Notes under the pieces: generated by a model
Seen by the model: only the letters and a program-made list of their open reading frames with translations
Database searches by the model: none
What the model was told of the DNA's origin: nothing
Part shown: positions 1 through 64,000 of the stretch, piece after piece
How the letters are laid out: the number at the start of each line of letters is the position of its first letter
Numbering within the stretch: position 1 is the first letter of the stretch
Translations under genes and position numbers: made by a program
From: an uncultured Alphaproteobacteria bacterium
GTDB lineage: Bacteria > Pseudomonadota > Alphaproteobacteria > Rs-D84
Assembly (NCBI GenBank): GCA_944392565.1
Contig: CALXWX010000002.1
Span: forward strand, 117,853-181,852
DNA length: 64,000 nt
Direction of reading: 5' to 3'

Positions 1-47
1 GCCGTATTTTTTGATTTCATAATATACCTTCCTTTCTGTAATAAACC

Positions 48-557
48 CTACATTGTAATCAGCCAGAATACAATTGTTGCAACGACCAGAAACGATAATG
101 GCACAACAACCTTTTGAAACGCAAATTTTGCATGACCGCCATTATCGCGCTTTATCTTTACATACCACCGCGCCCCCATATAGAACGCGATTGTACCAAC
201 AATTATCCCCAACAAGAACTTATCAATTCCCCACAATGTTGCCGCGCCAAATTCGACACCCGGCAATGCATAAACCGCCGCCAATAAACCATAATAAACA
301 ACAAATGGCACAACAATTTGCCAAAACGCGCTTTTTACGCCACGCTTTTTCAACCAACCCGCCGTCCAAAAGAACAGTGATAATGTTAATCCACCCGCCC
401 AAATACCGGTTATAACATCATCCACCCCCAGCAGGCGCATTCCTTCCAGTCCGGCACCAACTGCCACCGTACAAACCGGACAAACCGCCATTGCCACCGG
501 CATTATCGCCAACGCTGCGACTACCCCGAATAAAACTGGTGAAAGTATTTTTTTCAT
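48..557 (-). CDS. Polytopic membrane protein of unknown function (CPVC motif in first hydrophobic helix)
   Basis: ORF 48..578. The preferred start is ATG 557 (MKKIL...), with an AAGGGA SD about 7 nt upstream. 4-5 hydrophobic helices. No family recognised by eye. Confidence 0.6.
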   Translation of the reverse strand: MKKILSPVLFGVVAALAIMPVAMAVCPVCTVAVGAGLEGMRLLGVDDVITGIWAGGLTLSLFFWTAGWLKKRGVKSAFWQIVVPFVVYYGLLAAVYALPGVEFGAATLWGIDKFLLGIIVGTIAFYMGARWYVKIKRDNGGHAKFAFQKVVVPLSFLVVATIVFWLITM

Positions 558-616
558 ATTTTTTCCCTTGTCCTTCATTTATTTTTTTAAATCGTACAAA
601 AAATCCACAATGCCGG

Positions 617-1462
617 TCAATATGATTTTATCACACCGCGCATATGCGCACTGCGCGCGCGGGGATTTTGTTCAATTTCAGCATCACTGGGAATCGCCGC
701 CCGCATTCCCACAAATTGGGGCGGGGCAACCACCGGCATCCGCGGATCGCCGGGTGGTGTTGTCCATGTCCGAAAAGTATTTTTTACAATTCTGTCTTCG
801 ATTGAATGAAATGTAACACATATGCATTTGCCGCCCACCACCAATCGCGCCGGCACTGCATCCAATGCGCGCACCAGTTCGCCCATTTCATCATTTACCG
901 CAATTCGTAATGCCTGGAATACCGGCGCAATATCACGCGGCTTATTAATTAAATCTTTTAATTCAAATGTTGTTTTCGGGGCGCCGTCTTTGATTTTACG
1001 CGCCAATGCCACGGCTGATTTTATATCCCCATAATCACGCAAAATGCGCGCCAACATATCCACAGACGAATTCTGAATTAACTCCGCCGCCGTCATGCCA
1101 TCCGATGACATGCGCATATCTAATGGACCATCACCACGAAACGAAAAACCGCGCGATGCAACATCAATCTGCATTGACGATATACCCAAATCAAACACAA
1201 TCGCATCATACTGCCCGGACAAATCCGCAATATGTGAAAAAGGGCGGGGTACAAATTCAAATTGCGTCCCAAATTCAGATTTTATTTTTTCCACATCCCC
1301 AATAACATTCGGATCCCTGTCAAATGCGATAACATGCGCCCCTGCATTTAAAAAAGCGCGCGTGTATCCACCTGCACCAAATGTTGCATCAACAATAACG
1401 CGCCCATGAACGTCACCCAACGCACGCATAACTGCATCTAATAACACCGGAATATGTTTCAT
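617..1462 (-). CDS. rsmH: 16S rRNA (cytosine1402-N4)-methyltransferase RsmH/MraW
   Basis: HIPVLL N-terminus, SAM motif DATFGAGGYT and DLGISSMQ motif. ATG 1462 lies 1 nt after the dnaE stop; the track ORF extends to a TTG at 1477. Confidence 0.93.
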   Translation of the reverse strand: MKHIPVLLDAVMRALGDVHGRVIVDATFGAGGYTRAFLNAGAHVIAFDRDPNVIGDVEKIKSEFGTQFEFVPRPFSHIADLSGQYDAIVFDLGISSMQIDVASRGFSFRGDGPLDMRMSSDGMTAAELIQNSSVDMLARILRDYGDIKSAVALARKIKDGAPKTTFELKDLINKPRDIAPVFQALRIAVNDEMGELVRALDAVPARLVVGGKCICVTFHSIEDRIVKNTFRTWTTPPGDPRMPVVAPPQFVGMRAAIPSDAEIEQNPRARSAHMRGVIKSY

Positions 1463-1463
1463 A

Positions 1464-4400
1464 CTATTCGATTTCAACCTTTATCCCCAGATTAATAAAA
1501 TCATTTGCGGTTGTTGCGCCCAATTCAACCCCACCTGGCAACGCAACCGCGGCAACCTTGTCCGTGGCATGCAGATTCAAAACGACCCGTGTTGGTCCCG
1601 CCCGTAATGCCCCCAATGCTTTTTTTACATCTGGCAAAACAGCACCATCATATATATCCAATGTTATTTTTTTCGCGATTTTTGCCACCCATTGGGTCAA
1701 TGGCATTATTGAATCAACAAATATCGACACCCTGTCATCACGGCATGATGTTTTTCCAGATATTAATACCAATGTTTCATTTGACAGTATTTGCGCAAAT
1801 TCTGCCGCCGATTGTCCAAACGCAACCGCATCAATATTACCAAAACTGTCCGATGCGTTTATAGTAATCATATCCTTGCCAGCCTTGGTCCGGCGGCGCG
1901 AAAACGAACCAACAGTCGCGGCAATTTGCACCGGTTTTCTGTCGCCCAATGTTGCCAGTGTCGCACTGGTCGCCAGGTTTGCCCGTTTTATCAAATGCTT
2001 ATACTGATCCAACGGATGCGCCGATATATAAAATCCTAACGCCGATAATTCATTTTCTAATCGCTGGGCAAATGTCCATGGTTTGGTTCGGGGTAAATTC
2101 TTTTTCAGTCTGTCTTCGGCAACATCGTCTTCGACCGTATTGGCAAACAGCGACAACAGGTTTCCACCATCGCGGGATTTTGACGCATATGATAAAATCG
2201 CATCTGCATTCATAAATATTGCCGCACGATTTGGCTCTAATGAATCCAGAACACCGACCTTGGCAAACGCTTCCAGAATTCGCTTGTTTATAATTGGCGC
2301 ACATCGTTTTGCAAAATCAGTCAGGTTTTTAAATTTACCCCGTGCATTTCGTTCGGCAACAATTGCATCTGTTGCGACCGTACCAACACCCTTTATCGCC
2401 GCCAATGCATATATTATTTTCCCATCACGCACAGTAAATAAAGATTCACTTTTATTAATATCTGGGGCAACAATTTGAATCCCAAAATTCGCCTTGGCAT
2501 CATCGACAAATAACGCCAATTGATCCGTATCATTTAAATTACTGGACATAGATGCCGCCAGAAATTCTGGGGTATAATTCGCTTTTAAGTACGCACATTG
2601 GTTTGCGACAATTGAATATGCAACCGCATGTGATTTATTAAATGCATATTTTGCAAATTCTTTGAATTGTTCCCATAATTCCTTGGCTTGTTCGCGATTC
2701 AGCGTTTGTTCTTTTTCACACCCGTCATAGAACTTGCCTTCCAGTTCATCCAACATCTTGGCAATTTTTTTACCCATTGCCTTGCGCACATTGTCTGACT
2801 GCCCGCGGGTAAACCCTGCCAATGCACGCGTCAATTGCATAACCTGTTCTTGATATACAATAATTCCATATGTTTCTTTCAGTATTGGTTCAGCACGCGG
2901 ATGTACATATTCGACTTTTTCTTCACCATGCATACGCGCAATAAATTGCGGAATAAATGCGATTGGTCCCGGTCGATTTAACGCATTTAATGCCGATATT
3001 TCCAAGAAACTGGTCGGATGCATTTTACGCAAAGTCTGTTGCACAAACGGGGCATCGAATTGGAATATACCTTCGGTCATGCCCGATTGCCATAACTTCA
3101 TTGTTTTTGGATCATCTGTTGGAATTTTATCCAAATCAATATTTATTCCACGCGTTTGTTGAATTAACTTTATCGCATACTTTAATATCGCCAGTGTTTC
3201 CAACCCCAGAAAGTCAAACTTAATCAATCCCGATGATTCCAAATAATGCCCATCAAATTGACACGATGGTAACGGGTTTGTCGGGTCACGATATACCGGC
3301 GCAATTTTTGTTGTGGGTCTGTCGCCGATAACAACACCACACGCATGCTGCCCCAGATTGCGCAAAGACCCTTCCAGTTCTTCGGCAATGGTTACAACCT
3401 TGTTCATATCTTCATCTGTTTGCAAAATTGCCTGAATTTCTGGGGACGAATCAACCGCTACTTTTAAAGTTTTTGCATCCTGTGGAATCAGCTTTGATAA
3501 TCGGTCTGATTTAGAATATGGTATCCCATACACGCGCCCAATATCACGAATTGCACCACGCGCTTGCAGGCTGCCAAATGTAATAATACGACAAACGGAA
3601 TCATGTCCATATTTATCACAAATGTACGCCAACACGCGTTCAATTCCCGTTGGTTCAAAATCCACATCAAAATCAGGCATTGAAATACGATCTGGATTTA
3701 AAAATCTTTCAAACAGCAATCCATATTTCAATGGGTTCACATGGGTAATACCCAATGCCCACGCAACAATTGATCCAGCCCCAGACCCACGCCCCGGACC
3801 GGTTAAAATATCATTGCGCCGACACCAATCAATATAATCTGCAACAATCAGGAAATAACCGGGGAATCCCATGTTAATAATAACCCCCAGTTCGAATTCC
3901 GCCTGTTCATAATATGGGGCGGTATCTGTAATACCATGCTGTGCCAGATTTTTCGCCAACCCCGCCATCGTGTGGTCGCGCAACATTTTGCATTCTTGTT
4001 CCAAATCATCACCAAACCGCGGCAATAATGGCTTTTCATGAACATTAACCATAAAACCGCACCTGTTTGCGATTATAACCGTGTTTTCTATTGCCTCTGG
4101 CAAATCAGAAAATAATTCTGACATTTCTGCGGCTGATTTAAAGTATTGTTCTGATGATTTGCGTGGTCTGTCTGGATCAATAACCTTGGTCTGCCCCAGC
4201 ACGCAACTTAACGCATCTTCGGCTTCATAATCATGTGGTGTGGCAAATTCAACATCATTTGTTGCAACAATTGGAATATTTAAATCCAACGCGATTTTTA
4301 AAAATGCTGGTTCTGTCTTGATTTCATCTGCCAACCCATGCCGCTGAATTTCGATATAGAATCGGTCGCCAAAAATATCCAAGAATTTTTTTGCATATTC

Positions 4401-4874
4401 GCGCGCCAATGTATCTTGATTATTTAAAATCGCCATACCAATGGGACCGGTATGCGCACCCGACAGGCAAATTAACCCACTTGAATGCGATTCCAATTCA
4501 TCAAATGTGATATACGGTCCCAGATGATGATTTTCTGTACGCATGTACATAATACGACTTAATTCGCATAAATTTAAATATCCATCATGATTTTGCGCCA
4601 ACAAAACGATACGCGACAATGCATTTAATCGCAAAATTTTTGGGTCCGCATTATGCTGGTTCAATGTGATTTCCGTGCCGATAATCGGTTGGACATGATT
4701 TTTCGGCATAACATCAGAAAATTCCGCACACCCCGACATCATATTCGTATCCGTCATGGCGCATGCAGTCATATTGTTTGCAATGCACAGTTCCGGAATT
4801 TGCTTTATTTTCAGCGTACCGGCACCAATTGAAATACGCGAATGTACACGAAGATGAACGAATTGATTTTCCAT
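1464..4874 (-). CDS. dnaE: DNA polymerase III alpha subunit
   Basis: 1136 aa from ATG 4874 (MENQFVHLRVHS, PHP domain), followed by the polymerase core and a C-terminal OB region. The track ORF starts 20 codons earlier. Confidence 0.96.
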   Translation of the reverse strand: MENQFVHLRVHSRISIGAGTLKIKQIPELCIANNMTACAMTDTNMMSGCAEFSDVMPKNHVQPIIGTEITLNQHNADPKILRLNALSRIVLLAQNHDGYLNLCELSRIMYMRTENHHLGPYITFDELESHSSGLICLSGAHTGPIGMAILNNQDTLAREYAKKFLDIFGDRFYIEIQRHGLADEIKTEPAFLKIALDLNIPIVATNDVEFATPHDYEAEDALSCVLGQTKVIDPDRPRKSSEQYFKSAAEMSELFSDLPEAIENTVIIANRCGFMVNVHEKPLLPRFGDDLEQECKMLRDHTMAGLAKNLAQHGITDTAPYYEQAEFELGVIINMGFPGYFLIVADYIDWCRRNDILTGPGRGSGAGSIVAWALGITHVNPLKYGLLFERFLNPDRISMPDFDVDFEPTGIERVLAYICDKYGHDSVCRIITFGSLQARGAIRDIGRVYGIPYSKSDRLSKLIPQDAKTLKVAVDSSPEIQAILQTDEDMNKVVTIAEELEGSLRNLGQHACGVVIGDRPTTKIAPVYRDPTNPLPSCQFDGHYLESSGLIKFDFLGLETLAILKYAIKLIQQTRGINIDLDKIPTDDPKTMKLWQSGMTEGIFQFDAPFVQQTLRKMHPTSFLEISALNALNRPGPIAFIPQFIARMHGEEKVEYVHPRAEPILKETYGIIVYQEQVMQLTRALAGFTRGQSDNVRKAMGKKIAKMLDELEGKFYDGCEKEQTLNREQAKELWEQFKEFAKYAFNKSHAVAYSIVANQCAYLKANYTPEFLAASMSSNLNDTDQLALFVDDAKANFGIQIVAPDINKSESLFTVRDGKIIYALAAIKGVGTVATDAIVAERNARGKFKNLTDFAKRCAPIINKRILEAFAKVGVLDSLEPNRAAIFMNADAILSYASKSRDGGNLLSLFANTVEDDVAEDRLKKNLPRTKPWTFAQRLENELSALGFYISAHPLDQYKHLIKRANLATSATLATLGDRKPVQIAATVGSFSRRRTKAGKDMITINASDSFGNIDAVAFGQSAAEFAQILSNETLVLISGKTSCRDDRVSIFVDSIMPLTQWVAKIAKKITLDIYDGAVLPDVKKALGALRAGPTRVVLNLHATDKVAAVALPGGVELGATTANDFINLGIKVEIE

Positions 4875-4979
4875 GCCCCGACAATAGCAAAAAATCCACC
4901 CCCAGGGCAACCACATTATTATCAAAAAAATCAAAATTTTTTATTACTGGAAATTCAACCATTTATATGCCATAATAAA

Positions 4980-5135
4980 TGCGCATTGGCTGATTACCAA
5001 TGCGGGGTCTAGAAGCCTCATATAAGTAAAACTCTCCAACACGGGTTGGAGGGCTGTTAATATATCGAATATACAGCACTATTACTTGTAATAGCTTCTA
5101 GCCTCCAACCGCCCATAATCACGGCGGTGTTTTTA
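4980..5135 (+). ncRNA. Unassigned structured leader-like RNA, copy 1 (homolog of 40910-41128)
   Basis: Possible -10 CATAAT at 4971-4976. Hairpin P0 4983-4989/4997-5003, P1 5009-5016/5094-5101, P2 5034-5040/5045-5051. Conserved AAUAUAUCGAAUA 5059-5071 and CAGCAC 5074-5079. Terminator ccgcc/ggcgg plus U-run 5109-5134. All helices covary with copy 2. Confidence 0.6.
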
Positions 5136-5191
5136 TTAACCCAATAAAACAAGTGGAGATAGAAAAATGATACTGGTCGATAATTCATACA

Positions 5192-5416
5192 TTGGTAAAA
5201 AAAATACATCGGTCGCGCAGAACCGCAAAAGTAAGACGAAACGATGCGGCAAAGATGTTACGCATAACCCCAAAGAAATTATTAAGGTATGAAAGCGGCA
5301 AAGAATTAATCCCCGAATGCGTACTGGAACGATTGTTCTATAACGCATGGGCAATGATGGCAGTGCGAAATGCACAGTATCGTGAATTGCCCCGCCGCCC
5401 ACAGTGGGAAAAATGA
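5192..5416 (+). CDS. Small XRE-family helix-turn-helix protein (start uncertain; possible A8-tract frameshift from ATG 5167)
   Basis: The 74-aa track ORF starts at a TTG with no SD. HTH segment AAKMLRITPKKLLRYESGKELIPECVLERL. An SD (GGAGA) plus ATG 5167 sits in the adjacent frame and would join this frame if the A8 tract 5197-5204 were A7. Confidence 0.6.
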   Translation: MVKKIHRSRRTAKVRRNDAAKMLRITPKKLLRYESGKELIPECVLERLFYNAWAMMAVRNAQYRELPRRPQWEK

Positions 5417-5432
5417 AGCACTGTGCCAAGTT

Positions 5433-5865
5433 CCCCTCTATGGAGGGGTGCCGCGCAGCGGCGGGGTGGTCAGAGAATACAAGAATGTGCCACATCCTTG
5501 TCATTGCGAGCGCAGCGAAGCAATCCAGTAAGTTATGCCACGCGCTTATGCGCGACTTTATTATGACTGGATCGCCACGGTCGCAATGCTCCCTCGCGAT
5601 GACAAGATAAGAGCAAGCACCAACCACACTCTTGTCATTGCGAGCCATCGCAGATGGCGTGGCAATCTCTTTTTTGTTGTTGTGTCGCTCGGGTACTGCG
5701 TACCCTGTGCGTATCCTCGTATTTGTTCAAACTGCGCTAGCGCTTGTTCTCACATGCTCGGATTCATTGCGAGCCATCACAGATGGCGCGGCAATCCAGT
5801 AAATAAAACTTGTCGCGTATGCGACACATCATTTGCACTCTGAACTTTGAACTCTGCACTCTGTA
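5433..5865. repeat. Cluster of short palindromic (REP/MITE-like) repeats
   Basis: Four copies of a CTTGTCATTGCGAGC...GGCAATCCAG hairpin element: 5497-5528, 5567-5606 (inverted), 5631-5667, 5763-5799. The last two differ at 2 positions over about 34 nt. Also a GC-rich hairpin element at 5433-5470 and several small palindromes. The ORFs called here (5136..5648-, 5404..5610+, 5535..5843+) read through repeats and look spurious. Confidence 0.75.
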
Positions 5866-5892
5866 AAAAACGGGGCATTTGCCCCGGTTTTT
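5865..5892. terminator. Bidirectional intrinsic terminator
   Basis: A-run, cggggc-attt-gccccg stem-loop, T-run. Lies immediately after the tolA-like stop. Confidence 0.75.
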
Positions 5893-6730
5893 ACATAACC
5901 TTTCCCTGGGTTGGATAGAATGTTAATTGAATCTTTTCCCATTTATCAAATTCATTTTCGGGCAACATTTTAAACGGCTGGCATACATTTATTGCACTGC
6001 GAATGGTATCCAATACATACGCAAATGCCGGATCTGTTTCCGCACGCGCCGCTGATTCAAACCAGACATCACGCACCGTACCATTGCGCCGCATTGTCAA
6101 ATGTGCAACCGCGCGTATACCATCAATATCCGGACGCGTTGTATCAATTGTCCAACACCGCGTCATCGCAACACGCAACGCATCAACAACTGATATCGTC
6201 AAAGTACGATCCAATGATAATACTTCGCGATTAACACGAATCACCGTTTTTTTCTTTTTTGGTTTTTCGTCTGTTTTTTCCGGTTCGGATTTATTTGCAT
6301 CCGCACTTTGTTCAACCGGTTTTACAACAGGTTCTGGAATTTCCGGTACATCTTCGATTAAGCTGGGTTCATCAATTGGTTCATCAACAATTTCTTGTAT
6401 CGGATCTGGTGCCGCATCATTTTCATTTGCACCATCGTTATCAGAACTGGTTTGTTCATCATTTGTTGGTGCCTCTGGCGCGGATTCCGGTTCTGACACT
6501 TCCACATCAGCATCCGCATTAACATTACGCAGTATTGTTTCATCCCCGCTGACACGCACAGAATCCAAATCTATTTCATAAATTTCAATTCTGTCGGGCG
6601 CAACCATTTTTGCACGATCAACGACAACAACAAACGATGTTATCATTATCGCCATCAACGCCAAATGCCCACAAACTGACATTAACAAGTTTTCTGATGA
6701 AAATCGTGTTCCAAATTTCATATTAAACAC
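5891..6730 (-). CDS. tolA: TolA-like protein (N-terminal TM anchor, acidic/Pro-rich linker, TonB/TolA-type C-terminal domain)
   Basis: Position after tolQ-tolR. Single TM, then the DE/P-rich spacer with a KKKK stretch, then a roughly 100-aa C-terminal domain. Confidence 0.75.
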   Translation of the reverse strand: MFNMKFGTRFSSENLLMSVCGHLALMAIMITSFVVVVDRAKMVAPDRIEIYEIDLDSVRVSGDETILRNVNADADVEVSEPESAPEAPTNDEQTSSDNDGANENDAAPDPIQEIVDEPIDEPSLIEDVPEIPEPVVKPVEQSADANKSEPEKTDEKPKKKKTVIRVNREVLSLDRTLTISVVDALRVAMTRCWTIDTTRPDIDGIRAVAHLTMRRNGTVRDVWFESAARAETDPAFAYVLDTIRSAINVCQPFKMLPENEFDKWEKIQLTFYPTQGKVM

Positions 6731-6732
6731 TG

Positions 6733-7137
6733 TTATTCTGCATCCAGTTGTGTACGCAAACCAACACGCTGGAATCCCGCATCTTTTAATTTACCCATTA
6801 TTGACATAACCGCACCATAATCAGCAGACGCATCGCCACTGATCATGATTGTTAAATCAGGATTTTCACCGCGCATCGCAACCACACGACGCACCGCATC
6901 ATCACGCGAAACCAATGTCTTGCCCACATAATAATTACCCGCGGCATCAACACTGATTTGAATTGCATGATCATTTCCCGACAATGCTGAATTTCCCGCC
7001 CGCGGCAGATTTAAATCAATTCCCGTGGTCAGCATCGGTGTCGTTACCATAAATACCGCCAACAAAACCGTCATGACATCAATCATTGGTGTCAGCGACA
7101 TTGTGGCATCTGTATTACGAATTCTTCTGCGTGTCAT
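6733..7137 (-). CDS. tolR: Biopolymer transport protein TolR/ExbD
   Basis: MSLTPMIDVMTVLLAVFMV signature and the ExbD fold length of 134 aa. Confidence 0.9.
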   Translation of the reverse strand: MTRRRIRNTDATMSLTPMIDVMTVLLAVFMVTTPMLTTGIDLNLPRAGNSALSGNDHAIQISVDAAGNYYVGKTLVSRDDAVRRVVAMRGENPDLTIMISGDASADYGAVMSIMGKLKDAGFQRVGLRTQLDAE

Positions 7138-7138
7138 A

Positions 7139-7660
7139 TTATTTTGCCCCGCGTTTATTATTTTTCGGAAATTTTTCGAACTTCATTTCTTTACATTTTT
7201 CCGTCAATTTATCATATAAATCATCAGACTTTTTACTGAAATAATAATATGCAACCGCCGCCGGCACCGCCGCAATCAGCCCCAACGCCGTTGTACCCAA
7301 TGCTGTTGCCAATCCCGGCGCAATAACACCAATTGACACCGATTGATTTATACCAATTGATGAAAAAGAATCCATCACACCCCAAATTGTACCAAACAAC
7401 CCAACAAACGGCGCGATATAAGACAACATTGACAAGAACCATAAATTTTTATCAAATGGTCGAATTAATTTATCTGCAATTGTCGATAAATTATCAGAAT
7501 TTTTAATCTGGACCGGATTTCTTTTTTGATAATGCCATAAACGAATTTTTTCAATTATAACCGCCCAAGAAATAACACTGCCCAAAATCAGAACCAGCGA
7601 AATAAACAATGTCATTAAATCGCCCGTGAACAATGTTGTAAAAGAAAACGCATTTGTCAT
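7139..7660 (-). CDS. tolQ: Tol-Pal proton channel protein TolQ/ExbB (short form)
   Basis: MotA/TolQ/ExbB motif FVGLFGTIWGVMDSF. Three TM helices. Confidence 0.9.
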   Translation of the reverse strand: MTNAFSFTTLFTGDLMTLFISLVLILGSVISWAVIIEKIRLWHYQKRNPVQIKNSDNLSTIADKLIRPFDKNLWFLSMLSYIAPFVGLFGTIWGVMDSFSSIGINQSVSIGVIAPGLATALGTTALGLIAAVPAAVAYYYFSKKSDDLYDKLTEKCKEMKFEKFPKNNKRGAK

Positions 7661-7689
7661 TTTATTTTTTCCCTTTTTTATTGTTTCTA

Positions 7690-8067
7690 TTATTCTTTAA
7701 ATGGTGCTGCAACTATATCTGGAATGCGCTTTGGCATCATATTCGCACCAATATATGCCGCCGTTCCTGACAGTATAGCACAAATTTCACCATCTTTCAC
7801 GAATTTTTGTTCAACCGATAACGATGCCGCCCCCAGTTTAACAACCGTTGTTTCAACAACAAACGCATCCCCCAGAAACAGTGGCTTAATATATCGTATG
7901 CTTAAATCACGGACAACGAAACCGACGTCGCCATCTGGAAATTTAATTCCGCGCAAAATATCCATACGCGCCCGTTCTGCAATTTCGATATATCGCCCAT
8001 GATACACTATACCACCGGCATCGGTATCTGCATACGCGATTGAAAATGGAAATTTATATACCTTCAT
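7690..8067 (-). CDS. ybgC: Tol-Pal-associated acyl-CoA thioesterase (4HBT family)
   Basis: [23 protein letters not shown] hot-dog motif. Canonical position upstream of tolQ. Confidence 0.9.
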
Positions 8068-9053
8068 TTTTCGATTCCTAAATGTTTATATCCCGCATCA
8101 GTAATAACACGACCGCGCGGCGTACGCTGAACGAACCCCATCTGCATTAAATACGGCTCTATTACATCTTCAATTGTATCAACTGGCTCTGACAGTGCCG
8201 CCGCCAAATTTTCAATTCCAACAGGTCCCCCAGCATAATGGCGCACAATCGCATTCATATATTCGCGGTCAATTTCATCCAGTCCACTTTCATCAATATG
8301 CAACTGGAACAATGTTGTCTTTATCGTATCTGATGAAATTTCTGTGCGTCCCAATGCAGTTGCAAAATCCCGCGCCCGCTTTAATAATCTGTTTGCAATA
8401 CGGGGTGTGCCACGCGCACTGTGTGCCAGCATTTTTGCGCCATCTGTATCAATCGGCATACCTAATATATTTGCACTGCGCATAATGATTTTTGCCAAAT
8501 CATCTGTTGTATAAAACGACAAACGCAAATCAATACCAAATCTGTCCCGTAATGGGTTTGACAGCAGTCCTGTACGCGTTGTTGCGCCCACCAAAGTAAA
8601 CGGGGGCAGGTCAATCCGTACACTTTTTGCCGATGGTCCTTCGCCCAACATTATATCCAACTTGAAATCTTCCATTGCGGAATATAAAACTTCTTCGATT
8701 GCGGTGGGCAAACGATGTATTTCATCAATAAACAGAACATCCATCGGTTCCAGCGATGTCAGTATTGCCGCCAAATCACCTTGCTTGGTCAGCATCGGTG
8801 CCGCTGTTGCACGAAAATTTGTTCCCAATTCATTTGCAACAATATGCGCCAGTGTTGTTTTTCCCAATCCCGGGGGACCATATAACAAAACATGATCCAT
8901 CGCTTCGCCGCGCGATTTTGCCCCAGATATAAATACAGATAAATTCTGCTTTAACGCGTCATGCCCAATAAAATCCGCCAACACGCGCGGACGAATGGAT
9001 GCCGCCATTTCATCTGGGATATTTGGATCTAAAAATCTGTCTGTATTCTGCAT
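8064..9053 (-). CDS. ruvB: Holliday junction branch migration helicase RuvB
   Basis: Walker [16 protein letters not shown], sensor and winged-helix regions. Start taken at MQNTDRF (ATG 9053); the track ORF extends to 9095. Confidence 0.95.
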
Positions 9054-9057
9054 ATTA

Positions 9058-9717
9058 TTACAACAACTTATTATCTGCATTTTCACGACCGACATACGCC
9101 TTTAAATCATTATACATCTGGCGCAAATCTGCCGGCTGGCTATATAAAGAATCTGCATTTTTAACACGAATTGTTTCCAAATCAATCTGTGCCTGCTTTT
9201 TTAAAACCTGGGTTAAATGTGTTGCGAATGCCTTGGCGTCATCAGATTCTGCCGCACCCTGTAATAACAGCCCACGATTTGGTCGCGGCGATAAAAATGC
9301 AAAATCTGCAACGGATGGATCTGGTGATACCAATGCAAATCCTGAAACCTCTGGACGACGCATCATTGCCTGTAAAACATACCACGCCCCCAGTTGATTT
9401 CCCGCCAGCCATATTTTATCACTATCTTCATTTCTGTTCTGAATCCAGTCAATTACTGTTGCGATATCCAGCATATTTTCTGATGTGGTGCCAATTGCCC
9501 CCTCAGAATAATTTACACCACGGTAATTAAATCGCACAACAGAAAATCCGATATCCATAAATGCACGAAACATTGCATACGATACACGATCATTCATATG
9601 ATATTTCTGCCGCGGGTTCCCAGATAAAATCACCGCCAACGGCGCAGATGGCGTATCAGACTTATGATAAACCGCATGTAATTTTCCTGCATCCCCTGAA
9701 ATCATTATGTCAACCAT
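9058..9717 (-). CDS. Alpha/beta-hydrolase-fold protein, probably catalytically inactive
   Basis: COG2945-like layout. The nucleophile elbow reads GNQLG (Gln where Ser is expected), and the expected ADHF His position reads ADSLY. Confidence 0.7.
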
Positions 9718-9863
9718 TATAACCGCCTTTCCATTTTTAAATTAAATCTTTTTTCGAAATACTTATAGAACAAACATTATACAATTTTCAATAAAAATTT
9801 TTGTTTTGACATAATATCCCGTAATGTTCTAAGATTTATCACAAAGAATCAAGGGCGAAAATC

Positions 9864-10790
9864 ATGGCAAGATTTATTTTAATGACTGCTGTTGCTGGAT
9901 TAATTGCATTTAATGCGGTTGCCGCAACCGAAGAAGAAATTGTATATGATAATTTTCAAACAATATACACTGAAACCCCAGTTCAGTCATACTATGCATA
10001 TCCGGACGATCCAAACTTTATCCCAGAAACGGAATTCATGAACCGTGCCGACAGTCTGGATTACGATTTAAATATCGAAGAAGCGCGACAAATTGAATCC
10101 ATGATGTATCCCGGGGTAATGTTTGCAAACAAACCGATGATAATATGCCGTAATTTTGGCTGCACGCGCCTAAATGACAGAATTACGCGTACATTTTTAT
10201 TCAACAGCCTGGCAAACATGTTCATGATGAATGAATATTCCCGCGTTTATATTTGCGAAGCGGATCCGTTTTCACGCGACTGTCTGCAATCTGGAATATC
10301 ATTCCCGGTACGCAGTGGCATTGCAAATGCGCTGGTAAAAATCCCCAAAGCCACGATTTCCCAGGTCACAGTTTCAACCGGACTGTCCCGTGCCACAGTT
10401 GGCATGACATACGAATTCTTGGTAAATGGCATTGCCCGAACATGCGAACCAACAATTATGGATATTGTAATACCCGTAAATTCCCAGGCGACATTATCAA
10501 ACCGCGAATTTACATGCAATATGACCAGCGATGGATTAAGCAATGTATCATTATTGGTAAATATTGACTATATTGATTTAGACTATGGCATTCTGGGCGG
10601 ATATTATTCTGTCGGAATGCAGGGACCAACAACTGGCGGTGGCACTGGGTACGCATTGTTTAAAACAGAATTCACAACTGGTGGTATGCAATTCCGCGCA
10701 GCAACACTAGATGAATCTGATATGGCGGGCGCTAATTCTATGATGACAATTCAACCTGGCGAATACGCGGTAGAGCCACTGAAAAAATAA
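9864..10790 (+). CDS. Secreted protein of unknown function
   Basis: Signal peptide MARFILMTAVAGLIAFNAVA. TTGACA-N18-TAAGAT promoter-like sequence upstream. Several Cys residues. No family recognised. Confidence 0.7.
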   Translation: MARFILMTAVAGLIAFNAVAATEEEIVYDNFQTIYTETPVQSYYAYPDDPNFIPETEFMNRADSLDYDLNIEEARQIESMMYPGVMFANKPMIICRNFGCTRLNDRITRTFLFNSLANMFMMNEYSRVYICEADPFSRDCLQSGISFPVRSGIANALVKIPKATISQVTVSTGLSRATVGMTYEFLVNGIARTCEPTIMDIVIPVNSQATLSNREFTCNMTSDGLSNVSLLVNIDYIDLDYGILGGYYSVGMQGPTTGGGTGYALFKTEFTTGGMQFRAATLDESDMAGANSMMTIQPGEYAVEPLKK

Positions 10791-10793
10791 CAA

Positions 10794-10816
10794 CCGCGCC
10801 AACGGCGCGGATTTTT
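10794..10816 (+). terminator. Intrinsic terminator
   Basis: ccgcgcc-aac-ggcgcgg followed by ATTTTT. Confidence 0.75.
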
Positions 10817-10829
10817 ATATAGACAAATT

Positions 10830-11495
10830 ATGAACAAAACAATTTTAATTATTGACGATGATGATATGCTGCGTACAACGCTGGCACATGGACTGCGTCA
10901 AAATGATTTTTATGTTATAACCGCCACATCCGCCGAACAGGCATCTGAAATTCTATCCAGAATATCTGTTGATGCAATCGTGCTGGACAGAATGATGACC
11001 GGAATGGATGGGTTAACATTTTTGAAAAACATGCGCACAAATGGTGATACAACACCCGTGATAATGCTAACTGCATTAACTGGACCAGAAAATGCCATTG
11101 ATGGTCTGTCCGGTGGCGCAAACGATTATCTGGCAAAGCCATTTCAATTACGTGAACTGGTATTACGATTAAACAATATAATCGGACATACAGATAATAC
11201 AGGCATCAAAATGCCAAACGGACTGATGTTCACAGACGATGAATTTTTTATAACGACGGGGCAAAATCCGCAAATTCTGGGCTTATCTGGGGAAGAAAAA
11301 AAATTATTACAGCGTCTGACCATGCCGATTGGCAATATTGCCCCCGCATCACCAATGGTTGCAAAACGCTTGCGCAGTAAAATAAATAGTGTATTATCAA
11401 ACATAGATATTATAACTGTTCGCGGTCGCGGATATAAATTAATACAAATTAATTCCGCGACGCCCAGTACAAATAAAAATGGTGATAAAAAATGA
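10830..11495 (+). CDS. OmpR-family response regulator (shortened winged-helix output domain)
   Basis: REC domain with DDD acidic pocket, phospho-acceptor D in VLDRMM and KPF. C-terminal ITVRGRGYKL wing. Confidence 0.88.
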   Translation: MNKTILIIDDDDMLRTTLAHGLRQNDFYVITATSAEQASEILSRISVDAIVLDRMMTGMDGLTFLKNMRTNGDTTPVIMLTALTGPENAIDGLSGGANDYLAKPFQLRELVLRLNNIIGHTDNTGIKMPNGLMFTDDEFFITTGQNPQILGLSGEEKKLLQRLTMPIGNIAPASPMVAKRLRSKINSVLSNIDIITVRGRGYKLIQINSATPSTNKNGDKK

Positions 11496-12772
11496 GATTA
11501 ATCCCACGCAGTTTTTTATGGCGAACAATATTAATGATTTTAATACCATTAATTATCGCCCAGGTAATTATTGCAAATGTGTTTTTCGGCAACCATTGGT
11601 CACGCGTTCATGCAACATTGGCGCGCAGTCTGGCTGTTGAAATCAGCACCATGATGAACTTTATGGACGAAGGCGAAACAGATACTGCGCGTACAATGGC
11701 GCGCGACATGGGTATAAATATATCTGTAAACCCAAAGTTAAATCGCCCCAGCAAAAATGACAATAATTCCCGCGAAGCAGGATTGCTGGCAACCGAATTA
11801 TCAAACCGCCTGAAACGCCCAGCACAAATATACATTGATAAAGGCAAGCGTCTGGTATTCATTGATGTTCCGACAAACGACGGTCAAATTGCGACATTCG
11901 GCACATCTTTGTATCGAATATATTCAACCAGTACCGAAGTATTTATAATCTGGTTAATTGGGTCAATTTTAATTGTATCCATATTGATTACACCGTTCAT
12001 CATAATGCACACGCGCAGCATCCGCCGCATTGCCAAGGCAGCAGGGCGTTTTGGACGCGGACTGGACGCACCAGGGTTCCAACCAACCGGTTCCAAAGAA
12101 ATCCGCGAAGCAGCATCCGCAATGATCACAATGAAAGAACGACTGAACAGATATAACCGTACACGCACAGATATGTTAAATGCGGTCAGTCATGACTTAA
12201 AAGCGCCACTGACCCGCATGCGCCTGGCGGTTGAAACAGATGCCGCATCCAAAGATGATTTACTGCACGATATTGACCGCATGACAGAAATGGTCAATGG
12301 ATACCTGGCATTCGCGCGTGGCGAAATGCCGGAAATTGAACAAGCAACTGAATTACCCGCAATGTTATTACGCATTGCGCGCGACGCGGCACCAGATAAA
12401 AACATCAAAACTGATTTTCCAAATGAACCGGCACAGTTTTATGCCCGCCCAATGGCATTGGCACGCGCATTCGGTAATATAATTGAAAATGCCGCCCGTT
12501 ATGCAAAAAAAACAATTCGTATCACGGAACGTGACACCCCTGACCAGGTGGAAATCATTATCGAAGACGATGGTCCCGGCATCCCAGACGATAAAAAACG
12601 CGATGCAATGCGTCCATTTGTACGCCTGGACGATGCACGCAGTGACAAGACCGGTGGTACTGGACTGGGACTGTCAATTGCGCAAACAGCAATCGAAAAT
12701 CACGGTGGACAAATGTTCTTGGAAAACAGCGAACTGGGTGGTTTGCGTGTCAGAATTGTTTTACCAATATAA
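11492..12772 (+). CDS. EnvZ-type sensor histidine kinase
   Basis: Two TM helices plus a HAMP-like linker. H-box SHDLKAPLTRM, N-box and G-box GGTGLGLSIA. ATGA overlap with the regulator gene. Confidence 0.9.
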   Translation: MRLIPRSFLWRTILMILIPLIIAQVIIANVFFGNHWSRVHATLARSLAVEISTMMNFMDEGETDTARTMARDMGINISVNPKLNRPSKNDNNSREAGLLATELSNRLKRPAQIYIDKGKRLVFIDVPTNDGQIATFGTSLYRIYSTSTEVFIIWLIGSILIVSILITPFIIMHTRSIRRIAKAAGRFGRGLDAPGFQPTGSKEIREAASAMITMKERLNRYNRTRTDMLNAVSHDLKAPLTRMRLAVETDAASKDDLLHDIDRMTEMVNGYLAFARGEMPEIEQATELPAMLLRIARDAAPDKNIKTDFPNEPAQFYARPMALARAFGNIIENAARYAKKTIRITERDTPDQVEIIIEDDGPGIPDDKKRDAMRPFVRLDDARSDKTGGTGLGLSIAQTAIENHGGQMFLENSELGGLRVRIVLPI

Positions 12773-12791
12773 AATCCACAGGCTAAAAAAA

Positions 12792-14444
12792 ATGAACTTA
12801 TATAAATATATTTCTGAATCAATAAATAATAAACTGGGATTTGCTGCTAATTTAGAGGTTCCCCGCAATCGCGCATTTGGCGATTTTGCAACAAATGCCG
12901 CGATGGTTGGCGCAAAATCTGCAGGCAAAAATCCGCGTGAATTGGCGGGTGAAATCATACCCAAATTGCGTGATTTAGATTTCATCGCCGATGCATCAAT
13001 CGCAGGTCCCGGCTTCATAAATATAAAACTGCGCGATGATTTTATATGGCAATCTGCCGCCAAACCACATAATGAAAAAACAACCGCACCAAAAAAAATT
13101 GATTTAGATTATGGCGGATACAATGTTGGCAAAGCATTACATATCGGACACCTGCGAACATCAATTGTTGGCGATACATTCAACAGAATTGCAAAATACC
13201 TGGGGCATACAACCAAAAGTTATAACCATATTGGCGATTGGGGGCGCCCAATGGGGTTGATTATCGCATGGATTTTGGAATATGGCATGCCAAAAAATGC
13301 AGATGAACTGAATAAAATATATCCTGCATCAACCGAACGCGCAAAAAATGATGATGCATGGATGACCCGCGCCAAAAAAATCACTGCGGGATTACAATCT
13401 GGCAACCCAGAATATAAAAAAATTTATGATGCTTTTATGAAAATATCATTGGCACAAATGGATACGGTTTTACATCGTTTAAATCTGTTGCCATTTGATG
13501 CAACGATGGGCGAACGCGGTGTTGCACCATATGTTGCCGACACACAAAAAATTCTGGAATCGCATAACTTATTAACCGAATCAGATGGTGCAATGATTGT
13601 AAATGTAAAAACAGACGACGACACCGCCCCGATGCCGCCATTAATGTTCCGCACCAGTTCTGGCACACAGACATATGCCGCCGCAGATTTATCTGCGATA
13701 TATTACCGCACCCAAACAGACAATCCTGATATCATCGGATATTTCACAGATTCGCGCCAAAACTTGCACTTTCAACAGGTGTTTCGCGTTGCAAAAATGG
13801 CGAACATTACAAATGCCGAATTATTCCATACCGGATTCGGTGCATTAACCGGTTCCGACGGCAAACCGTTTAAAACCCGCGATGGTGGTGTTGCGGAATT
13901 GCTGGACATTCTGGACATGGTGAATGACGCGGTTCGTACACGTGTTGCAGACGCCGGAAAAACATTAGATAACGAAACAATTTCATCAATCGCACTGGCG
14001 GCAGTAAAGTTCAATGATTTGCTGCACGATGTACGCGCCGACTATGTATTCGACCCAAATCAAATCACCAGTTTCGAAGGACGCACCGGTCCATACATTT
14101 TATACACTGCGGTTCGTCTGAACAGCGTATTAAAACGGGCAGGGAATATCACGAATACCACCGCGCCAGAATTAACAGACGACGAACGCAATCTGTTAAT
14201 TGAAACACTGGATTTTGAACGCACAGTACACAGTGCATTTGAAAACCGTGCAACAGATATGATTGCAAATTATGCATATGATTTATGCCAACTGATAAAC
14301 ACATTTTATCATAACTGTCCGATTTTGCGTGATGACATCGATGAAAACACACGGGCAAAACGATTGACCATAACCCAGATTGCCCGCGATACATTGGCAA
14401 CCGCAATTGATTTAATGGGATTAAAAATACCAGATGAAATGTAG
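12792..14444 (+). CDS. argS: Arginine--tRNA ligase
   Basis: Start MNLYKYI at ATG 12792. The track ORF 12483.. runs through the kinase gene 3' end. HIGH-type LHIGHLRTSIVGD and a DALR anticodon-binding C-terminus. Confidence 0.94.
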   Translation: MNLYKYISESINNKLGFAANLEVPRNRAFGDFATNAAMVGAKSAGKNPRELAGEIIPKLRDLDFIADASIAGPGFINIKLRDDFIWQSAAKPHNEKTTAPKKIDLDYGGYNVGKALHIGHLRTSIVGDTFNRIAKYLGHTTKSYNHIGDWGRPMGLIIAWILEYGMPKNADELNKIYPASTERAKNDDAWMTRAKKITAGLQSGNPEYKKIYDAFMKISLAQMDTVLHRLNLLPFDATMGERGVAPYVADTQKILESHNLLTESDGAMIVNVKTDDDTAPMPPLMFRTSSGTQTYAAADLSAIYYRTQTDNPDIIGYFTDSRQNLHFQQVFRVAKMANITNAELFHTGFGALTGSDGKPFKTRDGGVAELLDILDMVNDAVRTRVADAGKTLDNETISSIALAAVKFNDLLHDVRADYVFDPNQITSFEGRTGPYILYTAVRLNSVLKRAGNITNTTAPELTDDERNLLIETLDFERTVHSAFENRATDMIANYAYDLCQLINTFYHNCPILRDDIDENTRAKRLTITQIARDTLATAIDLMGLKIPDEM

Positions 14445-14481
14445 AAAAACATACGGTATAATAATACCATATCGATTTTTC

Positions 14482-14510
14482 TTGACTTTTCGGGGCATGC
14501 GGGGCATAAT
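14482..14510 (+). promoter_or_regulatory. Sigma70-like promoter for rplM-rpsI
   Basis: TTGACT (14482-14487), 17 nt spacer, CATAAT (14505-14510). Confidence 0.5.
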
Positions 14511-14542
14511 TGTCCCGCTAAATTAATAAAAAGGTAAAAATT

Positions 14543-15016
14543 ATGGCAGCGACAAAATCGTTAAAAAAATGCGAATTAGATGCGAAATGGTATCTGATTG
14601 ACGCAACAGATTGCACGCTGGGGCGTTTGGCGGCATTTACCGCAAACATTCTGCGTGGCAAGAACAAGCCAACATGGACACCAAACATGGATTGTGGTGA
14701 TCATGTTATTATTATTAATGCGGATAAAGTGGCACTGTCTGGTAAAAAAGCGGATAAAACAAAATTCTTTTGGCATTCCCTGTGGACCGGCAGCACCAAG
14801 GAACGCACCCTGGGACAAATGCGCAATGAAAAACCAGAAAAATTGGTCTTCAATGCGGTAAAACGCATGATGGGACGCCGCACAGCGGTTGCATTGGCAA
14901 ACCAACGTTTGACCAAACTGCATGTGTACGCGGGTGCTGAACACAAACACGCGGCACAAAATCCAATTGTTATCGACTTTGCGGGCATGAACCGCAAAAA
15001 CAAAAGGGGCGAATAA
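14543..15016 (+). CDS. rplM: 50S ribosomal protein L13
   Basis: [16 protein letters not shown]...[12 protein letters not shown]. Confidence 0.97.
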
Positions 15017-15507
15017 TGACAGAAACAAAAAAGACTGCAACCAAGACAGCAGCAAAAACAACAAAAAAAGCGGCCCCAGCGAAGACAACCGCAAAAAAGG
15101 CGGTCGCGGATGTTAAATTGGCAAATGCAACATATGCAACAGGCAAACGTAAAGATTCTATTGCACGCGTATACATGGTTGCCGGGAAAGGTCAAATATT
15201 TATCAATGACATTCCTGTAAACGAATACTTTCGTCGCCCAGTGTTGCAAATGATTATTGCGCAACCATTTGGTATTACAAAACGCGACAGTGCGTATGAC
15301 ATACATGCATTCGTTGCCGGTGGTGGTCTGTCTGGCCAGGCGGGCGCCGTAAAACACGGTATTTCCAAGGCATTGGAAAAAGCGGAACCAGACCTGCGCA
15401 AGACATTAAAAGCCGCCGGGTTCTTGACCCGCGACAGTCGTGTTGTTGAACGTAAACACTTTGGTCGTCACAAGGCGCGTCGTTCAACCCAGTTCAGCAA
15501 GCGTTAA
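15016..15507 (+). CDS. rpsI: 30S ribosomal protein S9 (Lys/Ala/Thr-rich N-terminal extension)
   Basis: [10 protein letters not shown] core and C-terminal [14 protein letters not shown]-type overlap with rplM. Confidence 0.97.
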
Positions 15508-15524
15508 TCGCATATGCATTACGC

Positions 15525-15551
15525 AAAAATCCGCCATTTGGCGGATTTTTC
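15525..15551 (+). terminator. Intrinsic terminator
   Basis: atccgcc-attt-ggcggat plus a T-run. The same hairpin recurs at 51501-51518. Confidence 0.8.
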
Positions 15552-15638
15552 ATATTATAAAAAATAAAAAAGTGTATTGCGTTTATAAAAAAACTGTGTA
15601 TAATCATTCGGCAATTCATATTTTTAATGGGGAAAACA

Positions 15639-16949
15639 ATGTTTAAAAAAGAAAAAATCAAAGATTTGCATTATTCAGTCACAGGTCATCTGTCGGCTGA
15701 TGAAATCCAGGCCACAGCCGATGAAATTTTAACAGAATATGGTAAAAAGGTAAAAATGCCGGGATTTCGTCCGGGACATATTCCACTGTCTATATTGCGT
15801 CAAAAATACAACGCATCCGCAATCAGTGAAGCAATCGACAAACTGATGAACCGTGATTTAAATACATACATCACAGACAAAAAAATTCGTCTGGCGGGCG
15901 CACCAAAGGCGGACCTGGCGGGTTGGGAAATTGGCAAAGATGCGGAATATTCGCTGGAATTTGATATTTTGCCAACATTACCGGCAATTGATTTGGAAAA
16001 ATTCACCGTTGTAAAAAAGACAACAAAACTGGACGAATCAGAAGTTGACGCCGCATTGGAAAACATACGCAAAAATCGCAGCACTGCGGAAAAGCAGGGC
16101 GATGACTATGTCGCACAAAATGGCGACACCGCTGTAATTGATTTTACCGGTTTTATTGGGAATGACGCATTTGATGGCGGCGCCGCTGAAAAACATCATC
16201 TGGTTTTGGGTTCTGGTGCATTTATTCCCGGATTCGAAGATCAAATTATCGGACATAAATCGGGCGATGAATTTGATGTAAATGTAAAATTCCCATCTGA
16301 TTATCATGCCGAAAATTTGGCTGGCAAAGACGCCCGCTTCGCGGTCAAGGTTCATGAAATACGCAAACATATTTTGCCAGAATTAAATGACGAATTGGCA
16401 AAATCTGTTGGTCATGAATCTGTTGAAAAATTGCGCGAACACATCCGCAAAATATTAAATGAACAATATGAAGACGCCGCCAAGCGCGACATGCGCAATG
16501 AATTGCTGGACATTTTGGCAGACAAGGTTAAACTGGATTTGCCAGAAACTTTGGTTGACCAAGAATACAACATGGCAAAACAAGAACATGATCGTACACA
16601 TGCACATTGCAATGGTGATTGTGGCGCCGACCATAAATGGGATGAAAAGCAAGAACGCAAAGATGCCGAACGCCGTGTTAAATTGGGGCTGATATTGGCA
16701 GAATGGGGTACCCAGAACAAGGTAGAGGTTACCCGTGATGACCTGCAACAGGCTGTATGGAACGAAGCCGCCCGTTATCCAAACCCACAGCAAGTATTCG
16801 AATTCTATAACAAGAATCAAAATGCATTGGCAATGCTGCGCGGCATGATTTTTGAACGCAAGGCACTGGATGCAATGCTAAGTCATGTCAAAACAAAAGA
16901 AAAAGCAGTAAAGCCAGAAGAGTTATTTCAACAGGCTGGCGCAAAATAA
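15639..16949 (+). CDS. tig: Trigger factor
   Basis: MPGFRPGHIP ribosome-binding region, FKBP-type PPIase middle domain and a C-terminal arm domain. ATG 15639 has a GGGGA SD; the track start is 15627. Confidence 0.93.
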   Translation: MFKKEKIKDLHYSVTGHLSADEIQATADEILTEYGKKVKMPGFRPGHIPLSILRQKYNASAISEAIDKLMNRDLNTYITDKKIRLAGAPKADLAGWEIGKDAEYSLEFDILPTLPAIDLEKFTVVKKTTKLDESEVDAALENIRKNRSTAEKQGDDYVAQNGDTAVIDFTGFIGNDAFDGGAAEKHHLVLGSGAFIPGFEDQIIGHKSGDEFDVNVKFPSDYHAENLAGKDARFAVKVHEIRKHILPELNDELAKSVGHESVEKLREHIRKILNEQYEDAAKRDMRNELLDILADKVKLDLPETLVDQEYNMAKQEHDRTHAHCNGDCGADHKWDEKQERKDAERRVKLGLILAEWGTQNKVEVTRDDLQQAVWNEAARYPNPQQVFEFYNKNQNALAMLRGMIFERKALDAMLSHVKTKEKAVKPEELFQQAGAK

Positions 16950-17043
16950 AACCAGGAATGCCCATTTGGGCATTTCTTTTTTACCAAAACATATTGACAT
17001 ATTTCATAACAGTGTTAACATTTGTGCGGTCTGATAAAGGAAT

Positions 17044-17535
17044 ATGGTCATGGAACAAAAATTATTACCAATATACGAATTGCGTGCAATGTTCTTGGAA
17101 AAAGTCAATCCGAATTTTTTTGCCCAAAATGCAGATTTAATTCGCCGAACATCACTGGCGGCACAAGATTACTATATGTCCGGGGCATACAAAGAATACG
17201 ATATTCGCAGTGGTCGCATGTTTCGAATCCAACCCGGATACATTGCTGTACATAAAAAATACAATCTGCCGTACAGTACAACTATAACCCCAAATACTGC
17301 GATATTAAATCCTGGACTGGTCATGGATTTGGCATGGTCTTTAAAAACAGACATCATAAACAATGTTGTCAGTTCAAATGGCGAAATTTATGATATATCT
17401 AAATTACCACTATCCGAAGTATTACAAGTATATCATAACTCGCGTACATATGGGGTTCCAATTAACGCATTATATCTTTTGCGCCCATCCCAGATTGAAA
17501 AAATACTTAACAATATGCGCATTAAAACACGATAA
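17044..17535 (+). CDS. Hypothetical protein
   Basis: 163-aa ORF with its own terminator at about 17540-17570. No motif recognised. Confidence 0.55.
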   Translation: MVMEQKLLPIYELRAMFLEKVNPNFFAQNADLIRRTSLAAQDYYMSGAYKEYDIRSGRMFRIQPGYIAVHKKYNLPYSTTITPNTAILNPGLVMDLAWSLKTDIINNVVSSNGEIYDISKLPLSEVLQVYHNSRTYGVPINALYLLRPSQIEKILNNMRIKTR

Positions 17536-17638
17536 ATAAAAACGCCCAATTAAATATGGGCATTTTTTGTTTAACGAATGTTGCAAAATATATCGATCAA
17601 GATTATACTGTTCACAATCAGCCAAGGGGGAACATACA

Positions 17639-18094
17639 ATGAAAAAATTTTTAATATTGGTTATATCTTTTACATTGGCGGCATGTGGTGCCAATCTGAA
17701 TGTTGACCGATACGAAACATCGGGGGCGGGAACGGTTAATACAGTATCCGAAGGCGTAATTATAAATGTCCGTCCGGTCACAATCGCAACCGAAAATGGC
17801 GATGTTGGTCAACTGGCTGGTGGAATTGTTGGCGGTGTCGCCGGCAGCATGGTCAGTGATAACACATTGGTTCAAACAATTGGTGCCGTTGGTGGTGCGG
17901 TTCTGGGGGGCTATGTTGGTGGCAAAACCCAAGAAGGACTGTCATCACAACGCGGCATGGAATATATTGTGAAACTGGATTCCGGTCGAACAATCACATT
18001 GACCCAGGGCGACGATGTCGTATTTTCTGTCGGTCAATCCGTATATGTTCTGGACGCGGACAGTGGTGAACGCGCACGCATAATTGCTAAATAA
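17639..18094 (+). CDS. Glycine-zipper outer-membrane lipoprotein (SlyB / Rick_17kDa antigen type)
   Basis: Lipobox LAAC after MKKFLILVISFT. AGGGGG SD. GGIVGGVAGS...GAVGGAVLGGYVGG glycine zipper. Confidence 0.85.
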   Translation: MKKFLILVISFTLAACGANLNVDRYETSGAGTVNTVSEGVIINVRPVTIATENGDVGQLAGGIVGGVAGSMVSDNTLVQTIGAVGGAVLGGYVGGKTQEGLSSQRGMEYIVKLDSGRTITLTQGDDVVFSVGQSVYVLDADSGERARIIAK

Positions 18095-18121
18095 AAAATC
18101 GCCCGAATGGGCGATTTTTTA
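18093..18121. terminator. Bidirectional intrinsic terminator
   Basis: A-run, tcgccc-gaat-gggcga, T-run. Lies between convergent genes. Confidence 0.8.
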
Positions 18122-18127
18122 TTTTAT

Positions 18128-18622
18128 TTAACGCGTTTTTTGTTGCTGCTTTCTAATAATTTCTTCTTGTTCTTTATCTTTTGCAACCAAACTACCAACT
18201 TTTGCGCCAAACAATGCACTTATTCCCGCAAACGCGCCAATTATTCCATACATTCCATATGGTGTCATGGCATATTTTTCAGCTGTTCCACCGTTTACAT
18301 AATAATATTTGTGTGATTCTGGCGCATTAAAATTGTACGCCGTTTCAAAACGATTTTTTAATGAATAATCACTGGCATTCCAGTTTATAATATATCCTGC
18401 GCCATGAACCACCAGTCCCATTGCCGCCAACATTGCCGCCGTCAAGACACCGGAACACACACCACTGAACATACCCACCCCAGCAGAATATGCCACGCGT
18501 TTTAATTTGTTGTTTGTTGAAACCATATGTTTTATATCCTTTTTTATATCATATATATATACCCAATTAAAAAAATTTGTCAAATTATTTTCTACCCGAT
18601 TAAAAAAATCTTGATTTTTCAA
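18128..18622 (-). CDS. Hypothetical membrane protein
   Basis: Two Gly/Ala-rich hydrophobic segments. The start could be the internal MVSTNN at 18526. Confidence 0.55.
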   Translation of the reverse strand: MKNQDFFNRVENNLTNFFNWVYIYDIKKDIKHMVSTNNKLKRVAYSAGVGMFSGVCSGVLTAAMLAAMGLVVHGAGYIINWNASDYSLKNRFETAYNFNAPESHKYYYVNGGTAEKYAMTPYGMYGIIGAFAGISALFGAKVGSLVAKDKEQEEIIRKQQQKTR

Positions 18623-18745
18623 AGATTTCTGTATATAATCACGACGATTTTGCGGGTGGGCGCATAATCAATCCGATTAACCCCACAAGACCTCGCTGTA
18701 ATCAAAAAAATGTTTAGCGATGGCAAGCTTTGTTTAAATTTCTAT

Positions 18746-20434
18746 ATGAAAGATTTATCCAAAGATTTATTTAATCCTGTATCTGGCGAAGATTTTGTCC
18801 AGTTATTTAACAAAGACTATGGCACCCAAGAAACTTTACAAGGATATGCCACCAAGGGAACCGTCAAAGACATTCGTGGCGATTTCGCGATTGTTGATGT
18901 TGGTCTGAAATCCGAAGGTCGCATTCCATTAAAAGAATTTGGTGCGTCTGTTCCATCTGTGGGCGACATCATTGATGTGTTTGTCGAACGCTATGAATCG
19001 CGTGAAGGCACCGCCGTTCTGTCTTATTCCAAGGCCCGTGCAGAAAAAGCATGGAAAGAACTGGAAAAAACTGTCGCCGAAGGTATTGACCCAGAAGGTA
19101 CAATTATCGATGTCGTTCGTGGCGGATATACTGTGGACATCAACGGTGTATTTGCATTTATGCCATCGTCCCAGGTTGATCACAAGCCAGTACGCGATGC
19201 AAAATCGCTGATTGGACTGAAAGACAAATTCCGCGTATTAAAGATGGATGCACTGCGCACAAATGCAATTGTATCGCGCCGCGCAATCCAGGCCGATGAA
19301 ATCGCCGCCGCACAAAAAGAAGCAATGAAAAACATTGCACTGGGCGCCGTTATCGAAGGTACGGTGAAAAACATCACCGATTATGGTGTGTTTGTTGACT
19401 TGGGCGGAATTGATGGGTTGTTACATGTCACAGACTTGTCATGGAAACGCGTTAATCACCCACGTGAACTGGTTCATGTCGGTCAAAAGATAAAGGTCAA
19501 AGTTATCCAATTCGATCCAGAAACACATCGTATTTCATTGGGCGCAAAACAATTAGAAGAAGACCCATGGGAAAACGCATCCCGTGCATTCAATGTTGGC
19601 GACACAGTATCGGGCAAGGTTTCATCACTGACCGATTATGGTGCATTCATTGATCTGGGCAATAATATCGAAGGTCTGGTTCACATGTCTGAATTATCAT
19701 GGACAAACAAAAATATCCACCCCAGCAAAGTTTTGCAAACGGGCCAGGATGTAAATGTTGTCGTTCTGGGTATTGACCAAGACAAACGCCGCATTTCACT
19801 GGGATACAAGCAATTGCAACCAAACCCATGGAAACAATTTGCCGAAACCCACAATGTTGGCGATGTTATTACCGGTCCGATAAAGAACACAACTGAATTC
19901 GGTTTGTTCGTTGCATTGACCCCAGAACTGGACGGAATGGTTCATATTTCCGACCTGTCTTGGAACAAACTGGACGAAGAAGAATTAAAGAAATTCGTCC
20001 GTGGTCAAGAAGTCACCGCGAAAATTTTGGACATCAATCCAGAAAAAGAACGCATTACACTGGGCATTAAACAGTTAACCGAAGGTGCCGATAACAATAA
20101 TGCATCATTAAAGAAAGGCGCTGTTGTTTCTGGTACGGTATCTGAAATAACCCCAGACGAATTGATTTTGGCATTGCCAAATGATATCAAGGGCGTTATC
20201 CGTCGTACCGACCTGTCGCGCGAAAAATCCGAACAGGATACCAGCAAATTCAATGTTGGCGACACTGTCGAAGCATCGGTTGTTTCTGTTGACAACAATG
20301 TTGTTAAACTGTCCATCCGTGCGTTACAGGTAACATTGGAAAAACAAGCAGTCAAAGAATATGCAAACCAGGCAGACAGTGGTTCTGTATTGGGCGACAT
20401 TCTGGGTGCTGCAATTGAAAACAGTAAAAAATAA
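18746..20434 (+). CDS. rpsA: 30S ribosomal protein S1
   Basis: Six S1 (OB) repeats with recurring G.V..I..YGAFVDLGG.DGL.H.S motifs. Start taken at MKDLSKD. Confidence 0.95.
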   Translation: MKDLSKDLFNPVSGEDFVQLFNKDYGTQETLQGYATKGTVKDIRGDFAIVDVGLKSEGRIPLKEFGASVPSVGDIIDVFVERYESREGTAVLSYSKARAEKAWKELEKTVAEGIDPEGTIIDVVRGGYTVDINGVFAFMPSSQVDHKPVRDAKSLIGLKDKFRVLKMDALRTNAIVSRRAIQADEIAAAQKEAMKNIALGAVIEGTVKNITDYGVFVDLGGIDGLLHVTDLSWKRVNHPRELVHVGQKIKVKVIQFDPETHRISLGAKQLEEDPWENASRAFNVGDTVSGKVSSLTDYGAFIDLGNNIEGLVHMSELSWTNKNIHPSKVLQTGQDVNVVVLGIDQDKRRISLGYKQLQPNPWKQFAETHNVGDVITGPIKNTTEFGLFVALTPELDGMVHISDLSWNKLDEEELKKFVRGQEVTAKILDINPEKERITLGIKQLTEGADNNNASLKKGAVVSGTVSEITPDELILALPNDIKGVIRRTDLSREKSEQDTSKFNVGDTVEASVVSVDNNVVKLSIRALQVTLEKQAVKEYANQADSGSVLGDILGAAIENSKK

Positions 20435-20506
20435 AGTAAATATTATTTTCTTTATTTGTAAAACCCGACACTTGTCGGGTTTTATTTTTTATGGTAAAAT
20501 AATCAC

Positions 20507-21061
20507 ATGAAAAAATTAATTGTTTTAATGGGCGGTCAAGGTGTAGGCAAGGGTACCTTTGCCCGCATTTTATGTGAACAACACGATTATAAATACATCG
20601 AAACGGGTGCAATGTTGCGCAATGCGGCACAACAAAATCCCAAAATTGCCGAAATTTTAAACCGCGGCGAATTATTACCAAATGACATATTATTGAATTT
20701 GATGACGGAACAAATATCCGGCACACACGACATTTTATTAGACGGATTTCCACGCACATTGGACCAGGCAAAATGGCTGGTTCAAAATTACGCGGACAAA
20801 TTTAATATACATGTGCTGTACCTGGATGTCCCCGAAGAAATCATGATTGCCCGCATTCAAAAACGCATTCGCGAAGGCGGCGGTCGTGCCGATGACGCTG
20901 ATGTTGATGCGGTTCGCAAACGACTGGACATATTCTGGAACACGACGATACCGGCAATAAAATGGCTGGAAACTGTTCCCGGAATAAAATTTTCTGATGT
21001 TGATGTACGCGGCAATGTTAATGAAAATATGAAAAATATAACACTGACATTATCTGATTAA
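20507..21061 (+). CDS. adk: Adenylate kinase (short lid type)
   Basis: P-loop GGQGVGKGT, TGAMLR, LLDGFPRT. Confidence 0.9.
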   Translation: MKKLIVLMGGQGVGKGTFARILCEQHDYKYIETGAMLRNAAQQNPKIAEILNRGELLPNDILLNLMTEQISGTHDILLDGFPRTLDQAKWLVQNYADKFNIHVLYLDVPEEIMIARIQKRIREGGGRADDADVDAVRKRLDIFWNTTIPAIKWLETVPGIKFSDVDVRGNVNENMKNITLTLSD

Positions 21062-21978
21062 ACAATCCGCCGGCGAATTAATCCAAACAACGCAAACCCC
21101 AACAATAATATCATTATCAATACAAATATTACTGTTGCCGTCTGTTCACCATCAGCGAATGGTAATTTCATATTCATACCATAGTATCCAACAATAACCG
21201 TTGGAACGACCAATATAATATTCCACATGGTCAGTCGATTAATGTATGTATTTGAATCCATATTAATAACACTTTCAAATGTTTCTTTAATGGATTTTAA
21301 CATTTTACTGTATGATGTAACAACTTCTATCCCCTGGGATAATTCGATACGCGTATCTTCGCATAATTCTTGGGCATCTTCGGTTTTAACAAACCCGCGA
21401 ACTTTTTCTAATTTATCCAGCACCGCGACATTACCCTTTAATCCCGCCATATATAATGTATAACTGTTTTCAACCTCTAATAACGCCATCAGTTCTTTTT
21501 TTCTGACGCGTTCTTGCAACATTTTTTTCGATGCCAAAACCCGCTTGTTTAATTCTTTCAACGACCGCAAATAAGATTCTGCGATATAATAAATAATATT
21601 TAAAACCAATTCTTCACGGGATGTTTTTTCATCTGTTCTTATTTTATCCAGCAAATCGCACCGTTTACGACATACTGTAATCACCCGATTCGTTGAATAT
21701 ATTATCGATAATGGTTCCGTATGCCATAATGTATCCGTTTCACGATTAATAATCGGGAAACGAACAATTATAACCTTGTAATCATCTTCGACTTCAAACC
21801 GTGGCTGTTCATCCGGATCCAAAATATCAGAAATTGTATCTTCATCTATTTTATATTCTGTCTGCAACCGTTCAAAATCATCATGATCTGGGTTGCCAAC
21901 ATTTATCCATGAAAATCCCTTTAATTTTTCTGCAACAAACATCACCACACCCCATATTTTGCGCATATTGTATGACAA
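21058..21978 (-). CDS. corA: CorA-family magnesium/cobalt transporter
   Basis: YGMNM (GMN) motif before the last TM helix. Start uncertain (the MFVAEK alternative). Confidence 0.88.
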   Translation of the reverse strand: MSYNMRKIWGVVMFVAEKLKGFSWINVGNPDHDDFERLQTEYKIDEDTISDILDPDEQPRFEVEDDYKVIIVRFPIINRETDTLWHTEPLSIIYSTNRVITVCRKRCDLLDKIRTDEKTSREELVLNIIYYIAESYLRSLKELNKRVLASKKMLQERVRKKELMALLEVENSYTLYMAGLKGNVAVLDKLEKVRGFVKTEDAQELCEDTRIELSQGIEVVTSYSKMLKSIKETFESVINMDSNTYINRLTMWNIILVVPTVIVGYYGMNMKLPFADGEQTATVIFVLIMILLLGFALFGLIRRRIV

Positions 21979-22025
21979 TAAATATAAAAAATCAAACTTT
22001 CACAATGATGTTTTTTATTTTTATT

Positions 22026-22088
22026 CCCATACAAAAATAAACAAACGCCACTGCGGGCGTTTCTTTATTTTTGGTCGGGGCGACAGGA
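22026..22088. repeat. 63-bp direct repeat, distal copy (terminator plus last 17 nt of tRNA-Pro)
   Basis: Identical to 22217-22279. Confidence 0.9.
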
Positions 22089-22216
22089 TTCCCTCGCACG
22101 GCACAAAATGGTGCCGGCTGTGGGGCATTCCTAACGATTTGACTGCGCAACGCTTGTCAAATCTACTCATTGTCGAACCTGGGCATACTGCGTATGCGAT
22201 GCTGATTTCCGTAATA

Positions 22217-22279
22217 CCCATACAAAAATAAACAAACGCCACTGCGGGCGTTTCTTTATTTTTGGTCGGGGCGACAGGA
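22217..22279. repeat. 63-bp direct repeat, proximal copy (overlaps the real tRNA-Pro 3' end)
   Basis: cccatacaaaaataaacaaacgccactgcgggcgtttctttatttttggtcggggcgacagga, identical to 22026-22088. Confidence 0.9.
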
Positions 22280-22339
22280 ATCGAACCTGCGACCCCTTGC
22301 ACCCCATGCAAGTACTCTACCAGGCTGAGCTACGCCCCG
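22263..22339 (-). tRNA. tRNA-Pro (anticodon GGG)
   Basis: Reverse complement cggggcgtagctcagcctggtagagtacttgcatggggtgcaaggggtcgcaggttcgattcctgtcgccccgacca. Cloverleaf with loop aU-GGG-Gu, G37, and encoded CCA. Confidence 0.9.
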
Positions 22340-22459
22340 ACATGCGTATATTTATACAATCACCACCGTTGAAATGCAAGAATATATTTTATGCTTGCAC
22401 GAATCGGAAAAAAGTTATTAGTATGCGCATATCTATAAAACTTAAACAGGGGGACAGCA

Positions 22460-22837
22460 GTGATAGTAGGCATAGGAATTGATTTGGTCGAATGTGGCCG
22501 ATTTCTTGATTGGTCTGCATTTAAAAAACAACGCATATTCACAAAAAAGGAACTGGAATATGCAGACGCAGATAATGCAAATGCTGAAAAACATTTGGCA
22601 AATTTCTGGGCTGCACGCGAAGCATGCTTAAAAGCCCTGGGGACGGGTTTTGGCGACGACATCGCATTTTCCGATGTTTCTGTTATTCATAATGATGCGG
22701 GTAAACCAGAATTATTATTAGCGGGCGGTGCAAAATCTGCATTAAAAGAAATCGCCGGCGGCGACGCAATTGTTCATTTATCAATAACCGACCAAGACGA
22801 TTATTCCGCCGCAATTGTCGTAATTGAAAAAATGTAA
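22460..22837 (+). CDS. acpS: Holo-[acyl-carrier-protein] synthase
   Basis: GTG start after an AGGGGGA SD. MIVGIGIDLVE N-terminus and SITDQDDYSAAIVV C-terminus. Confidence 0.92.
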   Translation: MIVGIGIDLVECGRFLDWSAFKKQRIFTKKELEYADADNANAEKHLANFWAAREACLKALGTGFGDDIAFSDVSVIHNDAGKPELLLAGGAKSALKEIAGGDAIVHLSITDQDDYSAAIVVIEKM

Positions 22838-22873
22838 AAAATGCCCGCAACGGGCATTTTTATTTACATTGTA

Positions 22874-23098
22874 TTAATAATTGATTTGTTGCTGCATTGC
22901 AATCTGACGCCCTGAACCAGCCGCACATGGATTTGTATTTGTTACACGAATAACATTATCAACCGATGGTTGACCATCATTATTCTTTTTTCCCGCTGTC
23001 AAAACCCATATGATTATACCAACACATAATACTGCAACCAGAAACATCAAAATATACTGTGCAATTTTAAACGATGTTGTTTGTGTCGACATTTTCAC
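22874..23098 (-). CDS. Small single-pass membrane protein, unknown function
   Basis: 74 aa with one TM (YILMFLVAVLCVGIIIWVL). Confidence 0.5.
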   Translation of the reverse strand: MKMSTQTTSFKIAQYILMFLVAVLCVGIIIWVLTAGKKNNDGQPSVDNVIRVTNTNPCAAGSGRQIAMQQQINY

Positions 23099-23197
23099 TT
23101 CCTTTATAAATATATTTTAGCATATTGATAACAAATATCGCATAAAACTTTATTCCCAAATACCTACAAAAAAACGCCCATAATCGGGCGATTTTGC

Positions 23198-25414
23198 TTA
23201 AAACAATGGTGGGAAACAATCACCGCCACTTTCTGGGCAACAATTAAATCCCATTTCGCCCATATCTGTGTATACCTCTCCCGTACAGCATCCATTTACA
23301 TCTGGTGCTGTGCCATCCGGACACATTGGCATATTTTCATCAACCGTGGTGGTTGTTTCTGTCGAGTACAATGTTTCTGTATCATATTCCGGATCCGCGA
23401 TAAACATTTTTTCATTTTGCGAAACATTATATGCCGGCTTGCTGGCCAAGATTTCTTCTTCGCTTTCAATTACTGGCGCGGGTTCTGGTTCTATAACCGG
23501 GACCGGTTCTGCCACAGGCACTGTTTCCACAACTGGCACCGGTTCAACAACCGGTGTTGGTTCTGGCACAGGCTGGAGTTCTGGCTGGGGTGACGGTACA
23601 GGCTCTGGCACCGGTTCTGGTTCTGGTTCTGCCACAGTTGTTTCAACAGATTGCACATTTTCATCAACCGTAATTTCCGGGACAAATGGACTGTCCGCCG
23701 GCACTGTTTCCTGCACCACAGATGCATCTGCGACCGGTACCGTTGCCGCCAAGTCTGGTGTATTCTTGCTGGTATTTTTCTGGTACAGCCACAATGTAAA
23801 TATTGATAATGCAATTAATAAAACCAACATAATATAATATATCATCGTTGGCTTGCGCGGCGCTGGACTGGTTGGCACCTGGGTCCCAGTAATTGGCGAT
23901 ACCGGTCTGGCACCAGATGACATTGGCGCCGCCCCGATATTTTGCATCGGTTTTGCCGCGGCAACACCTGCGGTTGCCATTGCTGCGGCAGCGGCAACAT
24001 TTGGGTTTTCCACATCTGGCACAACCGGGGCGGGGCGCATTGATTCATTCACGCCATATGATGATGAATTCATGTCATTTTGGGGCATCGGCGCATTAAC
24101 AGATGTAATCGTATCCAATACCGGCGCCGTTTGCGGTTGCTGAACCGGCGTTTCCATTTGCTCTGACACTGGTCGCACATTGATTGGTGAATCTGTTGCG
24201 GTATTATTATCCAAATTTTTCGAAACAGGTGGCGCAAACGACAGCGGTGAATTATCCATATTTTCACCATACGCATCCATGTTTTTATTCGTTTCTGGTG
24301 TTGTTGTCGAACTTGCCGGGCTGGAAACACCGAATTCGATTGGTTTAAATGCGATTTCTTCATCCAAGATTTCTGGATCTTTATCAAATAATGGTTTTAC
24401 ATCGTTTTCATTTTCCGCCATTGGTTCCGCCTTTGTCTGTTCTGATAAATCTGTATTAAAAGTTATATTTTCATCATATTCAATATTATTTGCATCATCA
24501 TTATCATATTGAAAATCAGTCGAATTGTCATCAGCATTTTCATCTGTATCATCATCAATATCTGAATCTGATTGCATCGGTACTGGCGCATCCGTCCGTA
24601 CAACCAAATCATTTGACGCCATCGCCGCTGGTAAATTTATATTTTGTTCATTTTTATTATTACCTGGCACCGATGCCATATGCGAATTTTCAGATACATT
24701 GCGTGGCGTACGCGCCAAAATATCGCGTGCCGTTTCCGCATCTTCATCTGCGGCAACCAAACGCCGTTGGGCGTTATCCAATCTTTTTTTTGCCCGGCGC
24801 AGTTTTTCATTAATAACATCAATTTGCGCATCTGTTTTCAATATTTTTGATGCCGATTGCTTTGTTGGTTCGCGTCCAACTTGTTTTTTCTGCTGGCTCA
24901 GTTTTGATTTCAATTGCTTTAACCGCACGCGTAATTCTGCGATTGAATCATTTGTACGAATAATCGTATCCCGCGCCTTGGCTGCATTTGATTCCGCCAT
25001 CGCCAATCGTTCAGACGCCGCCCGATGAATAGATTCATCACGAAAACGGATTAATTCCATCAATTCATTTGTAATATCCGCACCATTTTCATATGCATGA
25101 ATCAACGCATCATACGCCGCCAACCCACTGTATTCAATATCCAGCTTTTGATATTTATTATCTTTCTTTGGGCGAACGGTTTCTAAATCAACATTGTAAT
25201 CATTTGCCAGAATATCATCCCACTTTCTGTCGCCAACCGGATTTATCACCAATAAAACATTTGGCTTTCTGTCATCAATTGTACTGTCCAGAACGAACAC
25301 CAGCTTGCCATCTGCATCATAATATGCCCGGAACACATTACCAACGATATTAAAATCCCGCGATGTTAAAACAGAATTCATATTTTCCCCCTCGCTTACC
25401 ACCATGTGTTCCAT
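23198..25414 (-). CDS. Large bitopic protein: N-terminal globular plus coiled-coil region, long disordered region, one TM, Pro-rich (PEPVPV)n spacer, Cys-rich C-terminal knot
   Basis: 738 aa. TM is MIYYIMLVLLIALSIFTLWLY. Pro-rich repeats are encoded at about 23470-23650. C-terminus is CPDGTAPDVNGCCTGE...FNCCPESGGDCF. The start lies 3 nt after the gcrA stop. Confidence 0.8.
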   Translation of the reverse strand: MEHMVVSEGENMNSVLTSRDFNIVGNVFRAYYDADGKLVFVLDSTIDDRKPNVLLVINPVGDRKWDDILANDYNVDLETVRPKKDNKYQKLDIEYSGLAAYDALIHAYENGADITNELMELIRFRDESIHRAASERLAMAESNAAKARDTIIRTNDSIAELRVRLKQLKSKLSQQKKQVGREPTKQSASKILKTDAQIDVINEKLRRAKKRLDNAQRRLVAADEDAETARDILARTPRNVSENSHMASVPGNNKNEQNINLPAAMASNDLVVRTDAPVPMQSDSDIDDDTDENADDNSTDFQYDNDDANNIEYDENITFNTDLSEQTKAEPMAENENDVKPLFDKDPEILDEEIAFKPIEFGVSSPASSTTTPETNKNMDAYGENMDNSPLSFAPPVSKNLDNNTATDSPINVRPVSEQMETPVQQPQTAPVLDTITSVNAPMPQNDMNSSSYGVNESMRPAPVVPDVENPNVAAAAAMATAGVAAAKPMQNIGAAPMSSGARPVSPITGTQVPTSPAPRKPTMIYYIMLVLLIALSIFTLWLYQKNTSKNTPDLAATVPVADASVVQETVPADSPFVPEITVDENVQSVETTVAEPEPEPVPEPVPSPQPELQPVPEPTPVVEPVPVVETVPVAEPVPVIEPEPAPVIESEEEILASKPAYNVSQNEKMFIADPEYDTETLYSTETTTTVDENMPMCPDGTAPDVNGCCTGEVYTDMGEMGFNCCPESGGDCFPPLF

Positions 25415-25417
25415 GAT

Positions 25418-25963
25418 TTATTTCTTTTTTGGCGGCGTAAATTGATATGCCTGCTTGCAATGTTCATAACAGTATGGCTTGCCAACAAACACCGGCGCCC
25501 CACAGAAGTGAAATTTTTCAGAATCCGGATCGCCAATTGGCCAGCGACACTGATTAGGCTTTAAATTTGCCATTTCCAACGAATGCTGAATAATGCGTTG
25601 ATGCATCGCCAGGGTTTTATTCAGGTTTTTACCGGCACCACCAACAGACTTTTTACCTGCGACTGCCTTTGGCGCGACAGTTTTTTTATCTGCGTCCTTT
25701 ACTTTTTTTACACCTTGAACAGTTTTTTTACCCGACACAGACTTGCCGACAACCTTTTTTCCAGAATTCTTTTTTGCTGTGCCAGATGCCTTGTCCACCG
25801 TGGCAACACCACCCGCCTTGGAATTCCAGCCCAGCCGGTTTAATTTTCCCACAACCGCATTTTTTGACATCCCCAGCCGTTTTCCAATTTCTGATGTTGA
25901 TAACCCTTTACCCATCAACGACTTTAATTTTTTCAGCATTACGCTGTCCCAGCCTTTACTCAT
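25418..25963 (-). CDS. gcrA: Cell-cycle transcriptional regulator GcrA
   Basis: N-terminal W....KLK.L...GLS.SEI...LG.S.NAV.GK..RLGW and C-terminal CRWPIGDP....F.FCG......PYC..H. Confidence 0.92.
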   Translation of the reverse strand: MSKGWDSVMLKKLKSLMGKGLSTSEIGKRLGMSKNAVVGKLNRLGWNSKAGGVATVDKASGTAKKNSGKKVVGKSVSGKKTVQGVKKVKDADKKTVAPKAVAGKKSVGGAGKNLNKTLAMHQRIIQHSLEMANLKPNQCRWPIGDPDSEKFHFCGAPVFVGKPYCYEHCKQAYQFTPPKKK

Positions 25964-26034
25964 TTTAAAAAATCCTTGTTATATATATCGGTATAATTGT
26001 AGCATAGTTTCGAATCGAAAGGCAAGGGGGAATT

Positions 26035-26523
26035 ATGAATATATCGTTTGATTTGTATAACATATCTTTCATTGTTTTGCTGGCTGTATCTGCATGGCTG
26101 GCATGGCGTATATCTGTTGCCGATTGGCGCCGCCGAATAATTCCCGACGCATATTTATTCCCACTGTTGCTGATTGGACTGATAATAATTGCGTTTTTCC
26201 CATGGGTTAGCAACATTGGCGACTCTGCAATTGCCGCCATATGCGGATACGCCCTGGCGGCAATTATTGGATATTTATTTGATATTACAAAAACAAAAAA
26301 TCATAAACATTCTGTTGTTGCCCCCATTGGTATGGGTGATATAAAACTGATATCTGTCGGCGGGATATGGCTGGGGACATTTGGTCTGGCATTGGCATTG
26401 GTTATTGCATGTGTATCAGGCATGGTATGGGGATATATCAAACGCCAAAAATACATTCCATTGGCACCATTCTTTATTGGCGGTGGAATTTTATCTTTAA
26501 TTATAAACACCTTTTTGTTATAA
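26035..26523 (+). CDS. A24-family prepilin peptidase, CpaA/TadV type (no methyltransferase domain)
   Basis: Two catalytic Asp contexts, ADWRRRIIPD and GMGDIKL. 5 TM helices. Confidence 0.85.
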   Translation: MNISFDLYNISFIVLLAVSAWLAWRISVADWRRRIIPDAYLFPLLLIGLIIIAFFPWVSNIGDSAIAAICGYALAAIIGYLFDITKTKNHKHSVVAPIGMGDIKLISVGGIWLGTFGLALALVIACVSGMVWGYIKRQKYIPLAPFFIGGGILSLIINTFLL

Positions 26524-26553
26524 TAGATTAATAACAGGGAAAATGGACAGGGA

Positions 26554-27471
26554 ATGAAACAACAAACAATATTTAAAATTTGCGCAATATTTGGGGTTGC
26601 AATAACTGCGCCGGCAATGGCGACAACATTTCCGTCTGCAACAACACCATTTTCACAATATGGTCAAATTCAAAATGTGCAAAACTATTCATCAAACCCG
26701 TTTTGGAATCCAAATGCCCCATATAACCAGCGTCCACCCGTTCCCGTATATGTCCAGGGTCCCGATATCGACACCAATGATTGCCAATCAATTGTTGCGG
26801 CACTGGTTGCGTCGTATTGTGCATCACATGATAATTGCAAAGATGTTGATGTAAATGATGCGCGTTCAACAATTACGGTACAATTGGCCAGTTTACCAAA
26901 TTATAACTATGTGACACCATGCGCGGGCTATATTGATACCGAATTTGAACACTATGTTTCACAACATTCTGTATTCACCCCCAGCAGTGTTCCCGTCGCA
27001 TTCCCCCAGGCGCAAAATCCGGGATCAAACATCCAATCGGGCGGCACAACATTTGAAAACCCATATGCCCCACAATTACCAACATGGAATGGCGAACCAT
27101 GGATGCAAGAAATGCTTCAACGCCGGCAAGAATTACAAAACCTGCAATCTGCAAACGGCGGCAATAATCCCCAACTGACACGGGCGGAATTCCCCAAAAC
27201 CGCAAATGATTTAACATTTATCCAACGCACACAAAACGATGCCGCGGGGTACGCACCATACGCCGGCAAATCTGCATACGAAACATTAAACCTGGATGCG
27301 GTGGTCGCCGAACAAAATGAAATTGTAAAACAGCGGCAAAATGCGTATTGCAATAATGCCCCGCAAATGTTGGCGACATTAAATGCTGATTTAGCAACCC
27401 TGGAAAAATGCAAAACTGAAAATGTTGCATTTGAAACATGCCTGACCAAATTACAGGGGGTATATTATTAA
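26554..27471 (+). CDS. Secreted Q/N/P-rich protein, unknown function
   Basis: Signal peptide ending APAMA. The C-terminal helical region has 3 Cys. The stop overlaps the next start (TAATG). Confidence 0.75.
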   Translation: MKQQTIFKICAIFGVAITAPAMATTFPSATTPFSQYGQIQNVQNYSSNPFWNPNAPYNQRPPVPVYVQGPDIDTNDCQSIVAALVASYCASHDNCKDVDVNDARSTITVQLASLPNYNYVTPCAGYIDTEFEHYVSQHSVFTPSSVPVAFPQAQNPGSNIQSGGTTFENPYAPQLPTWNGEPWMQEMLQRRQELQNLQSANGGNNPQLTRAEFPKTANDLTFIQRTQNDAAGYAPYAGKSAYETLNLDAVVAEQNEIVKQRQNAYCNNAPQMLATLNADLATLEKCKTENVAFETCLTKLQGVYY

Positions 27472-28760
27472 TGCGTATACAAAATATATTATTTTCTTTC
27501 GTTTTTTTGGCATTATTATCCAGTTCTGCGTATTCTTTGGATATATCAAGCATAATCAACACAACAAACTATCAACAACGGTATCATACACAAACATATA
27601 CAATTGGTCCAGACGGTCAATCTTTGTTGTATCGTGGCAGGGACACGGGTATGAAACTATCTACCCCTGGGCAAGCTGGATCTACAATTCGTGTTACAGA
27701 CAATAATATCCCCGTCAGAACATACACTAGTGGCGGCACAAGTACCGGATCCGGTGGTACTGGGGGGGGCGCTGGTGGCACAACTGGCACAGGAACAACA
27801 GGCACCGGCACAGGTACAGGAACAACGGGTACAGGCGGTACCGGCGGCACCGGTGGTACAGGTACCGGAACAGGAACTGGCACTGGTACCAACACCGGAA
27901 CAAATGCTAGCAACAGCACAAACAGAACCGGTAATCGAATTAACGCGCGTGGTGTTGCAAGTGGGGCATTGGGCGCGATTGGCGCTATTAGTGGTACAAT
28001 GGGCGTGATTGATTCTGCATCTGGTTCTGGTGAACATTCATGGGGCGATGTATTACAAGGAACAATCAGTGGCGCCACTGCAACGGCTGGGGGGGCAGCT
28101 GTAATCAATGCAATTCCTGGGATTGGACAAATTGGATACGGCGTTGCAATTGCTGTTGGGGCTGTTGGCGGTGCAGTTATTTCCGGTTCCCAGTTATTTT
28201 CAGAAACAGATTGTCTGCATGATCCGGTTACAGGATTATTCACATGTTGCCACACACAATTTAACCAGGGTGAACGCTATGCCGATATTGGCGATTATAT
28301 GTTTTGTGGTGTTGAACAAGATGACGGTTCCGTAAACTTGATTAAACCCGGCGTTCGCCAATGTTTGCAAGATGGTGAAGCAACCGCCGCATCATGGTGG
28401 GATGGATTATGGAAAGATGATTTTTGGCAACCCGAATGTGTTGTGCGTATTTGTGACAACACTGAACCACCGACCGAATTCCCGGGATATATAGATTACG
28501 AACCCGATACAACAAATATATGTTGGAATTGGGTATGCATTAACGGATATGAACGCCAGGGTAATACATGTGTTGCAACCGGTGGCGGTTCAAATGACGG
28601 CGGAAATCCGGGCGGCACCCCACCACCATCATCCGCATTACCAATTGATCAATATAATAAATTAATTAATCAAATCCAGGCTGAACGCCAACGATTAATA
28701 CAACAGTGCGGTCATATGCTGGGCAATACTGCAAATATAACATCGCCAACAACAAAATAA
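27471..28760 (+). CDS. Secreted protein with Gly/Thr-rich spacer, glycine-zipper hydrophobic region and Cys-rich C-terminal domain
   Basis: Start MRIQNILFSF at ATG 27471. (G/T)n is encoded at about 27731-27915 and includes a G8 tract at 27772-27779. GALGAIGAISGTMG...GVAIAVGAVGGAVISG. More than 10 Cys follow. Confidence 0.8.
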   Translation: MRIQNILFSFVFLALLSSSAYSLDISSIINTTNYQQRYHTQTYTIGPDGQSLLYRGRDTGMKLSTPGQAGSTIRVTDNNIPVRTYTSGGTSTGSGGTGGGAGGTTGTGTTGTGTGTGTTGTGGTGGTGGTGTGTGTGTGTNTGTNASNSTNRTGNRINARGVASGALGAIGAISGTMGVIDSASGSGEHSWGDVLQGTISGATATAGGAAVINAIPGIGQIGYGVAIAVGAVGGAVISGSQLFSETDCLHDPVTGLFTCCHTQFNQGERYADIGDYMFCGVEQDDGSVNLIKPGVRQCLQDGEATAASWWDGLWKDDFWQPECVVRICDNTEPPTEFPGYIDYEPDTTNICWNWVCINGYERQGNTCVATGGGSNDGGNPGGTPPPSSALPIDQYNKLINQIQAERQRLIQQCGHMLGNTANITSPTTK

Positions 28761-30470
28761 ATGCGACAATTTTTAATTTCTTTTATATTTGCAACATGTA
28801 TGATATCCACCGCATTCGGTGCGGATGCTTTTACGCCGATTTCGGAAATTCAAACACGCACACCCGATGATACCCAATGCGCCACGGGCGTATTTGCAAA
28901 CGCATTATCTGAAACCGTAAGTACTGTATCAGAAACTGATGATGAAATAACAATTCGAAAATGGATTTATGATGCATTCAGCGCGCCCGAAACAATAGAA
29001 AAAGTACTGGCATGTCCTGAAATCGCATCGGCGGCGGATGATGACACAATTACATTTTTACCAATTGAATATACTTTTCCTGGTGGGCGTCAAATCGTTG
29101 TAAATTATGAAACCCAGCCAAAGATACTAAAACAACGCTTAACAATTGCCCAAAAACGCGAATTACCATCTGACACAAACCCCAGTCCACAAATCGGCGC
29201 CCCAGATGACGCATCTGTTTGGACAAATACCGATCCAGCATGGTATGCGATAATGGTTGTTGAACATGGCGCACTGGATGAATTCGTGGGACCAGACAAG
29301 AATAACACCATATCGCTGCAATGGATAAACGATAACATCGATGACATATATCCCCACGGCAACAGTTGCACCAGCAAAACCGCACTGGCGGGCGATAATG
29401 ACATGGTAAACCTGGCGGGCAAGGCAACAGTAAATCTGACAGACGACACAAATGATTACTATGTTGCAGGCGATGCAAATCTGCAATGGATATCATACCT
29501 GGAAATCGGATTGGATGTTGTAATAACGGTGGCAACATTTGGGGGTGGGGCGGTTGTATTGGGTGCGACCAAGGCTGCCCGTGCATCACGCGCATTAAAA
29601 AATCTGACCACAGCAATGCGTGCATTACGCCAAGAACAGGCTGTGATAAATTATATCAAGATTGTAAATCAACACACGCGTGCATTACGCGAATTGCAAG
29701 CAATTGACCGTGCCACAGACGCCGCCAGATATGCATCCAAACTGGACGAGGTTGAAAACCTGGCGCGCCAAATGCGCAACATGGAACGAAACAGCGACCT
29801 GGTTCGTGATTATCGCCAGGCCAGTGATACATTTTCATCACTGAACCAATATCGCCGCGCATTGCGCAGTTTGCGCCCGGCACAGCGTGGAAACATTATG
29901 GCACGCGCATGGCGTGCATTTCGTGCGGCAAACACTGGGGGAAAGAAAATAAATCGCGCCGCCCGCATTGCACGCAGCAGCATGAAATCAGGACGCATAC
30001 GCGACTGGCTGTTTCAATCAACACTCAGCAATGTTGGCGCATTGGCAAAAATGGAAGAGGCGGGCGGATTTATATACGGCGCATTAAATTTTGTTGGCGG
30101 CATGTATGATTGGACAGAAACCAGTACTGGCGAATTTACGAATGATATAGAATTTAAACCATTAACACTGTTGTCTGCGGATGATTTGCAGGGTCAAGAA
30201 AATGTTGTAAATCACGGAATGTGGTTTATGTGGTTGGGTGATTCCGTTAATCCTGCTGATGACGATGCCGCATATTTACAGGCAATGGATTTTGCCGATA
30301 AATTTCACTATAATCTGGAAGAAATTCAAACCGATAAAAACAACCACGCATGTAATGTTGATATATATGTCGTTCGTCCAATAATACGAAATCCCGGTAC
30401 TGAAAACGCCGAAATGTATTATTTAATAATGAATGATGAACCATGGACAACAAATAACACCGGCGAATAA
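28761..30470 (+). CDS. Secreted/membrane-associated protein, unknown function (central hydrophobic segment, Arg-rich helical region)
   Basis: The ATG directly abuts the previous stop. Signal peptide ending STAFG. LEIGLDVVITVATFGGGAVVLGA, then an RxxR-rich helical stretch. Confidence 0.75.
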   Translation: MRQFLISFIFATCMISTAFGADAFTPISEIQTRTPDDTQCATGVFANALSETVSTVSETDDEITIRKWIYDAFSAPETIEKVLACPEIASAADDDTITFLPIEYTFPGGRQIVVNYETQPKILKQRLTIAQKRELPSDTNPSPQIGAPDDASVWTNTDPAWYAIMVVEHGALDEFVGPDKNNTISLQWINDNIDDIYPHGNSCTSKTALAGDNDMVNLAGKATVNLTDDTNDYYVAGDANLQWISYLEIGLDVVITVATFGGGAVVLGATKAARASRALKNLTTAMRALRQEQAVINYIKIVNQHTRALRELQAIDRATDAARYASKLDEVENLARQMRNMERNSDLVRDYRQASDTFSSLNQYRRALRSLRPAQRGNIMARAWRAFRAANTGGKKINRAARIARSSMKSGRIRDWLFQSTLSNVGALAKMEEAGGFIYGALNFVGGMYDWTETSTGEFTNDIEFKPLTLLSADDLQGQENVVNHGMWFMWLGDSVNPADDDAAYLQAMDFADKFHYNLEEIQTDKNNHACNVDIYVVRPIIRNPGTENAEMYYLIMNDEPWTTNNTGE

Positions 30471-30530
30471 TTCCCCATTGTATTTTTAAATTTGAAAAAC
30501 TATAATAATATTACCAGGGGGCGTAATATC

Positions 30531-30848
30531 ATGAAAAAAATATTATCATCAATATTAATCATCATGACATTTATTGGCGGCGCAAGCGCATATCAACTGT
30601 TATCATCCAAAGAATTGGGCAAAAATGATGCCAAGAATCAAACCGTTGTTGTAAAATGCACAACAGACACGGGCAAAACATCAAACCAAACATGCACATT
30701 GCGCCGATATGCCAAATGCACCGGCACCGGCAGCAATAAAAAATGCAGCGGTTGGCAACCATGGCAAGATTTACGCAACCCCCGCAAACAATATTCAGAT
30801 TGGCGCAGTGCCGCATCTGCATGTTGCCGCGCCAAGGGGTTAAGATAA
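30531..30848 (+). CDS. Small basic secreted Cys-rich protein
   Basis: AGGGGG SD plus ATG 30531. Signal peptide ending GGASA. 8 Cys in about 85 mature residues. Confidence 0.7.
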   Translation: MKKILSSILIIMTFIGGASAYQLLSSKELGKNDAKNQTVVVKCTTDTGKTSNQTCTLRRYAKCTGTGSNKKCSGWQPWQDLRNPRKQYSDWRSAASACCRAKGLR

Positions 30849-30889
30849 TAAAAGATCCGTCAATTGACGGATTTTTTATTCAAATTTCA

Positions 30890-30966
30890 TGGTGGATGTG
30901 ATTGGACTCGAACCAACGACCTCTTCGATGTGAACGAAGCGCTCTAACCAACTGAGCTACACATCC
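30890..30966 (-). tRNA. tRNA-Val (anticodon CAC)
   Basis: ggatgtgtagctcagttggttagagcgcttcgttcacatcgaagaggtcgttggttcgagtccaatcacatccacca. Confidence 0.9.
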
Positions 30967-30985
30967 ACAAACACATAATATCAGG

Positions 30986-31072
30986 TGGTGGGGATAGTGG
31001 GACTTGAACCCACACGGTCGCAATGACCAAAGGATTTTAAGTCCTCAGCGTCTACCATTCCGCCATATCCCC
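30986..31072 (-). tRNA. tRNA-Leu (anticodon TAA)
   Basis: Class II tRNA with a long variable arm and anticodon loop cu-UAA-aa. Acceptor ggggata/tatcccc plus ACCA. Confidence 0.9.
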
Positions 31073-31094
31073 ATTCGGACTTACAATGCATGAT

Positions 31095-31134
31095 ATACTA
31101 ATGCAAAATGGGCATTCTTGTCAATATTTTTCTG
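31095..31134 (-). promoter_or_regulatory. Sigma70-like promoter for the tRNA-Leu(TAA)-tRNA-Val unit
   Basis: On the minus strand: TTGACA (31134-31129), 18 nt spacer, TAGTAT (31100-31095). Confidence 0.5.
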
Positions 31135-31290
31135 AATAAAATTAACAAAAATCACCGCCCATACTGCATATACCAATTCAAATGCGCATTTATCGCTGTT
31201 GTAATTCGTCAATGCGCACCCGCAATGATGACAGCCATGCCCCAACATGGGCGAAAAACAAAAAACCGCCCATTGGACGGTATAAAACCT

Positions 31291-31366
31291 TGGTGGAGCT
31301 GATGGGACTCAAACCCACGACCTCTACGATGCGAACGTAGCGCTCTATCAACTGAGCTACAACCCC
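31291..31366 (-). tRNA. tRNA-Ala (anticodon CGC)
   Basis: G3:U70 identity pair and anticodon loop uu-CGC-au. Followed on the minus strand by a terminator hairpin at about 31262-31288. Confidence 0.9.
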
Positions 31367-31371
31367 AAAAC

Positions 31372-31458
31372 TGGTGCGGATAAGAAGACTCGAACTTCCA
31401 AGGCATTGCTGCCACTAGTACCTGAAACTAGCGCGTCTACCAATTCCGCCATATCCGC
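31372..31458 (-). tRNA. tRNA-Leu (anticodon CAG)
   Basis: Class II tRNA with anticodon loop uu-CAG-gu. Acceptor gcggata/tatccgc plus ACCA. Confidence 0.9.
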
Positions 31459-31510
31459 AGGCGCTTGCTATATTATCTTAACTTTACACAATTTGCAACA
31501 AGAAAATAAA

Positions 31511-32107
31511 TTATCTGACATCACAAATATCCCGCCGCGCCAATGCCCGTTCCAATGCGCGTTCTGGCATAAACCAAATCGCCGCAATAAAAATATATAT
31601 CCCTAACGATACAAACGGATGAACAAACGCCAATGGAATCGCCACCAAAAACGCCCACATCGACAGTTTTTCGCGCCGTCCAGGTCGCAAAATACGAACC
31701 AACAACGCATCCGCATCATGAATTTTAAATAAAACCTGTTCCAAAAGTCTATATGACGCAACAACCATAAATAATGACAAACCATATGCCGCAACAGGTA
31801 TCGACGATACATGGTTTTCATCAACCCACGATGTAAAGAACGGTATCAGCGACAACCAAAATAAAAAATTCAAGTTCGCCCACAAAACCCCACTGCTAAC
31901 CCGCCGCGTTGCCGCCAGCAAGTGATGATGATTTATCCAAAAAATTGATCCGTATATAAAACTAAGTACATAACTTAAAAAAATTGGTATCAATGGAACC
32001 AATGATGATAATGTAACATCTGACGGCGCATCCAGTTCCAATACCATAATTGTTATAACAACCGCAAACAATCCATCACTAAACGCTTCCAGCCTTGATT
32101 TATTCAT
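31511..32107 (-). CDS. TMEM175/DUF1211-family potassium channel
   Basis: RLEAFSDGLFAVVITIMVLEL signature at the N-terminus and six TM helices. Start MNKSRLEAF at 32107. Confidence 0.85.
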   Translation of the reverse strand: MNKSRLEAFSDGLFAVVITIMVLELDAPSDVTLSSLVPLIPIFLSYVLSFIYGSIFWINHHHLLAATRRVSSGVLWANLNFLFWLSLIPFFTSWVDENHVSSIPVAAYGLSLFMVVASYRLLEQVLFKIHDADALLVRILRPGRREKLSMWAFLVAIPLAFVHPFVSLGIYIFIAAIWFMPERALERALARRDICDVR

Positions 32108-32194
32108 TATCTTCCCCCATAACACCGACCATATCAAAATGACATAAAAAAATCTGTGGGAACCAAATCTTAAAAATAAAAGACACAAAAAGGC

Positions 32195-32224
32195 TTGCCC
32201 TGAATTTTGCAAATTTGCTAATAT
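32195..32224 (+). promoter_or_regulatory. Sigma70-like promoter placed only about 10 nt before the ATG of the 903-aa gene
   Basis: TTGCCC (32195-32200), 18 nt spacer, TAATAT (32219-32224). ATG at 32235 with no SD in between. Confidence 0.4.
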
Positions 32225-32234
32225 TTAATCAGAT

Positions 32235-34946
32235 ATGAAAAAGTTTTTATCTTTTGCATGGATTTTTGCAATTTGCATCGGCATTGCCAATGCGGCTGTT
32301 CGTGATGAAAACGCAACGAATCGCGAAAATAATTCCACATCAAATAATGTTGCACAAAATATATCATCACGCACTGCCGCATCCGCAACCCCGGGCATTT
32401 CCCGAACCACAACATCGCGCGCGGCATCGCAAACAATTGTCCCGCGGTCCAATAACCGCACAACCACATCGCGCGCCGCAACATCACGCAGTGCCGCAAC
32501 ATCCGCCACAAACGCAACCACTGTACGTTCTGGCGCAACGATATCACGCAGTGGCACCACCCAACGCACAGCATCAATAACGCGCCGTCCATTAACACAA
32601 CCCCAAACCACTTCACGTGCGGCAACCACCACGGCAACAATGTCCGACACACAAATTGGCGCCGAATACGAACAATGCAAAAGCGCATATTTCACATGCA
32701 TGGATCAATTTTGCCAATTAAAAAATGATGATTATCGCCGTTGCTCATGCAGCAATCGTGTATTCGATTTAACGGACATTCGTAACACAATGCAAGATGC
32801 CAGCGATAAATTAACCGTGTTCACAGAAAATCTGGATGTTGTCGGCATGACATCAGAACAGGCAACCGCCATGAAAACCGCATCTGAGGGTGAAAATGCC
32901 CTGACGGCGGATACATCTGCATCCAAGGCATTATTAAAGGCAATAATGAATTCAATTCGTGGCGATGATACAACGGTTGGCGGAAAGTTCACCGACCTGA
33001 ACAGCATAAATTTATCATTTGATACAACAAATGCATTTGGCTTATCTGATGCGGGTCAAATTATTTCAACATATAACGGACAAAATTTATACAGTGCTGT
33101 ATATCCTCAATGCCGCGAAGCAGTTCGCGCTGATTGCACAGACGCACAATTACAACGCGCCATAAATGCATATTTGATGGCAATTGAACAAGACTGCAAC
33201 ACTGTTGAAAGCGCACTGGTACAACAGCAATCAGAAATGAAAGCCGCCGTCCGCGAAAGCAGCGCAATGTTGGATTTGGCACGCGTTGAAAACCGTCAAA
33301 ACCATAATTCTGACGATATGGCGACATGTCTGGCAAATGTAGAATCCGCAATACTCAGCGAAGAAGTATGCGGTGCAAACTATCACAAATGCCTGGACAA
33401 TGGTCAATTTATTGATGTTTCCACCGGCGCCCCAATCGCAGGTGTTGAAAACTTTTATGAACTGGGGAATTTGTTAAAATTTGCCGACAATGTTGATGCC
33501 GCCGATCAAAAATTATCAAAAATTTCATCAAACCGCGCATTTGTCCAAAACTTTGAAAAACGCGTTAAAAAATTTGCCGAACCTGCACTGGACAAATGTA
33601 CAGAACAGGCAGATATCGTATGGTCTGAATATCTGGATAAAGCAATGCTGGATATATATTACGCCCAACAGTCCAAGGTTGCAGAAATTAAACAAGGATG
33701 TTTTGATTTTGTATCGGCATGCTATATGAACGGCGATACTGCATTAACCGCTGCAATGGCTGAATTAACCGGCGATGATGGTGTGTTATTACAACCAGAC
33801 AAGGTTACATTATCAACAGAAATGTGTCGTGATTACATTGATTCATGTAATATGATGTTTTATGACCAAACCGGTGGCGAAAATATTGTGACAGATTACA
33901 TAAACAATCGCCAAGACACGGACACATTAACCGCATGCCGCGCGGTTGTCCAGCAATGTTTTGACAGTTTTGGCGGCAACGGATATGAAAACTTTTACTA
34001 TCCATACAGTGGTCTGTTCAGTGCAGGGAAAGCATTAGATTGGTTCACATTATATAAATATAATGATGCCGGCGTTATAGATAAAACACAACCTGTATCT
34101 GAATGCGCACGACAATTAACAGAAATTTCATCATGCAACACCCCGGAAATAATTGAACAGGCATTTGGCGGATTTAATATAATACCCGCATCAGTCGGTG
34201 TATATGGTACCGATACATCTCAAATATCTGTTATTTACTTAGACACAACCAGTTCCGAAACAAAATATGGCACATTGCAAGATTCGCCGACCATGATCAA
34301 TGACGGGGCAAATGAAGTATATTTATTAAATCATCATGTACCGCGTCCAACGGGCGTCGCCACAGAAATATATAACCAAATTGTTGACATATTGACAACA
34401 CAATGCACGAACCTGCAAGGCAGATTTATAGAATATCAATTTGTAAAAAGTGCATATAATCAATCAAACTTTTGTCTTGCCAATTTCAAAGGTTCAGAAT
34501 ACGATCAGTCTGACTCTCGAATAATAGACCTGTATGGAATCGGCACAAACGAAGACATGTGTCCACGTAATTATGGATTAAATGTTGACACACAATCATG
34601 GGGCGCATGTTTGTGCTGGGAAAATGGTGGTCGCCGCAGCAAATGGGGGACCAGTCCAAAATGTGTTGCCGCATCGCCTGCTGGTCAAAAAATTAACGCT
34701 ACCACTATTGAATTCGTAGAAGCAAATGATGCCGAATGTGATAATGTCAAAGATGCCCATGGAAATCTTATCGATGTTGTTATAAAGCAGGCTACCAGCA
34801 CCATGAAAAAATCAAACTGGTGTACACAAACACCAACATTAAACACCAACTTGGTTTGCCCAATTGCATCCACACAAAACGAGAAAAACCAATGCGTTGA
34901 CGAAACCGGCAATGTCATAAAATACATACCCGACGGTTTACAATAA
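32235..34946 (+). CDS. Large secreted Cys-rich protein, unknown function, with Ser/Thr/Arg-rich N-terminal repeats
   Basis: Signal peptide ending GIANA. The (T-T-S-R-A-A)-like repeats are encoded at about 32330-32640. About 40 Cys, often as C-x6-8-C in helical context. 903 aa. Confidence 0.8.
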   Translation: MKKFLSFAWIFAICIGIANAAVRDENATNRENNSTSNNVAQNISSRTAASATPGISRTTTSRAASQTIVPRSNNRTTTSRAATSRSAATSATNATTVRSGATISRSGTTQRTASITRRPLTQPQTTSRAATTTATMSDTQIGAEYEQCKSAYFTCMDQFCQLKNDDYRRCSCSNRVFDLTDIRNTMQDASDKLTVFTENLDVVGMTSEQATAMKTASEGENALTADTSASKALLKAIMNSIRGDDTTVGGKFTDLNSINLSFDTTNAFGLSDAGQIISTYNGQNLYSAVYPQCREAVRADCTDAQLQRAINAYLMAIEQDCNTVESALVQQQSEMKAAVRESSAMLDLARVENRQNHNSDDMATCLANVESAILSEEVCGANYHKCLDNGQFIDVSTGAPIAGVENFYELGNLLKFADNVDAADQKLSKISSNRAFVQNFEKRVKKFAEPALDKCTEQADIVWSEYLDKAMLDIYYAQQSKVAEIKQGCFDFVSACYMNGDTALTAAMAELTGDDGVLLQPDKVTLSTEMCRDYIDSCNMMFYDQTGGENIVTDYINNRQDTDTLTACRAVVQQCFDSFGGNGYENFYYPYSGLFSAGKALDWFTLYKYNDAGVIDKTQPVSECARQLTEISSCNTPEIIEQAFGGFNIIPASVGVYGTDTSQISVIYLDTTSSETKYGTLQDSPTMINDGANEVYLLNHHVPRPTGVATEIYNQIVDILTTQCTNLQGRFIEYQFVKSAYNQSNFCLANFKGSEYDQSDSRIIDLYGIGTNEDMCPRNYGLNVDTQSWGACLCWENGGRRSKWGTSPKCVAASPAGQKINATTIEFVEANDAECDNVKDAHGNLIDVVIKQATSTMKKSNWCTQTPTLNTNLVCPIASTQNEKNQCVDETGNVIKYIPDGLQ

Positions 34947-34954
34947 TACAAATT

Positions 34955-34985
34955 AAAAACGCCAATATATATATCGGCGTTTTTA
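34955..34985. terminator. Bidirectional intrinsic terminator
   Basis: A-run, acgccaatat/atatcggcgt, T-run. Lies between convergent genes. Confidence 0.75.
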
Positions 34986-35007
34986 ATTATTAATATATAA
35001 AAAATAC

Positions 35008-36156
35008 TTATTTAATCGCATTGCGAATTGATTCCGCGATCAGCGTACATGGCGCACCATCTGGTCGCCGCCATAAATTATCCGCGAACTTTAATTCATT
35101 AACCATTTTTTCCCGCACAGATGGTATTGTTAATTGTTGAACTGCATTTAAAACATTTTCTGCGGTTGCATTTGTCCCCAAAAATTCTGGATAAACGCCA
35201 CGATTTAACAAAATATTAACCAATGAGACCCAATTAACACGAATCACCTGGCGAACCAGCCATGTTGTTATCGGATTCATTTTATAAACAACAATTGTTG
35301 GTATATGCAACATTGCCAATTCTGCCGACACCGTGCCACTGGCAACAATAGCAATATATGTTTTGGCATAAATATCATATCGTTGCGATGACGGCACCAA
35401 ATCCGGCTGAACCCGCCAATGTTTTATTTGTTCACGAACATAATCAGATGTTGTTTCAACAGTTGGTATAATAAATTTATACCCCGCATACCCATTTGCC
35501 ACCAATTGCTGAACCACATCACGAAATATTGGCATCAGCCTTTTTACTTCTGACATTCTGCTGCCTGGGACCAATGTTATTATTTTTTCATCACCAGATT
35601 TTTTCTGGCGTGGGGCGGGGCGATTTATTAATCCATCTGCAATCGGATGCCCAACCGCCACTGTATCCAATCCATATTTTGTAAAATACGGAATTTCAAA
35701 ATCAAAAAACGCATACAGTTTATCAAATGTTTTTGCATACTTTTTTGCGCGCCCCGCACGCCATGCCCAAACCTGGGGTGCAACAACATGATGAAATTTC
35801 AAACCATTTTCAATTAATTTTTTACCTGATGGCACCTGACGAATTTTCTTTATAACACTGCGTGCGAATCCCGGGGCATCTATTGTCAAAACAATATCTG
35901 GACGCATTGATATTATTGCATTCGCGGTTTGATTAATACGGCGTGTCAATGTGCGTGCATGTGCCAAAACCTCAACCACGCCCATGACCGATAAATCCGC
36001 CATTGGAAACAAAGAATCCAGCCCTGCGGCAATCATATTTTCACCACCGATTCCGACAAATTCTGCATCCGGCATTTCACGCATTATCCGCGCCCCCAGA
36101 ACATCCCCAGACACTTCACCCGCAATTATAAATATTTTGATTTTTTTATTCTGCAT
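35008..36156 (-). CDS. lpxB: Lipid-A-disaccharide synthase
   Basis: KIFIIAGEVSGDVLGA N-terminus and GT19 length. Start MQNKKIK at 36156. Confidence 0.92.
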   Translation of the reverse strand: MQNKKIKIFIIAGEVSGDVLGARIMREMPDAEFVGIGGENMIAAGLDSLFPMADLSVMGVVEVLAHARTLTRRINQTANAIISMRPDIVLTIDAPGFARSVIKKIRQVPSGKKLIENGLKFHHVVAPQVWAWRAGRAKKYAKTFDKLYAFFDFEIPYFTKYGLDTVAVGHPIADGLINRPAPRQKKSGDEKIITLVPGSRMSEVKRLMPIFRDVVQQLVANGYAGYKFIIPTVETTSDYVREQIKHWRVQPDLVPSSQRYDIYAKTYIAIVASGTVSAELAMLHIPTIVVYKMNPITTWLVRQVIRVNWVSLVNILLNRGVYPEFLGTNATAENVLNAVQQLTIPSVREKMVNELKFADNLWRRPDGAPCTLIAESIRNAIK

Positions 36157-36940
36157 TTTTAGATGTACCAATTCCGCGTTTTGAACGATTTTCAATAAAA
36201 TCGATTGCATCCATTGCATACTTGTTATTTTTAACTTCCTTGCGAACACGTGCTAATCTTTCTGCAACCGTACCATCTGTTTCACGAAAAACCGCCGAAT
36301 ATACAGAATGTATTGCATGCATATCTTCATTCGTAAATCCATGCCGCATTAATCCGACACGATTTATTGTACGATATACCGCGCGGGCGCCATCATAAAT
36401 CGCGTACGGCAAAACATCATTACCAACGCCCGACATACCGCCAATAAATGCATTTCGACCAATACGGGCAAATTGCAAAACCATAACCCCACCAGACAAA
36501 ATTGCAAAATCTTCCACTTCAACATGCCCGGCAACCTGAACCAGGTTAGACATAACAACACTGTTGCCAATTTTACAGTCATGTCCAACATGCGCATTCA
36601 CCATAATTTGACAGTCATCCCCAATAACCGTCCCATCAGATGCCGGTGTTCCCGAATGAATTGTAACATATTCGCGAATTTTGCACCGCTTTCCAATACG
36701 CAATCCTGTCATCGCAGCTTCATCTTGCCATTTTAAATCCTGGCTCATTACACCCAAAACAGCAAACGGATAAACAATAGAATCATCACCAATCGATGTT
36801 TTTCCATCAATTATAACATTTGAAACCAGTTCAACCCGATCCCCCAAGACAACATTTGGTCCCACAATGCAAAACGGACCAATTTTACAATCCGCGCCAA
36901 TAACTGCGCCATCATGAACAATTGCGGTTGGATGTATCAT
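36146..36940 (-). CDS. lpxA: Acyl-ACP--UDP-N-acetylglucosamine O-acyltransferase
   Basis: MIHPTAIV...GA.IG hexapeptide repeats plus a helical C-terminal domain. 11-nt overlap with lpxB. Confidence 0.93.
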   Translation of the reverse strand: MIHPTAIVHDGAVIGADCKIGPFCIVGPNVVLGDRVELVSNVIIDGKTSIGDDSIVYPFAVLGVMSQDLKWQDEAAMTGLRIGKRCKIREYVTIHSGTPASDGTVIGDDCQIMVNAHVGHDCKIGNSVVMSNLVQVAGHVEVEDFAILSGGVMVLQFARIGRNAFIGGMSGVGNDVLPYAIYDGARAVYRTINRVGLMRHGFTNEDMHAIHSVYSAVFRETDGTVAERLARVRKEVKNNKYAMDAIDFIENRSKRGIGTSKNAE

Positions 36941-37030
36941 TATTATATGCCTATATCTATATTTTTTCTTTCTTTTGATTGAAATAATACATTATACGCA
37001 CATAATTTTGTATTAAATAAATATAACGAA

Positions 37031-38041
37031 TTATAACATACGCCCCAGTTGACGCCACCCAGCATTATCACCTGGCAATGTTATCCAATATAAAATCCCC
37101 AATGCCGTTAACACAGGTAATGTCGTTATAATTCCGAACAATCCGATTGTTATCGCAAAAATACGATGTGCCAAATCATCAGACACACTATCCGCGTGCC
37201 AAACCGACAGCGCAAACAATATAAAGAACATGCCCGTCATGCCCAAAAATACTGGCACAGATTCTGTCAGCACAAATAACGCCATACACAATACCGACAT
37301 TATTCGTACCAACCATTTTAATTTAACATACATGCCCGCCTTTATACGCCCCCGCGGATTTACATTACGCAACGCAACTGTTAATGCCGTTGCAATTGAA
37401 ATTAAAATCAAAAACAATATATGAACTGGGGTCAGCGCACCCAATTGCCCAAATCTGAAAAATTCTGGCTGCATCAATATCGCAATTGTCGTCGCAAACA
37501 TTATTAACAGCGTTCCTGCAACAGGTCGCATTTCATACCGCACCACGCGCCCAATCAAAATTCCACCAACAAACGCGCCAATCTGTAATATTGGCCCCCA
37601 CCACACATGGGTATCAGACAACCCAATTGCCGCCAACAAAATCGCCCAACACGCAATAATACCCCACTTTTTTTTGCGCGGAACATTCCGCAATACCGGC
37701 AAATTCATTTTACGCCAATATGAACCAACAAACAACGCCCCAATAAAAACAATTGCAGCAATCATAAACGGCAAAACAGTCGCATTATCGCGCAAAACAG
37801 CATAATTTCCACCAAACAGAACAACCCATGTCAATGTAAAAATAACTGTTGCCAACGACGCATTTATCACTATGTTATTTTTATTCCATCCAATACGCTG
37901 CAAAAAAGCCCCGCCACAAAAATAAACCAGCGCAAACAACGGCACCGTCAATAACGCCCACCAAAAAAACGCCGGTCCCACCAGTGCTGCATTATTAAAT
38001 GCACTGACTGCGCTTTGAACAATCAAACTTTCGTCAAACAT
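37031..38041 (-). CDS. Polytopic membrane protein (about 10 TM), unknown function
   Basis: Start taken at MFDESLIV (ATG 38041). Hydrophobic throughout. Confidence 0.65.
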   Translation of the reverse strand: MFDESLIVQSAVSAFNNAALVGPAFFWWALLTVPLFALVYFCGGAFLQRIGWNKNNIVINASLATVIFTLTWVVLFGGNYAVLRDNATVLPFMIAAIVFIGALFVGSYWRKMNLPVLRNVPRKKKWGIIACWAILLAAIGLSDTHVWWGPILQIGAFVGGILIGRVVRYEMRPVAGTLLIMFATTIAILMQPEFFRFGQLGALTPVHILFLILISIATALTVALRNVNPRGRIKAGMYVKLKWLVRIMSVLCMALFVLTESVPVFLGMTGMFFILFALSVWHADSVSDDLAHRIFAITIGLFGIITTLPVLTALGILYWITLPGDNAGWRQLGRML

Positions 38042-38079
38042 ACACTTGCCTTTTAATTTCGTTGAATTATTATATACAT

Positions 38080-38763
38080 ATGGCTGAAAAACAAGCAATT
38101 TTTACCCTGATGGGCGGTCGCATACGCATGCATCGTGGGTCTTATAACCCAACATCTGATGCGGTATGGCTGGCATCATATGCGCCGCACAATATAAAAA
38201 CAGTTCTGGATGTTGGCGTTGGTACTGGCGGGGTGGGGCTGTGCATTGCAGCAAATAACCCGGGGATTAAACTGACCGGTCTGGACATATCCCCAGAAAT
38301 GCTGGCAGAATACGCCCGTAATGCAGAATTAAATAATATTACCACCGAATTAATAAACGCAAATATAACCACATGGCGCACCGCACGCACATTTGACGCC
38401 GTTATAACAAACCCACCATATTTTCGCGGCACACCGGCACATCATAACGCGCATCATAACGCAGATATAACCACATGGGTTCGAAAATGCATTGCACGCG
38501 TACGCCCACGTGGATATTTTTGCATCATTGTTTCTGCCGACAGAATATCAGAAGTAATTGCCGAAATGCACAATCATTGTGGTGCCATACAAATTATGCC
38601 GCTGTTTGGGACAAAACATACGGCTGAACGCGTTTTGATTCGCGGACGCACGGGGGTGCGGGGTGGTGATATTTTATGGTCTGGTCTGCCAATGAATTAC
38701 GAACCCATTTTGCGTGATGGCTTGACTATTGATGATGTATTGGCTAGACTAAACTGGATATGA
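38080..38763 (+). CDS. SAM-dependent N6-adenine methyltransferase (TrmN6/YfiC-like)
   Basis: Motif I DVGVGTGGVGL and motif IV NPPY (VITNPPYF). Confidence 0.8.
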   Translation: MAEKQAIFTLMGGRIRMHRGSYNPTSDAVWLASYAPHNIKTVLDVGVGTGGVGLCIAANNPGIKLTGLDISPEMLAEYARNAELNNITTELINANITTWRTARTFDAVITNPPYFRGTPAHHNAHHNADITTWVRKCIARVRPRGYFCIIVSADRISEVIAEMHNHCGAIQIMPLFGTKHTAERVLIRGRTGVRGGDILWSGLPMNYEPILRDGLTIDDVLARLNWI

Positions 38764-40040
38764 TAAATTTTATAACCAGATATTTTACATCCCTGTGGGC
38801 ATTTATAACATCACCATTTCGTGCGATGTGGCGCGTTATATGTCGCGTATTTCCACCACGGGAATTTACTGTAATGGATACCCCCCGTGGCAATGTTTAT
38901 ACTTTCCGGCAAAGCAGTTTTTGGCGATTTACAAAATTCTGCGGCAAAATCGGTTTGATTATTTGGGCGGCATGGTCAACGTATGTTTTTGTATATCACC
39001 GTCCATTATTGCAAAAACGCACCCAACAACTGGAAGAGGCTAAATCCACCCACGCCCGTCAAATGACAGATTTACAGGTATACCTGGAAAAATACAATGA
39101 GTTAACACGCAATCTGAATGTTATTGATGATAAAATTTTAAATGCCGGCGATCTGAAAGATTCAGAAAAAGAAGAATTAATGAACAACCGCCTGAAAACC
39201 TGGGGTGAATTAGACTTTCTGCGAACCAGATTAACTGAAATGTTCACTAATGAAGAATATTCCGCAGAATATACCAAGTTATCAGAACTGTCGACGGAAT
39301 TTGAATTAACACGTGCCGAAAATAATGAATTAAAACGCCGCAATGCGGAAATGGCTGAAAAAATGGAACAGATTGCCACCGCCGATATTCAAATTGTTGA
39401 CATGGTATCAAAGCTGGCGACGGAAAACATCGACGCATTACGCGATAATATTAAAAATATAAATTCAACCATTGCAACATTGGGATTGACGCAAAAGGTA
39501 CTGATTAATAATGCAAACAAATTCTCAAATCCGATGGTTGGCGCGGCATTTAATCCATTGGAATTTGATGACGACATGGATCCAAAATATCAAAAGCTGG
39601 CAGACGATTTAGAATTATGGAACGGTCTAAAAAAACTGGATACTGTATTACCATTGGGGGCGCCGGTTGAAAAAATGCGCATCACATCAAATTTTGGCAC
39701 CAGAAATGATCCATTCACTGGCAAGCCTAAAAAACATCGTGGCATTGATTTTGCCGGAAAAATTGGAACCGAATTAATGGCGGTGGCACCGGGGCGCGTG
39801 GTTTCGGCTGGTGAACGCGTTGGATATGGGACAACTGTCGAAATTGACCATGGATTAGGATTTACAACATTATACGCACATCTGTCCCAGGCATTGGTTA
39901 CGCGCGGCGACTGGGTGCGCCCTGGGACTGTTATCGGACTGGCGGGATCCACAGGTCGTTCAACAGGACCACATCTGCACTATGAAATTCGATACAAAGG
40001 TGTACCGTTTGATCCATCAAAATTTGTAAAGGACGAATAA
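38760..40040 (+). CDS. Bitopic M23/LytM-domain peptidase with coiled-coil region (LmdC-like)
   Basis: N-terminal TM, long coiled coil, HRGIDFAG and GSTGRSTGPHLHYEIR metal ligands. ATGA overlap with the upstream gene. Confidence 0.88.
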   Translation: MINFITRYFTSLWAFITSPFRAMWRVICRVFPPREFTVMDTPRGNVYTFRQSSFWRFTKFCGKIGLIIWAAWSTYVFVYHRPLLQKRTQQLEEAKSTHARQMTDLQVYLEKYNELTRNLNVIDDKILNAGDLKDSEKEELMNNRLKTWGELDFLRTRLTEMFTNEEYSAEYTKLSELSTEFELTRAENNELKRRNAEMAEKMEQIATADIQIVDMVSKLATENIDALRDNIKNINSTIATLGLTQKVLINNANKFSNPMVGAAFNPLEFDDDMDPKYQKLADDLELWNGLKKLDTVLPLGAPVEKMRITSNFGTRNDPFTGKPKKHRGIDFAGKIGTELMAVAPGRVVSAGERVGYGTTVEIDHGLGFTTLYAHLSQALVTRGDWVRPGTVIGLAGSTGRSTGPHLHYEIRYKGVPFDPSKFVKDE

Positions 40041-40041
40041 A

Positions 40042-40395
40042 ATGCTGGCATTTACAAACGCAAAAGAAAAACAATCACCCACAATAATTGGGGCAGGTTG
40101 CAAACTAACCGGCGACATGAAAACGGATCATACCGTTCAAATTCATGGTCATGTTGTCGGAAATATAACCGCAGAAACCGTCGTAATCGGACGCGGCGGA
40201 CGCGTTGTCGGAAAAATAAATGCAAATAATTTATTCTTGCATGGAACATTGGACGGTCCTGCAACTGTAAATACCGCAAATATATTCAGCAATGCCCAAA
40301 TGACCGGAACATTGGCGTATTATACACTAAACATAACCGGCAACACCGGACTGGAATGCAAATTATCTAAACGCAAGGATAAAAAGAATGAATAA
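40042..40395 (+). CDS. Bactofilin
   Basis: DUF583 beta-helix repeats: TIIGAGCKLTGDM..., VQIHGHVVGNI..., VVIGRGGRVVGKI... Starts 1 nt after the M23 stop. Confidence 0.88.
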   Translation: MLAFTNAKEKQSPTIIGAGCKLTGDMKTDHTVQIHGHVVGNITAETVVIGRGGRVVGKINANNLFLHGTLDGPATVNTANIFSNAQMTGTLAYYTLNITGNTGLECKLSKRKDKKNE

Positions 40396-40834
40396 AACAA
40401 TATCAAAAATTTACATCGCTGCCGACCATCGTGGGGTGGGGGTAAAATTATATTTAATAGAAATGTTAAACGCGGTCGGATATGCTGTTGTGAATCTGGG
40501 GACCGACGACCCGAATACCCCGGTTGATTTTCCAGACATTGCCAAAACATTGGCGGACAAGATGGAATCAGATGAAAAATCACGCGGTATTTTAATCTGT
40601 GGCACGGGCGCAGGAATGCAAATTGCGGCAAATCGCTATCGTCATCTGCGCGCATCGCGCTGTGATCGCCCAGACCAGGCACGCGACGACCGTTTTCATG
40701 ATGACATAAATGTTCTGGCATTGGCGGCGGATGATATTGATATCGAAATATCATTTTTAATCACACGCGCATTTTTGGAAAGTCCATTTGACGAAACCGA
40801 ACGCCGCATACGCAGATTGAAAAAAATTTCATAA
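40388..40834 (+). CDS. rpiB: Ribose-5-phosphate isomerase B
   Basis: IAADHRG...ICGTGAGMQIAANR. Confidence 0.9.
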   Translation: MNKTISKIYIAADHRGVGVKLYLIEMLNAVGYAVVNLGTDDPNTPVDFPDIAKTLADKMESDEKSRGILICGTGAGMQIAANRYRHLRASRCDRPDQARDDRFHDDINVLALAADDIDIEISFLITRAFLESPFDETERRIRRLKKIS

Positions 40835-40845
40835 ACAATCAAATA

Positions 40846-40870
40846 ACGCCCCCGATGGGGTGTTTTTTTT
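40846..40870 (+). terminator. Intrinsic terminator after rpiB
   Basis: acgcccc-cgat-ggggtgt plus T8. Confidence 0.75.
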
Positions 40871-40876
40871 ATACTC

Positions 40877-40905
40877 TTGCATTATTTTATATATCGCGAT
40901 AATAT
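40877..40905 (+). promoter_or_regulatory. Sigma70-like promoter for RNA copy 2
   Basis: TTGCAT (40877-40882), 17 nt spacer, TAATAT (40900-40905). The P0 hairpin begins about 8 nt downstream. Confidence 0.5.
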
Positions 40906-40909
40906 TAAA

Positions 40910-41128
40910 TTGTTAACGGGTGTTCCGTTAATGGGGTGTGACTACCTCTGCATAGGCGTCAGAATATAAACCCATCGCGTAATAACATACGCATGATTTA
41001 TTATTCGACGAAAAATATCTCCTGACATTAACCGGTCAGGAGGGCATGCGAATATATCGAATAAGCAGCACAATTCCTATGATTGTAGTCAACCTCCTGA
41101 CCACCATGCAAAAACTGGTGGTTTTTTT
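40910..41128 (+). ncRNA. Unassigned structured leader-like RNA, copy 2 (homolog of 4980-5135)
   Basis: P0 40913-40919/40925-40931, GGGGU 40933-40937, P1 40939-40945/41085-41091, about 70-nt insertion, P2 41019-41026/41035-41042. AAUAUAUCGAAUA 41051-41063, CAGCAC 41066-41071, CCUCCUGAC 41093-41101. Terminator ccacca/tggtgg plus U7 at 41101-41128. Confidence 0.6.
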
Positions 41129-41158
41129 CATTACGAAAAACAGCAGGAGATTGAACAA

Positions 41159-42082
41159 ATGAAAAACAAAATAACAATTACGCTAATCTTGTCGTCAATT
41201 TATATCATGGCATATACTGCTCCATCCAATTCTGCCGAATGCATGATAACCAGCACCATGTGTTCAGACGCATCCGCATCAACAATGCAATTGGGGGATC
41301 ATTGTTCACAAACGAACACATTCTGTTATTCTGGAACAAATTATACAGAATGCAAAACATGTGCATCTGGATATAAAATGACGCAGCATGTATTAAATCA
41401 CTCAACAGGCTGCACAATAACATACGACACATGTATAAAATCATCCGGCACCACAGACCCAGATCCATGCGATGATTGTTCACCCACACAATGGGTTAAT
41501 ATAACCGGTATTTTTGGCGACGCAACCGGATATCAATCACGAACCAATGCAACATGTGAATGGATTGAAGTGGACATAAATGGATTAACAAGTTACAAGC
41601 AAACATGTGTTCGCGAAGAAGAAGTGCGATGTGCATCCGGGTATTATGGCAACGCCGTGCATACCACCGGATACAGCGGATGCAACAAATGCCCAGAATT
41701 TAATGGCGGCGATGGGAACAGCGTATCGGGACAAAGCGCCGCCGGCACAGCTGCCGAAATAACAGATTGCTATGTTGAATATGATGGTGAAAATCCATTT
41801 TATGATAACACCGGCAGTTATATTTTTATCAGCCCATGTTATTATTCATACGAATCTGGTGATTGCCGCGTCCATGAACTGGCAACCGGCGCCACATGCA
41901 AATCTGCGACCCCAGTATGGGGTCTGGGCATGCACTGCGAAACAACAAAATACATTCGTCTGGATTCTGCTGACATGTGTTTTTCGCAGTGCGCAACATG
42001 CCCATCTGGGTATGAAATGCTGATTCGAACAACGACATACAGCGGATGCAATATCACATTTCAAACATGTGGCGAAATATAA
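41159..42082 (+). CDS. Secreted Cys-rich repeat protein (paralog of 44799-45410)
   Basis: Signal peptide. Internally duplicated module C-x-[TS]-C-[AP]-SGY-[KE]-M...GC-x-IT-[YF]-x-TC at both ends. CASGYYG...GCNKCP furin/ephrin-receptor-like spacing. Shared ITDCYV...TGSY.F..CYYS block. Confidence 0.8.
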   Translation: MKNKITITLILSSIYIMAYTAPSNSAECMITSTMCSDASASTMQLGDHCSQTNTFCYSGTNYTECKTCASGYKMTQHVLNHSTGCTITYDTCIKSSGTTDPDPCDDCSPTQWVNITGIFGDATGYQSRTNATCEWIEVDINGLTSYKQTCVREEEVRCASGYYGNAVHTTGYSGCNKCPEFNGGDGNSVSGQSAAGTAAEITDCYVEYDGENPFYDNTGSYIFISPCYYSYESGDCRVHELATGATCKSATPVWGLGMHCETTKYIRLDSADMCFSQCATCPSGYEMLIRTTTYSGCNITFQTCGEI

Positions 42083-42111
42083 AAACACCGCCCAAACGGG
42101 CGGTATTTTTT
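42081..42111. terminator. Bidirectional intrinsic terminator
   Basis: A-run, ccgccc-aaac-gggcgg, T-run. Shared by convergent genes. Confidence 0.8.
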
Positions 42112-44506
42112 ACTTCTTTATAACAAAGTTCACCATTTTATTTGGCACAACTATTGTCTTGATAATTTCGGCACCATCCAGCCTGCGTGATGCCGCATCG
42201 CGCGCCGCATCAATGATTTCAGATTCAGACGCATTTGCCGCAATCTGGAAATCACCGGCGCGTTTACCATTTACCGCCGCCACAATTGTCATGGTTGTTT
42301 TAACCAATTTTGCCGCATCATATGTTGGCCATGGCTGGAACACCAACATATCGTCATGTCCCAAACGCTGCCAAATTTCTTCGGTCAGATGTGGCGCAAA
42401 CGGATTCAGCATTTGAATCAAAACCTCGTACGCAGGGCGGGGCATAGTGCCACCGAATTGATTAATAAATTCCATCATCGCAGAAATCGCCGTATTAAAC
42501 CGCATGTTTTCCAGACGTTCTGTCATATCGGCGATTAATTGATGCACCAATCTTTCCTGGTCCGCATTCATGTCATCATCTGTCAAATTATCTGCCATAT
42601 TCTCTACGCGTTTCAAGAATCTTTGCACCCCAGCCAGCGCACCGTCCGACCAATTCACATTCGTATCCCACGGCCCCAGCGATAAAACTGTTGTACGCGC
42701 GGCATCCGCCCCAACGCGCGCCACCATTTCATCAACCTGGAATCCATTGCCGGCGGATTTAGACATCTTTTTCCCGTCCGACCCCATCAGCAATCCATTC
42801 GTGGTGCGTTTTTTATATGGTTCAACAGTGTTTACAAATCCTAAATCATATAACGCCTTGTGCCAGAAACGCGAATAAATCAGATGACGCGTATTGTGTT
42901 CGTTACCACCGTTATAGTGGTTAACCGGCATCCAACGTTCCATCTGTTCCCGCGAACAAAATTCTTTATCATTACGTGGATCCAGATATCGCATATAATA
43001 CCATGATGACCCCGCCCATTGCGGCATAGTATCCGTCTCTCTCCGTGCGGGCGCGCCACACTTTGGACATGTCGTATTTACCCAATCTGTTGCGCGCGCC
43101 AATGGACTTTCACCGTCTTCTGTTGGACGATAATCTTCCATATACGGTTGCATCAACGGTAATTCAGATTCCGGCACCGGCACCCAACCACACTTTTCAC
43201 AATATACCAATGGAATTGGTTCGCCCCAGTACATCTGACGCGAAAAACCCCAATCTGTCATTTTGAATCGTGTTTTCGGACGGGCAAAACCACGATCTTC
43301 GCCATACTTAATCGCGGCGGCAATCGCATCAGTCTTGTTCATACCATCCAAAAATCCTGAATTAATATGCGCACCATCCCCGGTCCAAACTTTATCTGCA
43401 TCGCCACCATCGATAACCGGGATAATTTTCAAATCAAACTTTTTCGCAAAGTCCCAGTCGCGTTCATCATGCGCCGGCACCGCCATAATCGTACCATGCG
43501 CATAATTCACCAATACATAATCCGCCACAAACACCGGAATTTCATCCCCAGTATATGGATTACGCGCCATAATACCGTCCAGACGCACGCCTGTTTTTTC
43601 TTTTGTTGCATCTGTCCGGTCAAATTCAGATTTTTCCGCAGACTGTTTTATATACGCACGCACCGCATCGGCATTTTTGATACGCCCGTCCGCCAGCCAT
43701 TTGGCAACCAGTTTATGTTCCGGCGCAATTGCACAAAATGTCGCACCAAATATAGTATCAACGCGTGTGGTATAAACGGTCATTACATCGTCACCAACCA
43801 TAAAATCAACATCCGCGCCCGTGGATTTCCCAATCCAATTTATCTGGTCGCGCTTTACGCGTTCTGGATAATCCACCAATGCCAAATCGTCCAACAAACG
43901 CTGGGCATATTTAGTAATCGCCAGATTCCACTGCATTTTTTCACGAATTTCAACCGGTCCATGACAACGATTGCATTTGCCATCTTCCAGTTCTTCGTTG
44001 GTCAATGTGGTTCGGCAATTCGGACACCAATTCATCGGCAACATAGACTTGTACGCCAAACCCGCATTAAAGAACTGAATAAACATCCACTGGGTCCATC
44101 TGATGTATTCTGGATCAGATGTCGCAATTTGCGATTTCAAATCAATCGACCAACCCATTTCCACCATATTAGCAGTAAATTTTTTTACCAGATCTGCAAC
44201 AACCACAGACGGGTGCTTGCCAATTTTTGTGGCATAGTTTTCCGCCGAAATACCCAATGAATCAAACCCCAGCGGATATAACACATCATAACCCTGCATA
44301 CGACGAAAACGCGCCATGACATCACAACCGGTGTAATTCAGCATATGCCCACCATGCAATCCCGTACCCGATGGAAACGGAAATTCCGCCAACATATAAA
44401 ACGGCGTCTTACTGCCATCATTTTTCGGGGTAAAGACACCGGCATCCGCCCAACGGCGCTGCCATTTTTCTTCGCGTTCATGGATTTTCTTAATATCGTC
44501 TGCCAT
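42110..44506 (-). CDS. leuS: Leucine--tRNA ligase
   Basis: 798 aa. HIGH-type GLHGGHMLNY, KMSKS (GKKMSKSAGNG), and a CP1 editing domain. Confidence 0.96.
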   Translation of the reverse strand: MADDIKKIHEREEKWQRRWADAGVFTPKNDGSKTPFYMLAEFPFPSGTGLHGGHMLNYTGCDVMARFRRMQGYDVLYPLGFDSLGISAENYATKIGKHPSVVVADLVKKFTANMVEMGWSIDLKSQIATSDPEYIRWTQWMFIQFFNAGLAYKSMLPMNWCPNCRTTLTNEELEDGKCNRCHGPVEIREKMQWNLAITKYAQRLLDDLALVDYPERVKRDQINWIGKSTGADVDFMVGDDVMTVYTTRVDTIFGATFCAIAPEHKLVAKWLADGRIKNADAVRAYIKQSAEKSEFDRTDATKEKTGVRLDGIMARNPYTGDEIPVFVADYVLVNYAHGTIMAVPAHDERDWDFAKKFDLKIIPVIDGGDADKVWTGDGAHINSGFLDGMNKTDAIAAAIKYGEDRGFARPKTRFKMTDWGFSRQMYWGEPIPLVYCEKCGWVPVPESELPLMQPYMEDYRPTEDGESPLARATDWVNTTCPKCGAPARRETDTMPQWAGSSWYYMRYLDPRNDKEFCSREQMERWMPVNHYNGGNEHNTRHLIYSRFWHKALYDLGFVNTVEPYKKRTTNGLLMGSDGKKMSKSAGNGFQVDEMVARVGADAARTTVLSLGPWDTNVNWSDGALAGVQRFLKRVENMADNLTDDDMNADQERLVHQLIADMTERLENMRFNTAISAMMEFINQFGGTMPRPAYEVLIQMLNPFAPHLTEEIWQRLGHDDMLVFQPWPTYDAAKLVKTTMTIVAAVNGKRAGDFQIAANASESEIIDAARDAASRRLDGAEIIKTIVVPNKMVNFVIKK

Positions 44507-44645
44507 TTTTATTATACCTGTGGTTAAAAATTTATGTAAAACAAGGAAATTTTATACATAAATGCCGACAAATTCAAGATTTTTTGAACAAGCATCTAAA
44601 CGAATATAAATTCAGAAAAATCATACAGTTAACAGCAAAAAAATA

Positions 44646-44761
44646 TGCCGAATCTAAACGGAGGGTTATTTTCGGCATACTTTATGGTTGACATTTGCCT
44701 GATTTTTCGGATAAAATAAAATGTAAATTGATTGAAATTAAATGTCCGTTTAGATTCGGCA
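44646..44761. repeat. Perfect 17-bp inverted repeat (tgccgaatctaaacgga / tccgtttagattcggca) enclosing 82 bp
   Basis: Left arm 44646-44662, right arm 44745-44761, exact reverse complements. An extra ttcggca at 44671-44677 can pair with the left arm. Confidence 0.9.
44688..44717 (+). promoter_or_regulatory. Near-consensus sigma70 promoter inside the inverted-repeat-bounded segment
   Basis: TTGACA (44688-44693), 18 nt spacer, TAAAAT (44712-44717). Points at the 44799 operon. Confidence 0.55.
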
Positions 44762-44798
44762 ACCTGTACTAACAAAACAAAGAGAGGGATTTCATACC

Positions 44799-45410
44799 AT
44801 GAATTACATCAGCAAGTTGTTATGGGGTTTTATCAGTACCATGATTTGTATTGTTTACAGAAGCGAAGCGAGTATAGTATGCACTGCATCATTACTAGAA
44901 AGTTTTCAAACAAATACTTGCAACAAAAATGCATGTAACAACCTGACTAATTGTCATTATACACAAGATTTTTTTACCGTCAGATACCCTATACCAGACG
45001 ATGGCACCCAGGTTTGCGCAAAAAACAAATATGTAGAATCTTGCAGAAATGCTTCTGGACAAACTGTAACTATTCCTGGTCGATTTGATTCGACATGTGT
45101 AAATGGCTTTGTATGCAAAGACTGTCCATCTGGTCCGGGCGGAACATTTACCGCAAGAGAATCTTTTAAACATGACATATCACCATACACCAGGGGTACA
45201 ATCATTTATTTATGTTCGAACAAAGACGCAAACAATCAACAGCTTGGCAGCAATTATCAAATGAAATATGAAATAATTAATTGCTCTATTGTTGGCACCA
45301 ATGGCAGCTATAACACCATAACCGATTGCTTTGTTAGATCTGGCATTATAACGAACGACGGTACAGGCAGTTACACATTTGTTAATTCTTGTTATTATTC
45401 GACGATATAA
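44799..45410 (+). CDS. Secreted Cys-rich protein (paralog of 41159-42082)
   Basis: Signal-like N-terminus, CKDCPSGPGGTFT furin-like spacing, and C-terminal ITDCFV...TGSYTFVNSCYYS block shared with the 307-aa protein. Confidence 0.78.
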   Translation: MNYISKLLWGFISTMICIVYRSEASIVCTASLLESFQTNTCNKNACNNLTNCHYTQDFFTVRYPIPDDGTQVCAKNKYVESCRNASGQTVTIPGRFDSTCVNGFVCKDCPSGPGGTFTARESFKHDISPYTRGTIIYLCSNKDANNQQLGSNYQMKYEIINCSIVGTNGSYNTITDCFVRSGIITNDGTGSYTFVNSCYYSTI

Positions 45411-45412
45411 TT

Positions 45413-46366
45413 ATGAAACCACATAAGCCGACCGTATCGATAATAGTATCTAACTATAATTACGGTAAATATATTACTGATGCGCTGGAATCAATAATGC
45501 ATCAAAGTCTGACCGACTGGGAATGCATTATTGTGGATGATGCCAGTACCGATGACAGTATAAAAATCATAAACAAATATGCCAAACGAGATTCGCGGTT
45601 TCGTGTAATTCAGCACAAAAAACGCATGGGCGCATCGGTGGCGCGCAACAGCGGGCTGGACATTGCACGCGGCGAATATATTGCGTTTTTGGATTCTGAC
45701 GATTGTTTTACAGAATATGCGCTGGAAATGTTGGTGCATACCGCAAAATCTACAAATGCCGATATGGTGGGTGGTAATACCAATATTGTTCCAGATGAAT
45801 TTCAATTTGTGCCAACAAAAAATTTGTCTTGGACGGCGGGAATCGTTGGGGGGACTAATAATCCAGCGGCATTTTTAATATCGCCGGCGGCACAAAAATG
45901 GTGTTGGATATGGCGGCGTATTTATCGGCGGGATTTTATTGGCAAAACACGATTTATCCCAGAATTTAAAACATTTGGGGATGATTTGACATTTATGTTG
46001 GATTTATGCTGGCAAACTGCACAAATGATAGAAACCCCAAATGTAACCGTATATCATCGGCAACATGCCAATGCGGCAACATCATCGGTGTTTTCGCCAA
46101 ATAACTTTAATTGGTTCCCGACATATTTTCGTCATATGCGCGATGAATTACAAGATAAATATGATGGGCATTTCTGGCGTATATATTACAGAAACAGTTT
46201 CGCATATCTGTTATTGGAAACTGTATTCAAGCCGAAACGACTGGGGCAATATCAGCAAGAAGCAAAACAAATTCTGATTGAATCAGTTAAATATATTCCA
46301 ATGCGGTATTTGACATTCAAGCAACGAATTTTATGTCGGTTTTTATTATGGATGAACAGAAAATAA
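45413..46366 (+). CDS. Family 2 glycosyltransferase
   Basis: VSIIVSNYNYGKYI...IIVDDASTDDS...LDSDD. Starts 2 nt after the previous stop. Confidence 0.88.
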   Translation: MKPHKPTVSIIVSNYNYGKYITDALESIMHQSLTDWECIIVDDASTDDSIKIINKYAKRDSRFRVIQHKKRMGASVARNSGLDIARGEYIAFLDSDDCFTEYALEMLVHTAKSTNADMVGGNTNIVPDEFQFVPTKNLSWTAGIVGGTNNPAAFLISPAAQKWCWIWRRIYRRDFIGKTRFIPEFKTFGDDLTFMLDLCWQTAQMIETPNVTVYHRQHANAATSSVFSPNNFNWFPTYFRHMRDELQDKYDGHFWRIYYRNSFAYLLLETVFKPKRLGQYQQEAKQILIESVKYIPMRYLTFKQRILCRFLLWMNRK

Positions 46367-47298
46367 ATATTTTATATTGCTTTGATACGCGATTTTGGCG
46401 CCTGGCGGCGGTATCTGTGTATTCATTGTTAAAAAATAAAAACGCCGAAACACAATATAATATTTATTGCATGGTGGCGCCACATACCCGTGGCAAGAAA
46501 AAGATTCAAGAAATAATTAATCAATTCCCCGGCACATCTTTAATATGGCGCCCGATAAAGAAACACGAAAACCCATTCCAAACATATGAATATTCCAGAT
46601 GGAGTCCCGTTATATTCTATCGCTTAATCGCCCACAGAATATTCCCTGAATTGGATAAAATACTGTACATAGATTCAGACACATTGATATGTGATGATCT
46701 GGGGGTGCTGTATAATACAAATATTTCTGATTATGTAATGGCAGCGGTGCCAGATGTTGCATTGATTGAACGCGAAGATGATCCGGTCGGCAAATATGTT
46801 CGAGAATTTATGCAAGAATATTTAAATAATGGTATATATTATAATTCTGGGGTGTTATTACTGAATTTAAAGAACATTGCTAAATACCAAGAATTATTAT
46901 TAAGCACAAAAATACCATTAAAATACCCAGACCAAGATTTGCTGAACGCTGCATTCGTCGGCAAAATAAAAACATTAGAATTAAAATATAACTATATCCC
47001 GGGGATAATGTATGTCCCCAGCCATATTCCCAATTCTCAATTGTATGGTTCAGAACGTGTAATTTTGCACTTTTACGCGGCAAAACCATATAACTATAAC
47101 ATGATTTCACGTATGGCATATTCTTTATTTTATAAAAATGCCACCGCCATTGGTATGCATCCCGAAGATTTTATAAAACACGAACAGAAATATTTAAAAC
47201 ATATTGCACATAAAAAATCATCGTCTGATGCGTTTCCATTTATTCGCATCAATGGAAATCAAATTAAATTATTTGGTATAACATTAATGCGAATTTAA
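46348..47298 (+). CDS. Family 8 glycosyltransferase (LPS/LOS hexosyltransferase-like)
   Basis: INILYCFD..., DxD in YIDSDTLICDD, and YYNSGVLLLNL. Overlaps the GT2 3' end. Confidence 0.85.
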   Translation: MDEQKINILYCFDTRFWRLAAVSVYSLLKNKNAETQYNIYCMVAPHTRGKKKIQEIINQFPGTSLIWRPIKKHENPFQTYEYSRWSPVIFYRLIAHRIFPELDKILYIDSDTLICDDLGVLYNTNISDYVMAAVPDVALIEREDDPVGKYVREFMQEYLNNGIYYNSGVLLLNLKNIAKYQELLLSTKIPLKYPDQDLLNAAFVGKIKTLELKYNYIPGIMYVPSHIPNSQLYGSERVILHFYAAKPYNYNMISRMAYSLFYKNATAIGMHPEDFIKHEQKYLKHIAHKKSSSDAFPFIRINGNQIKLFGITLMRI

Positions 47299-48008
47299 TC
47301 TATCTTTTTAAAATATACCAAATATTCCACATTACCACTGCCGCCACGAATGGGCGATTCAATAATACCCGATTGTTTATAGCCGACTTTTTCAAAGTTT
47401 TGCACAACTGTATTTATCGCATTTTGCCGGTCGACCGCACTTTTTATAACGCCATGCGCGCGGGCGGCAATACTGCGCGAAACCTCGAACTGGGGCTTAA
47501 TTAATACAACAATCTGTGGCGCATTCCATGCCGCCAACGCATCACTGATATTGGTTAATGAAATAAAAGACACATCAACCACAATCAAATCAACCGGCGC
47601 AATCGGGGACAACGAACGAATGTCCGTCTGTTCCAACACGGTTACACGCGGATTATTACGCAACGGTTCCGCCATTTGATTTGTCCCGACATCCACCGCA
47701 ATTACGCGCGCCGCGCCGCGCCCCAACAGCGTTTCGGTAAATCCACCAGTACTGGCACCAACATCCAGACAAACCCATCCCGCAGGATTTATCCCAAACG
47801 TATCCAACGCGGCAACTAACTTCAAACTGCCGCGTCCCGCGGAATAGGGCAAATCGCCACCCACAATAACATCAGCATCGGTGACATCTTGGCTTGGCTT
47901 TTGTGCAACCCGACCATTAACCGTGACCAATCCAGACCTGATGGCCGCCGCCGCCCGCGCACGCGTGGAATACAATTTTCGTGAAACCAACGCCAAATCC
48001 AATCTCAT
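47295..48008 (-). CDS. tlyA: TlyA-family rRNA 2'-O-methyltransferase (haemolysin A-like)
   Basis: S4 domain RLDLALVSRKL.STRARAAAAIRSG.V.VNG plus FtsJ-type domain DVGASTGGFT. Start at 48008. Confidence 0.9.
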   Translation of the reverse strand: MRLDLALVSRKLYSTRARAAAAIRSGLVTVNGRVAQKPSQDVTDADVIVGGDLPYSAGRGSLKLVAALDTFGINPAGWVCLDVGASTGGFTETLLGRGAARVIAVDVGTNQMAEPLRNNPRVTVLEQTDIRSLSPIAPVDLIVVDVSFISLTNISDALAAWNAPQIVVLIKPQFEVSRSIAARAHGVIKSAVDRQNAINTVVQNFEKVGYKQSGIIESPIRGGSGNVEYLVYFKKID

Positions 48009-48079
48009 AAAAATAATTTTACATTGCCAACGCAAAAAAATCAATATCACACTTAGCATACATCTAACAAAAAACACAT

Positions 48080-49105
48080 GCGTTTATGCAACAAGCCACC
48101 TTATCATTTTAATTCATAAAATACTTTATATTTAATATATAACATTTTATTTATTAATGATTATTTTAATTTTTATATTTTCACAAAACTAAATCAGTTT
48201 ATCACAACAAATATCGATTTTTTACAACATACAGACAAACACAATTCAGACATAAAACACATGTAAAAAACATCACTTCAAACCGTAAAAAGCGCGATAA
48301 AAAATAATTATTTTTATACTAAAATCAAAGAATTATAGCAATTTATTTATAAGACACATAAATTCAACCAAAAAACCGTACAAACCCGCGAAAATCCGCC
48401 ATTTTTTAATAAAAAACAACAAAATAGGGCGCTAACACACATTTTTGCAATAAAAAGTACAAAAAAACATCATTTAACAACACAAACAAAACAATATGCT
48501 GAACATACAGCACACACATATAAACAAAAAAAAGTATTTTGCACATAAAGTAAATTATACATTTAAAAACAAAAGAATATTTTATATATTTAAAAATAAA
48601 AATTAATTTCAACAGCAAATGAAAACGCGTCAAAACTTATAACGCATATCACAACAAAAAAAACATTCCAAAGCACGTAAAAAAACACATCACAACAACC
48701 CAACAAACTCCACCCGAACACCCCACTACAACACCAAACTATACATAATATACATTATGCGCCTTTTGATTATCGATGCCCTGGCGCGCAAATATCAATA
48801 AAATCAAAAACCAAAAAAGCACAACAAATACGACACAATCACAACACTATACACCAAAACAATACATATCTCAAACACCGCGGAAAATTCAAAATAAAAC
48901 GCCACAAAAAAAACTCTAACCGCATTCATACAAGCATTATTTTAACCATCCGTATACACAAGACAATATCCACAAAACACCCCAAAACATTAATCGTATT
49001 TTTGATTCTCTGCCACCACCAACGGCTCACAAAAATCATTTTCATACAACACCCCCGCACACAAACGCCGTACAAAACTATACATAACCCCAAAAAAAAG
49101 ACAAC
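48080..49105 (+). other. About 1-kb ORF-less, strand-asymmetric A/C-rich, G-poor region with repeated words
   Basis: A hand count of 48481-48540 gives A33 C12 T11 G4. ATCACAACA occurs four times on one strand (48201, 48648, 48689, 48838). AAACTATACATAA occurs twice (48736, 49075). Only low-complexity minus-strand ORFs are present. Confidence 0.7.
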
Positions 49106-49136
49106 AAAAAAATGCGGGACACAGCCCCGCAAAAAA
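49106..49136 (-). terminator. Intrinsic terminator after mscL
   Basis: On the minus strand: gcgggg-ctgtgt-cccgc followed by a T-run. Confidence 0.7.
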
Positions 49137-49157
49137 GTTTAAGCAACACATTATCAA

Positions 49158-49715
49158 TTATTTTGAACCCCTTGTTATTTTTGCAATTTTTTTCAATTTT
49201 CTGTTCGCTTTTTTTGCAATATTTTTTATATCTTTTTCTAATTCGCTTGCCTTGTTTGGGTCATCTTTTATTGGTTCAACAACAGAACAACAATTTGGGC
49301 ATTTTGATGCCTGGGCATTTATTGTTGATTTACAATATGGACACGCACGCGTATATGTTTTGGTGCGAATTTTGTTTATAATCTTTACCATCAAGAATAT
49401 CGCAAACATGGTCACAAAAAAACTGACCACAGAATTCAAAAACACGCCAATATTCATTGTTGTGGCGCCTGCCGCTTGGGCTTCGGCAACTGTGTTATAA
49501 TGCGCCCCAGGCGTTCCACCCGCTAAAACAACAAAAAATTGCGAAAAATCAATATTCCCCATCAAAATCCCTATGGGTGGCATAATAATGTCTTTGACCA
49601 AAGAATTTACCATGCTGGTCATAACACTGCCGACAATAATACCGACAGCCATATCAATTGCACTGCCCCGTTCTATAAAGGTACGAAATTCCGACAAGAA
49701 TTTGTTTTTAGCCAT
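49158..49715 (-). CDS. mscL: Large-conductance mechanosensitive channel with C-terminal zinc-ribbon extension
   Basis: FIERGSAIDMAVGIIVG...DIIMPPIG core. After TM2, CPYC-x10-CPNC plus a Lys-rich tail. Start MAKNKF at 49715. Confidence 0.9.
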   Translation of the reverse strand: MAKNKFLSEFRTFIERGSAIDMAVGIIVGSVMTSMVNSLVKDIIMPPIGILMGNIDFSQFFVVLAGGTPGAHYNTVAEAQAAGATTMNIGVFLNSVVSFFVTMFAIFLMVKIINKIRTKTYTRACPYCKSTINAQASKCPNCCSVVEPIKDDPNKASELEKDIKNIAKKANRKLKKIAKITRGSK

Positions 49716-50265
49716 TTTTTTGTCCTTTTTGTGAATATTCTGCAATTGCATTAATAACTTTGCCCAATGTTTTTCGCAAACTTTCATCACGTGTTTGCAC
49801 GGTTATATCCGCCATTGCATATGTATCATATCGTTCTGTGATTAATTGTGCCAAAATTTTTCGGCTGTCTGCATGCAATAATTGCGGTCGTGTATCGCGA
49901 AAATTTGTTCGTTTAACTAACAAATCTAAATCCGCCCGCAACCATACAGACACCGCACGCGCCAACACCATTTCACGCACAGCTGGGGTTATAAAAGCCC
50001 CCTCGCCCGTGGAAATAACTTTTAATGTTGGCGGTGTATCTAACAGGCGCGCGATAATACTCTGCTCTGCACGCCGGAATTCCGCTTCGCCGTACATGGA
50101 AAAGATATCAACAACACTGCAACCGGCAGCAGCTTCAATCTCTTTATCTGAATCAACAAACGGAATCCCCAGCCGACGCGCCAACGCGCGACCAACACTG
50201 GTCTTCCCCGCCCCCATCAGTCCAACCATAACAATCGGTTTATCTAATACAATATTTTCTATCAT
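49708..50265 (-). CDS. aroK: Shikimate kinase
   Basis: Walker A GLMGAGKTSVG and FVDSDKEIE. Start MIENIVL at 50265. 8-nt overlap with mscL. Confidence 0.9.
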   Translation of the reverse strand: MIENIVLDKPIVMVGLMGAGKTSVGRALARRLGIPFVDSDKEIEAAAGCSVVDIFSMYGEAEFRRAEQSIIARLLDTPPTLKVISTGEGAFITPAVREMVLARAVSVWLRADLDLLVKRTNFRDTRPQLLHADSRKILAQLITERYDTYAMADITVQTRDESLRKTLGKVINAIAEYSQKGQKNG

Positions 50266-50382
50266 GCTGAAAATTTTAATAAAAAACGCGTTAATTCTCA
50301 ATAAATAAAAATTGCTTTTTGTTTTAAATAGTAAGAAAAATATGCTATAATACATATAAAATAACCAAGGGACAGAGAGAAT

Positions 50383-51495
50383 ATGAAATCATTACCATTT
50401 TTATCTTTAAGTATATTTATGTTATCCATGGGGGGCGCATTTGCATCTGGATCGCATATTTATGCAAACACATTTACTGCGAACAATATAACCGCGTTCC
50501 AGCATTCAATCATGACAACCGCAATGCAAACATTCGAAGGTACTGCATCCGCAGCATTGGCGGGTCGTCGCATATTATCCCCCGCCCCCAAATCAGATTC
50601 TGTAAATTCCGCCGATTTATATGGTCGCATGCCAATGTACGGTCGCCCGCACCTGTACGGTGAATATGGCGATGACGGCACAGTGCAACAAACCGGTCGA
50701 AATGGTGGCGATGTTGACACAGATCCACGCCCTGTTATAAACAGCATGTGGTTAAATTGGCAACATTTTAATGATGATGTAAAGTTCAAGGGCTATGACG
50801 AATTGGATTCTGATTACGATTTAATAATGTTCGGATTGGCGGGCGGTGAAGCACAATGGGGCATTGGAATATCAGAATGGGGCATTTTTGGTGGCTATGT
50901 TGGCGGCACCCAGGATAATGAATTTATCAGCATTGATGAAAATGGCGGATATATCGGTTTGTACAGTGGATACAATATCCAAAATTTCAATCTGTCATTG
51001 GCGGCAAATGCGGGTGCATTATATAACAATGCGGAAAATGAATACGGCACTGATGAATTTGCAAACATGTGGGCGGGCGCCGCAATAAATGCAACATATA
51101 ACATTGCGTTGGATGATACATTCACGCTGCAACCGGGGGTATATGCTGGATACACATGGATTGGGTCTGCAAATTATATGTCCATATCGGGGGCGTCTGT
51201 CGCAAATCAAAACTTTAATACATTTGAAATCGCGCCATCATTGCGTGCAATTAAACATATTGGTCGCGGATGGTTTGGATACATTGGTGTAAAGTACGCA
51301 TTTATGTCGGGACACGGCGGTACAGTGGTCGTTGATGGCATGAAATACGATGAACTGGATACACGCGATTACGCCGAATACGGGATTGGTATTGAAAAAT
51401 CAATCGACAGATTTAATATTGCACTAAATTTAAATCGTCGCGATGGCGGACGCAGTGGTTGGAATGGATCTGTAAACTTAAAATACATATTCTGA
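50383..51495 (+). CDS. Outer-membrane beta-barrel protein (autotransporter beta-domain-like)
   Basis: Signal peptide ending GGAFA. Alternating aromatic/Gly beta-strand pattern. C-terminal ...NLKYIF with terminal Phe. Confidence 0.75.
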   Translation: MKSLPFLSLSIFMLSMGGAFASGSHIYANTFTANNITAFQHSIMTTAMQTFEGTASAALAGRRILSPAPKSDSVNSADLYGRMPMYGRPHLYGEYGDDGTVQQTGRNGGDVDTDPRPVINSMWLNWQHFNDDVKFKGYDELDSDYDLIMFGLAGGEAQWGIGISEWGIFGGYVGGTQDNEFISIDENGGYIGLYSGYNIQNFNLSLAANAGALYNNAENEYGTDEFANMWAGAAINATYNIALDDTFTLQPGVYAGYTWIGSANYMSISGASVANQNFNTFEIAPSLRAIKHIGRGWFGYIGVKYAFMSGHGGTVVVDGMKYDELDTRDYAEYGIGIEKSIDRFNIALNLNRRDGGRSGWNGSVNLKYIF

Positions 51496-51497
51496 AA

Positions 51498-51526
51498 CAA
51501 ATCCGCCATTTGGCGGATTTGTTATT
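51498..51526. terminator. Intrinsic terminator between convergent genes
   Basis: atccgcc-attt-ggcggat hairpin. Confidence 0.7.
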
Positions 51527-51545
51527 CTGGTATTTACAATAAAAA

Positions 51546-52610
51546 TTATTCCATATTTGCCAATCGTTCCAATTGATCGGCGGCAATTAATGCATCAATC
51601 ATTTCATCCAATGCCACACCACCCGCCAAAATATCATCTAACTTATACAATGTTAATTTTATTCGATGATCTGTCACGCGTTGTTCTGGGAAATTATAAG
51701 TTCTGATTTTTTCACTGCGATCGCCCGACCCAACCATAGATTTGCGCGATGCATTACTGGCGTTTTCTTGTGCGATGCGTTGCTGTTCATATAATTTTGA
51801 ACGCAATATATCCATTGCCAACGCTTTATTTTGAATTTGACTGCGTTCATTTTGACATGTAACAACGATTCCAGTTGGAAAGTGCGTTATACGAACGGCA
51901 CTGTCTGTTTTATTAACATGTTGCCCGCCGGCACCAGATGCGCGAAACACATCGATTCGTATATCTTTATCATCAATTACGATATCGATATCTTTTGCCT
52001 CTGGCATAACAGCGACAGACGCGGCACTGGTATGGATTCGTCCCCCTGCTTCGGTTTCTGGCACCCGTTGTACACGATGAATCCCCGATTCGAATTTCAA
52101 TCGTGCATATGCACCAACGCCATCAATCTTGAATATAATTTCTTTATATCCATGTAATGATGTTGCGTTTTCTTCAATAACCTCTACTTTCCAACCGTGT
52201 CGCAATGCATATGATTTATATTGATTGTATAAATCGCCCGCAAACAGTGCCGATTCTTCACCACCAACCCCGGCACGAATTTCCATAATAACACTGTTAT
52301 CATCGGCTTCATCGCGCGGCAACAGTGCGATTTGCAATTTCTTTTCAATTTCTGGCAACGCATGGTTCAAATCATTTAATTGCTGTGCCGCAATTGTTTT
52401 CAATTCCGCATCATGCAGCATTTCATTTGCATCATCAATACCGCGCTTTACTTGAAAATATTCATCAATCAATGGCAAAATTTCCGCCAATTGCGAATAT
52501 TCTTTGGACAACTTGGTTAATTCCGCCCCAGAAACATTCCCAGAATTCATTTGTTCCGCGATTTCTGCGGCATGCAATTGAATATCTTTTAATTTATCAT
52601 CAATTACCAT
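51546..52610 (-). CDS. prfA: Peptide chain release factor 1
   Basis: [13 protein letters not shown] (GGQ) and RVQRVPETE (PxT) motifs. Confidence 0.96.
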
Positions 52611-52616
52611 CGTTTA

Positions 52617-53909
52617 TTACGCCATTTTTAATAAATTTATTGTTTGTTCCAGATTTAAATTTTGCTGGGCGCCTGTTGACATATCTTTTACCGCCAGTAT
52701 TTCTGATTCGCGTTCATTTTCACCGATAATAATACTGTAATCCGCATTAATTTTATCGGCAAATTCAATTTGATTCTTGAATTTTTTATTTGCATCCAAA
52801 TATGGAACCGTGGTTATTCCATTCGCACGCAACGCCGCAACAACACGCATTGCATATGGAACCTGACCTGCACCCATTGCCAATACCGCCGCGCGTACCG
52901 GACGCATAAACGGTGTTAAATCAATTTTATTTTCATCCATCAATGCAACCATTAATCGTGAAAAACCAACCGCGGCGCCAACGCCGATAATTCTTGTCTT
53001 GGAAAATTTAGACGCCAAATCTTCATATCGACCACCACCACCAATCGCACCCAGTTCGGGGAATTTATCCAAGAAAAATTCAAATACAATTCCCGTATAA
53101 TACGCATGCCCACGCATGATTCCTAAATCTATCTGTGCATTTTTTACGCCCATTGAATCCAACAAAATCATAAAATCATCCATTTCACGAATTGCCGAAT
53201 CCAGCGCATCAGACACACCAACAAACGAACGATATCCGCTTGAAAATACTTTATTTATTTCAACCGCAGCATTTTCACCAACTGTTTCCACCAATCCGTC
53301 ATAAAAATCATTCATCTTGTCTTTTTTATCGATCAAGACAAATGCACTGCGACATTGCTCGGATGTTAAATTTAAATATTCAAACATTGCGTTCCAGAAT
53401 CTGCGATTTCCCACGCGCACATTCACCGGTCCAATAAATTCAGCAACAGAATCATACGCCGCCGCCAATGTTGCAACAATTTCCGCATCATAATTTTCAG
53501 ACAGATTATCAATTCCCATAATATCCAAATCCATCTGATAAAATTCACGATACCGACCGCGTTGTGGGCGTTCGCCACGATAATTACGCGCAAATTGATA
53601 TGCACGAAATGGGAATGCTAAATCATTCATATGTCCTGCGACATAACGCGACAATCCAACAGTTCCATCATAACGCAGCCCCATTTTCGTATCGCCCTTT
53701 TGGAACAAGAACATTTGCGTTTCAATTTCATCCCAATTGTCTTTATCGGTTAAAACCTCTGCCCGTTCAATTGCCGGTAAATCCAGATGTGAAAACCCGG
53801 CTGTTTTCAAAACGCGCTGCATACGGGCGGCGCATTCATCAAAGCACCGTTGCTGCAATGGCAATAATTCTATAAATCCCGATAAAGTTTTTGTTGGTTT
53901 CAGTTCCAT
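52617..53909 (-). CDS. hisS: Histidine--tRNA ligase
   Basis: Class II motif 2, FRYERPQ-like: YRGERPQRGRYREFYQMDLD. C-terminal anticodon-binding domain. Confidence 0.88.
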   Translation of the reverse strand: MELKPTKTLSGFIELLPLQQRCFDECAARMQRVLKTAGFSHLDLPAIERAEVLTDKDNWDEIETQMFLFQKGDTKMGLRYDGTVGLSRYVAGHMNDLAFPFRAYQFARNYRGERPQRGRYREFYQMDLDIMGIDNLSENYDAEIVATLAAAYDSVAEFIGPVNVRVGNRRFWNAMFEYLNLTSEQCRSAFVLIDKKDKMNDFYDGLVETVGENAAVEINKVFSSGYRSFVGVSDALDSAIREMDDFMILLDSMGVKNAQIDLGIMRGHAYYTGIVFEFFLDKFPELGAIGGGGRYEDLASKFSKTRIIGVGAAVGFSRLMVALMDENKIDLTPFMRPVRAAVLAMGAGQVPYAMRVVAALRANGITTVPYLDANKKFKNQIEFADKINADYSIIIGENERESEILAVKDMSTGAQQNLNLEQTINLLKMA

Positions 53910-54091
53910 TTTTTTATTTCCTATGGTTTACCGTAAAAATTCGGCATTTTTTTAATGTCTGTATTAATATCACAAAATATAAAAATGCTATAAACAGTCG
54001 CCCCATGGGGCGTGATGAAACACGGCAAAGATATTTTTTTGAATATTCACGCTGTTAATTCTACCTGAAATTCAGCATTTTTCAAGTTTTA

Positions 54092-54799
54092 TTAAAAATA
54101 TTTATGTAATTCCCCACCGTGTACATTCAGCCATCGCCGCGCGCGTTCTACGCCGAATCCATATAATTGCGATACCGTTTGCCAAAATGCCGGCGAATGA
54201 TCCATATGCACACGATGCGCCAATTCATGCATAACAACATACCGCATAACATCCGTTGGCGCGAACGCCAATCGCCACGAAAAAGACATTGTACCACTGG
54301 TCGAACAACTGCCCCAGCGTGTCGATGTATCACGAATTGCAATTCTGCGTGGCCACAGTTCCCGTGGCGCACCACGCACCATTTGCTTTACAGCAATCAA
54401 GAATTGCGCGCGAATAAAATCACGAACCCGGCGTTCAAACATATCCGCATCACCACCAACAATTAATTTTGCAGTACCGTCATCATTTTCAATAAAATCA
54501 TTTGCACGCCGCGCCGCATCATGAACCAACAACACACGCCACCCTAAAAATTCAATTTCATCACCCGGATGCAAATGTTCTTTTATTGGTGCATTTGCAA
54601 AAATGCGTTCGCACCACTTTCTTTTTTGTTCCAAAAATCGCAATGCTGCTGTGGTTGGCGTCATCAATGGCTTTGATATATGAATTTCACGCAACGGACG
54701 CGTTTTTGGACGCAATGTAATATTGCGCAATCCACGCCGCGTATTAATAACAACCGGGATTTTTTCACCCGATGATAAAACAAATTCATATTCAGACAT
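54092..54799 (-). CDS. YgjP/DUF45-family (SprT-like) metal-dependent hydrolase
   Basis: HELAHRVHMDHSPAFW zinc motif near the C-terminus. Confidence 0.85.
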   Translation of the reverse strand: MSEYEFVLSSGEKIPVVINTRRGLRNITLRPKTRPLREIHISKPLMTPTTAALRFLEQKRKWCERIFANAPIKEHLHPGDEIEFLGWRVLLVHDAARRANDFIENDDGTAKLIVGGDADMFERRVRDFIRAQFLIAVKQMVRGAPRELWPRRIAIRDTSTRWGSCSTSGTMSFSWRLAFAPTDVMRYVVMHELAHRVHMDHSPAFWQTVSQLYGFGVERARRWLNVHGGELHKYF

Positions 54800-54813
54800 T
54801 TCTTGATATATGC

Positions 54814-56598
54814 TTATTTTAACTTCTTTAAAATATCGCGCGCAATTGCGTCTGTGTCAAATCCAAAATGCGAATATACCGCATCGCCATCGCCCGATGC
54901 GCCAAACGAATCAATTCCAACAACAGCATCGGCAAATTCAAACCACGGCGCCGTGGCAGCGGCTTCTATTACAACAACATATCCTGCTAAAATTTTATTC
55001 TTATACTTTATATCTTGGGCGCGAAAATCTGAAACAGACGGCATACTGACCACCTGAACCGCATCCCCCAGTTTTTCTGCGACATGAACCGCCAACGGTA
55101 CCTCTGTCCCGGTTGCAATTATTGTCACACGAACGCGCCGCGCCACCGCCGGCAATATTATATACGCACCACGCGATATATCCACATCATCTGGGGCTGA
55201 TACCTGTTCTATCTTTTGACGCGACAAAATTATCGCGGTTGGATTAGATGTGCCATTTATCGCCCGCCGCCATGCATATGCAACCTCTGCCCCGTTACAC
55301 GGACGAATAACATTCAAATTTGGGATTAATCGCAATGATGGCAACTGCTCAATTGGCTGATGCGTTGGACCATCTGCCCCAACCGCAATACTGTCATGCG
55401 TAAAGACATATATAACCGGCAAACGCGACAACGCCGCCAATCTTATACTGGGGCGCATATAATCACTGAACACTAAAAAAGTTGAACCATATGACCGCAA
55501 TCCGACATACGCCATACCATTCATAATTGCGCCCATTGCATGTTCCCGCACACCATAATTTATATAGTTTCCATCAAATTTAGGCGGCGCAATATCAATA
55601 CTCTCATCCGTTTTAACATTTGTACTGGCACCTAAATCCGCACTGCCCCCGATTAAATTTACACCCGCCGCAATAACAGACTTTAAATAAATTCCTGATA
55701 ATTCACGCGTTGATATATTTTTATCGGATTCTGGCACCGCAACAGAATTAAAATCAATCGCCTGCTTATCAAACAAATTTTCAACCGGCGCATTATTTGC
55801 AACAATTTCCCATAAATCATCACCCACCGGCGATATATACTTTTCCATCAGCCGCATTAATTCCGCATCAGATAATGCCAAACCATGCGCCGCCGATGTT
55901 CCCGCCAAACTGGAATCACGCCCAATAACCGTTTTACATTGAATGAATGTTGGTATATTGCTTTTATGCGCATCATTCAATGCACGCCCCAGCTTTTTAA
56001 AATCATCACCCGGGACGCTGACAACATTCCATCCTGCTGCCCGCATACGCATTGGCATATCAACATCAGTAATTGCGCGACCATCAATACTGACACCGTT
56101 ATCATCCCACAACAATATTAAATTATTCAGTCTATATTGTCCGGCGAATGAAATCGATTCGGACGCCACCCCTTCCATCAAATCGCCATCACTGCACAAA
56201 CAATAAACAAATTCGTCTGTTCTGCGTATTTTTGCCGCCAACGCCATACCAACCGCATTGCCGACCCCCTGCCCCAATGGTCCAGTGGTAGCCGCGACCC
56301 CATCAATTCCAAATTCCGGATGTCCCGGCAATCCCCCCAGTTTCCTAAAAGATTCTAAATCGCCGACATTATACCCCGCCAACTTTAATACAGAATATAA
56401 CAGCGCACTGCCATGCCCCGCCGACAATACAAATTTGTCGCGTCCACGGCGCAGAAAATTTGCATAAATAATTGTTATTATATCTGCGGCATCCAAGACA
56501 ATACCAACATGACCAGAACCGGCGCAACGCACCGCATACAATGCATGCGCACGAACGGCACGCGACATTTCTATTAATTGCTTGGCATCAAATCTCAT
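54814..56598 (-). CDS. tkt: Transketolase (short, 594 aa)
   Basis: SGHVG, GHGS..LY, GPLGQG, and the TPP motif SDGDLMEGV...NL...DDN. Confidence 0.92.
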   Translation of the reverse strand: MRFDAKQLIEMSRAVRAHALYAVRCAGSGHVGIVLDAADIITIIYANFLRRGRDKFVLSAGHGSALLYSVLKLAGYNVGDLESFRKLGGLPGHPEFGIDGVAATTGPLGQGVGNAVGMALAAKIRRTDEFVYCLCSDGDLMEGVASESISFAGQYRLNNLILLWDDNGVSIDGRAITDVDMPMRMRAAGWNVVSVPGDDFKKLGRALNDAHKSNIPTFIQCKTVIGRDSSLAGTSAAHGLALSDAELMRLMEKYISPVGDDLWEIVANNAPVENLFDKQAIDFNSVAVPESDKNISTRELSGIYLKSVIAAGVNLIGGSADLGASTNVKTDESIDIAPPKFDGNYINYGVREHAMGAIMNGMAYVGLRSYGSTFLVFSDYMRPSIRLAALSRLPVIYVFTHDSIAVGADGPTHQPIEQLPSLRLIPNLNVIRPCNGAEVAYAWRRAINGTSNPTAIILSRQKIEQVSAPDDVDISRGAYIILPAVARRVRVTIIATGTEVPLAVHVAEKLGDAVQVVSMPSVSDFRAQDIKYKNKILAGYVVVIEAAATAPWFEFADAVVGIDSFGASGDGDAVYSHFGFDTDAIARDILKKLK

Positions 56599-56634
56599 TT
56601 TATGATATTATATCACAAAAGCAGGTTATAAAAA

Positions 56635-57069
56635 ATGTTAAAAATTTGGACAGATGGCAGTTGTTTGGGAAACCCCGGTCCGGGCGGGTGGGCATTCATT
56701 GCAACAAACGGCACCCAAACCGCCGAACGCAGTGGATATGAGGCAAACACAACAAACAATCGCATGGAATTAACCGCGGTTATACGCGCATTGACGGCAT
56801 CACGACATCATAATGAAATCGAACTGCACACTGACAGCCAATATGTAAAAAACGGCATGCAATTATGGGTTCCCCAATGGAAAAATAATAATTGGAAAAC
56901 CGCCGCGAAAAAGCCGGTAAAAAATAAAGAACTGTGGCAACAATTGGACGAATTATCACAAAACAAGAAAATTCATTGGGTTTGGGTCCGTGGACATGCC
57001 GGCAATCCATTTAATGAACGATGCGATGAACTGGCGCGCAATGCCGCTGAAAAAATAAAAAAATATTAA
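56635..57069 (+). CDS. rnhA: Ribonuclease HI
   Basis: WTDGSCLGNPGPGGWA...NNRMEL...TDSQY. Confidence 0.95.
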   Translation: MLKIWTDGSCLGNPGPGGWAFIATNGTQTAERSGYEANTTNNRMELTAVIRALTASRHHNEIELHTDSQYVKNGMQLWVPQWKNNNWKTAAKKPVKNKELWQQLDELSQNKKIHWVWVRGHAGNPFNERCDELARNAAEKIKKY

Positions 57070-57086
57070 AAAAAATATAAATAACA

Positions 57087-57815
57087 ATGGCAACAGAAAA
57101 TATATTTATAAAAGGCATTCGTAATATACTGCGCAAATCGCGCCCAATATTGTGGCGCGAATTATATCACACAATGCATACAATTGACACAGACAGAATT
57201 TTCCCCATGTATTACGCAATATGGTTGCACATAAAATTGGGTTTTCTGGCGACACAACGCGGGCGCCATACAAAAAAACTGGTCAAAGAAATACGCAAAA
57301 ATTTATTTTCTGCCCTTGTAAATCACGCTGATCAAAACACGATTGAAAATTATCATATCGCAACCCTAGAAGAAAAACAAAATTTGGCATATTATGTAAC
57401 ATGGCGCCTGCATTCGGCGATGACATATACCCACCCAAATATATATGATAATTTACAAGAAATTAAATTTTGCGATTCAGAAAAATATAAATTAAAAAAT
57501 AACCAACCCGCCCCATATGGCGAATACTACGTTTCAAAACGCCTTATCTACTACTATTCTGGGGTATTTGAAATGGATTTGACCGATCTGTTAAATGTAA
57601 TCGTTCATGAATATATTCACGCAATGCAACAAAATTCTGAAACAAAATTACCCGACAAAATAATACAATTTCAAAACAGTCATTCCAAGGCATATTGGAA
57701 AACGCCATATATTTGCCGCCCCGATGAAATAGAAGCAGCCAGACTGGCTGACCTGGTTGTACACAACTTTGACAAAAGTTTCAAAAAATATAAACAAACT
57801 AATAATGAATTATGA
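57087..57815 (+). CDS. Hypothetical protein with HExxH motif
   Basis: VIVHEYIHAMQ at about residue 175. No signal peptide. No family recognised. Confidence 0.6.
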   Translation: MATENIFIKGIRNILRKSRPILWRELYHTMHTIDTDRIFPMYYAIWLHIKLGFLATQRGRHTKKLVKEIRKNLFSALVNHADQNTIENYHIATLEEKQNLAYYVTWRLHSAMTYTHPNIYDNLQEIKFCDSEKYKLKNNQPAPYGEYYVSKRLIYYYSGVFEMDLTDLLNVIVHEYIHAMQQNSETKLPDKIIQFQNSHSKAYWKTPYICRPDEIEAARLADLVVHNFDKSFKKYKQTNNEL

Positions 57816-57836
57816 TACCCAAAATCCATTATAAAA

Positions 57837-58496
57837 TTATCCACGAAATCCAATCGCAACAATAAACATTTCAACACTTTCTTTGCGTGATGCCGGCGGT
57901 TTTATATGATGAACCGATTCGAATTTTTCGCGTATTTGTTTTAATAAATCGTTTGTTGTTCCACCTGTAAAAGATTTCGCAACAAATACCCCGCCTGGTT
58001 TTAATGCACGCACGGCAAAATCAAATGCATATTCCAACAACACCATCTGGCGAATATGGTCGGTCTTTTTATGTCCAACGGTATTCGGCGCCATATCAGA
58101 CAGCACGACATCAACCGTTCCATGCGATGCGCCATCGGGCGACAAGTTTAATTTCTGTTCCAGCCATTTTAACGCATCATCTGATGTAAAATCACCCTGG
58201 TAAAATTCCACACCCGGGATTGGCACAATTTCCAGCAAATCCATCGCAAACACGCGTGATTTTGGAAATGCGCGCATAACATATTGCGACCAAGACCCCG
58301 GCGCCGCCCCCAGATCGACAACCACCTGGCCATTTTTCAAGAATTTATATTTTTCATTTATCTCGATTAATTTATATGCCGCGCGCGCCCGATACCCATC
58401 ACGATGCGCACGCGCAACATACGGATCCGCCGCCTGGCGTTGAATCCACGCGGCTGATGATTTTTTCGATGAAATTTTCTTGTTCAAAATTTTCAT
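57837..58496 (-). CDS. rlmE: 23S rRNA (uridine2552-2'-O)-methyltransferase RlmE/FtsJ
   Basis: AAYKLIEI...VVDLGAAPGSWSQY and DVVLSDMAPN motifs. Confidence 0.94.
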   Translation of the reverse strand: MKILNKKISSKKSSAAWIQRQAADPYVARAHRDGYRARAAYKLIEINEKYKFLKNGQVVVDLGAAPGSWSQYVMRAFPKSRVFAMDLLEIVPIPGVEFYQGDFTSDDALKWLEQKLNLSPDGASHGTVDVVLSDMAPNTVGHKKTDHIRQMVLLEYAFDFAVRALKPGGVFVAKSFTGGTTNDLLKQIREKFESVHHIKPPASRKESVEMFIVAIGFRG

Positions 58497-58792
58497 TTCT
58501 GCCGTTTTGCTGATAATGCAGCCGCCCGAACATTACTACGCGTACTTTTATAAAACCTGATTGCACGATATAACGCCCGCCGCCGTCCGATTTTACCATG
58601 GCTATCAAATGTTGCGAACAATAACTTACAAACACCATGATGACGATATGTTACCTGCACCTCATACCCCAGCAAAATCCGTCCAACATCATTATATGTT
58701 ATGTACTTTGGTTGCGGCGCCAAAACATTCACCGGCGTCCAATCAAAAATATTACGCACCGCATTCCAATTAATTAAATTTTTCCAATTCAT
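58493..58792 (-). CDS. Hypothetical 99-aa basic protein, translationally coupled on both sides
   Basis: ATG 58792 lies 1 nt after the upstream stop. Its TGA overlaps the rlmE ATG (ATGA). No family recognised. The track reports it as part of the longer ORF 58493..58999. Confidence 0.55.
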   Translation of the reverse strand: MNWKNLINWNAVRNIFDWTPVNVLAPQPKYITYNDVGRILLGYEVQVTYRHHGVCKLLFATFDSHGKIGRRRALYRAIRFYKSTRSNVRAAALSAKRQK

Positions 58793-58793
58793 G

Positions 58794-59321
58794 TTATTTA
58801 TTCTCCATACCCGACTGCTGTTTTTGCAATTTTTCCATAACTGCTTCCATTCCCCCCATGCGTTGAACCATTGCCATTTGCTGACGCATTTTTGAATATT
58901 GCTTGATAATATGTTCAACATCACGCACAGTGCAACCTGCTGTTTCTGCAATACGCGCCTTGGCATTTGCAAAAATTTTTTCTGGCACCGCCCGCTCATC
59001 TGGGGTCATCGCTTCCAGTATTTTAATTTGTGCATCAACACTGCCATCTTTAATTTTTTCTTTCATTGCGGCAACTGCCCCTGACATTCCCGGCACCATT
59101 TTCAACAACCCACTAAAATTACTCATCTTTTTTATTTGTTTCAGTTGCGCCAACATGTCATTCATATCAAATTGTCCAGACATCATGCGCTGGGCGGTTT
59201 CTTTCATGCCACTGGGCATTTTCGCTTCCATTTTCTGCAATTCTTTTTCATCAATCTGCACATTGTCATCCAGATTTTCTGTGGCAGATTTTGCGGCTTT
59301 CTTTTTCCCAAATCCAAACAT
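58794..59321 (-). CDS. Stand-alone SRP54/Ffh M-domain-like protein (no NG domain)
   Basis: Aligns by eye to the E. coli Ffh C-terminus: [33 protein letters not shown] vs GFDLNDFLEQLRQMKNMGGMASLMGKLPGMG, and [12 protein letters not shown]...[27 protein letters not shown] vs MTMKERAKPEII...RIAAGSGMQVQDVNRLLKQFDDMQRMM. Own AAGGA SD. Upstream neighbour is uvrA. Confidence 0.8.
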
Positions 59322-59347
59322 ATTTTTTCCTTTTTGCTGTGTGTTAA

Positions 59348-62215
59348 TTATTTAGAATTACTTTTCTTTTTTGGCACGTCCAAATATTTTTTCAAATATT
59401 TACCCGTCAGCGATTCTGGATTATCTGCGACCTGTTCTGGGGTACCGGTGGCAACAACGCGCCCACCGTTTGCGCCGCCCCCTGGTCCCAAATCAATAAT
59501 CCAATCGGCGGTTTTAATCACTTCCAGATTATGTTCAATAACAATTACTGTATTACCCTGATCAACCAGTTCATGCAATACAGATAATAACAATTTTATA
59601 TCTGCAAAATGCAGCCCTGTTGTCGGTTCATCCAGAATATATATCGTCTGCCCTGTACTGCGTGCCGCCAATTCCTTGGACAATTTTATACGCTGTGCCT
59701 CGCCCCCGGACAAATCCAACGAACTCTGCCCCAGTTTGATATAATCCAATCCAACCCGCTTTAATAATTCCAGCTTGCGCGCGATCTGCGGCACATTTGT
59801 AAAGAACCGATATGCTTCTTCGACCGTCATATTTAATACATCAGCGATAGATTTTCCCTTGTACTTTACCGCCAGTGTTTCATCATTATACCGCGCACCG
59901 TGACATTTATCACATTCGACATACACATCCGCCAAGAAATTCATTTCAATTTTTATCTGACCATCACCTTGGCATGCCTCGCATCGACCACCCTTGACAT
60001 TAAACGAGAAACGCCCCGGTCCATACCCGCGCGCCTTGGCTTCTGGCAGACCGGCAAAGAAATCACGAATATTTGAAAACACACCGGTATATGTTGCTGG
60101 ATTGCTGCGCGGACTGCGCCCGATTGGCGATTGATCGATATCAACCACCTTGTCCACATGTTCCATACCACGGATGATATCGTGCGCCCCCATTTCAATT
60201 TTTGAATTATACAGCGCACGCATCAACGCCGGATATAATGTATCCAGCAATAATGTTGATTTACCAGACCCAGACACCCCGGTTAGCGCAACAAATTTAC
60301 CCAACGGAAAATCAACATTTATATTTTTCAGGTTGTTTTCACGCGCCCCCTGGACAGAGATCACATGCCCATTTCCACGGCGGCGTGTTTTTGGTACCTC
60401 TATCCGCCGCTTGCCCGATAAATATTGTCCAGTCAATGAATCTTTGTTTTTTATAACCTGGGCGGGGGTTCCTGCGGCAACAACACGCCCACCATTTATC
60501 CCGGCACCCGGTCCGATATCCACCAGATAATCTGCGGCACGCATTGCATCTTCATCGTGTTCAACAACGATAACTGAATTATCCTTGTCGCGCAGCATCT
60601 TTAATGTATCCAATAATTTATCATTATCGCTTTGGTGCAATCCAATTGACGGTTCGTCCAACACATACAACACCCCAGACAACCCGCTGCCAATTTGCGA
60701 CGCCAATCTGATTCGTTGCGCTTCGCCCCCCGACAGCGTTCCCGCCATACGCGACAATGTTAAATATCCCAATCCCACATTTTGCAAGAAATGCAACCGA
60801 CTGGTAATTTCACGCAAGATAACCCGCGCAATATCATTTTCTTTTTGCGTCAAATGATTGGGCAAATCCGTAAACCAGCGCAACGATTGATCCACCGCCA
60901 TATCGCACGCATCCATAATATCCAGTCCATAAATCTTTACACATAATGCCTGGATATTTAACCGTTTACCATGACACATTGGACACGGTTTTTCTGATTG
61001 ATATTTTGCCAGTTCTGCACGCACAGCTTCGGAATCCGATTCGCGCCAGCGGCGTTCGATATTCGGTATAACACCTTCGTATGGTTTTTCATACACAAAA
61101 CCATTCCAGTTAATTTTTATCGGATCGTCCCCACTGCCATACAAAATAATATCTTTCTGTTGCTGGGTCAGTGTATGCCACGGCTTTGACAATGGTATTT
61201 TATATTTCTTGTGCAATGCATCCAGCAAATGATCAAATTGACTTAACATCCCACCACGCGACCATGGTGCAATTGCGCCATCCAATATAGATTTTGACGG
61301 ATCTGGCACAACCAAATCTGGCGACATATTTAATTGCACACCCAAACCATCACACGATGGACACGCCCCCATCGGCGCATTAAAAGAAAACAAACGCGGT
61401 TCAATCTTTGGCACGGTAAATCCACTGACCGGACATGCATAGTTCTGTGAATATAATATATCTTCGTTTGTATCCAGCCGCCGCACCAAAACCGACCCCG
61501 GCACCAAACGCAACGCCCCTTCGAAAGACGAATACATTCGCGACCGGAATTCATCCACATCAGATTCAGCCGCCCCCAACGCCGGCATCTGCAAACGATC
61601 AACAATTACAAATATTGTATGCTTTTTGTTTTTATCCAACGGCGGCACCGCAGATAAATCGTACAGTTCGCCATCAATTATCGCACGCTGATACCCCTGC
61701 TTTACCAAGAATGCAATTTCTTTTTTATATTCACCCTTGCGTTCACGAACCAGCGGCGCCATAATAAAAATCTTTACGCCCGCCGGAATTTTCATGGTCC
61801 AATCGACCATTTCACCAATTGTCTGGGATTTAATTGGCAACCCCGTGACCGGCGAATGCGGCACCCCAACACGCGCCCACAACAATCGCAAATAATCATA
61901 AATTTCGGTAACCGTTCCAACCGTAGAACGCGGATTTTTCGATGTTGTTTTTTGTTCAATGGAAATTGCGGGCGCCAATCCTTCGATTAAATCGACATCT
62001 GGTTTTTTCTGCATATCCAAGAATTGCCGCGCATACGATGATAACGATTCGACATAACGCCGCTGACCTTCGGCATAAATGGTATTAAACGCCAACGATG
62101 ACTTTCCAGACCCAGATACACCAGTCAAGACCACCAATTTATTTTTTGGTATGTCCAAATCAATATTTTTAAGATTGTTTTCGCGCGCCCCGCGAATTTT
62201 TATTACCCCAGCCAT
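59348..62215 (-). CDS. uvrA: Excinuclease ABC subunit A
   Basis: 955 aa. Two ABC modules ([10 protein letters not shown] / [10 protein letters not shown]) and zinc-finger Cys clusters. Confidence 0.97.
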
Positions 62216-62297
62216 AATAATTATTATATAGATTATATATTGTGCTTTTCAATATTCAGAGCGAAAGAAATTTTCGCCCCAAATAAAAATATAAAAT

Positions 62298-63158
62298 TTA
62301 TTCTGCACCAGCCGTTGATAATTCCGGCATTAACTTTTCCGGGGACAATGAAATTCCCGATACACGAACATGGTCCGCACCTTGCTTTGGCGCCAGCTTT
62401 CCGTTTACCCATACATCAACACCACCAGCATTACCAAATATCGCCGTATATTCATCACCCGATGGGACATAATACACGTCGCCCGGCACCAAGACACGAC
62501 TGAATGCCGTATTACCGCGTGCATCTTCGACCTTTACCCATGATTCTTGCGTTGCCTGTAATATTACATCTGCGTTTTCTGCATTTTCCGTGCCAAACCG
62601 TTCACGAACATCAACATTATACTCTGGTTCCATAACAGATGCCGCTGGCGCAACAGTTTCAACCGATTGCACATTCGATGAATCGGATTCATGATTCAAA
62701 TTTAATGCGACCAATGTACCAACAATCGCCAAAACCAAAACACACCCGGCAACAAACCATATCCAATTACGGCGTATAAATTTTAACGAACGCCCCCATA
62801 AACCACGATACCATTTTTCTTTGTCCGCCACTGTACAAGATTGTGCATCAGACGCATCATCTGTTCCGCATTCTGCCACCAATCCCATTTCGCGCTTTAA
62901 TTTATTAACAATTTCATCCGGATCCAGCCCCAGTTCCATTGCATAATTGCGCGCAAATCCCAATATATAAACATTTTCCGGGATTACATTGTAATTACCA
63001 TCTTCCAGTGCCTGCAAAAATTCTTCACGAATACATAATTGCTTTGAAATTGTTGGGATTTCACGCTTGCGCCGACCTGTGGTGCGGGCATTGCGCAAAA
63101 TTTCACCAACCGTCATTTCTGAATGCACATCTGTATTTATATTTTCGTTTTCCGTCAT
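62298..63158 (-). CDS. rodZ: RodZ-like cytoskeleton protein (XRE HTH, TM, DUF4115)
   Basis: TVGEILRNAR...ISKQLCIREEFLQALEDGNY, a single TM, and a C-terminal beta-rich domain. Confidence 0.85.
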   Translation of the reverse strand: MTENENINTDVHSEMTVGEILRNARTTGRRKREIPTISKQLCIREEFLQALEDGNYNVIPENVYILGFARNYAMELGLDPDEIVNKLKREMGLVAECGTDDASDAQSCTVADKEKWYRGLWGRSLKFIRRNWIWFVAGCVLVLAIVGTLVALNLNHESDSSNVQSVETVAPAASVMEPEYNVDVRERFGTENAENADVILQATQESWVKVEDARGNTAFSRVLVPGDVYYVPSGDEYTAIFGNAGGVDVWVNGKLAPKQGADHVRVSGISLSPEKLMPELSTAGAE

Positions 63159-63193
63159 ATTATATTCCTTAAATTGTCATATAATCATAGAAT

Positions 63194-64000
63194 CTATATA
63201 TCCAATTCGCAACACCAAAATTTACAAATTTCGTTCTTTAATTCCGCCACCGATGAAATTTGATTTACCCGAATTCTGAAATCTGCTGAATTTGACATTC
63301 CCGCAGAATACCATGCCACATGCTTGCGAAACATTGGTATGGCATTTCTTTCACCATAATATTCCAACATATATTCCAAATGCCGCAATACAATTTCACC
63401 AACATTTTTTGGCGCACTGCATTGACCAGTTAATTCACCAAAAATCCATGGGCGCCCCAGCATCGCCCGCCCAATCATCGCGCCACAATAGCCCAGATTT
63501 AAAACATTCTGTACATCTGCAACATCTGTTATATCACCATTACCAATAATTGGAATCGGCGAATTTTCCAACATTGGCAACACAGATTTTCCCGTATACA
63601 ATTGCGCCCGCGTGCGTCCATGTAATGCGGCAAACTGTACCCCGCAATCAGACGCAATACGAATTAAATCCGACCAATCACGGTGCGCATCATCCCATCC
63701 CAACCGCGTTTTTATTGATACCGGAATCTGAACCGCACGCACAACCGCACGCATAATTTTTTCCGCCAATCCGTGGTCGCGCATCATATTTGCCCCCGCC
63801 CCACTGCGCGTTGCAACCTTTGGCACCGGACACCCCATATTAATATCAATCCAAGACGCACCCGCGTCTTGCAAAATACGCGCCGCATCCGCCATCAAAT
63901 CAGCATCCGCACCAAAAATTTGCGCGCCAATATTTCCTTCATCGTCATATCTGTCAAAATTACGCAAGCAATTTTTATGCGCGCCAACCAACGAATGACA
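63194..64000 (-). CDS. dusB: tRNA-dihydrouridine synthase (DusB/NifR3 type), N-terminus beyond window
   Basis: IDINMGCPVPKV...IPVSIKTRLGWD...HGRTR...GNGDI motifs. The ORF is open to the window edge. Confidence 0.9.
   Translation of the reverse strand, partial: CHSLVGAHKNCLRNFDRYDDEGNIGAQIFGADADLMADAARILQDAGASWIDINMGCPVPKVATRSGAGANMMRDHGLAEKIMRAVVRAVQIPVSIKTRLGWDDAHRDWSDLIRIASDCGVQFAALHGRTRAQLYTGKSVLPMLENSPIPIIGNGDITDVADVQNVLNLGYCGAMIGRAMLGRPWIFGELTGQCSAPKNVGEIVLRHLEYMLEYYGERNAIPMFRKHVAWYSAGMSNSADFRIRVNQISSVAELKNEICKFWCCELDI

Follow-up and report, generated by a model that had tools for sequence, protein, structure and literature searches.

The window, the whole 64-kb stretch of DNA that was analyzed, was confirmed to contain two real copies of a structured RNA of ~190 nt with its own promoter and terminator, located at 4981-5135 (copy 1) and 40912-41128 (copy 2), both on the + strand. 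Together with their alphaproteobacterial relatives, these elements evidently belong to the known sRNA-Xcc1 family (Rfam RF02221) as a divergent branch. We consider the chances about even that each copy is a leader unit of the sRNA-Xcc1 superfamily that acts as a default-off transcription attenuator with an antiterminator.

Both copies had been proposed in a first-pass annotation, and its coordinates and strings were all present in the sequence. These comprised the P0, P1, P2, and terminator arms of both copies; the shared islands GGGGU (5004-5008 in copy 1 and 40933-40937 in copy 2), GGAGGGC (5048-5054 and 41039-41045), AAUAUAUCGAAUA (5059-5071 and 41051-41063), and CAGCAC (5074-5079 and 41066-41071); a third strand, CCUCCAAC(C) at 5102-5110 in copy 1 and CCUCCUGACC at 41093-41102 in copy 2; and an ATG closely 3' of the U-run, at 5167 (32 nt after) and 41159 (30 nt after), respectively. 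Its broader claim, that the plus strand encodes a conserved and structured RNA with a promoter and an intrinsic terminator of its own just 5' of an SD and ATG, was also supported. A 21-nt motif, AATATATCGAATANNCAGCAC, matched only the two copies in the window, even with 3 mismatches allowed, against an expectation of 0.03 matches. When folding was compared with that of shuffled sequence, z values of -5.9 and -5.7 were obtained, and none of 200 shuffles equaled either copy. A covariance model built from relatives and run with filters off scored 91.9 bits for copy 1 and 73.2 bits for copy 2 and identified nothing else in the 64 kb, where the runner-up reached 13 bits. At the gathering score, Rfam detected only tRNAs across the window, and only tRNAs and one rRNA fragment in 18 relatives' loci. 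A blastn search of copy 1 against plasmids gave no match, and viral contigs scanned with the alphaproteobacterial loop motif gave 5 chance matches, all without the flanking features. The parts of both copies are listed in Table 1; P1b, Pa, P4, and the overlap of strand C with the terminator stem had been missed in the annotation.

Table 1. Positions of the parts of the two elements and of the genes downstream
Copy	Feature	Position	Strand	Description
1	Promoter	4948-4976	+	TGGAAA, 17-nt spacer, (TG)CATAAT
1	P0, 5'-terminal hairpin	4983-5003	+	GCAUUGG/CCAAUGC
1	Pa hairpin	5004-5019	+	GGGG 5004-5007 with CCUC 5016-5019
1	P1 5' arm CUAGAAGC	5009-5016	+	Loop of Pa
1	P1b 5' arm	5021-5029	+	Long-range helix with 5082-5090
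1	Strand A UCUCCAAC	5033-5040	+	Upstream partner of B (P2), candidate anti-antiterminator
1	Strand B GGUUGGAGG	5044-5052	+	SD-like, central; partner A or C
1	P3 hairpin GCUGU/ACAGC	5053-5077	+	Conserved loop AAUAUAUCGAAUA 5059-5071
1	P4 hairpin CUAUU/AAUAG	5079-5094	+	5079-5083 with 5090-5094; loop is P1b 3' arm 5082-5090
1	P1 3' arm GCUUCUAG	5094-5101	+	Single-stranded "linker" position in Rfam Xcc1 model
1	Strand C CCUCCAACC	5102-5110	+	Downstream partner of B; 3' end belongs to terminator stem
1	Intrinsic terminator	5108-5134	+	ACCGCC/GGCGGU, 5108-5113 with 5123-5128; U-run 5130-5134
1	Downstream gene, small XRE-type HTH	5155-5416	+	SD GGAGA 5155-5159, ATG 5167
2	Promoter-like site	40876-40903	+	CTTGCA, 16-nt spacer, GATAAT; weak match, missed by stricter scan
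2	P0 hairpin	40912-40932	+	From sequence and fold
2	Pa	40933-40948	+	GGGG 40933-40936 with CCUC 40945-40948; encloses P1 5' arm
2	P1 5' arm UGACUAC	40939-40945	+	Inside Pa
2	Enlarged variable hairpin	40956-41013	+	GCGUC...GACG
2	Strand A CUCCUGAC	41019-41026	+	From per-copy strand table
2	Strand B GGUCAGGAGG	41034-41043	+	From per-copy strand table
2	P3	41044-41069	+	Conserved loop 41051-41063
2	P4 CAAUU/GAUUG	41071-41085	+	Directly 5' of P1 3' arm
2	P1 3' arm GUAGUCA	41085-41091	+	From P1 covariation
2	Strand C CCUCCUGACC	41093-41102	+	10 contiguous pairs with B
2	Intrinsic terminator	41101-41128	+	CCACCA/UGGUGG, then U7
2	Downstream gene	41145-42082	+	SD AGGAG, ATG 41159; 307 aa

Each copy can be read as a single transcription unit, in which a sigma70-type promoter, P0, the core, and an intrinsic terminator are followed ~30 nt on by a same-strand SD and start codon. 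The covariance model identified 50 copies in ~28 alphaproteobacterial MAGs from gut, rumen, and termite, with several copies per genome, and the order of parts was identical in these and in the two window copies. A sigma70-like promoter was found in 44/48 family copies, with the -10 element ending 24 to 28 nt before the core, and a P0 hairpin of -5 kcal/mol or lower, with differing sequences, in 46/48. A hairpin with a U-run was found in 46/48 unique family tails. The terminator stem was short in most copies (5 to 6 bp, up to ~9), and in all 46 copies with a terminator it started inside strand C, with 1 to 3 nt in common. The variable hairpin that is enlarged in copy 2 was in most family members a short GUCC-GYGG-GGAC, and copy 1 had no such hairpin. 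An A-rich tract preceded strand A of copy 1.

Downstream ORFs, where called, lay on the same strand as the element, and the start codon was located no more than 66 nt after the core in 31 of the 41 copies with a called ORF, ~15 to 40 nt after the U-run. The genes in this position encoded mostly secreted proteins and included those for uncharacterized secreted Cys-rich proteins, XRE regulators, and a GmrSD nuclease, with an XRE gene directly 3' of the element in copy 1 and six relatives. An A8 run (5197-5204) interrupts the reading frame of the copy 1 XRE gene; once one A was deleted, its product aligned from residue 1 with the L020 homologue (41% identity, E = 3e-20). The protein encoded downstream of copy 2 has a signal peptide and 25 cysteines, and its 307-aa sequence gave no match in Pfam. 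The neighbors at the window loci were housekeeping genes (dnaE, tolQR, rpiB, leuS-like), and no phage, satellite, or other mobile-element context was seen there.

The helices, described in the annotation as covarying, were found to do so across the family. Of the alignment cells, 97.5% were paired, and the covariation score of 0.562 compared with 0.182 for shuffles (0/500 as high; 47 distinct sequences) and with 0.05 to 0.07 after the partners were slid out of their true register. In P1, changes on both sides were observed at 7/7 pairs, with 99.7% paired through 30 distinct 5' arms. Swap tests gave -7.5 kcal/mol for cognate P1 partners versus -1.6 for swapped ones, and -8.05 versus -1.94 kcal/mol for P1b. 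For the helices outside the nested model, the same alignment gave 96.2% paired for B:C, 91.6% for P4, and 85.9% for Pa; since the alignment was fitted to the nested structure, all counts taken from it lean toward that structure. Pa varied as GAGG:CCUC, CAGG:CCUG, and GCGAGA:UCUCGC, and one pair of P4 was U-A in 31 sequences and A-U in 12. Because most copies have identical strands at Pa, P4, A:B, and B:C, swap tests were uninformative for these, and they were judged by a per-copy strand table and pair counts.

These results bear on the possibility that the elements are non-functional, being a decaying DNA repeat, the end of a mobile element, or a chance similarity, as their multiple copies in different genomic contexts might suggest. 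Such an origin does not account for P1 remaining complementary through its 30 arms by compensatory changes at all seven pairs, for the promoter and terminator at fixed positions, or for the co-orientation of the element with the downstream ORF wherever one was called. In addition, neither inverted terminal repeats nor transposase genes were seen adjoining the two window copies. The non-functional reading is therefore effectively refuted, and the probability left to it is negligible.

The annotation had also proposed that the SD-like strand has two mutually exclusive partners. In 46 unique copies, both partners changed in step with strand B, with 8 to 10 contiguous pairs in A:B and 9 to 11 in B:C, so that the attenuator logic was well founded. 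The three strands changed jointly through at least six types (AACC, UGACC, UGCC, UGGCC, CGACC, and AGCC), and the ninth pair changed from G:C to U:A. Strands A, B, and C were identical among many copies of one genome; the two copies in the window belong to different strand classes. The comparison thus supports two competing helix sets, in which B would pair with either the upstream A or the downstream C. The folds may not be strictly exclusive, as pseudoknots could allow P1 to form alongside B:C, and Pa or P4 alongside P1 or P1b. At the level of sequence, the anatomy of the transcription unit, all of the helices, the three-strand covariation, and the overlap between C and the terminator were demonstrated.

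The designation of the element as an orphan was not upheld, as reciprocal profile detection identified its B-to-C domain as a divergent relative of RF02221. In an Rfam scan, RF02221 matched copy 1 with 35.0 bits (E = 1e-4 in a 271-nt search), below the gathering score of 53 bits. There was no RF02221 match to copy 2 at E ≤ 10, and none of 53 bits or more in the 18 relatives' loci. The best-scoring relative was L021:2635-2716, with 37.5 bits. In the other direction, a model of the ON-fold 3' domain (R2), built from 44 alphaproteobacterial B-to-C domains only, gave 50 matches with E ≤ 1 in 776 kb of phage loci, the top one with 47.7 bits (E = 3.8e-8). Forty-eight of these overlapped the exact Xcc1 loop motif, and the remaining 2 were further copies of Xcc1 in a tandem array, leaving no false positives, and the 14 R2-matched loci tested with Rfam were all RF02221 (65 to 85 bits). 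A full-length model with the nested OFF fold (R1) detected neither the E. coli Xcc1 nor a locus on the Bartonella plasmid pBGR3; only R2 bridges to Xcc1.

Previously, sRNA-Xcc1 was first cloned as an 88-nt RNA from Xanthomonas campestris (PMC2996969), and it has been found upstream of symE in integron cassettes (bioRxiv 10.1101/2025.06.18.660453) and of an ORF6N protein in APSE phage (bioRxiv 10.1101/2020.03.17.996009). In E. coli EDL933 (NZ_CP008957, the genome record used in the comparison), it was located directly 5' of a prophage antirepressor gene. RF02221 has been listed in Rfam since ~2012 as a "trans-acting sRNA," and in the literature found, no mechanism was reported for it. Its usual setting is in mobile DNA, directly 5' of a small co-oriented DNA-binding or toxin gene; copy 1 precedes an XRE HTH gene and copy 2 the gene of a secreted Cys-rich protein, and no mobile context was seen for either in the window.

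The alphaproteobacterial elements and Xcc1 share a 9- to 11-bp outer stem, GGnnGGnGG/CCnCCnnCC followed by G-C, which closes two adjacent hairpins and a linker; in the former, this stem is B:C, with 9 to 11 pairs in 46/46 unique copies, and the adjacent hairpins are P3 and P4. Also shared are an AAUA/GAAUAA internal loop and a bulged C in the first hairpin, which is adjoined by the second hairpin, and then a linker of 6 to 8 nt (~6 nt and single-stranded in RF02221), a hairpin overlapping the 3' strand of the outer stem, and a same-strand SD and gene start. Of the RF02221 first-hairpin sequence, AAUACAAuACCCGaAAGGGGAAuaa, the copies retain the flanks (GAAUA...GAAUAA) and the bulged C, but the inner stem of Xcc1 (ACCC-GNAA-GGGG) is missing, with a short loop instead; a single copy, L021:2579, has a stem inserted at this position. 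Divergent copies keep AAUA...AAUA in the P3 loop while the middle varies, and one has a hairpin inserted there. Phage Xcc1 loci, parsed by contiguous helices, resemble the alphaproteobacterial family in their 5' part as well: the loop of an upstream hairpin can pair with the linker, and the strand after this hairpin can pair with the second hairpin's loop.

Several features separate the two groups. Strand A, an extra upstream copy of C that can capture B, was found only in the alphaproteobacterial family: in phage Xcc1 loci, such a strand was seen in 22% versus 26% of swapped controls, and CACCCGA upstream of the EDL933 element, a candidate for this role, belongs to a conserved terminator loop, CCCGNNAG. 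A true intrinsic terminator ends the alphaproteobacterial element, unlike phage Xcc1, whereas an internal terminator-like hairpin with the loop CCCGNNAG lies between the 5' domain and Xcc1 in phages only. A second copy of the target arm at the SD of the downstream gene was present in phage loci (74% versus 26% swapped) but not in alphaproteobacteria, where an SD-proximal second copy of the P1 and P1b arms was rejected (31% versus 38% in swapped controls). Finally, the downstream genes encode mostly secreted proteins in alphaproteobacteria but DNA-binding proteins for Xcc1.

In the attenuator that we propose, transcription would begin at the P0 hairpin. In the OFF state, the emerging strand A would capture the SD-like strand B in the local hairpin P2, the 5' domain would join the 3' side through P1 and P1b with GGGG pairing with the 5' half of C, and the 3' end of C, left free, would close the short terminator stem. 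RNA polymerase would then stop, and a stable RNA of ~150 to 220 nt would remain. For copy 1, the OFF fold was the minimum-energy state (-59.5 versus -44.6 kcal/mol), in which GGGG paired with CUCC 5103-5106 of strand C in place of Pa. In the ON state, B:C pairing over 9 to 11 bp would restore the closed three-helix fold modeled by Rfam as sRNA-Xcc1, GGGG would fold back on itself as Pa, and P4 would form. As the two G-C pairs of C would be lost to the terminator in this fold, polymerase would read through into the downstream gene, which is equipped with an SD, although in about three quarters of the copies the spacer is too short to hold a separate promoter. We infer an alternation of the two folds in vivo, in which termination is prevented by B:C and the balance is shifted by a signal, most likely a trans-acting protein or RNA that recognizes the P3 AAUA/GAAUAA internal loop or the A-rich tract by A.

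A point against an attenuator is that C and the terminator overlap by only 1 to 3 nt. Supporting a leader, the copy L044:1481 has no terminator and continues directly into an SD and AUG, so that there at least the element is a 5' UTR; sequestration of this SD by strand C was unsupported, as the minimum-energy fold pairs C with the 5' GAGG. Classical attenuators and riboswitch platforms resemble the present family in having three exclusive strands, the last of which overlaps an intrinsic terminator, and in being off by default. The family differs from classical attenuators in that there is no leader peptide, no T-box tRNA-binding features, and no known aptamer; attenuation by a leader peptide was rejected on inspection, with no conserved AUG, ORF, or SD inside the RNA.

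The annotation had offered a metabolite- or ion-binding riboswitch as an option, in which a ligand at the P3 internal loop or the junction would stabilize one fold. The aptamer-like multi-helix core, the competition between antiterminator and terminator, and the invariant unpaired nucleotides are as in transcriptional riboswitches. No Rfam riboswitch, T-box, or leader family matched either copy, so a riboswitch here would be a new class. The downstream genes have no common metabolic or transport theme, and the phage homologues precede antirepressor genes and have variable loops that pair with RNA targets, which suggests RNA-RNA or protein recognition rather than a metabolite. A riboswitch was therefore considered highly improbable.

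The autonomy of the unit raises the possibility, which we regard as real but unlikely, that the element is a constitutively terminated sRNA gene acting in trans, like published sRNA-Xcc1 or the Brt RNAs of Bartonella. The exposed CCUCC of C or A could, for example, function as an anti-SD, or the seed could be the P3 loop. Coupling to the downstream gene would be loose, through leaky read-through, and the alternative pairings of A, B, and C would serve folding or maturation instead of controlling the terminator. The element's own promoter (44/48), 5' hairpin (46/48), and terminator (46/48) would be expected of such a gene. At one locus, L031, three complete units lie ~245 nt apart, each with its own promoter and terminator and no ORF between, and these look more like sRNA genes than leaders; at another, L033, three copies within ~850 nt are each followed by an ORF. 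Copy 1 and its relative at L039 are ~98% identical from P0 to ~20 nt past the terminator, with unrelated promoters and downstream genes, and the retention of the RNA module between differing flanks suggests that selection acts on the RNA itself. The domain homologous to B-to-C accumulates in Xanthomonas and E. coli as a discrete, abundant RNA of ~88 nt (88 to 89 nt) with low ribosome occupancy (PMC2996969; PMC5331693), as would be expected if the RNA product had a function of its own. An autonomous sRNA leaves unexplained, however, why B covaries with the distal C beyond CCUCC, why the closing pairs of the terminator are borrowed from C, why a same-strand ORF and SD follow within ~30 nt in most copies, and why L044:1481 has no terminator.

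The Brt RNAs are ~200 nt in length and highly structured, with 2 to 34 per genome, and each has its own promoter and lies directly 5' of a small XRE-type HTH gene, with a terminator- or riboswitch-like 3' region proposed (Tu et al. 2016, PMC5387305). They are highly expressed and the genes 3' of them poorly transcribed, which would favor an autonomous RNA, and Brt1-9 were reported as restricted to the genus Bartonella (PMC5387305). The present family is likewise alphaproteobacterial, ~200 nt, structured, and multicopy, with its own promoter and a position 5' of an XRE HTH gene. The comparison covered one Bartonella locus, 5' of an HTH gene on pBGR3, which is presumably a plasmid Brt copy. It contains the three-strand set UUCCCGG/AUUCCGGGAG/CUCCCGGAAU, a GUCC...GGAC hairpin, and a long-range P1-like helix, but no AAUA loop motif, and its strand C pairs with the SD, whereas C overlaps the terminator in the present family. 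In the presumed Brt region of this one locus, similarity was limited to 8.7 bits with R1 (E = 3.8), with no match to R2 (locus L168) or Rfam.

Phage immunity RNAs offer a further comparison, namely, the P4 CI RNA (seqA-seqB-seqC), the P1/P7 C4 RNA (a1b1, a'b', a2b2), and IsrK of Gifsy-1 (PMC4825925). With these, the present family shares a leader-embedded strand that recognizes two complementary sites on its own transcript, one on either side, and short covarying strands that set specificity. The outcome would also be similar, in that transcription ends prematurely or the regulator gene that follows is not translated. By analogy with P1/P7 immI or P4 immunity, a stable B-carrying RNA might act as a self-targeting antisense, binding in trans to strand A or C of any nascent transcript with the same strand sequence, and the copies would form cross-talking regulons of an AACC and a UGACC class. 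The order of A, B, and C matches that of seqA, CI (seqB), and seqC in P4 (PMC4825925); complementary sites were found upstream in 78% and downstream in 74% of the loci of phage relatives, versus 28% and 26% in swapped controls; and identical strands occur in many copies per genome, with both classes in the window. The duplicated downstream target, a P1 and P1b arm copy near the SD overlapping the ribosome-binding site of the controlled gene, showed no excess in alphaproteobacteria (31% versus 38% swapped), B is buried in the A:B hairpin of the terminated RNA, neither copy matched Rfam C4 (RF01695) or isrK, and the window loci are flanked by housekeeping genes instead of phage or satellite genes. 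Moreover, C4 and CI are processed antisense RNAs whose pairing in trans leads to termination or a blocked ribosome-binding site, whereas B:C pairing in cis is predicted here to prevent termination; the stem followed by A-C-C in the present element is only reminiscent of RNase P maturation. This reading was accordingly judged very unlikely.

A much broader proposition is that the whole sRNA-Xcc1 superfamily is one widespread class of bistable sensor RNAs, with a shared sensor loop and varied platforms, rather than trans-acting sRNAs, and that it is the master switch of a secreted-protein regulon in gut Alphaproteobacteria. This was considered very unlikely. If true, the class would span phage antirepressor leaders, integron symE cassettes, the alphaproteobacterial family, and possibly the Brt RNAs, and the invariant AAUA/GAAUAA internal loop would bind a ligand or host factor. 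The platforms added to this one sensor would be the intrinsic terminator here and the SD-proximal target site in phages, and the gut alphaproteobacterial regulon would be a large set of secreted Cys-rich surface proteins.

With the attenuator as the preferred reading, the window reveals a divergent Xcc1 branch in which the same fold would be wired to a terminator through a three-strand exchange. As judged from the predicted pairings, the comparison shows that a larger element exists, of which the Rfam Xcc1 model captures the 3' two thirds only; the missing 5' part is a partner hairpin that can pair with the "linker" and with the second hairpin's loop. With a covariance model made for this branch, annotation would gain several copies in each genome of ~28 or more species, all currently missed by Rfam. 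Testable hypotheses follow for the Xcc1-type leaders of phage antirepressors and the unexplained Brt/Trp tandems of Bartonella, and also for how dozens of uncharacterized proteins secreted by uncultured Alphaproteobacteria of the gut and rumen (Candidatus Enterousia and relatives) are controlled.

Both elements matched their first-pass description exactly in sequence. A 21-nt core common to the two copies, AATATATCGAATANNCAGCAC, had two matches in the window and none elsewhere at a tolerance of three mismatches (0.03 expected by chance). Folding was far more stable than that of shuffled sequence, with z values of -5.9 for copy 1 and -5.7 for copy 2. The XRE gene 3' of copy 1 was found in two frames, an ATG opening a 41-aa ORF and a TTG a 74-aa ORF. 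Taking one A out of an A8 run gave an 82-aa XRE protein that was alignable from residue 1 with the homologue at the related locus L020 (41% identity, E = 3e-20). Either the gene is a pseudogene, or the frame break stems from a sequencing error in the homopolymer or from phase variation by slippage.

Positions of the two RNA copies and neighboring features in the window
Feature	Position	Strand	Remark
dnaE	1464-4934	minus	Upstream of copy 1, diverging from it
RNA copy 1	4981-5135	plus
XRE gene	5167-5416		3' of copy 1; ATG at 5167, TTG at 5192
A8 run	5197-5204		Within the XRE gene
tRNA gene, single	22266-22339	minus
tRNA genes, cluster of four	30893-31458	minus
Terminator of rpiB-like gene	40845-40864		Gene upstream of copy 2
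RNA copy 2	40912-41128	plus

Species-representative genomes were scanned once with the pattern GGAGGGCN{3,8}AATATATCGAATA, resulting in 41 loci, of which ~38 were true relatives. All of these came from Alphaproteobacteria MAGs of gut, rumen or termite gut, labeled Candidatus Enterousia, "Rickettsiales bacterium" Gx481/Gx485, or RGIG, RUG and UBA bins; one carried the label Muribaculaceae and was probably misbinned. Three pattern matches in other phyla were located inside genes and were dismissed as chance. Run unfiltered on the window, a covariance model of the full-length core in its nested fold (R1), trained on 32 cores, recovered the two copies (91.9 and 73.2 bits) and no other match above 13 bits. 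Across the fetched loci and the window it identified 50 copies; 12 lacked the exact motif and hence were not motif-selected. Judged from unselected copies, the big loop kept AAUA...AAUA around a variable middle (UAUYG, UAUAG, UUCAG or ACACA), with a UGCG-UUCG-CGCA hairpin inserted there in one copy.

Covariation was assessed on 47 distinct sequences. In this alignment, which was fitted to the nested-fold model and so leans towards that fold, its helices (the long-range P1, a variable hairpin, P2 and the P3 hairpin) were 97.5% paired. The covariation score was 0.562, compared with 0.182 for shuffled alignments (0/500 as high) and 0.05 to 0.07 for slid partners, and P1 showed compensatory changes at 7/7 pairs. 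The key feature is a set of three strands, A, B and C in 5'-to-3' order, in which the central, SD-like B pairs with either A (forming P2) or C. Three helices outside the model held on the same alignment as well: B:C (96.2% paired) and the hairpins P4 (91.6%, with one pair changing from U-A in 31 sequences to A-U in 12) and Pa (85.9%, with the variants GAGG:CCUC, CAGG:CCUG and GCGAGA:UCUCGC). Among 46 unique copies, B:C extended over 9 to 11 contiguous positions and A:B over 8 to 10, the three strands covarying through the types AACC, UGACC, UGCC(C), UGGCC, CGACC and AGCC; at the ninth pair, G:C was seen to change to U:A. The attenuator logic of the first-pass annotation, with two mutually exclusive partners for B, was thus borne out, as both A and C covary with it. 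A second long-range helix, P1b, was too variable for alignment, and its reality was proved by a swap test (-8.05 kcal/mol for cognate arms versus -1.94 with other copies' partners); for P1, the values were -7.5 and -1.6 kcal/mol. That the element is a real structured RNA is well supported. A conserved A-rich single-stranded tract of 4 to 8 A directly adjoined the 5' side of strand A in nearly all copies, also where the variable hairpin was missing (alignment A2 columns ~96-107, e.g., window 5026-5031, and GAAAACAC at the related locus L006); Hfq or S1 might dock there.

Every segment of the element had two possible partners. In the OFF fold, A would pair with B, P1 and P1b would join the 5' domain to the 3' side, and the 5' GGGG would pair with CUCC of C, whose 3' end would close the terminator. 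In the ON fold, B would pair with the whole of C, GGGG would fold onto CCYC right after the P1 5' arm to give Pa, P4 would form, and the P1 and P1b arms would be displayed in loops or the linker. Nucleotides of the P1 closing pair were common to both Pa and P4. Terminator stems were short (mostly 5 to 6 bp, up to ~9; -4.5 to -12.6 kcal/mol) and always started at position 6 to 8 of C; therefore, B in the ON fold would take one to three of the closing pairs. The OFF fold is the predicted energetic ground state: copy 1 gave -59.5 (OFF) versus -44.6 (ON) kcal/mol, and copy 2 gave -74.1 for the unconstrained OFF-type fold, -64.5 with A:B and terminator pairs enforced and -63.1 (ON), the ON values considering nested folds only, so that any pseudoknot formation would make the ON state more stable than they indicate. 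The geometry of Pa and P1 would fit a classical H-type pseudoknot, with a 1- to 2-nt loop across a 6- to 7-bp stem, so that the two folds may partly coexist. A default-off attenuator is our preferred reading, at about even odds: B:C would act as antiterminator, and A would be the anti-antiterminator with support from the 5' domain.

A search of Rfam returned nothing at the gathering score at either copy, the sole such matches in the window being the tRNA genes. In E-value mode, copy 1 matched sRNA-Xcc1 (RF02221) at 35 bits, and the outer stem of that model was exactly B:C; an unselected copy, L021:2579, scored 37.5 bits. For comparison, the Xcc1 copy carried by Escherichia coli EDL933 (PMC5331693), situated just 5' of a prophage antirepressor gene, scored 69 bits, and from a set of 120 phage contigs with the Xcc1 loop motif, 14/14 of those tested scored 65 to 85 bits. 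A second model (R2), representing the ON fold and trained solely on B-to-C domains (n = 44) of the alphaproteobacterial family, retrieved 50 elements at E <=1 from 776 kb of phage loci (best 47.7 bits, E = 3.8e-8) with zero false positives, aligning the residues GGAGGGCG.CGAAUA...G.C-C.C...GUUU..AACCUCC..CAC. On these sequence comparisons, homology of the 3' domain to sRNA-Xcc1 is established; the element is not the orphan it had been taken for but a new variant within that family. Four tandem sRNA-Xcc1 copies with a period of ~381 nt were seen on one phage contig (L118:8279-9487), matching the period reported for the five copies of sXF in a genomic island of Xylella (PMC12189769).

The phage Xcc1 loci also had a 5' partner, outside Rfam's model, in the hairpin form GAGG[..UCGAAAAC]CCUC; its loop can pair with the linker, and the strand that comes after it can pair with the second hairpin's loop. 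An upstream complement to the linker was found at 78% of phage loci versus 28% of swapped controls, and the upstream partner in 100% of alphaproteobacterial copies versus 17%. A second, downstream copy of both arms, adjoining or overlapping the SD, was present at 74% of phage loci versus 26% of swapped controls, with no excess in the alphaproteobacterial family (31% versus 38%); the phage loci, in turn, lacked an A strand (22% versus 26%). Hence, the two branches share a sensor-like core and differ in its wiring to gene expression. Bona fide Xcc1 elements (EDL933, L047:24579-24900; phage L052, L055, L056, L060, L063 and L068) also contained, internally, a terminator-like hairpin with a U-run and the conserved loop sequence CCCGNNAG, and an antirepressor-like gene had the second copy of both target arms at its SD. 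The phage order of site, RNA, site, SD and antirepressor matches the arrangement in P1/P7 c4 and in P4 CI RNA with seqA and seqC (PMC4825925); as far as we could find, such a layout with a 5' partner and SD-proximal arms has not been described for Xcc1. Bartonella Brt RNAs are likewise alphaproteobacterial, ~200 nt, multicopy and upstream of XRE genes (PMC5387305). The one Bartonella locus read, a presumed plasmid Brt copy upstream of an HTH regulator gene on pBGR3 of Bartonella grahamii (L168:26490-26700; folding z = -6.5), had a three-strand set, UUCCCGG / AUUCCGGGAG / CUCCCGGAAU, and a long-range helix; its minimum-energy structure paired the third strand with the SD. No profile similarity was detectable between the alphaproteobacterial models and this locus.

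A sigma70-type promoter preceded 44/48 copies (28 with an extended TG), its -10 element ending 24 to 28 nt (mode 26) upstream of the core, i.e., 6 to 8 nt before the first base of P0. The 8-bp P0 hairpin was present in 46/48 copies, as was a hairpin with U-run at the tail end. Wherever a downstream ORF was callable, it was on the same strand as the RNA, and in 31/41 such cases the SD and start codon lay <=66 nt past the core, leaving ~15 to 40 nt after the U-run and thus no room for a separate promoter. The copy at L044:1481-1585 had no terminator, AAGGAGG and then AUG following 5 nt past strand C, and is therefore directly a 5' UTR; of two further copies in the same MAG, one had a terminator and one did not. 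At L033:5059-6034, three copies occurred in ~850 nt, the last two each preceding its own gene (XRE protein, then GmrSD nuclease). The main rival, that the element is an autonomous, constitutively terminated sRNA, seems unlikely, but it draws support from L031:6199-6814, where three complete promoter-RNA-terminator units, at ~245-nt intervals and separated by ORF-free spacers, precede an XRE gene, and from Xanthomonas, where Xcc1 was reported as a discrete 88-nt species (PMC2996969). It is also favored by the comparison of window 4983-5150 with L039:6640-6749, in which the RNA module, from P0 to ~20 nt beyond the terminator, was ~98% identical, the promoter region and downstream XRE gene were unrelated, and the limits of similarity coincided with the transcript; the pattern points to exchange of the module, to gene conversion or to very strong selection. 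Several family members had short GGTTAGTG / TTAGTGGTTAGTG repeats next to them, either 5' of the promoter or in the spacer separating the terminator from the following gene (L023 ~6770-6800, L020 ~7565-7600, downstream at L012, and upstream on the opposite strand at L028).

For the attenuator, the nature of the downstream genes bears on the trigger. These were heterogeneous: ~28 encoded proteins with signal peptides, many Cys-rich (a Pfam scan of six gave no significant match), six encoded small XRE HTH proteins and one a GmrSD nuclease. Because of this heterogeneity, and because the loops of the phage homologues pair with RNA, a metabolite is disfavored, and the favored trigger is a host protein or RNA whose putative site of action is either the invariant internal loop of P3 or the A-rich tract adjacent to A. 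The alphaproteobacterial variant points to a unifying, testable model for the whole sRNA-Xcc1 family.

Follow-up and report, generated by a model that had tools for sequence, protein, structure and literature searches.

Why does a prepilin peptidase gene stand at the head of four genes for exported proteins of undescribed families, and what might these proteins do? The question arises from a stretch of 64,000 nucleotides (hereafter the window) in the 939-kb genome of a gut bacterium of the Candidatus Enterousia group. Members of Candidatus Enterousia and of its order are common in the guts of animals and humans; they are uncultured and have genomes of roughly 0.9 Mb. Here, I propose that the four proteins may make up a family-specific, peptidoglycan-associated envelope complex, co-transcribed with a peptidase that serves a pilus encoded on contig C1 of the same genome, a reading as a whole given a probability of roughly 0.45 and in which the tie between complex and pilus is drawn by parallel with other systems.

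A peptidase gene and four genes for exported proteins

The set opens on the plus strand with the gene of a short A24 prepilin peptidase (26035..26523, 162 aa; Pfam Peptidase_A24, PF01478, E = 3e-14), which diverges, across a 71-bp spacer, from that of the cell-cycle regulator gcrA (25418..25963, minus strand; Pfam GcrA, E = 1.4e-28), a pair kept in four families of the order. Downstream, also on the plus strand, lie O305 (26554..27471, 305 aa), O429 (27471..28760, 429 aa), O569 (28761..30470, 569 aa) and O105 (30531..30848, 105 aa); the ORF coordinates agree with the original prediction of five genes in one orientation, the peptidase first. The peptidase gene is separated from O305 by 30 nt, O305 and O429 overlap in a TAATG (27469-27473) with AGGGGG 10 nt upstream, the TAA of O429 (28758-28760) directly abuts the ATG of O569 at 28761, and a 60-nt gap with CAGGGGG ahead of 30531 parts O569 from O105. 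A mechanical ORF list offers longer starts at 27438 and 30492; those of the original prediction are preferred, because signal peptides and Shine-Dalgarno sites fit them. On the plus strand nothing convincing came out of a terminator scan from the peptidase gene to 30855, where a bidirectional intrinsic terminator begins (30855..30878, with T-runs on both strands). Its palindromic hairpin ATCCGTC-AATT-GACGGAT (30855-30872), followed by T6, also closes the minus-strand tRNA-Val gene. The coupled junctions and the single closing terminator were thus all re-found, and the four genes are most likely co-transcribed with the peptidase gene.

All four proteins carry an n-h-c signal peptide with an AxA-like cleavage site (AMA/TT, AYS/LD, AFG/AD and ASA/YQ, the slash marking the cut), and the class III leader of pilins (a short basic stretch with Gly as its last residue, ahead of a hydrophobic helix that has Glu at +5) is absent from all four ORFs, as had been predicted. 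The absence of recognisable domains was likewise borne out: scans against Pfam, NCBIfam and PHROGs gave no match for the four proteins, nor for the 903-aa O903 beyond them. AF2 models of O305 and O569, only partly confident (pLDDT 62 for one and 69 for the other), were compared by Foldseek with the PDB, and that of O569 also with BFVD, with no match at E <= 0.001 and coiled-coil noise only. Profiles made from the O105, O305 and O569 alignments had no match among PDB sequences, and a profile search with the O569 alignment against 1.84 billion representative proteins yielded 140 matches, all of its own family. No homology of the four proteins to any pilus protein was found, and hhalign detected no similarity between the O569 family and the four proteins encoded behind the peptidase gene in family f3. 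These searches support the conclusion that the four proteins belong to undescribed families.

The peptidase and a type IVb pilus system on contig C1

The peptidase scores 53.8 bits against a PF01478 cut-off of 26.5, has both catalytic-Asp sequence motifs (D38 in RRIIPD, D102 in GMGD) and is of the short, PilU/TadV-like form without a methyltransferase domain. Across the order it occurs in 109 of 121 genomes; in its own genome it is the sole A24 match. The original prediction had noted that ATPase, secretin and assembly genes are missing, which is right as far as the window goes; the genome, however, carries an R64/PilN-type type IVb set on contig C1, spread over at least five loci.

A cluster at C1:284539-289237 encodes PilO (PF06864, 37.4 bits, cut-off 26.7), PilP (TIGR03021, 32 bits, slightly under the cut-off of 34.65), a GspE/PilB-type assembly ATPase (T2SSE, 219 bits) and a T2SSF platform protein (97 bits), with a small lipoprotein encoded upstream of PilO. 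The secretin exceeds the PF00263 cut-off and has its best match in TIGR02520, the PilN type IVB family (E = 7e-73), at 245.8 bits, under the equivalog cut-off of 287.65; the protein adjoining it matches TcpQ (PF10671, 65 bits, cut-off 27), which is present in 24 of 25 genomes of the order. Candidate substrates for an A24 peptidase, with the class III signature G/xxxxE, are encoded on the same contig: pilins at C1:376904-377362 (leader MKQESG/ASLIE) and C1:150287-150751 (MIQESG/RSMIE), and a product of C1:380795-382018 with the leader RG/ASMTE. The pilin is kept in 56 of 61 genomes of the order, and the genome has two large proteins with pilin-like leaders.

The likeness to the R64 thin pilus is extensive, comprising a TcpQ-domain PilL-like protein with a PilN-family secretin, PilO and PilP with the small lipoprotein upstream, ATPase, platform and short peptidase, as well as PilS-like pilins together with large pilin-like proteins; the pilus genes here are, however, dispersed, whereas those of R64 form one operon. 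With the TadV/CpaA peptidases of Tad loci the present enzyme shares its short A24 form, the lack of a methyltransferase domain and the two Asp motifs, but the PilO and TcpQ domains here identify the system as type IVb. A Tad/Flp (type IVc) system was considered and rejected: a regular-expression scan, which is not exhaustive, gave no Flp-type pilin, the GspE/PilB models score far above the TadA-family model for the ATPase, and the secretin is PilN-like. In one genome paper (PMC12306168), type IV pili come up solely in connection with another lineage.

With a complete type IVb system elsewhere in the genome, the peptidase is no orphan, and the picture of a peptidase devoid of pilus machinery has to be given up. 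Its substrates would be the class-III-leader pilins of the scattered system on C1, and that it serves this type IVb pilus is very probable. The original prediction had named separate transcription of the peptidase and its service to a Tad locus elsewhere as what would undo it; in spirit such a locus was found, of type IVb rather than Tad.

The four proteins in the window and in relatives

O305 appears, from its AF2 model and the family alignments, to be a soluble exported protein, in which a conserved, disordered N-peptide (about 30-68) precedes a domain of four helices and four Cys (70-140); the motif FPxTxxDLxF..AGYxPY lies at 213-235, and a helical hairpin with Cys forms the C-terminal part. 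Its most conserved stretch, PFSQYGQIQNVQNYSSNPFWNP..., comes just after the site of signal-peptide cleavage, in a region of predicted disorder. Among 421 homologues, none has an explanatory Pfam domain or an informative name. In relatives O305 is fused to an O569 paralogue (L022, L024, L026, L068 and L105) or to the O429 C-terminal domain (L019), and its motif recurs at the N-terminus of GH108 proteins. O305 could be a soluble adaptor whose conserved N-terminal peptide is flexible, whose helical domain is held by disulfide bonds and whose motif serves for docking.

In O429, the signal peptide leads into a small N-domain and a Gly/Thr spacer that includes a G8 tract (27762-27769), after which come two glycine-zipper hydrophobic segments (162-180 and 211-243) and a C-terminal domain with 11 Cys. 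It occupies a variable slot, filled in relatives by O429-like proteins, O569 paralogues or shorter hairpin proteins; in the short paralogues the glycine-zipper segments stand back-to-back. O569, with no significant BLASTP similarity to O429, has an acidic N-domain (22-244), a glycine-zipper TM segment (247-271), a basic coiled-coil loop (271-420, with 33 K/R against 12 D/E), a second hydrophobic segment (about 421-455) that is weak and poorly modelled, and an acidic C-domain (456-569). Both look like inner-membrane proteins anchored by a glycine-zipper hairpin with the two ends in the periplasm, a topology suggested by the Sec signals, the basic loop of O569, the 11-Cys C-domain of O429, the occurrence of GH108 at the O569 C-terminus in relatives and the zippers of the short paralogues; the basic coiled coil of O569 would then lie on the cytoplasmic side. 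O105 (pI 10, six Cys) is the best conserved of the set: across the genus, its counterparts are 50-82% identical to the protein encoded in the window, and its gene ends the set in most relatives examined. It may act as a small, basic, disulfide-rich partner in a complex.

The relatives also connect the set to the cell wall. A GH108 muramidase gene with a PG_binding_3 domain lies between O569 and O105 in six of them, and GH108 is fused to the O569 C-terminus in L028-L030 and in P0277, so that, as gene or fusion, it occurs in nine relatives plus P0277. The Glyco_hydro_108 domain is absent from the window's operon; the sole GH108 of this genome, at C2:78937-79512, is without a signal peptide and in a different context. 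Judged from gene architecture, the fusions and the GH108 association of the relatives suggest that the four proteins are working partners, and in those relatives their complex would recruit or carry the peptidoglycan hydrolase.

As for gene order, the relatives do keep the genes, and lack of conservation outside this genome, which would have told against the original prediction, does not apply: the four-gene order with its peptidase linkage is retained in 20 of 20 loci examined within the genus, and likewise in the three genera g15, g16 and g18, which is more than chance would give. In g14 and g19 the O305/O569 genes converge with the peptidase gene, and in g13 and g17 they lie away from it. 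The O305 and O569 families are confined to one family of the order while the pilus set is order-wide; they cannot, therefore, be core parts of the pilus.

Possible roles at the cell wall

The four Sec-exported proteins, specific to the Candidatus Enterousia family, would act jointly in the periplasm at the cell wall, and their forming a wall-associated complex there is somewhat more probable than its opposite. That such a complex works with the pilus is a more tentative proposition, less likely than not. Its service to the pilus could be to open a way through the wall, to provide an anchor there, or to be its cargo, and the suggestion comes from a parallel, namely the dedicated enzymes of wall lysis whose genes stand next to the peptidase gene in other type IVb operons. 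A case in point is R64, where the lytic transglycosylase gene pilT adjoins the peptidase gene pilU, much as a GH108 gene sits in the peptidase operon of the relatives; here, however, the wall enzyme is a GH108 rather than a lytic transglycosylase and is missing from the window's operon, and the four proteins have no counterpart in R64. Along the same line, VirB1, PilT of R64, BfpH and EtgA are peptidoglycan hydrolases dedicated to trans-envelope machines, and the relatives have a wall-cutting enzyme within a machine-associated operon, tethered or fused to membrane components; the hydrolase here, though, is a GH108 with PG_binding_3, is absent from the window's operon, and has undescribed tethering partners (the O305 motif and O569).

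Taken further, O305, the O429/O569 family and O105 might represent an undescribed apparatus that spans the peptidoglycan and is coupled to the type IVb pilus in gut Alphaproteobacteria with reduced genomes; this is rather unlikely, and so, taken jointly, are the two forms that the apparatus might assume, a wall-passage or anchoring module able to carry its own GH108, or a pilus-dependent export route for O305. Should the pilus link be true, a new accessory module for type IVb systems would be at hand. Four conserved families of no known fold, genetically tied to a muramidase, make a defined and testable candidate for an envelope complex, and in the retained type IVb pilus these bacteria have a concrete candidate for a device that attaches them, takes up DNA or exports proteins.

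The adjacency to the peptidase gene may, on the other hand, be inertia, as the other pilus genes are scattered and these small genomes keep a very stable synteny between acpS and lpxB. The four genes would then encode a wall or envelope module unrelated to the pilus, acting for instance in wall remodelling or in envelope integrity during growth and division, and placed where it is by frozen gene order, a reading that is less likely than not. The whole neighbourhood, from acpS through the divergent gcrA and peptidase genes to lpxB, is syntenic, the O305/O569 families are much younger than the pilus system, their orientation is inverted in g14 and g19, and the GH108 link suits general wall metabolism. 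In one genus (as seen in G072), moreover, tolQ-tolR-tolA lie immediately upstream of the O305/O569 genes and point the same way. Against such a module, the tight coupling to the peptidase gene (the 30-nt gap with no terminator) is kept in four genera, and the adjacency persists even where the orientation is flipped. The Tol-Pal system does offer a likeness, in its inner-membrane-anchored proteins with periplasmic domains acting at the wall, but no homology to it was found, and TolB and tolQRA are present separately. O305/O569 as a TolB-Pal replacement was accordingly rejected, TolB being encoded in 11 of 11 genomes tested, and the genes are not substitutes for missing Tol-Pal parts.

It is improbable that O305, and perhaps O105, is instead carried by the type IVb pilus as TcpF (Vibrio cholerae) and CofJ (ETEC) are; such a cargo would cross the inner membrane by Sec, dock on the tip minor pilin through its flexible aromatic N-peptide and leave through the secretin. 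In their respective operons, cofJ and tcpF have the peptidase gene close by, which counts for the proposal, as do the Sec signal of O305, the aromatic-rich character of the conserved N-peptide right behind its cleavage site, and the minor-pilin-like nature of the two large proteins in the genome. Exported non-pilin proteins encoded with a pilus peptidase are common to both cases, and in O305 a flexible aromatic peptide comes after the signal peptide. TcpF and CofJ are Sec-exported colonisation factors that type IVb pili secrete (PMC9565799, PMC6048534), and type IVb systems recognise their cargo by a short, flexible peptide at the N-terminus, built on a key aromatic residue (PMC9565799). However, the known signals are of about 11 residues and clade-specific (PMC9565799), whereas the O305 stretch runs to about 40 residues and is conserved across genera; domain scans and Foldseek reveal no similarity of O305 to TcpF or CofJ; and the fusions of O305 to membrane-anchored O569 paralogues are hard to square with release from the cell.

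Slighter still is the chance of an outer-surface or host-interaction module, made up of adhesins or of surface proteins that vary. The slot gene does differ greatly from species to species, the G8 tract and a G7 tract in O429 could slip, and the genome is rich in Cys-rich exported proteins, but outer-membrane anchor, lipobox and beta-barrel signature were all unseen, and O305, O569 and O105 are conserved rather than diversifying. Glycine-zipper hairpin anchors and a basic loop suit the inner membrane, and the Cys-rich C-domain, together with the GH108 fusions that place the O569 C-terminus of relatives at the wall, further disfavours a surface role. Of the undescribed surface or host-interaction module that the original prediction envisaged, what stands is that the set is undescribed, conserved and envelope-directed, while its anatomy points to inner membrane, periplasm and peptidoglycan. 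Lastly, recruitment of the A24 peptidase to cut the operon's own glycine-rich membrane segments instead of pilins, suggested by their co-location, is very improbable, given that canonical G/xxxxE pilins and a full type IVb set are present and that none of the four proteins bears a class III leader.

The original prediction had also grouped O903 (32235..34946, plus strand; 903 aa, exported, Ser/Thr/Arg-rich and then Cys-rich) with the four proteins; this link is one of position, O903 being kept in synteny between the operon and lpxB. As a separate observation, a short Cys motif weakly links O903 to the proteins encoded behind the peptidase gene in family f3.

Five co-oriented genes and their relatives

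The gene of an A24 prepilin peptidase (26035-26523, 162 aa) is followed on the plus strand by four genes for exported proteins, named here by their length in amino acids: O305 (26554-27471), O429 (27471-28760), O569 (28761-30470) and O105 (30531-30848). All five share one orientation in the ORF list, and the features by which the original prediction had defined the set were found again there and in the sequence, namely the TAATG overlap of O305 and O429 (27469-27473), the TAA of O429 directly abutting the ATG of O569 (28760/28761), the 60 nt separating O569 from O105, and a closing terminator. The latter is a hairpin with T-runs on either side (30855-30872), which serves both strands and closes this set as well as the minus-strand tRNA-Val. 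A pattern scan within the five-gene set gave no convincing plus-strand terminator, which makes co-transcription of the five genes likely. Alternative, longer mechanical starts lie at 27438 and 30492; judged by signal peptides and by AGGGGG-type ribosome sites, the starts originally proposed are to be preferred. The three runs of at least seven G counted in the 64-kb window, a number not above chance (4.5 expected), are all inside O429 (a G8 at 27762-27769, which counts twice as overlapping G7 matches, and a separate G7 at 28089-28095); lying in the most variable position of the operon, these tracts are a candidate slipped-strand on/off switch.

The statement that the four proteins have no recognisable domains stands after profile searches of all four and fold searches of O305 and O569. 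Pfam, NCBIfam and PHROG models match none of them, and no PDB sequence matches O105, O305 or O569. One search, with 37 genomes of the genus, found O569 relatives in 34 of them and none in the other five families of the order; such relatives occur in 111 species genomes, many labelled Candidatus Enterousia, from chicken, ruminant, horse and human guts. The 844 metagenomic homologues of O569 all lack a name or Pfam domain, and its profile retrieved only 140 proteins, all of its own family, from 1.84 billion representatives. Likewise, the homologues listed for O305 (421) and O105 (381) bear neither an informative name nor a Pfam domain that would explain the family. In the AF2 model of O569 (pLDDT 62) there is a long coiled coil besides N- and C-domains that are confidently predicted; the model of O305 (pLDDT 69) shows a C-terminal helical hairpin and, with very high confidence, a four-helix domain (70-140) in which four Cys are invariant. 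Neither has a fold match at E <= 0.001. The four proteins remain undescribed families. One contig with an O569 homologue is deposited as Bacteroides fragilis, probably through a binning or labelling error.

The comparison covered the locus in 20 genomes of the genus and in 15 from other genera. The gene order and peptidase linkage, whose conservation the original prediction proposed to test, hold up within the genus: it keeps the order acpS, a 738-aa protein, gcrA, then divergently peptidase, O305, a variable slot, O569, an optional gene and O105, with O903 (a 903-aa Cys-rich exported protein) and lpxB further on, and tight coupling is found in four genera. The slot, occupied by O429 in the window, holds either a protein resembling O429, or a clear paralogue of O569 (24-30% identity), or a shorter hairpin protein, O569-like in its N-domain and with two glycine-zipper segments back to back. 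Two genomes (G033, G035) have a single hairpin protein only, yet keep O305 and O105. O305 is fused to an O569-type paralogue at five loci (L022, L024, L026, L068, L105) and to the O429 C-domain at L019; such fusions link the parts of the set to one another.

The pair formed by gcrA and a bitopic coiled-coil protein of 600-1000 aa (window 23198-25963), divergent from the peptidase, is kept in families f1 to f4 of the order, its linkage to the peptidase being much older than that of the four exported proteins. At a locus of another genus (G072, g14; L067:4313-9638), the O305-fusion and O569 genes come immediately after tolQ-tolR-tolA and share its orientation. The window has its ybgC-tolQRA on the minus strand at about 5890-8070, some 18 kb upstream of the operon, and the TolB gene lies apart from tolQRA, at C1:136997-138262 (C1 and C2 being contigs of the genome).

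A proposed complex at the cell wall

The optional gene between O569 and O105 in relatives encodes a Glyco_hydro_108 (GH108) muramidase, accompanied in three of them by a weaker PG_binding_3 match, over cut-off in one only. The GH108 domain is joined to the O569 C-terminus at L028, L029 and L030 and in P0277, and the free muramidases carry, in their N-terminal 100 residues, the motif FPxTxxDxSF..R..N.AAGYxPY, which is also found at O305 residues 213-235. The operon in the window has no muramidase gene. The only GH108 gene of the genome (C2:77323-79512 region; 191 aa, no signal peptide) is preceded by genes for a protein of 400 aa and for a small, very hydrophobic one of 110 aa; this region could represent a prophage remnant or a cassette for lysis or for a toxin.

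Behind its Sec signal, O569 begins with an acidic N-domain, after which comes a strong hydrophobic segment of glycine-zipper type (247-271). A loop of 150 residues, rich in basic ones (33 K/R vs 12 D/E), separates this segment from a second, weak hydrophobic stretch, and the C-domain is again acidic. In O429, two glycine-zipper segments precede a domain that contains 11 Cys. Given this layout and the muramidase fusions at the C-terminus, both proteins are most simply read as anchored in the inner membrane by a helical hairpin with both ends periplasmic, which would place the basic coiled coil of O569 on the cytoplasmic side. The most conserved part of O305 lies directly behind the signal peptide (S34..G37.IQNVQ.YS.NPF..P...YN.R.P...Y..G69) and is predicted to be disordered, a pattern consistent with folding upon a conserved partner. 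Most likely, the four proteins make up a periplasmic complex that associates with peptidoglycan and has its anchor in the inner membrane.

The peptidase, the type IVb pilus and the exported proteins

The first gene matches Peptidase_A24 well over cut-off, with both aspartate motifs (RRIIPD38, GMGD102), and is the only A24 gene of the genome (939 kb, 7 contigs, 99% complete). The reported absence of ATPase, secretin and assembly genes is correct for the window, which holds no pilus gene besides the peptidase, but not for the genome. A cluster at C1:284539-289801 encodes a small lipoprotein, PilO (PF06864), a PilP-family coiled-coil protein (TIGR03021, slightly below cut-off), a GspE/PilB-type ATPase and a T2SSF platform; profile matches identify a secretin and a TcpQ-domain protein at C1:168365-170983, the PilN type IVB family being by far the best model for the secretin (E = 7e-73). 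Two pilins have canonical leaders, MKQESG/ASLIE at C1:376904-377362, which aligns to the N-terminal helix of a Geobacter pilin, and MIQESG/RSMIE at C1:150287-150751, and two large proteins with pilin-like leaders are encoded at C1:379462-382018. To judge from sequence, this is a type IVb pilus system of the R64 kind; a Tad system, the kind sought elsewhere in the genome, was rejected on these components and on a regular-expression scan of the genome that found no Flp-type pilin. The system is ancient in the lineage: across the order the peptidase occurs in 109 of 121 genomes and the pilin in 56 of 61, and 24 of 25 genomes, drawn from six families, have the TcpQ protein. The puzzle of an orphan peptidase is resolved, since the enzyme very probably belongs to this dispersed pilus system. 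A gene directly downstream of those for the secretin and the TcpQ protein, and sharing their strand, encodes a 964-aa Cys-rich repeat protein (C1:165221-168115), which could be a pilus-associated adhesin or cargo.

Whether the four proteins work with the pilus is another matter, to which a probability of roughly one in three is given. In favour are the tight coupling to the peptidase retained in four genera and the fact that O305 and O569 genes stay adjacent to it even when convergent (g14, g19). In other type IVb operons, wall-lytic enzymes and secreted factors are encoded beside peptidase genes, which by analogy would suit such a role. Type IVb cargo proteins, moreover, rely on a flexible aromatic N-terminal peptide (PMC9565799). 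On the other hand, the families of the four proteins are limited to one family whereas the pilus is order-wide, the remaining pilus genes are dispersed, the synteny around the locus is frozen, and in g13 and g17 the genes are not next to the peptidase. In family f3, furthermore, where the peptidase also diverges from gcrA, the genes behind it encode four unrelated exported proteins, paralogous to each other (L077:9649-15401, L078:10013-15283). Each combines a basic stretch rich in Ser, Arg, Lys and Thr with a Cys-rich helical region, a Gly/Ala-rich (glycine-zipper) hydrophobic segment and a short motif conserved at the C-terminus. A wall module independent of the pilus is about equally probable. 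The f3 motif C..Y..CM..C is similar to the beginning of the Cys-rich region in O903 (hhalign E = 7e-4, probability 26%).

As to the Dsb oxidoreductases that exported Cys-rich proteins might call for, the genome has one membrane-anchored DsbA-like thioredoxin (FSCPYC; C1:about 14400-15400) and no DsbB (PF02600) was found in it; by a crude count, about 46 of its 855 ORFs combine a signal-like N-terminus with at least six Cys.

Follow-up and report, generated by a model that had tools for sequence, protein, structure and literature searches.

The element at positions 40913–41128 (plus strand) of the window, the 64,000-nucleotide stretch of DNA analysed here, is a member of a real, conserved and highly structured leader RNA family that is apparently undescribed. 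With a probability of roughly 55%, we consider it the 5′ leader of the downstream gene, acting as a riboswitch-type transcription attenuator with two folds. A cis-acting attenuator is the most likely explanation, as it accounts for the fixed position before an open reading frame (ORF), the promoterless ORF, the terminator, the conserved competing pairings and the aptamer-like conservation pattern.

Architecture of the leader and its downstream gene

The leader (copy 2 of the window) has a length of ~215 nt and, as read from the sequence and the predicted fold, comprises a 5′ hairpin, a long closing helix, a multi-stem junction and an intrinsic terminator with a U7 run (Table 1). It is preceded by the TTGCAT-N17-TAATAT promoter that an earlier note, made by a model from the sequence, had proposed close to P0; P0 begins 7 nt past the end of the −10 element. 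An automated promoter scan overlooked this promoter because its −35 element matches at only three of six positions. Since copy 2 has a promoter of its own, the P0 hairpin is supported as the 5′ end of the RNA, as the note had assumed. The extra segment of ~70 nt described there between P1 and P2 exists and contains the gcgta/tacgc hairpin (40977–40992), but is an optional stem of the family (P1c) and not a loose insertion with a small hairpin of its own. The 3′ strand of P1b was probably mistaken there for a separate hairpin following the conserved core.

Table 1. Positions of the leader elements, the downstream gene, the surrounding cassette and the second leader copy in the window
Feature	Position	Strand	Description and basis
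Strain-variable cassette between rpiB and leuS	40835–42109		upstream terminator, promoter, leader, gene, downstream terminator
Promoter	40877–40905	+	−35 TTGCAT 40877–40882, spacer 17 nt, −10 TAATAT 40900–40905
P0, 5′-terminal hairpin	40913–40931	+	TTAACGG-GTGTT-CCGTTAA; 7 bp, loop GUGUU; fold
GGGGU, P1a 5′ strand, J1	40933–40950	+	GGGGU 40933–40937, P1a 5′ strand 40939–40945, J1 starting CCUC; fold, 16-sequence alignment
P1b 5′ strand	40951–40956	+	CAUAGG; pairs with 41076–41081
P1c	40957–41010	+	optional long imperfect hairpin, base CGUC/GACG; fold
P2 hairpin	41018–41043	+	strand A UCUCCUGAC 41018–41026, loop, strand B GUCAGGAGG 41035–41043
P3 hairpin	41044–41069	+	conserved 15-nt loop GAAUAUAUCGAAUAA at 41050–41064
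J3, P1b 3′, P1a 3′, ACCUCC	41070–41097	+	J3 ACAAUU, P1b 3′ 41076–41081, P1a 3′ 41085–41091, ACCUCC 41092–41097; fold and alignment
A′, proposed antiterminator 3′ strand	41093–41102	+	CCUCCUGACC; 10-bp complement of strand B
Intrinsic terminator	41100–41128	+	ACCACCA/UGGUGGU stem, 9-nt loop, U-run; 7 consecutive T, the first one paired
Spacer with Shine–Dalgarno (SD) sequence	from 41129	+	30 nt; SD AGGAGA 41145–41150, then ATG at 41159
307-aa Cys-rich ORF	41159–42082	+	signal-peptide-like N-terminus; sequence
Copy 1 of the leader family	4983–5134	+	architecture as copy 2, without P1c; then XRE-type HTH gene, ATG 5167

The statement that the U7 terminator ends ~31 nt before the ATG of the 307-aa gene, with AGGAGA in between, agrees with our count of 30 nt. 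The promoter scan found no promoter-like site between terminator and ATG; with no promoter visible for it alone, the 307-aa gene would depend on read-through, as had been proposed. A Pfam search with the 307-aa protein gave no domain, only four close homologues were found among 5.8 billion proteins, and protein searches revealed very few relatives of the protein and its tail family.

Copy 1, which the earlier note had placed at 4980–5135 and described as sharing the architecture of copy 2, was indeed found there. Because P1c is the common state among leaders of Cys-rich genes (see below), copy 1 is regarded as the form without this stem. The folds of the two window copies reached z-scores of −5.65 and −5.84 against dinucleotide shuffles, and 0 of 200 shuffles were as good. 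A 21-nt core is identical in both (two occurrences in the window versus 0.03 expected), and a search with the family profile (nhmmer) retrieved these two copies and no others in the 64 kb.

The HTH gene behind copy 1 (5167–5416) is frameshifted at an A-run (5197–5204), with GGTAAAAAAAAT in the window versus GGTCAAAAAAT in L036, L038 and L040; an intact 82-aa HTH gene was called at this site in L038 and L040. The gene could be a pseudogene, the homopolymer could be prone to slippage, or the assembly could be in error. Downstream of this gene (5430–5850), GC-rich palindromic units (...GTCATTGCGAGC...GCAATC...) are repeated and yield spurious 'RWRGN' ORFs. The same units occur in L020 (7136–7308) and downstream of the HTH gene in L037, L039 and L041; they recur in another metagenome-assembled genome (MAG), partly on the opposite strand, and look REP-like.

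Leader homologues and the genes behind them

MAGs of Alphaproteobacteria and metagenome contigs from ENA yielded a total of 16 distinct leader homologues. When one genome per GTDB species was scanned for the exact core, eight matches appeared, six of which were true homologues, while the core matches in L014 and L015 were due to chance. Five of the six came from contigs titled Alphaproteobacteria, Rickettsiales or proteobacterium, one of them naming sheep colon. The contig of the sixth, L018 (CAZJGX010000001.1), is titled as a Muribaculaceae MAG; its leader and gene are nearly identical to those of a 'Rickettsiales' MAG (L016), and the title is probably a binning error. The exact-core scan of JGI metagenome contigs also gave eight matches, all by chance and none with the leader architecture, and no match was obtained in viral contigs (IMG/VR). 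Members with a divergent core (L021 3342–3136, L033, L037/L039, L042–L049) were recovered by a profile search of the fetched loci and by looking up contigs that encode relatives of the downstream proteins. Three fetched contigs had no complete leader: L030 and L032 bear an inverton in its place, and the contig L031 breaks off within the terminator.

All 16 aligned leaders lie 5′ of a same-strand ORF, which speaks against the reservation in the earlier note that the element might be a mobile repeat found at sites other than 5′-UTRs. Every member has a promoter-like −35/−10 pair of the sigma-70 kind ending 6–8 nt before P0 (TTGnnn-N16–18-TAnAAT in the homologues) and a GC-rich terminator with a U-run, followed by a same-strand SD sequence and ATG ~25–50 nt past the terminator. 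The genes behind the leaders fall into two classes only, small XRE-type HTH proteins (72–118 aa, Pfam HTH_31/HTH_19) and Cys-rich proteins with signal-peptide-like N-termini, several of which share a C-terminal motif (...ITDCY...TGSY...CYY). As only these two classes follow the leader, the idea of a shared signal rather than a shared pathway, put forward on the basis of the two window copies, fits the extended family. P1c was present in all eight aligned leaders before Cys-rich genes and absent from all eight before HTH genes.

The leader loci are scattered among housekeeping genes (rpiB-leuS, dnaE-tonB, pnp-rpsO, prfA-aroK, hisS-ygjP and a tRNA cluster). In L016 (1427–6611), rmlACDB-like genes, a leader and a 375-aa Cys-rich gene (~4.8 kb) are located between two tRNA pairs; tRNAs matching them lie only 222 nt apart in the window (30893–31458), three with the same Rfam bit scores. 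The protein behind the leader in L017 (7353–8000) contains three colipase N-terminal-like Cys-rich repeats (PF01114, E 2e-19) and a weak Colipase_C match; PF01114 is a eukaryote-type domain, here within an alphaproteobacterial MAG.

Consensus structure and covariation

The 16 leaders were aligned by hand in blocks and checked against the raw sequences; an N-padded MAFFT pass kept the columns. From 5′ to 3′, the consensus consists of P0; GGGGU-(G)-P1a 5′ strand; J1, starting with CCUC or CCC; P1b 5′ strand; the optional P1c; an A-rich J2; P2 (UCUCCnnnn/nnnnGGAGG); P3; J3 (ACWAUU); P1b 3′ strand; P1a 3′ strand-ACCUCC; and the terminator. Across the 16 sequences, the 55 pairs of seven helices were 96.5% paired, and 28 pairs were changed on both sides, in an alignment that was fitted by hand to the structure and thus favours it. 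The covariation score was 0.472 versus 0.151 for shuffled alignments (0 of 500 reached it) and ≤0.066 with slid partners.

Compensation was mostly found in P0, P1a, P1b and P3. It affected six of seven pairs in P0 (99.1% of cells paired), five pairs in P1a, seven of eight pairs in P1b (100% paired) and four of six pairs in the P3 stem; the terminator stem showed an A-U to G-C switch in 8 of 16 sequences. The weakest helix was P2 with 86.6% pairing. Because the hand alignment leans towards its structure, RNAalifold was additionally run on untouched MAFFT alignments. With eight sequences, P0, P1a, P2, P3 and the terminator were recovered with 11 compensatory pairs; with the six HTH-type leaders, the full set of P0, P1a, P1b, P2, P3 and terminator was obtained with 13 compensatory pairs.

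Sequence is conserved in the junction strands (A-rich J2, ACWAUU of J3) and in the P3 loop, while the stems vary with compensation. The loop has 12–16 nt and most often reads GAAUAUAUYGAAUAA; variants among the homologues are ...AUUGAAUA, GAAUAACACAAAAUA and AAAUAACCAAUA. Judged from the alignment, this combination of free stems with fixed junctions and a fixed loop is aptamer-like, and a conserved, structured candidate aptamer with covariation is what generically characterizes a riboswitch.

Two competing folds

The G-rich segments of the leader are GGGGU and strand B (GGAGG), the C-rich ones J1, strand A and A′. The stable fold contains the pairings of GGGGU with the distal ACCUC and of A with B, together with the terminator. 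In the alternative fold, the partner of GGGGU is the CCUC of J1, 6–7 nt downstream, and that of B is A′ (CCUCC and 4–6 further nt), so that the first 3–5 nt of the terminator 5′ arm are occupied. In copy 2, the two partners of GGGGU are the distal ACCUC at 41092–41096 and the local ACCUC at 40944–40948, and A′ overlaps the first 3 nt of the terminator 5′ arm.

The B:A′ helix comprised 9–11 bp in all ten members measured. Over the 16 sequences, its ten aligned pairs were 98.7% paired versus ≤63% when slid, compared with 86.6% for the competing P2. One column covaries jointly in A, B and A′ (G:C:G versus A:U:A), and a neighbouring 1-nt indel is present or absent together in the three strands. 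The local GGGGU:J1 hairpin was 94.9% paired; the first G of GGGGU is replaced by A in L047 and by U in L021a, both of which pair with J1 (A-U and U-A) but not with the distal C. Since most B:A′ columns show no variation, the covariation of the antiterminator amounts to the one column, the one co-indel and the two cases in the 5′ hairpin, which may trace to few evolutionary events.

In transcripts cut before the terminator 3′ arm, forcing B:A′ cost 0–12 kcal/mol in the ten members. The B:A′ fold was within 0–4.3 kcal/mol of the minimum free energy (MFE) in six of them (1.8 kcal/mol for copy 2), while the cost was 6–12 kcal/mol in the others. In the full-length RNA, the terminated fold was 4–17 kcal/mol more stable than the B:A′ fold; switching would therefore have to be kinetic or assisted. 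Taken from the sequences, the pairings suggest a terminator/antiterminator platform under kinetic control.

The three CCUC(C) stretches reported for copy 2 were found (40944–40948, 41019–41022 and 41093–41097). They had been likened to anti-SD seeds; the comparative analysis gave no support for this role and assigned the stretches as partners of GGGGU and GGAGG in folds that exclude each other. The interpretation given in the earlier note is thus right in outline and partly supported, with its 'insertion' and 'anti-SD seed' replaced by an optional stem and two-state pairing.

Proposed attenuation mechanism

According to the attenuator model, transcription would begin just before P0. In state I, GGGGU and the distal ACCUC would close the long P1, A:B would form P2, and the P1b/P1c/P2/P3 junction would assemble; the terminator hairpin would then form and stop transcription 30 nt before the ATG. 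In state II, GGGGU would pair locally with the CCUC of J1, trapping the P1 5′ strand in a loop, and strand B would pair with A′ (CCUCCUGACC), taking 3–5 nt of the terminator 5′ arm, so that polymerase could enter the gene. An effector bound at the folded junction or at the P3-loop domain would tip the balance towards one of the states; that the effector-bound state is the off state is our guess. The operation of the two-state switch in vivo and its direction are inferences, and the effector may be a small molecule or a protein.

The downstream genes, HTH regulators and Cys-rich secreted proteins, form a coherent set but point to no particular metabolite. Conserved hairpin loops of 13–15 nt are found more typically where a protein or RNA is recognized than in pockets for small molecules. 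Given the large conserved loop and the absence of a metabolic theme, a protein or RNA partner appears as likely as a small molecule. As a self-contained explanation, the same attenuator might be driven by an RNA-binding protein or another RNA recognizing the P3 loop (AAUAUAUYGAAUA) instead of a small molecule. We regard this as a minority possibility: it would fit the two AAUA repeats of the loop, the gene set without metabolic theme and the loop variants GAAUAACACAAAAUA and AAAUAACCAAUA, which would be expected of co-evolving partners, whereas the loci are scattered between housekeeping genes, with no conserved neighbour gene for such a factor.

Comparable in standing, and likewise rather improbable, is the view of the element as a stand-alone gene for a trans-acting small RNA (sRNA), with the C-rich stretches or the P3 loop as seeds and the ORF transcribed by incidental read-through. 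The own promoter and strong terminator, the very stable fold with the terminator always in the MFE structure, the unpaired CCUC of J1 in the terminated fold and a conserved 13–15-nt loop that could serve as a seed are all compatible with an sRNA. Against it, the 16 aligned members are all located ~25–50 nt before a same-strand ORF of one of two gene classes for which no promoter apart from that of the leader was seen, the stable fold has two of the three CCUC(C) stretches engaged in base pairs, and the conserved B:A′ and GGGGU:J1 alternatives would be left unexplained. Sites complementary to the loop numbered 11 in the 64 kb (including both copies) versus 5 expected, with 2 of 100 shuffles giving as many, and no convincing excess of P3-loop targets was apparent in the window. 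There was also no match to an Rfam sRNA family, alphaproteobacterial ones included. An sRNA function is compatible with a dual role and could coexist with attenuation in cis.

Comparison with known regulatory RNAs

The designation as an orphan RNA was borne out. At the gathering threshold, a search of the whole window against Rfam 15 returned only five tRNAs. For the region 40800–41250, only noise was obtained at E ≤ 10, with nothing on the plus strand overlapping 40910–41128, and in five loci with six other members no match at E ≤ 5 overlapped a leader on its strand. Queries of the literature for the topic and for the core sequence yielded nothing relevant.

SAM-I and FMN leaders belong to the OFF-type riboswitches, which terminate transcription and have an aptamer of several stems around a junction, closed by P1. 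The leader family resembles them in the promoter-proximal structured domain closed by a long P1 with the terminator directly 3′ of it, in the conserved junction strands, freely covarying stems and an optional stem, and in a strand that can pair either inside the aptamer or with the 5′ flank of the terminator. It differs from them in that the aptamer is a candidate only, which resembles no Rfam riboswitch in sequence or by covariance model; in the downstream genes, which are regulators and secreted Cys-rich proteins and not genes of biosynthesis or transport; and in having the 5′ hairpin P0 as an extra element along with a large conserved hairpin loop.

Genes for regulators and for secreted or surface proteins are often found behind second-messenger riboswitches such as c-di-GMP-I/GEMM-I and its relatives. 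The gene set of the leader family, related to signalling or host interaction and without metabolic theme, is similar, an analogy that concerns the regulon only: the leader has no match to the Rfam models of GEMM-I or c-di-GMP-II, and its architecture differs.

Alphaproteobacterial sRNAs of the cuckoo/CcsR and alpha-r14 types carry CCUCCUCCC anti-SD motifs, and these families are contained in Rfam. Common to them and the leader are the alphaproteobacterial host, several CCUC(C) stretches and a Rho-independent terminator. The C-rich stretches of the leader, however, are strands of helices (P2, P1a) or of the junction J1 and are not located in hairpin loops, where no CCUCCUCCC-type motif was found; in addition, the leader is always fixed upstream of an ORF and has no Rfam match.

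Strain variation at the leader loci

The cassette between rpiB and leuS (Table 1) is absent in six contigs with identical RpiB (L006, L008–L012, ~10448–10490), in which a 42–45-nt spacer contains one bidirectional terminator, with no repeats at the junctions. In one strain, Microviridae-type genes (Phage_ORF5, Chlamy_scaf, Phage_F) adjoin the conserved block (L006 17800–20447). Where the rpiB-leuS site is filled, it is occupied by the RNA leader in the window and L033 and by an inverton in L030 and L032. In L030 and L032, homologous Cys-rich genes (P0002, P0004; 51–59% identity to the 307-aa gene product) lie behind an invertible promoter flanked by the repeats GCCTAATCCAAACGGTGGTTT/AAACCACCGTTTGG (L030 ~600–770, L032 ~500–665), and the segment is inverted between the two contigs. 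The invertons thus occupy the same position as the leader, as 5′ control modules of homologous Cys-rich secreted-protein genes, but operate by DNA inversion between 15–20-bp inverted repeats and have no similarity to the leader, which itself shows no inversion.

A third inverton of this type was found in L035. The window itself contains an invertible promoter (44647–44760) before a 203-aa Cys-rich gene (44799–45410). Its repeats GCCGAATCTAAACGG (44647–44661) and CCGTTTAGATTCGGC (44746–44760) flank 84 nt that carry TTGACA-N18-TAAAAT aimed at the 203-aa gene; in L034, before a homologous gene (first 18 codons shown identical), this 84-nt segment points the other way.

Around the core at the copy-1 site, promoter, P0, terminator and HTH gene are constant, and the core occurs in at least two allelic forms (window/L036/L038/L040 versus L037/L039), with P1a and P1b entirely different yet paired. 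A further core at this site, in L048, precedes an HTH gene that is 71% identical. At the pnp-rpsO site, L042 and L043 encode an identical HTH protein and have near-identical upstream flanks, and their cores differ throughout. In the allelic cores (L037 5950–6092, L039 5698–5840, L042–L049 ~2314–2471), P1a, P1b, the P3 stem and the loops are different over their whole length, and the pairing is maintained. The copy-1 core, moreover, is 96.5% identical to one at an unrelated locus in another MAG. From the differences between allelic cores and the identity across loci it follows that the cores recombine between loci or alleles or undergo diversifying selection.

Such variability might be taken as a sign of a mobile, MITE-like DNA repeat or of a DNA-level switch or operator with incidental RNA structure, a notion to which we attach very little weight. 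The presence or absence of the leader-plus-gene cassette between strains, the 96.5% identical leader with unrelated flanks, the invertible promoters before homologous Cys-rich genes and the 10-bp inverted repeats formed by B and A′ could be read in this way. The filled site has neither terminal inverted repeats nor a target-site duplication, though, and the whole spacer is replaced; the many copies outside 5′-UTRs typical of MITEs were not found either, the element never occurring outside a 5′-UTR position and never internally inverted, and viral contigs gave zero matches. Some of the 28 compensatory pairs join strands outside and inside the B–A′ interval, as is expected of RNA pairing and not of DNA recombination sites. 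DNA inversion between B and A′ was rejected, as the interval was never seen inverted and its boundary is crossed by pairs.

A ribosome-mediated attenuator with a leader peptide is practically discounted, because neither start codon nor frame is conserved: strand B contains the SD-like GGAGG, and in copy 2 a following AUG opens a 38-codon frame ending on the ATGA of the main gene, but in copy 1 GGAGG is not followed by a start codon and the frame closes early, the AUG is missing from most aligned members, the substitutions are stem-compensatory and not codon-like, and a conserved short ORF was not found.

Implications for the organism and the leader family

A more far-reaching form of the attenuator model, which we put forward tentatively and hold to be possible at best, is that the family represents a new class of riboswitches for a small signalling molecule, serving XRE-type regulators and strain-variable Cys-rich secreted proteins, with the P1 stems as hypervariable 'address' sequences. 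If true, this new riboswitch class would act in uncultured, apparently gut-associated Alphaproteobacteria, and the combination of identical flanks and protein with differing, compensated cores would point to diversifying selection or to RNA–RNA self-recognition between copies.

If the attenuator model holds, the family adds an undescribed regulatory RNA class with ~16 sequence-diverse representatives from a poorly known, uncultured alphaproteobacterial lineage. The swapping of whole leader cores within a species with pairing intact is unusual and could inform the evolution of attenuator RNAs. The genes under its putative control look like factors of host or community interaction, namely secreted Cys-rich proteins, one with colipase/Dickkopf-like repeats, and small regulators; sister alleles have such genes under phase variation by invertible promoters. 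The leader family would thereby offer a testable handle on gene switching in these organisms and a candidate for orphan-riboswitch ligand hunting.

Follow-up and report, generated by a model that had tools for sequence, protein, structure and literature searches.

A clade of Rs-D84 Alphaproteobacteria lacks the GTP-driven half of the signal recognition particle and keeps Ffh as a free-standing M domain

What can the M domain of Ffh do in a bacterium when it is the product of a gene of its own? The signal recognition particle (SRP: Ffh, 4.5S RNA and FtsY) is counted among the few machines common to all cells, and textbooks put the cycle of its two GTPases at the core of how it works. The question is raised by a 64,000-nucleotide stretch of DNA from an uncultured alphaproteobacterium (the window; assembly GCA_944392565.1, contig CALXWX010000002.1, positions 117,853 to 181,852), in which an earlier note, made from the sequence alone, had reported a divergent Ffh M-domain gene with no NG GTPase domain beside it. 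That note had read the gene either as a paralogue that no longer binds SRP RNA or as a highly derived split SRP. The host genome comprises 939 kb in 7 contigs and is 99.3% complete, and close homologues carry the names Candidatus Enterousia or Alphaproteobacteria bacterium. The Enterousia lineage is described as uncultured, gut-dwelling, of the GTDB order Rs-D84 and with reduced genomes, in an account that does not mention the SRP (PMC12306168).

Relatives were surveyed across the family in 151 genomes, 108 of them from genus g1 (Enterousia). The M-only form of Ffh occurs in seven genera (g1, g12, g17, g19, g20, g24 and g26; about 120 genomes sampled), and the full-length comparison set consists of ten sister genera with 29 genomes.

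The M-only protein and its locus

The gene lies on the minus strand of the window between uvrA and rlmE, in the following layout.

59348..62215, minus strand: uvrA, the conserved upstream neighbour; 955-aa ORF, 85-95% identity across all genus loci
59322..59347, minus strand: uvrA/ffh spacer of 26 nt with the Shine-Dalgarno sequence AAGGA, by direct sequence reading
58794..59321, minus strand: M-only Ffh (NG-less ffh), 175 aa; Pfam SRP_SPB E 1.1e-22, uvrA and rlmE flanks, median dN/dS 0.08
59298..59321, minus strand: N-terminal octapeptide MFGFGKKK, residues 1-8; conserved in the nearest cluster representatives
59223..59297, minus strand: variable acidic linker, residues 9-33; variation between species, net charge about -3
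58875..59174, minus strand: M domain proper (Pfam SRP_SPB), residues 50-149, by profile match and fold; helix M1 and finger loop are residues 51-96
58935..58973, minus strand: degraded SRP-RNA-binding motif, residues 117-129, by alignment with full-length relatives
58824..58883, minus strand: Met-rich C-terminal helix, residues 147-166; better conserved among M-only proteins than in full-length Ffh
58493..58792, minus strand: orf99, a facultative lineage-specific small protein, 1 nt 3' of the M-only ffh
57837..58496, minus strand: rlmE (23S rRNA U2552 2'-O-methyltransferase), the ancestral downstream neighbour; Pfam FtsJ E 3e-59

Residues 50-149 of the 175-aa ORF match the SRP_SPB profile (PF02978) over its whole length, positions 1-91 of 91, scoring 80.6 bits (cut-off 27), and this is the single SRP_SPB match in a genome-wide profile search. 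The match to the ffh equivalog model TIGR00959 covers model positions 313-427 only (83 bits, cut-off 473). The AlphaFold2 model of the protein (pLDDT 75.8, with residues 5-24 disordered at pLDDT below 50) superimposes on solved Ffh and SRP54 M domains with Z 11-13.5, the best match being the signal-bound SRP54 M domain 4xco_D (Z 13.5, rmsd 1.6 Å over 93 residues). Profile and fold together uphold the identification of a free-standing Ffh M domain, including the SRP_SPB homology that the earlier note had named as a check (E 1.1e-22). A direct reading of the sequence likewise bears out that the gene has its own Shine-Dalgarno sequence, AAGGA placed 6 nt 5' of the ATG; the uvrA upstream of it is a 955-aa ORF. 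With a spacer of 26 nt and no match to the SRP54-type GTPase profile in the genome, the NG domain is neither adjacent to the gene nor frameshifted nearby.

Comparison with full-length relatives reveals which parts of the M domain have changed. The E. coli segment GSRKRRIAAGSG aligns in the region of residues 117-129, within the motif that reads SMT..ER..P.I..(S/A)RKxRIAxG(S/A)G in full-length relatives. All M-only proteins begin this motif with AMT..ER.. and continue with NAKxRIAE..G in place of (S/A)RKxRIAxG(S/A)G, which costs the motif an arginine and a glycine and brings in a glutamate. The 4.5S-RNA-binding motif is thus degraded, as had been claimed for the single protein, and it is degraded throughout the clade, which fits the loss of 4.5S RNA described below. 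Helix M1, the Met-rich C-terminal helix and a finger loop of unchanged length are kept, and the M part holds 16 methionines, compared with 14-17 in relatives. Full-length Ffh proteins vary in the finger-loop region, which hardly varies at all among the M-only ones.

The N-terminus is new. The octapeptide MFGFGKKK is identical in 118 of the 120 nearest cluster representatives and has close variants in the other six genera; no second protein of the host genome was found to carry it, and AlphaFold2 models it as disordered. It may serve as a membrane or partner anchor. The peptide resembles the FtsY N-termini of the sister genera (MGIFSKI..., MGIFKKIK...), at a length too short for a homology test. 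In model bacteria the N-terminal part of FtsY is a lipid-binding element. We regard the likeness as a lead that is only suggestive.

The M-only proteins are annotated as hypothetical by NCBI. A literature search on Enterousia, Rs-D84, SRP_SPB/PF02978 and Ffh or FtsY loss found no account of an M-only state in bacteria, in agreement with the claim that no free-standing bacterial SRP54 M domain had been described, and a search of the ESM Atlas returned nothing beyond generic SRP_SPB clusters. Many other short SRP_SPB proteins occur in a library of 1.8 billion proteins. Nearly all of them start with MGDVVSLVEKA and keep SRKxRIAxGSG, and were rejected as normal Ffh cut at the 5' end. The exception is P0126, a protein of 138 aa with the start MGLFGKKK and a degraded motif. 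It is located on one 2.6-kb ENA contig, and a scan of genome contigs gave no match for its genomic context.

Loss of the NG GTPase, FtsY and 4.5S RNA

The GTPase domain of the SRP54 type, common to Ffh and FtsY, is recognized by the profile PF00448, which has no match in the 99.3%-complete host genome. When four full-length Ffh proteins of sister families were searched against the genome by tblastn, only the M part was recovered (from about residue 296, ~40% identity). The NG domain encoded elsewhere, the finding that the earlier note had set as its refutation, was thus looked for genome-wide and not found.

The same state extends well beyond one genome. PF00448 is absent from all 108 g1 genomes and from g12, g17, g19, g20, g24 and g26, and the short ORF is present, intact and with a Shine-Dalgarno sequence, in 108 of 108 g1 genomes and in the six further genera. 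Weak PF00448 matches in seven genomes of the genus were considered as SRP GTPases and rejected, as they belong to Der/EngA. The ten sister genera encode a full-length Ffh of ~440-500 aa and an FtsY of about 290-320 aa, and PF00448 is found in 28 of their 29 genomes, the exception being a 54%-complete assembly. Across the 151 genomes of the family, presence of the M-only ORF and absence of the SRP GTPases coincide exactly. The single-contig, closed genomes G070 and G101 are in the M-only state too. The ancestral neighbours of ftsY, pgk and clpP/clpX, now adjoin other genes in M-only genomes; ftsY is, as read from the genomes, cleanly lost.

The RNA was approached with more care. The Rfam model of bacterial SRP RNA (RF00169) has no match in the host genome or in the Enterousia genomes searched, and it detects the short 4.5S RNA of the sister genera weakly, at 26 bits. 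Because of this weak sensitivity for the order's short RNA we built a tailored covariance model (R1) from eight SRP RNAs of the order. As positive controls, R1 found the 4.5S RNA of four full-length genera outside the training set, with E values of 1e-9 to 1e-11; it found none in 61 Enterousia genomes or in the closed genome G070. The core motif GKCAGG...AGCAGC is absent from the host genome. It matches seven of eight checked loci, the exception being G041, an Rfam candidate of 19.8 bits; R1 later put the 4.5S RNA of G041 on a different contig than this candidate.

These searches bear on the possibility that the NG domain, FtsY and 4.5S RNA were simply missed, through unassembled contigs, loss in binning or extreme divergence. 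Most of the genomes are metagenome bins, and the weak Rfam signal in the sister genera is of the kind that would make a miss understandable. Against this, the same state recurs in about 120 genomes, single-contig ones included, the 26-nt spacer is too small for an NG domain, the ancestral ftsY flanks adjoin other genes, and the tailored RNA model with its positive controls still finds nothing. We consider an artefact to be very improbable. The whole GTP-driven half of the SRP (the N and G domains of Ffh, FtsY and 4.5S RNA) is gone in a multi-genus clade of Rs-D84. The reading as a split SRP falls with it, as the genome has no separate NG gene, no full-length ffh, no ftsY and no 4.5S RNA.

The wider class offers a separate set of observations. 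We sampled 250 genomes at least 90% complete, including the unpublished G227 and G401, which gave normal matches and on which no claim depends. SRP GTPases were found in 239 of the 250. Apart from three genomes of Enterousia, there were nine, belonging to six genera, in which PF00448, PF02978, a full Ffh query and RF00169 all failed to match. Seven of these nine were searched for rpsP, and it was found in all seven. In two of the SRP-negative genomes dapF-mtaB abuts rpsP with no ffh between, and in two control genomes ffh lies directly upstream of rpsP. There are hints here that complete SRP loss may have occurred in several other alphaproteobacterial genera.

Origin of the gene and selection upon it

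The genomic neighborhood identifies the gene. The gene order uvrA, ffh, rlmE, rnhA, tkt is that of the family's full-length genera, and the M-only gene stands between uvrA and rlmE in the host locus and in all 28 related M-only loci examined. This shared synteny makes the gene the ffh orthologue, from which about 290 codons were deleted in place. The paralogue reading is thereby set aside, as the locus marks the gene as ffh itself and the genome has no full-length copy. From profile, fold and synteny we identify it as the organism's only ffh orthologue, cut in place to the GM-linker and the M domain. How the deletion was made can be drawn in two ways from the sequences. It is possible that an internal, in-frame deletion kept the original start, as both forms begin with Met-Phe; it is also possible that the 5' part was deleted instead, as the octapeptide aligns with ILGMGD, the motif with which the G domain ends.

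In a tree of uvrA and rlmE, five M-only genera form a well-supported clade, with which g17, a sixth M-only genus, and the full-length g15 form an unresolved trichotomy; g20 was left out. Independent origins of the M-only state, suggested when a uvrA FastTree set g17 apart, were not retained: the better model gives the trichotomy, and one origin is compatible with the AU test (p 0.25). Derived features common to the proteins favor a single origin.

The synteny also explains the downstream gene. The earlier note had seen the 1-nt spacer to orf99 and the ATGA overlap of the orf99 stop with the rlmE start, and had taken them to imply co-translation with a ribosome-modifying enzyme. The layout stands as read, and the functional coupling does not. 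Adjacency of ffh and rlmE occurs in full-length genera too, which makes the linkage to rlmE ancestral synteny, and orf99 is facultative. By a family HMM, about 15 of the 29 M-only loci have orf99, sometimes as two tandem copies, placed between ffh and rlmE, and none of the full-length loci has it; in many species the M-only gene directly abuts rlmE. Of the gene order proposed for comparison in relatives, uvrA, the M-only gene and rlmE are therefore constant, and orf99 is there in about half. As only about half of the loci carry it, orf99 was rejected as an obligate partner. The family is small and fast-evolving, with the motif FDWTP..V..P...Y....GY.V.V.Y.HHG and no match in Pfam, NCBIfam or PHROG. 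Its AlphaFold2 model (pLDDT 91.6) presents a helix, a four-stranded sheet and a long C-terminal helix, for which Foldseek found no fold match in the PDB.

The M-only gene is under strong purifying selection, with dN/dS within the genus of 0.06-0.2 (median 0.08). Its history is seen best if the identity of the M domain is set beside that of uvrA and rlmE in the same genomes.

M-only clade versus g15, its closest full-length genus by the tree: M domain 46%, uvrA+rlmE 80%
Full-length genera at the same uvrA+rlmE distance: M domain 71%, uvrA+rlmE 80%
Among M-only genera: M domain 79%, uvrA+rlmE 79%

Among full-length genera at similar divergence, M-domain identity is 61-71%. The drop to 46% against 80% in the neighboring genes, followed by 79% within the clade, shows a burst of change in the M domain when the partners were lost and then a constraint tighter than that on a canonical M domain.

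These values weigh directly on two other accounts of the gene. One would make it a functionless, decaying remnant of ffh, and it is true that the gene has lost two thirds of its length and both its partners and that the RNA motif is degraded. A remnant would hardly be retained as an intact ORF with a Shine-Dalgarno sequence in 108 of 108 genomes of the genus and in six genera, at a dN/dS of 0.08 and with 79% identity across genera, and we give this account almost no weight. In the other, the loss of NG, FtsY and the RNA was followed by recruitment of the domain to a function other than targeting, as part or regulator of something else, with the groove holding a fixed partner helix. Such a recruitment would leave a stem branch rich in substitutions and a tighter constraint after it, as is seen here also for the finger loop and the former RNA-binding helix; these two are frozen into a new invariant sequence, which could equally reflect a new partner unrelated to targeting. 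However, no new conserved neighbour accompanies the gene, since orf99 is facultative and uvrA and rlmE are ancestral, and fold and methionine content are still those of a signal-binding M domain. We judge this recruitment to be improbable, though by no means as remote as decay.

A GTPase-independent binder and its mitochondrial counterpart

The cell still has the surroundings in which a targeting factor would act. SecY, SecA, YidC, SecB and trigger factor are all present in the genome. By a crude count of hydrophobic segments, about 111 ORFs have at least two and 56 have at least four, and the former number indicates that clients for co-translational insertion still exist. A compensation by the C-terminal tail of YidC was considered and rejected, as YidC here is without a ribosome-binding tail. 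The ribosomal proteins uL23, uL29 and uL24 were examined and carry no clade-specific extensions. With these proteins unextended and YidC tail-less, no co-adapted docking site was found.

We think it rather probable, from the combined analysis, that the M-only Ffh is a binder of signal and transmembrane segments that is independent of GTPase and RNA and acts where chains leave the ribosome or at the membrane. In the mechanism that we propose, the protein would bind hydrophobic signal or transmembrane segments in its Met-rich groove, with neither RNA nor a GTPase cycle. It would probably be seated at the ribosomal tunnel exit through the body of the M domain and the conserved C-terminal helix, and MFGFGKKK on its flexible acidic linker may hold it at the membrane or the translocon. 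From there SecYEG or YidC would receive nascent membrane proteins by passive hand-over, the role proposed for mitochondrial mL105/MAP67.

The strongest competitor places the same groove off the ribosome and the membrane, in a soluble holdase that chaperones hydrophobic segments post-translationally in the cytosol. Chaperoning of hydrophobic clients after translation is the business of cpSRP54 with LHCP and of SecB in bacteria. The retained hydrophobic, Met-rich groove would suit a holdase, and so would the failure to find the adaptations that were looked for in ribosomal proteins and in YidC. Yet SecB and trigger factor are already there, both ends of the protein resemble tethers, the N-terminal one with its invariant peptide on a flexible linker and the C-terminal one with its conserved helix, and the solved precedent, mL105, is ribosome-bound. 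A soluble holdase is therefore the less likely arrangement, perhaps a minority chance. By falling likelihood the rivals stand as soluble holdase, new function with a fixed partner, dead remnant and artefact, the last two of which are contradicted by the data.

The reading as a GTPase-independent binder gains from comparison with known systems. In common with bacterial Ffh (TIGR00959), the M-only protein has the orthologous position, the M-domain fold, the finger-loop length, the Met-rich groove and the Met-rich C-terminal helix. It differs in being without the N and G domains, FtsY, 4.5S RNA and an intact RNA motif, and in having a new invariant N-terminal octapeptide and acidic linker. The chloroplast cpSRP54, an organellar SRP54 of bacterial type, also works without SRP RNA. 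It retains NG and its receptor cpFtsY, however, both of which are gone in the M-only clade.

The closest likeness is mitochondrial. The fold search returned chains of solved mitoribosomes from Tetrahymena (6z1p_AT, Z 9.9), Toxoplasma (9i05_AI, Z 10.6) and Polytomella (8apn/8a22 chain Ub, Z 9.6). The Tetrahymena and Polytomella chains are mL105 (MAP67), and we take those of Toxoplasma 9i05 to be its orthologue. mL105/MAP67 is derived from Ffh, is without NG and is located at the tunnel exit, in contact with the Oxa1 insertase, and its C-terminal helix enters the tunnel beside uL23 (PMC7326499, PMC9576764). Its proposed origin is a mitochondrial Ffh minus the N and G domains (PMC8321541). The two proteins share an Ffh-derived M domain alone, the absence of an SRP RNA and alphaproteobacterial ancestry. 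They are apart in sequence (12-22% identity) and in setting, the M-only Ffh being bacterial and chromosomally encoded, and mL105 is a proven constituent of the ribosome, whereas the M-only Ffh is a candidate for such a place. MAP67 is thought to have coexisted with a full-length mitochondrial Ffh in early eukaryotes; the M-only Ffh is the sole copy. As the deletion arose within Rs-D84 at the ffh locus, the M-only Ffh is independent of eukaryotic MAP67 in origin; full-length Ffh persists in the closest genera by the tree, g15 among them. We offer tentatively, as an idea somewhat short of even likelihood, that a clade with more than 100 polytopic membrane proteins has dispensed with the SRP GTPase cycle and the RNA and carries out co-translational targeting by a tethered M domain alone, a bacterial replay of the mitochondrial step from Ffh to mL105.

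In this radiation of seven genera, with about 120 sampled genomes of which some are closed, only the cargo-binding module has been kept, and under strong selection. This has a practical side, as it advises caution where ffh and ftsY are used as universal markers in genome-quality tools and in annotation. For the biology of the family, the clade is a natural experiment in what the M domain can do alone, and it provides a bacterial counterpart of mitochondrial mL105/MAP67 that could be studied by heterologous expression.

ORFs on either side of rlmE

orf99, the 99-aa ORF between rlmE and the M-only gene (an ffh that lacks the NG domain), belongs to a small, fast-evolving protein family. The other neighbour of rlmE is an ORF of 242 aa.

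58493-58792, (-) strand: orf99
57087-57815, (+) strand: 242-aa ORF between rnhA and rlmE

Family members of orf99 occur at about half of the M-only loci (among them L026, L027, L031, L034-L037, L039, L043, L048 and L051), in tandem duplicate at some of them, and their sole location is between the M-only gene and rlmE. No match was found in PDB, Pfam or PHROG; the confident AF2 model predicts a helix, a four-stranded sheet and a long helix. The 242-aa ORF carries an HExxH-like motif (VHEYIHAMQQ). As tblastn matched it at none of 20 related genus loci, it looks like a strain-specific insertion.

SRP components beyond the M-only genera

In the genera of family Rs-D84 with full-length Ffh, the 4.5S RNA is shortened to approximately 80 nt around the core GGUCAGGGGGAAACCAGCAGCC.

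L082:1501-1579, (-) strand: short 4.5S RNA
L085:1472-1551, (+) strand: short 4.5S RNA
L090-L093: short 4.5S RNA

Its score of 26 bits lies under the Rfam gathering threshold, and it would therefore be overlooked by standard annotation.

Nine alphaproteobacterial genomes of six genera outside Enterousia (G212, G241, G388, G297, G299, G427, G301, G428 and G350; 0.5-4.6 Mb, mostly single-contig; loci L095-L101) matched neither the GTPase domain of SRP nor the M domain, and were likewise negative for 4.5S RNA and the full Ffh query. rpsP was found in all seven searched, and at the usual ffh site of G241 and G299 dapF-mtaB directly adjoins rpsP. These genomes represent either a total, so far unrecognised loss of SRP or a gap in the stored genome data.

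A divergent M-only Ffh

A more divergent M-only Ffh of 138 aa (P0126, 48% identical) is encoded on a 2.6-kb ENA metagenome contig. This divergence, the N-terminus MGLFGKKK and an RNA motif that is degraded here too suggest a further M-only lineage, either deeper or separate.
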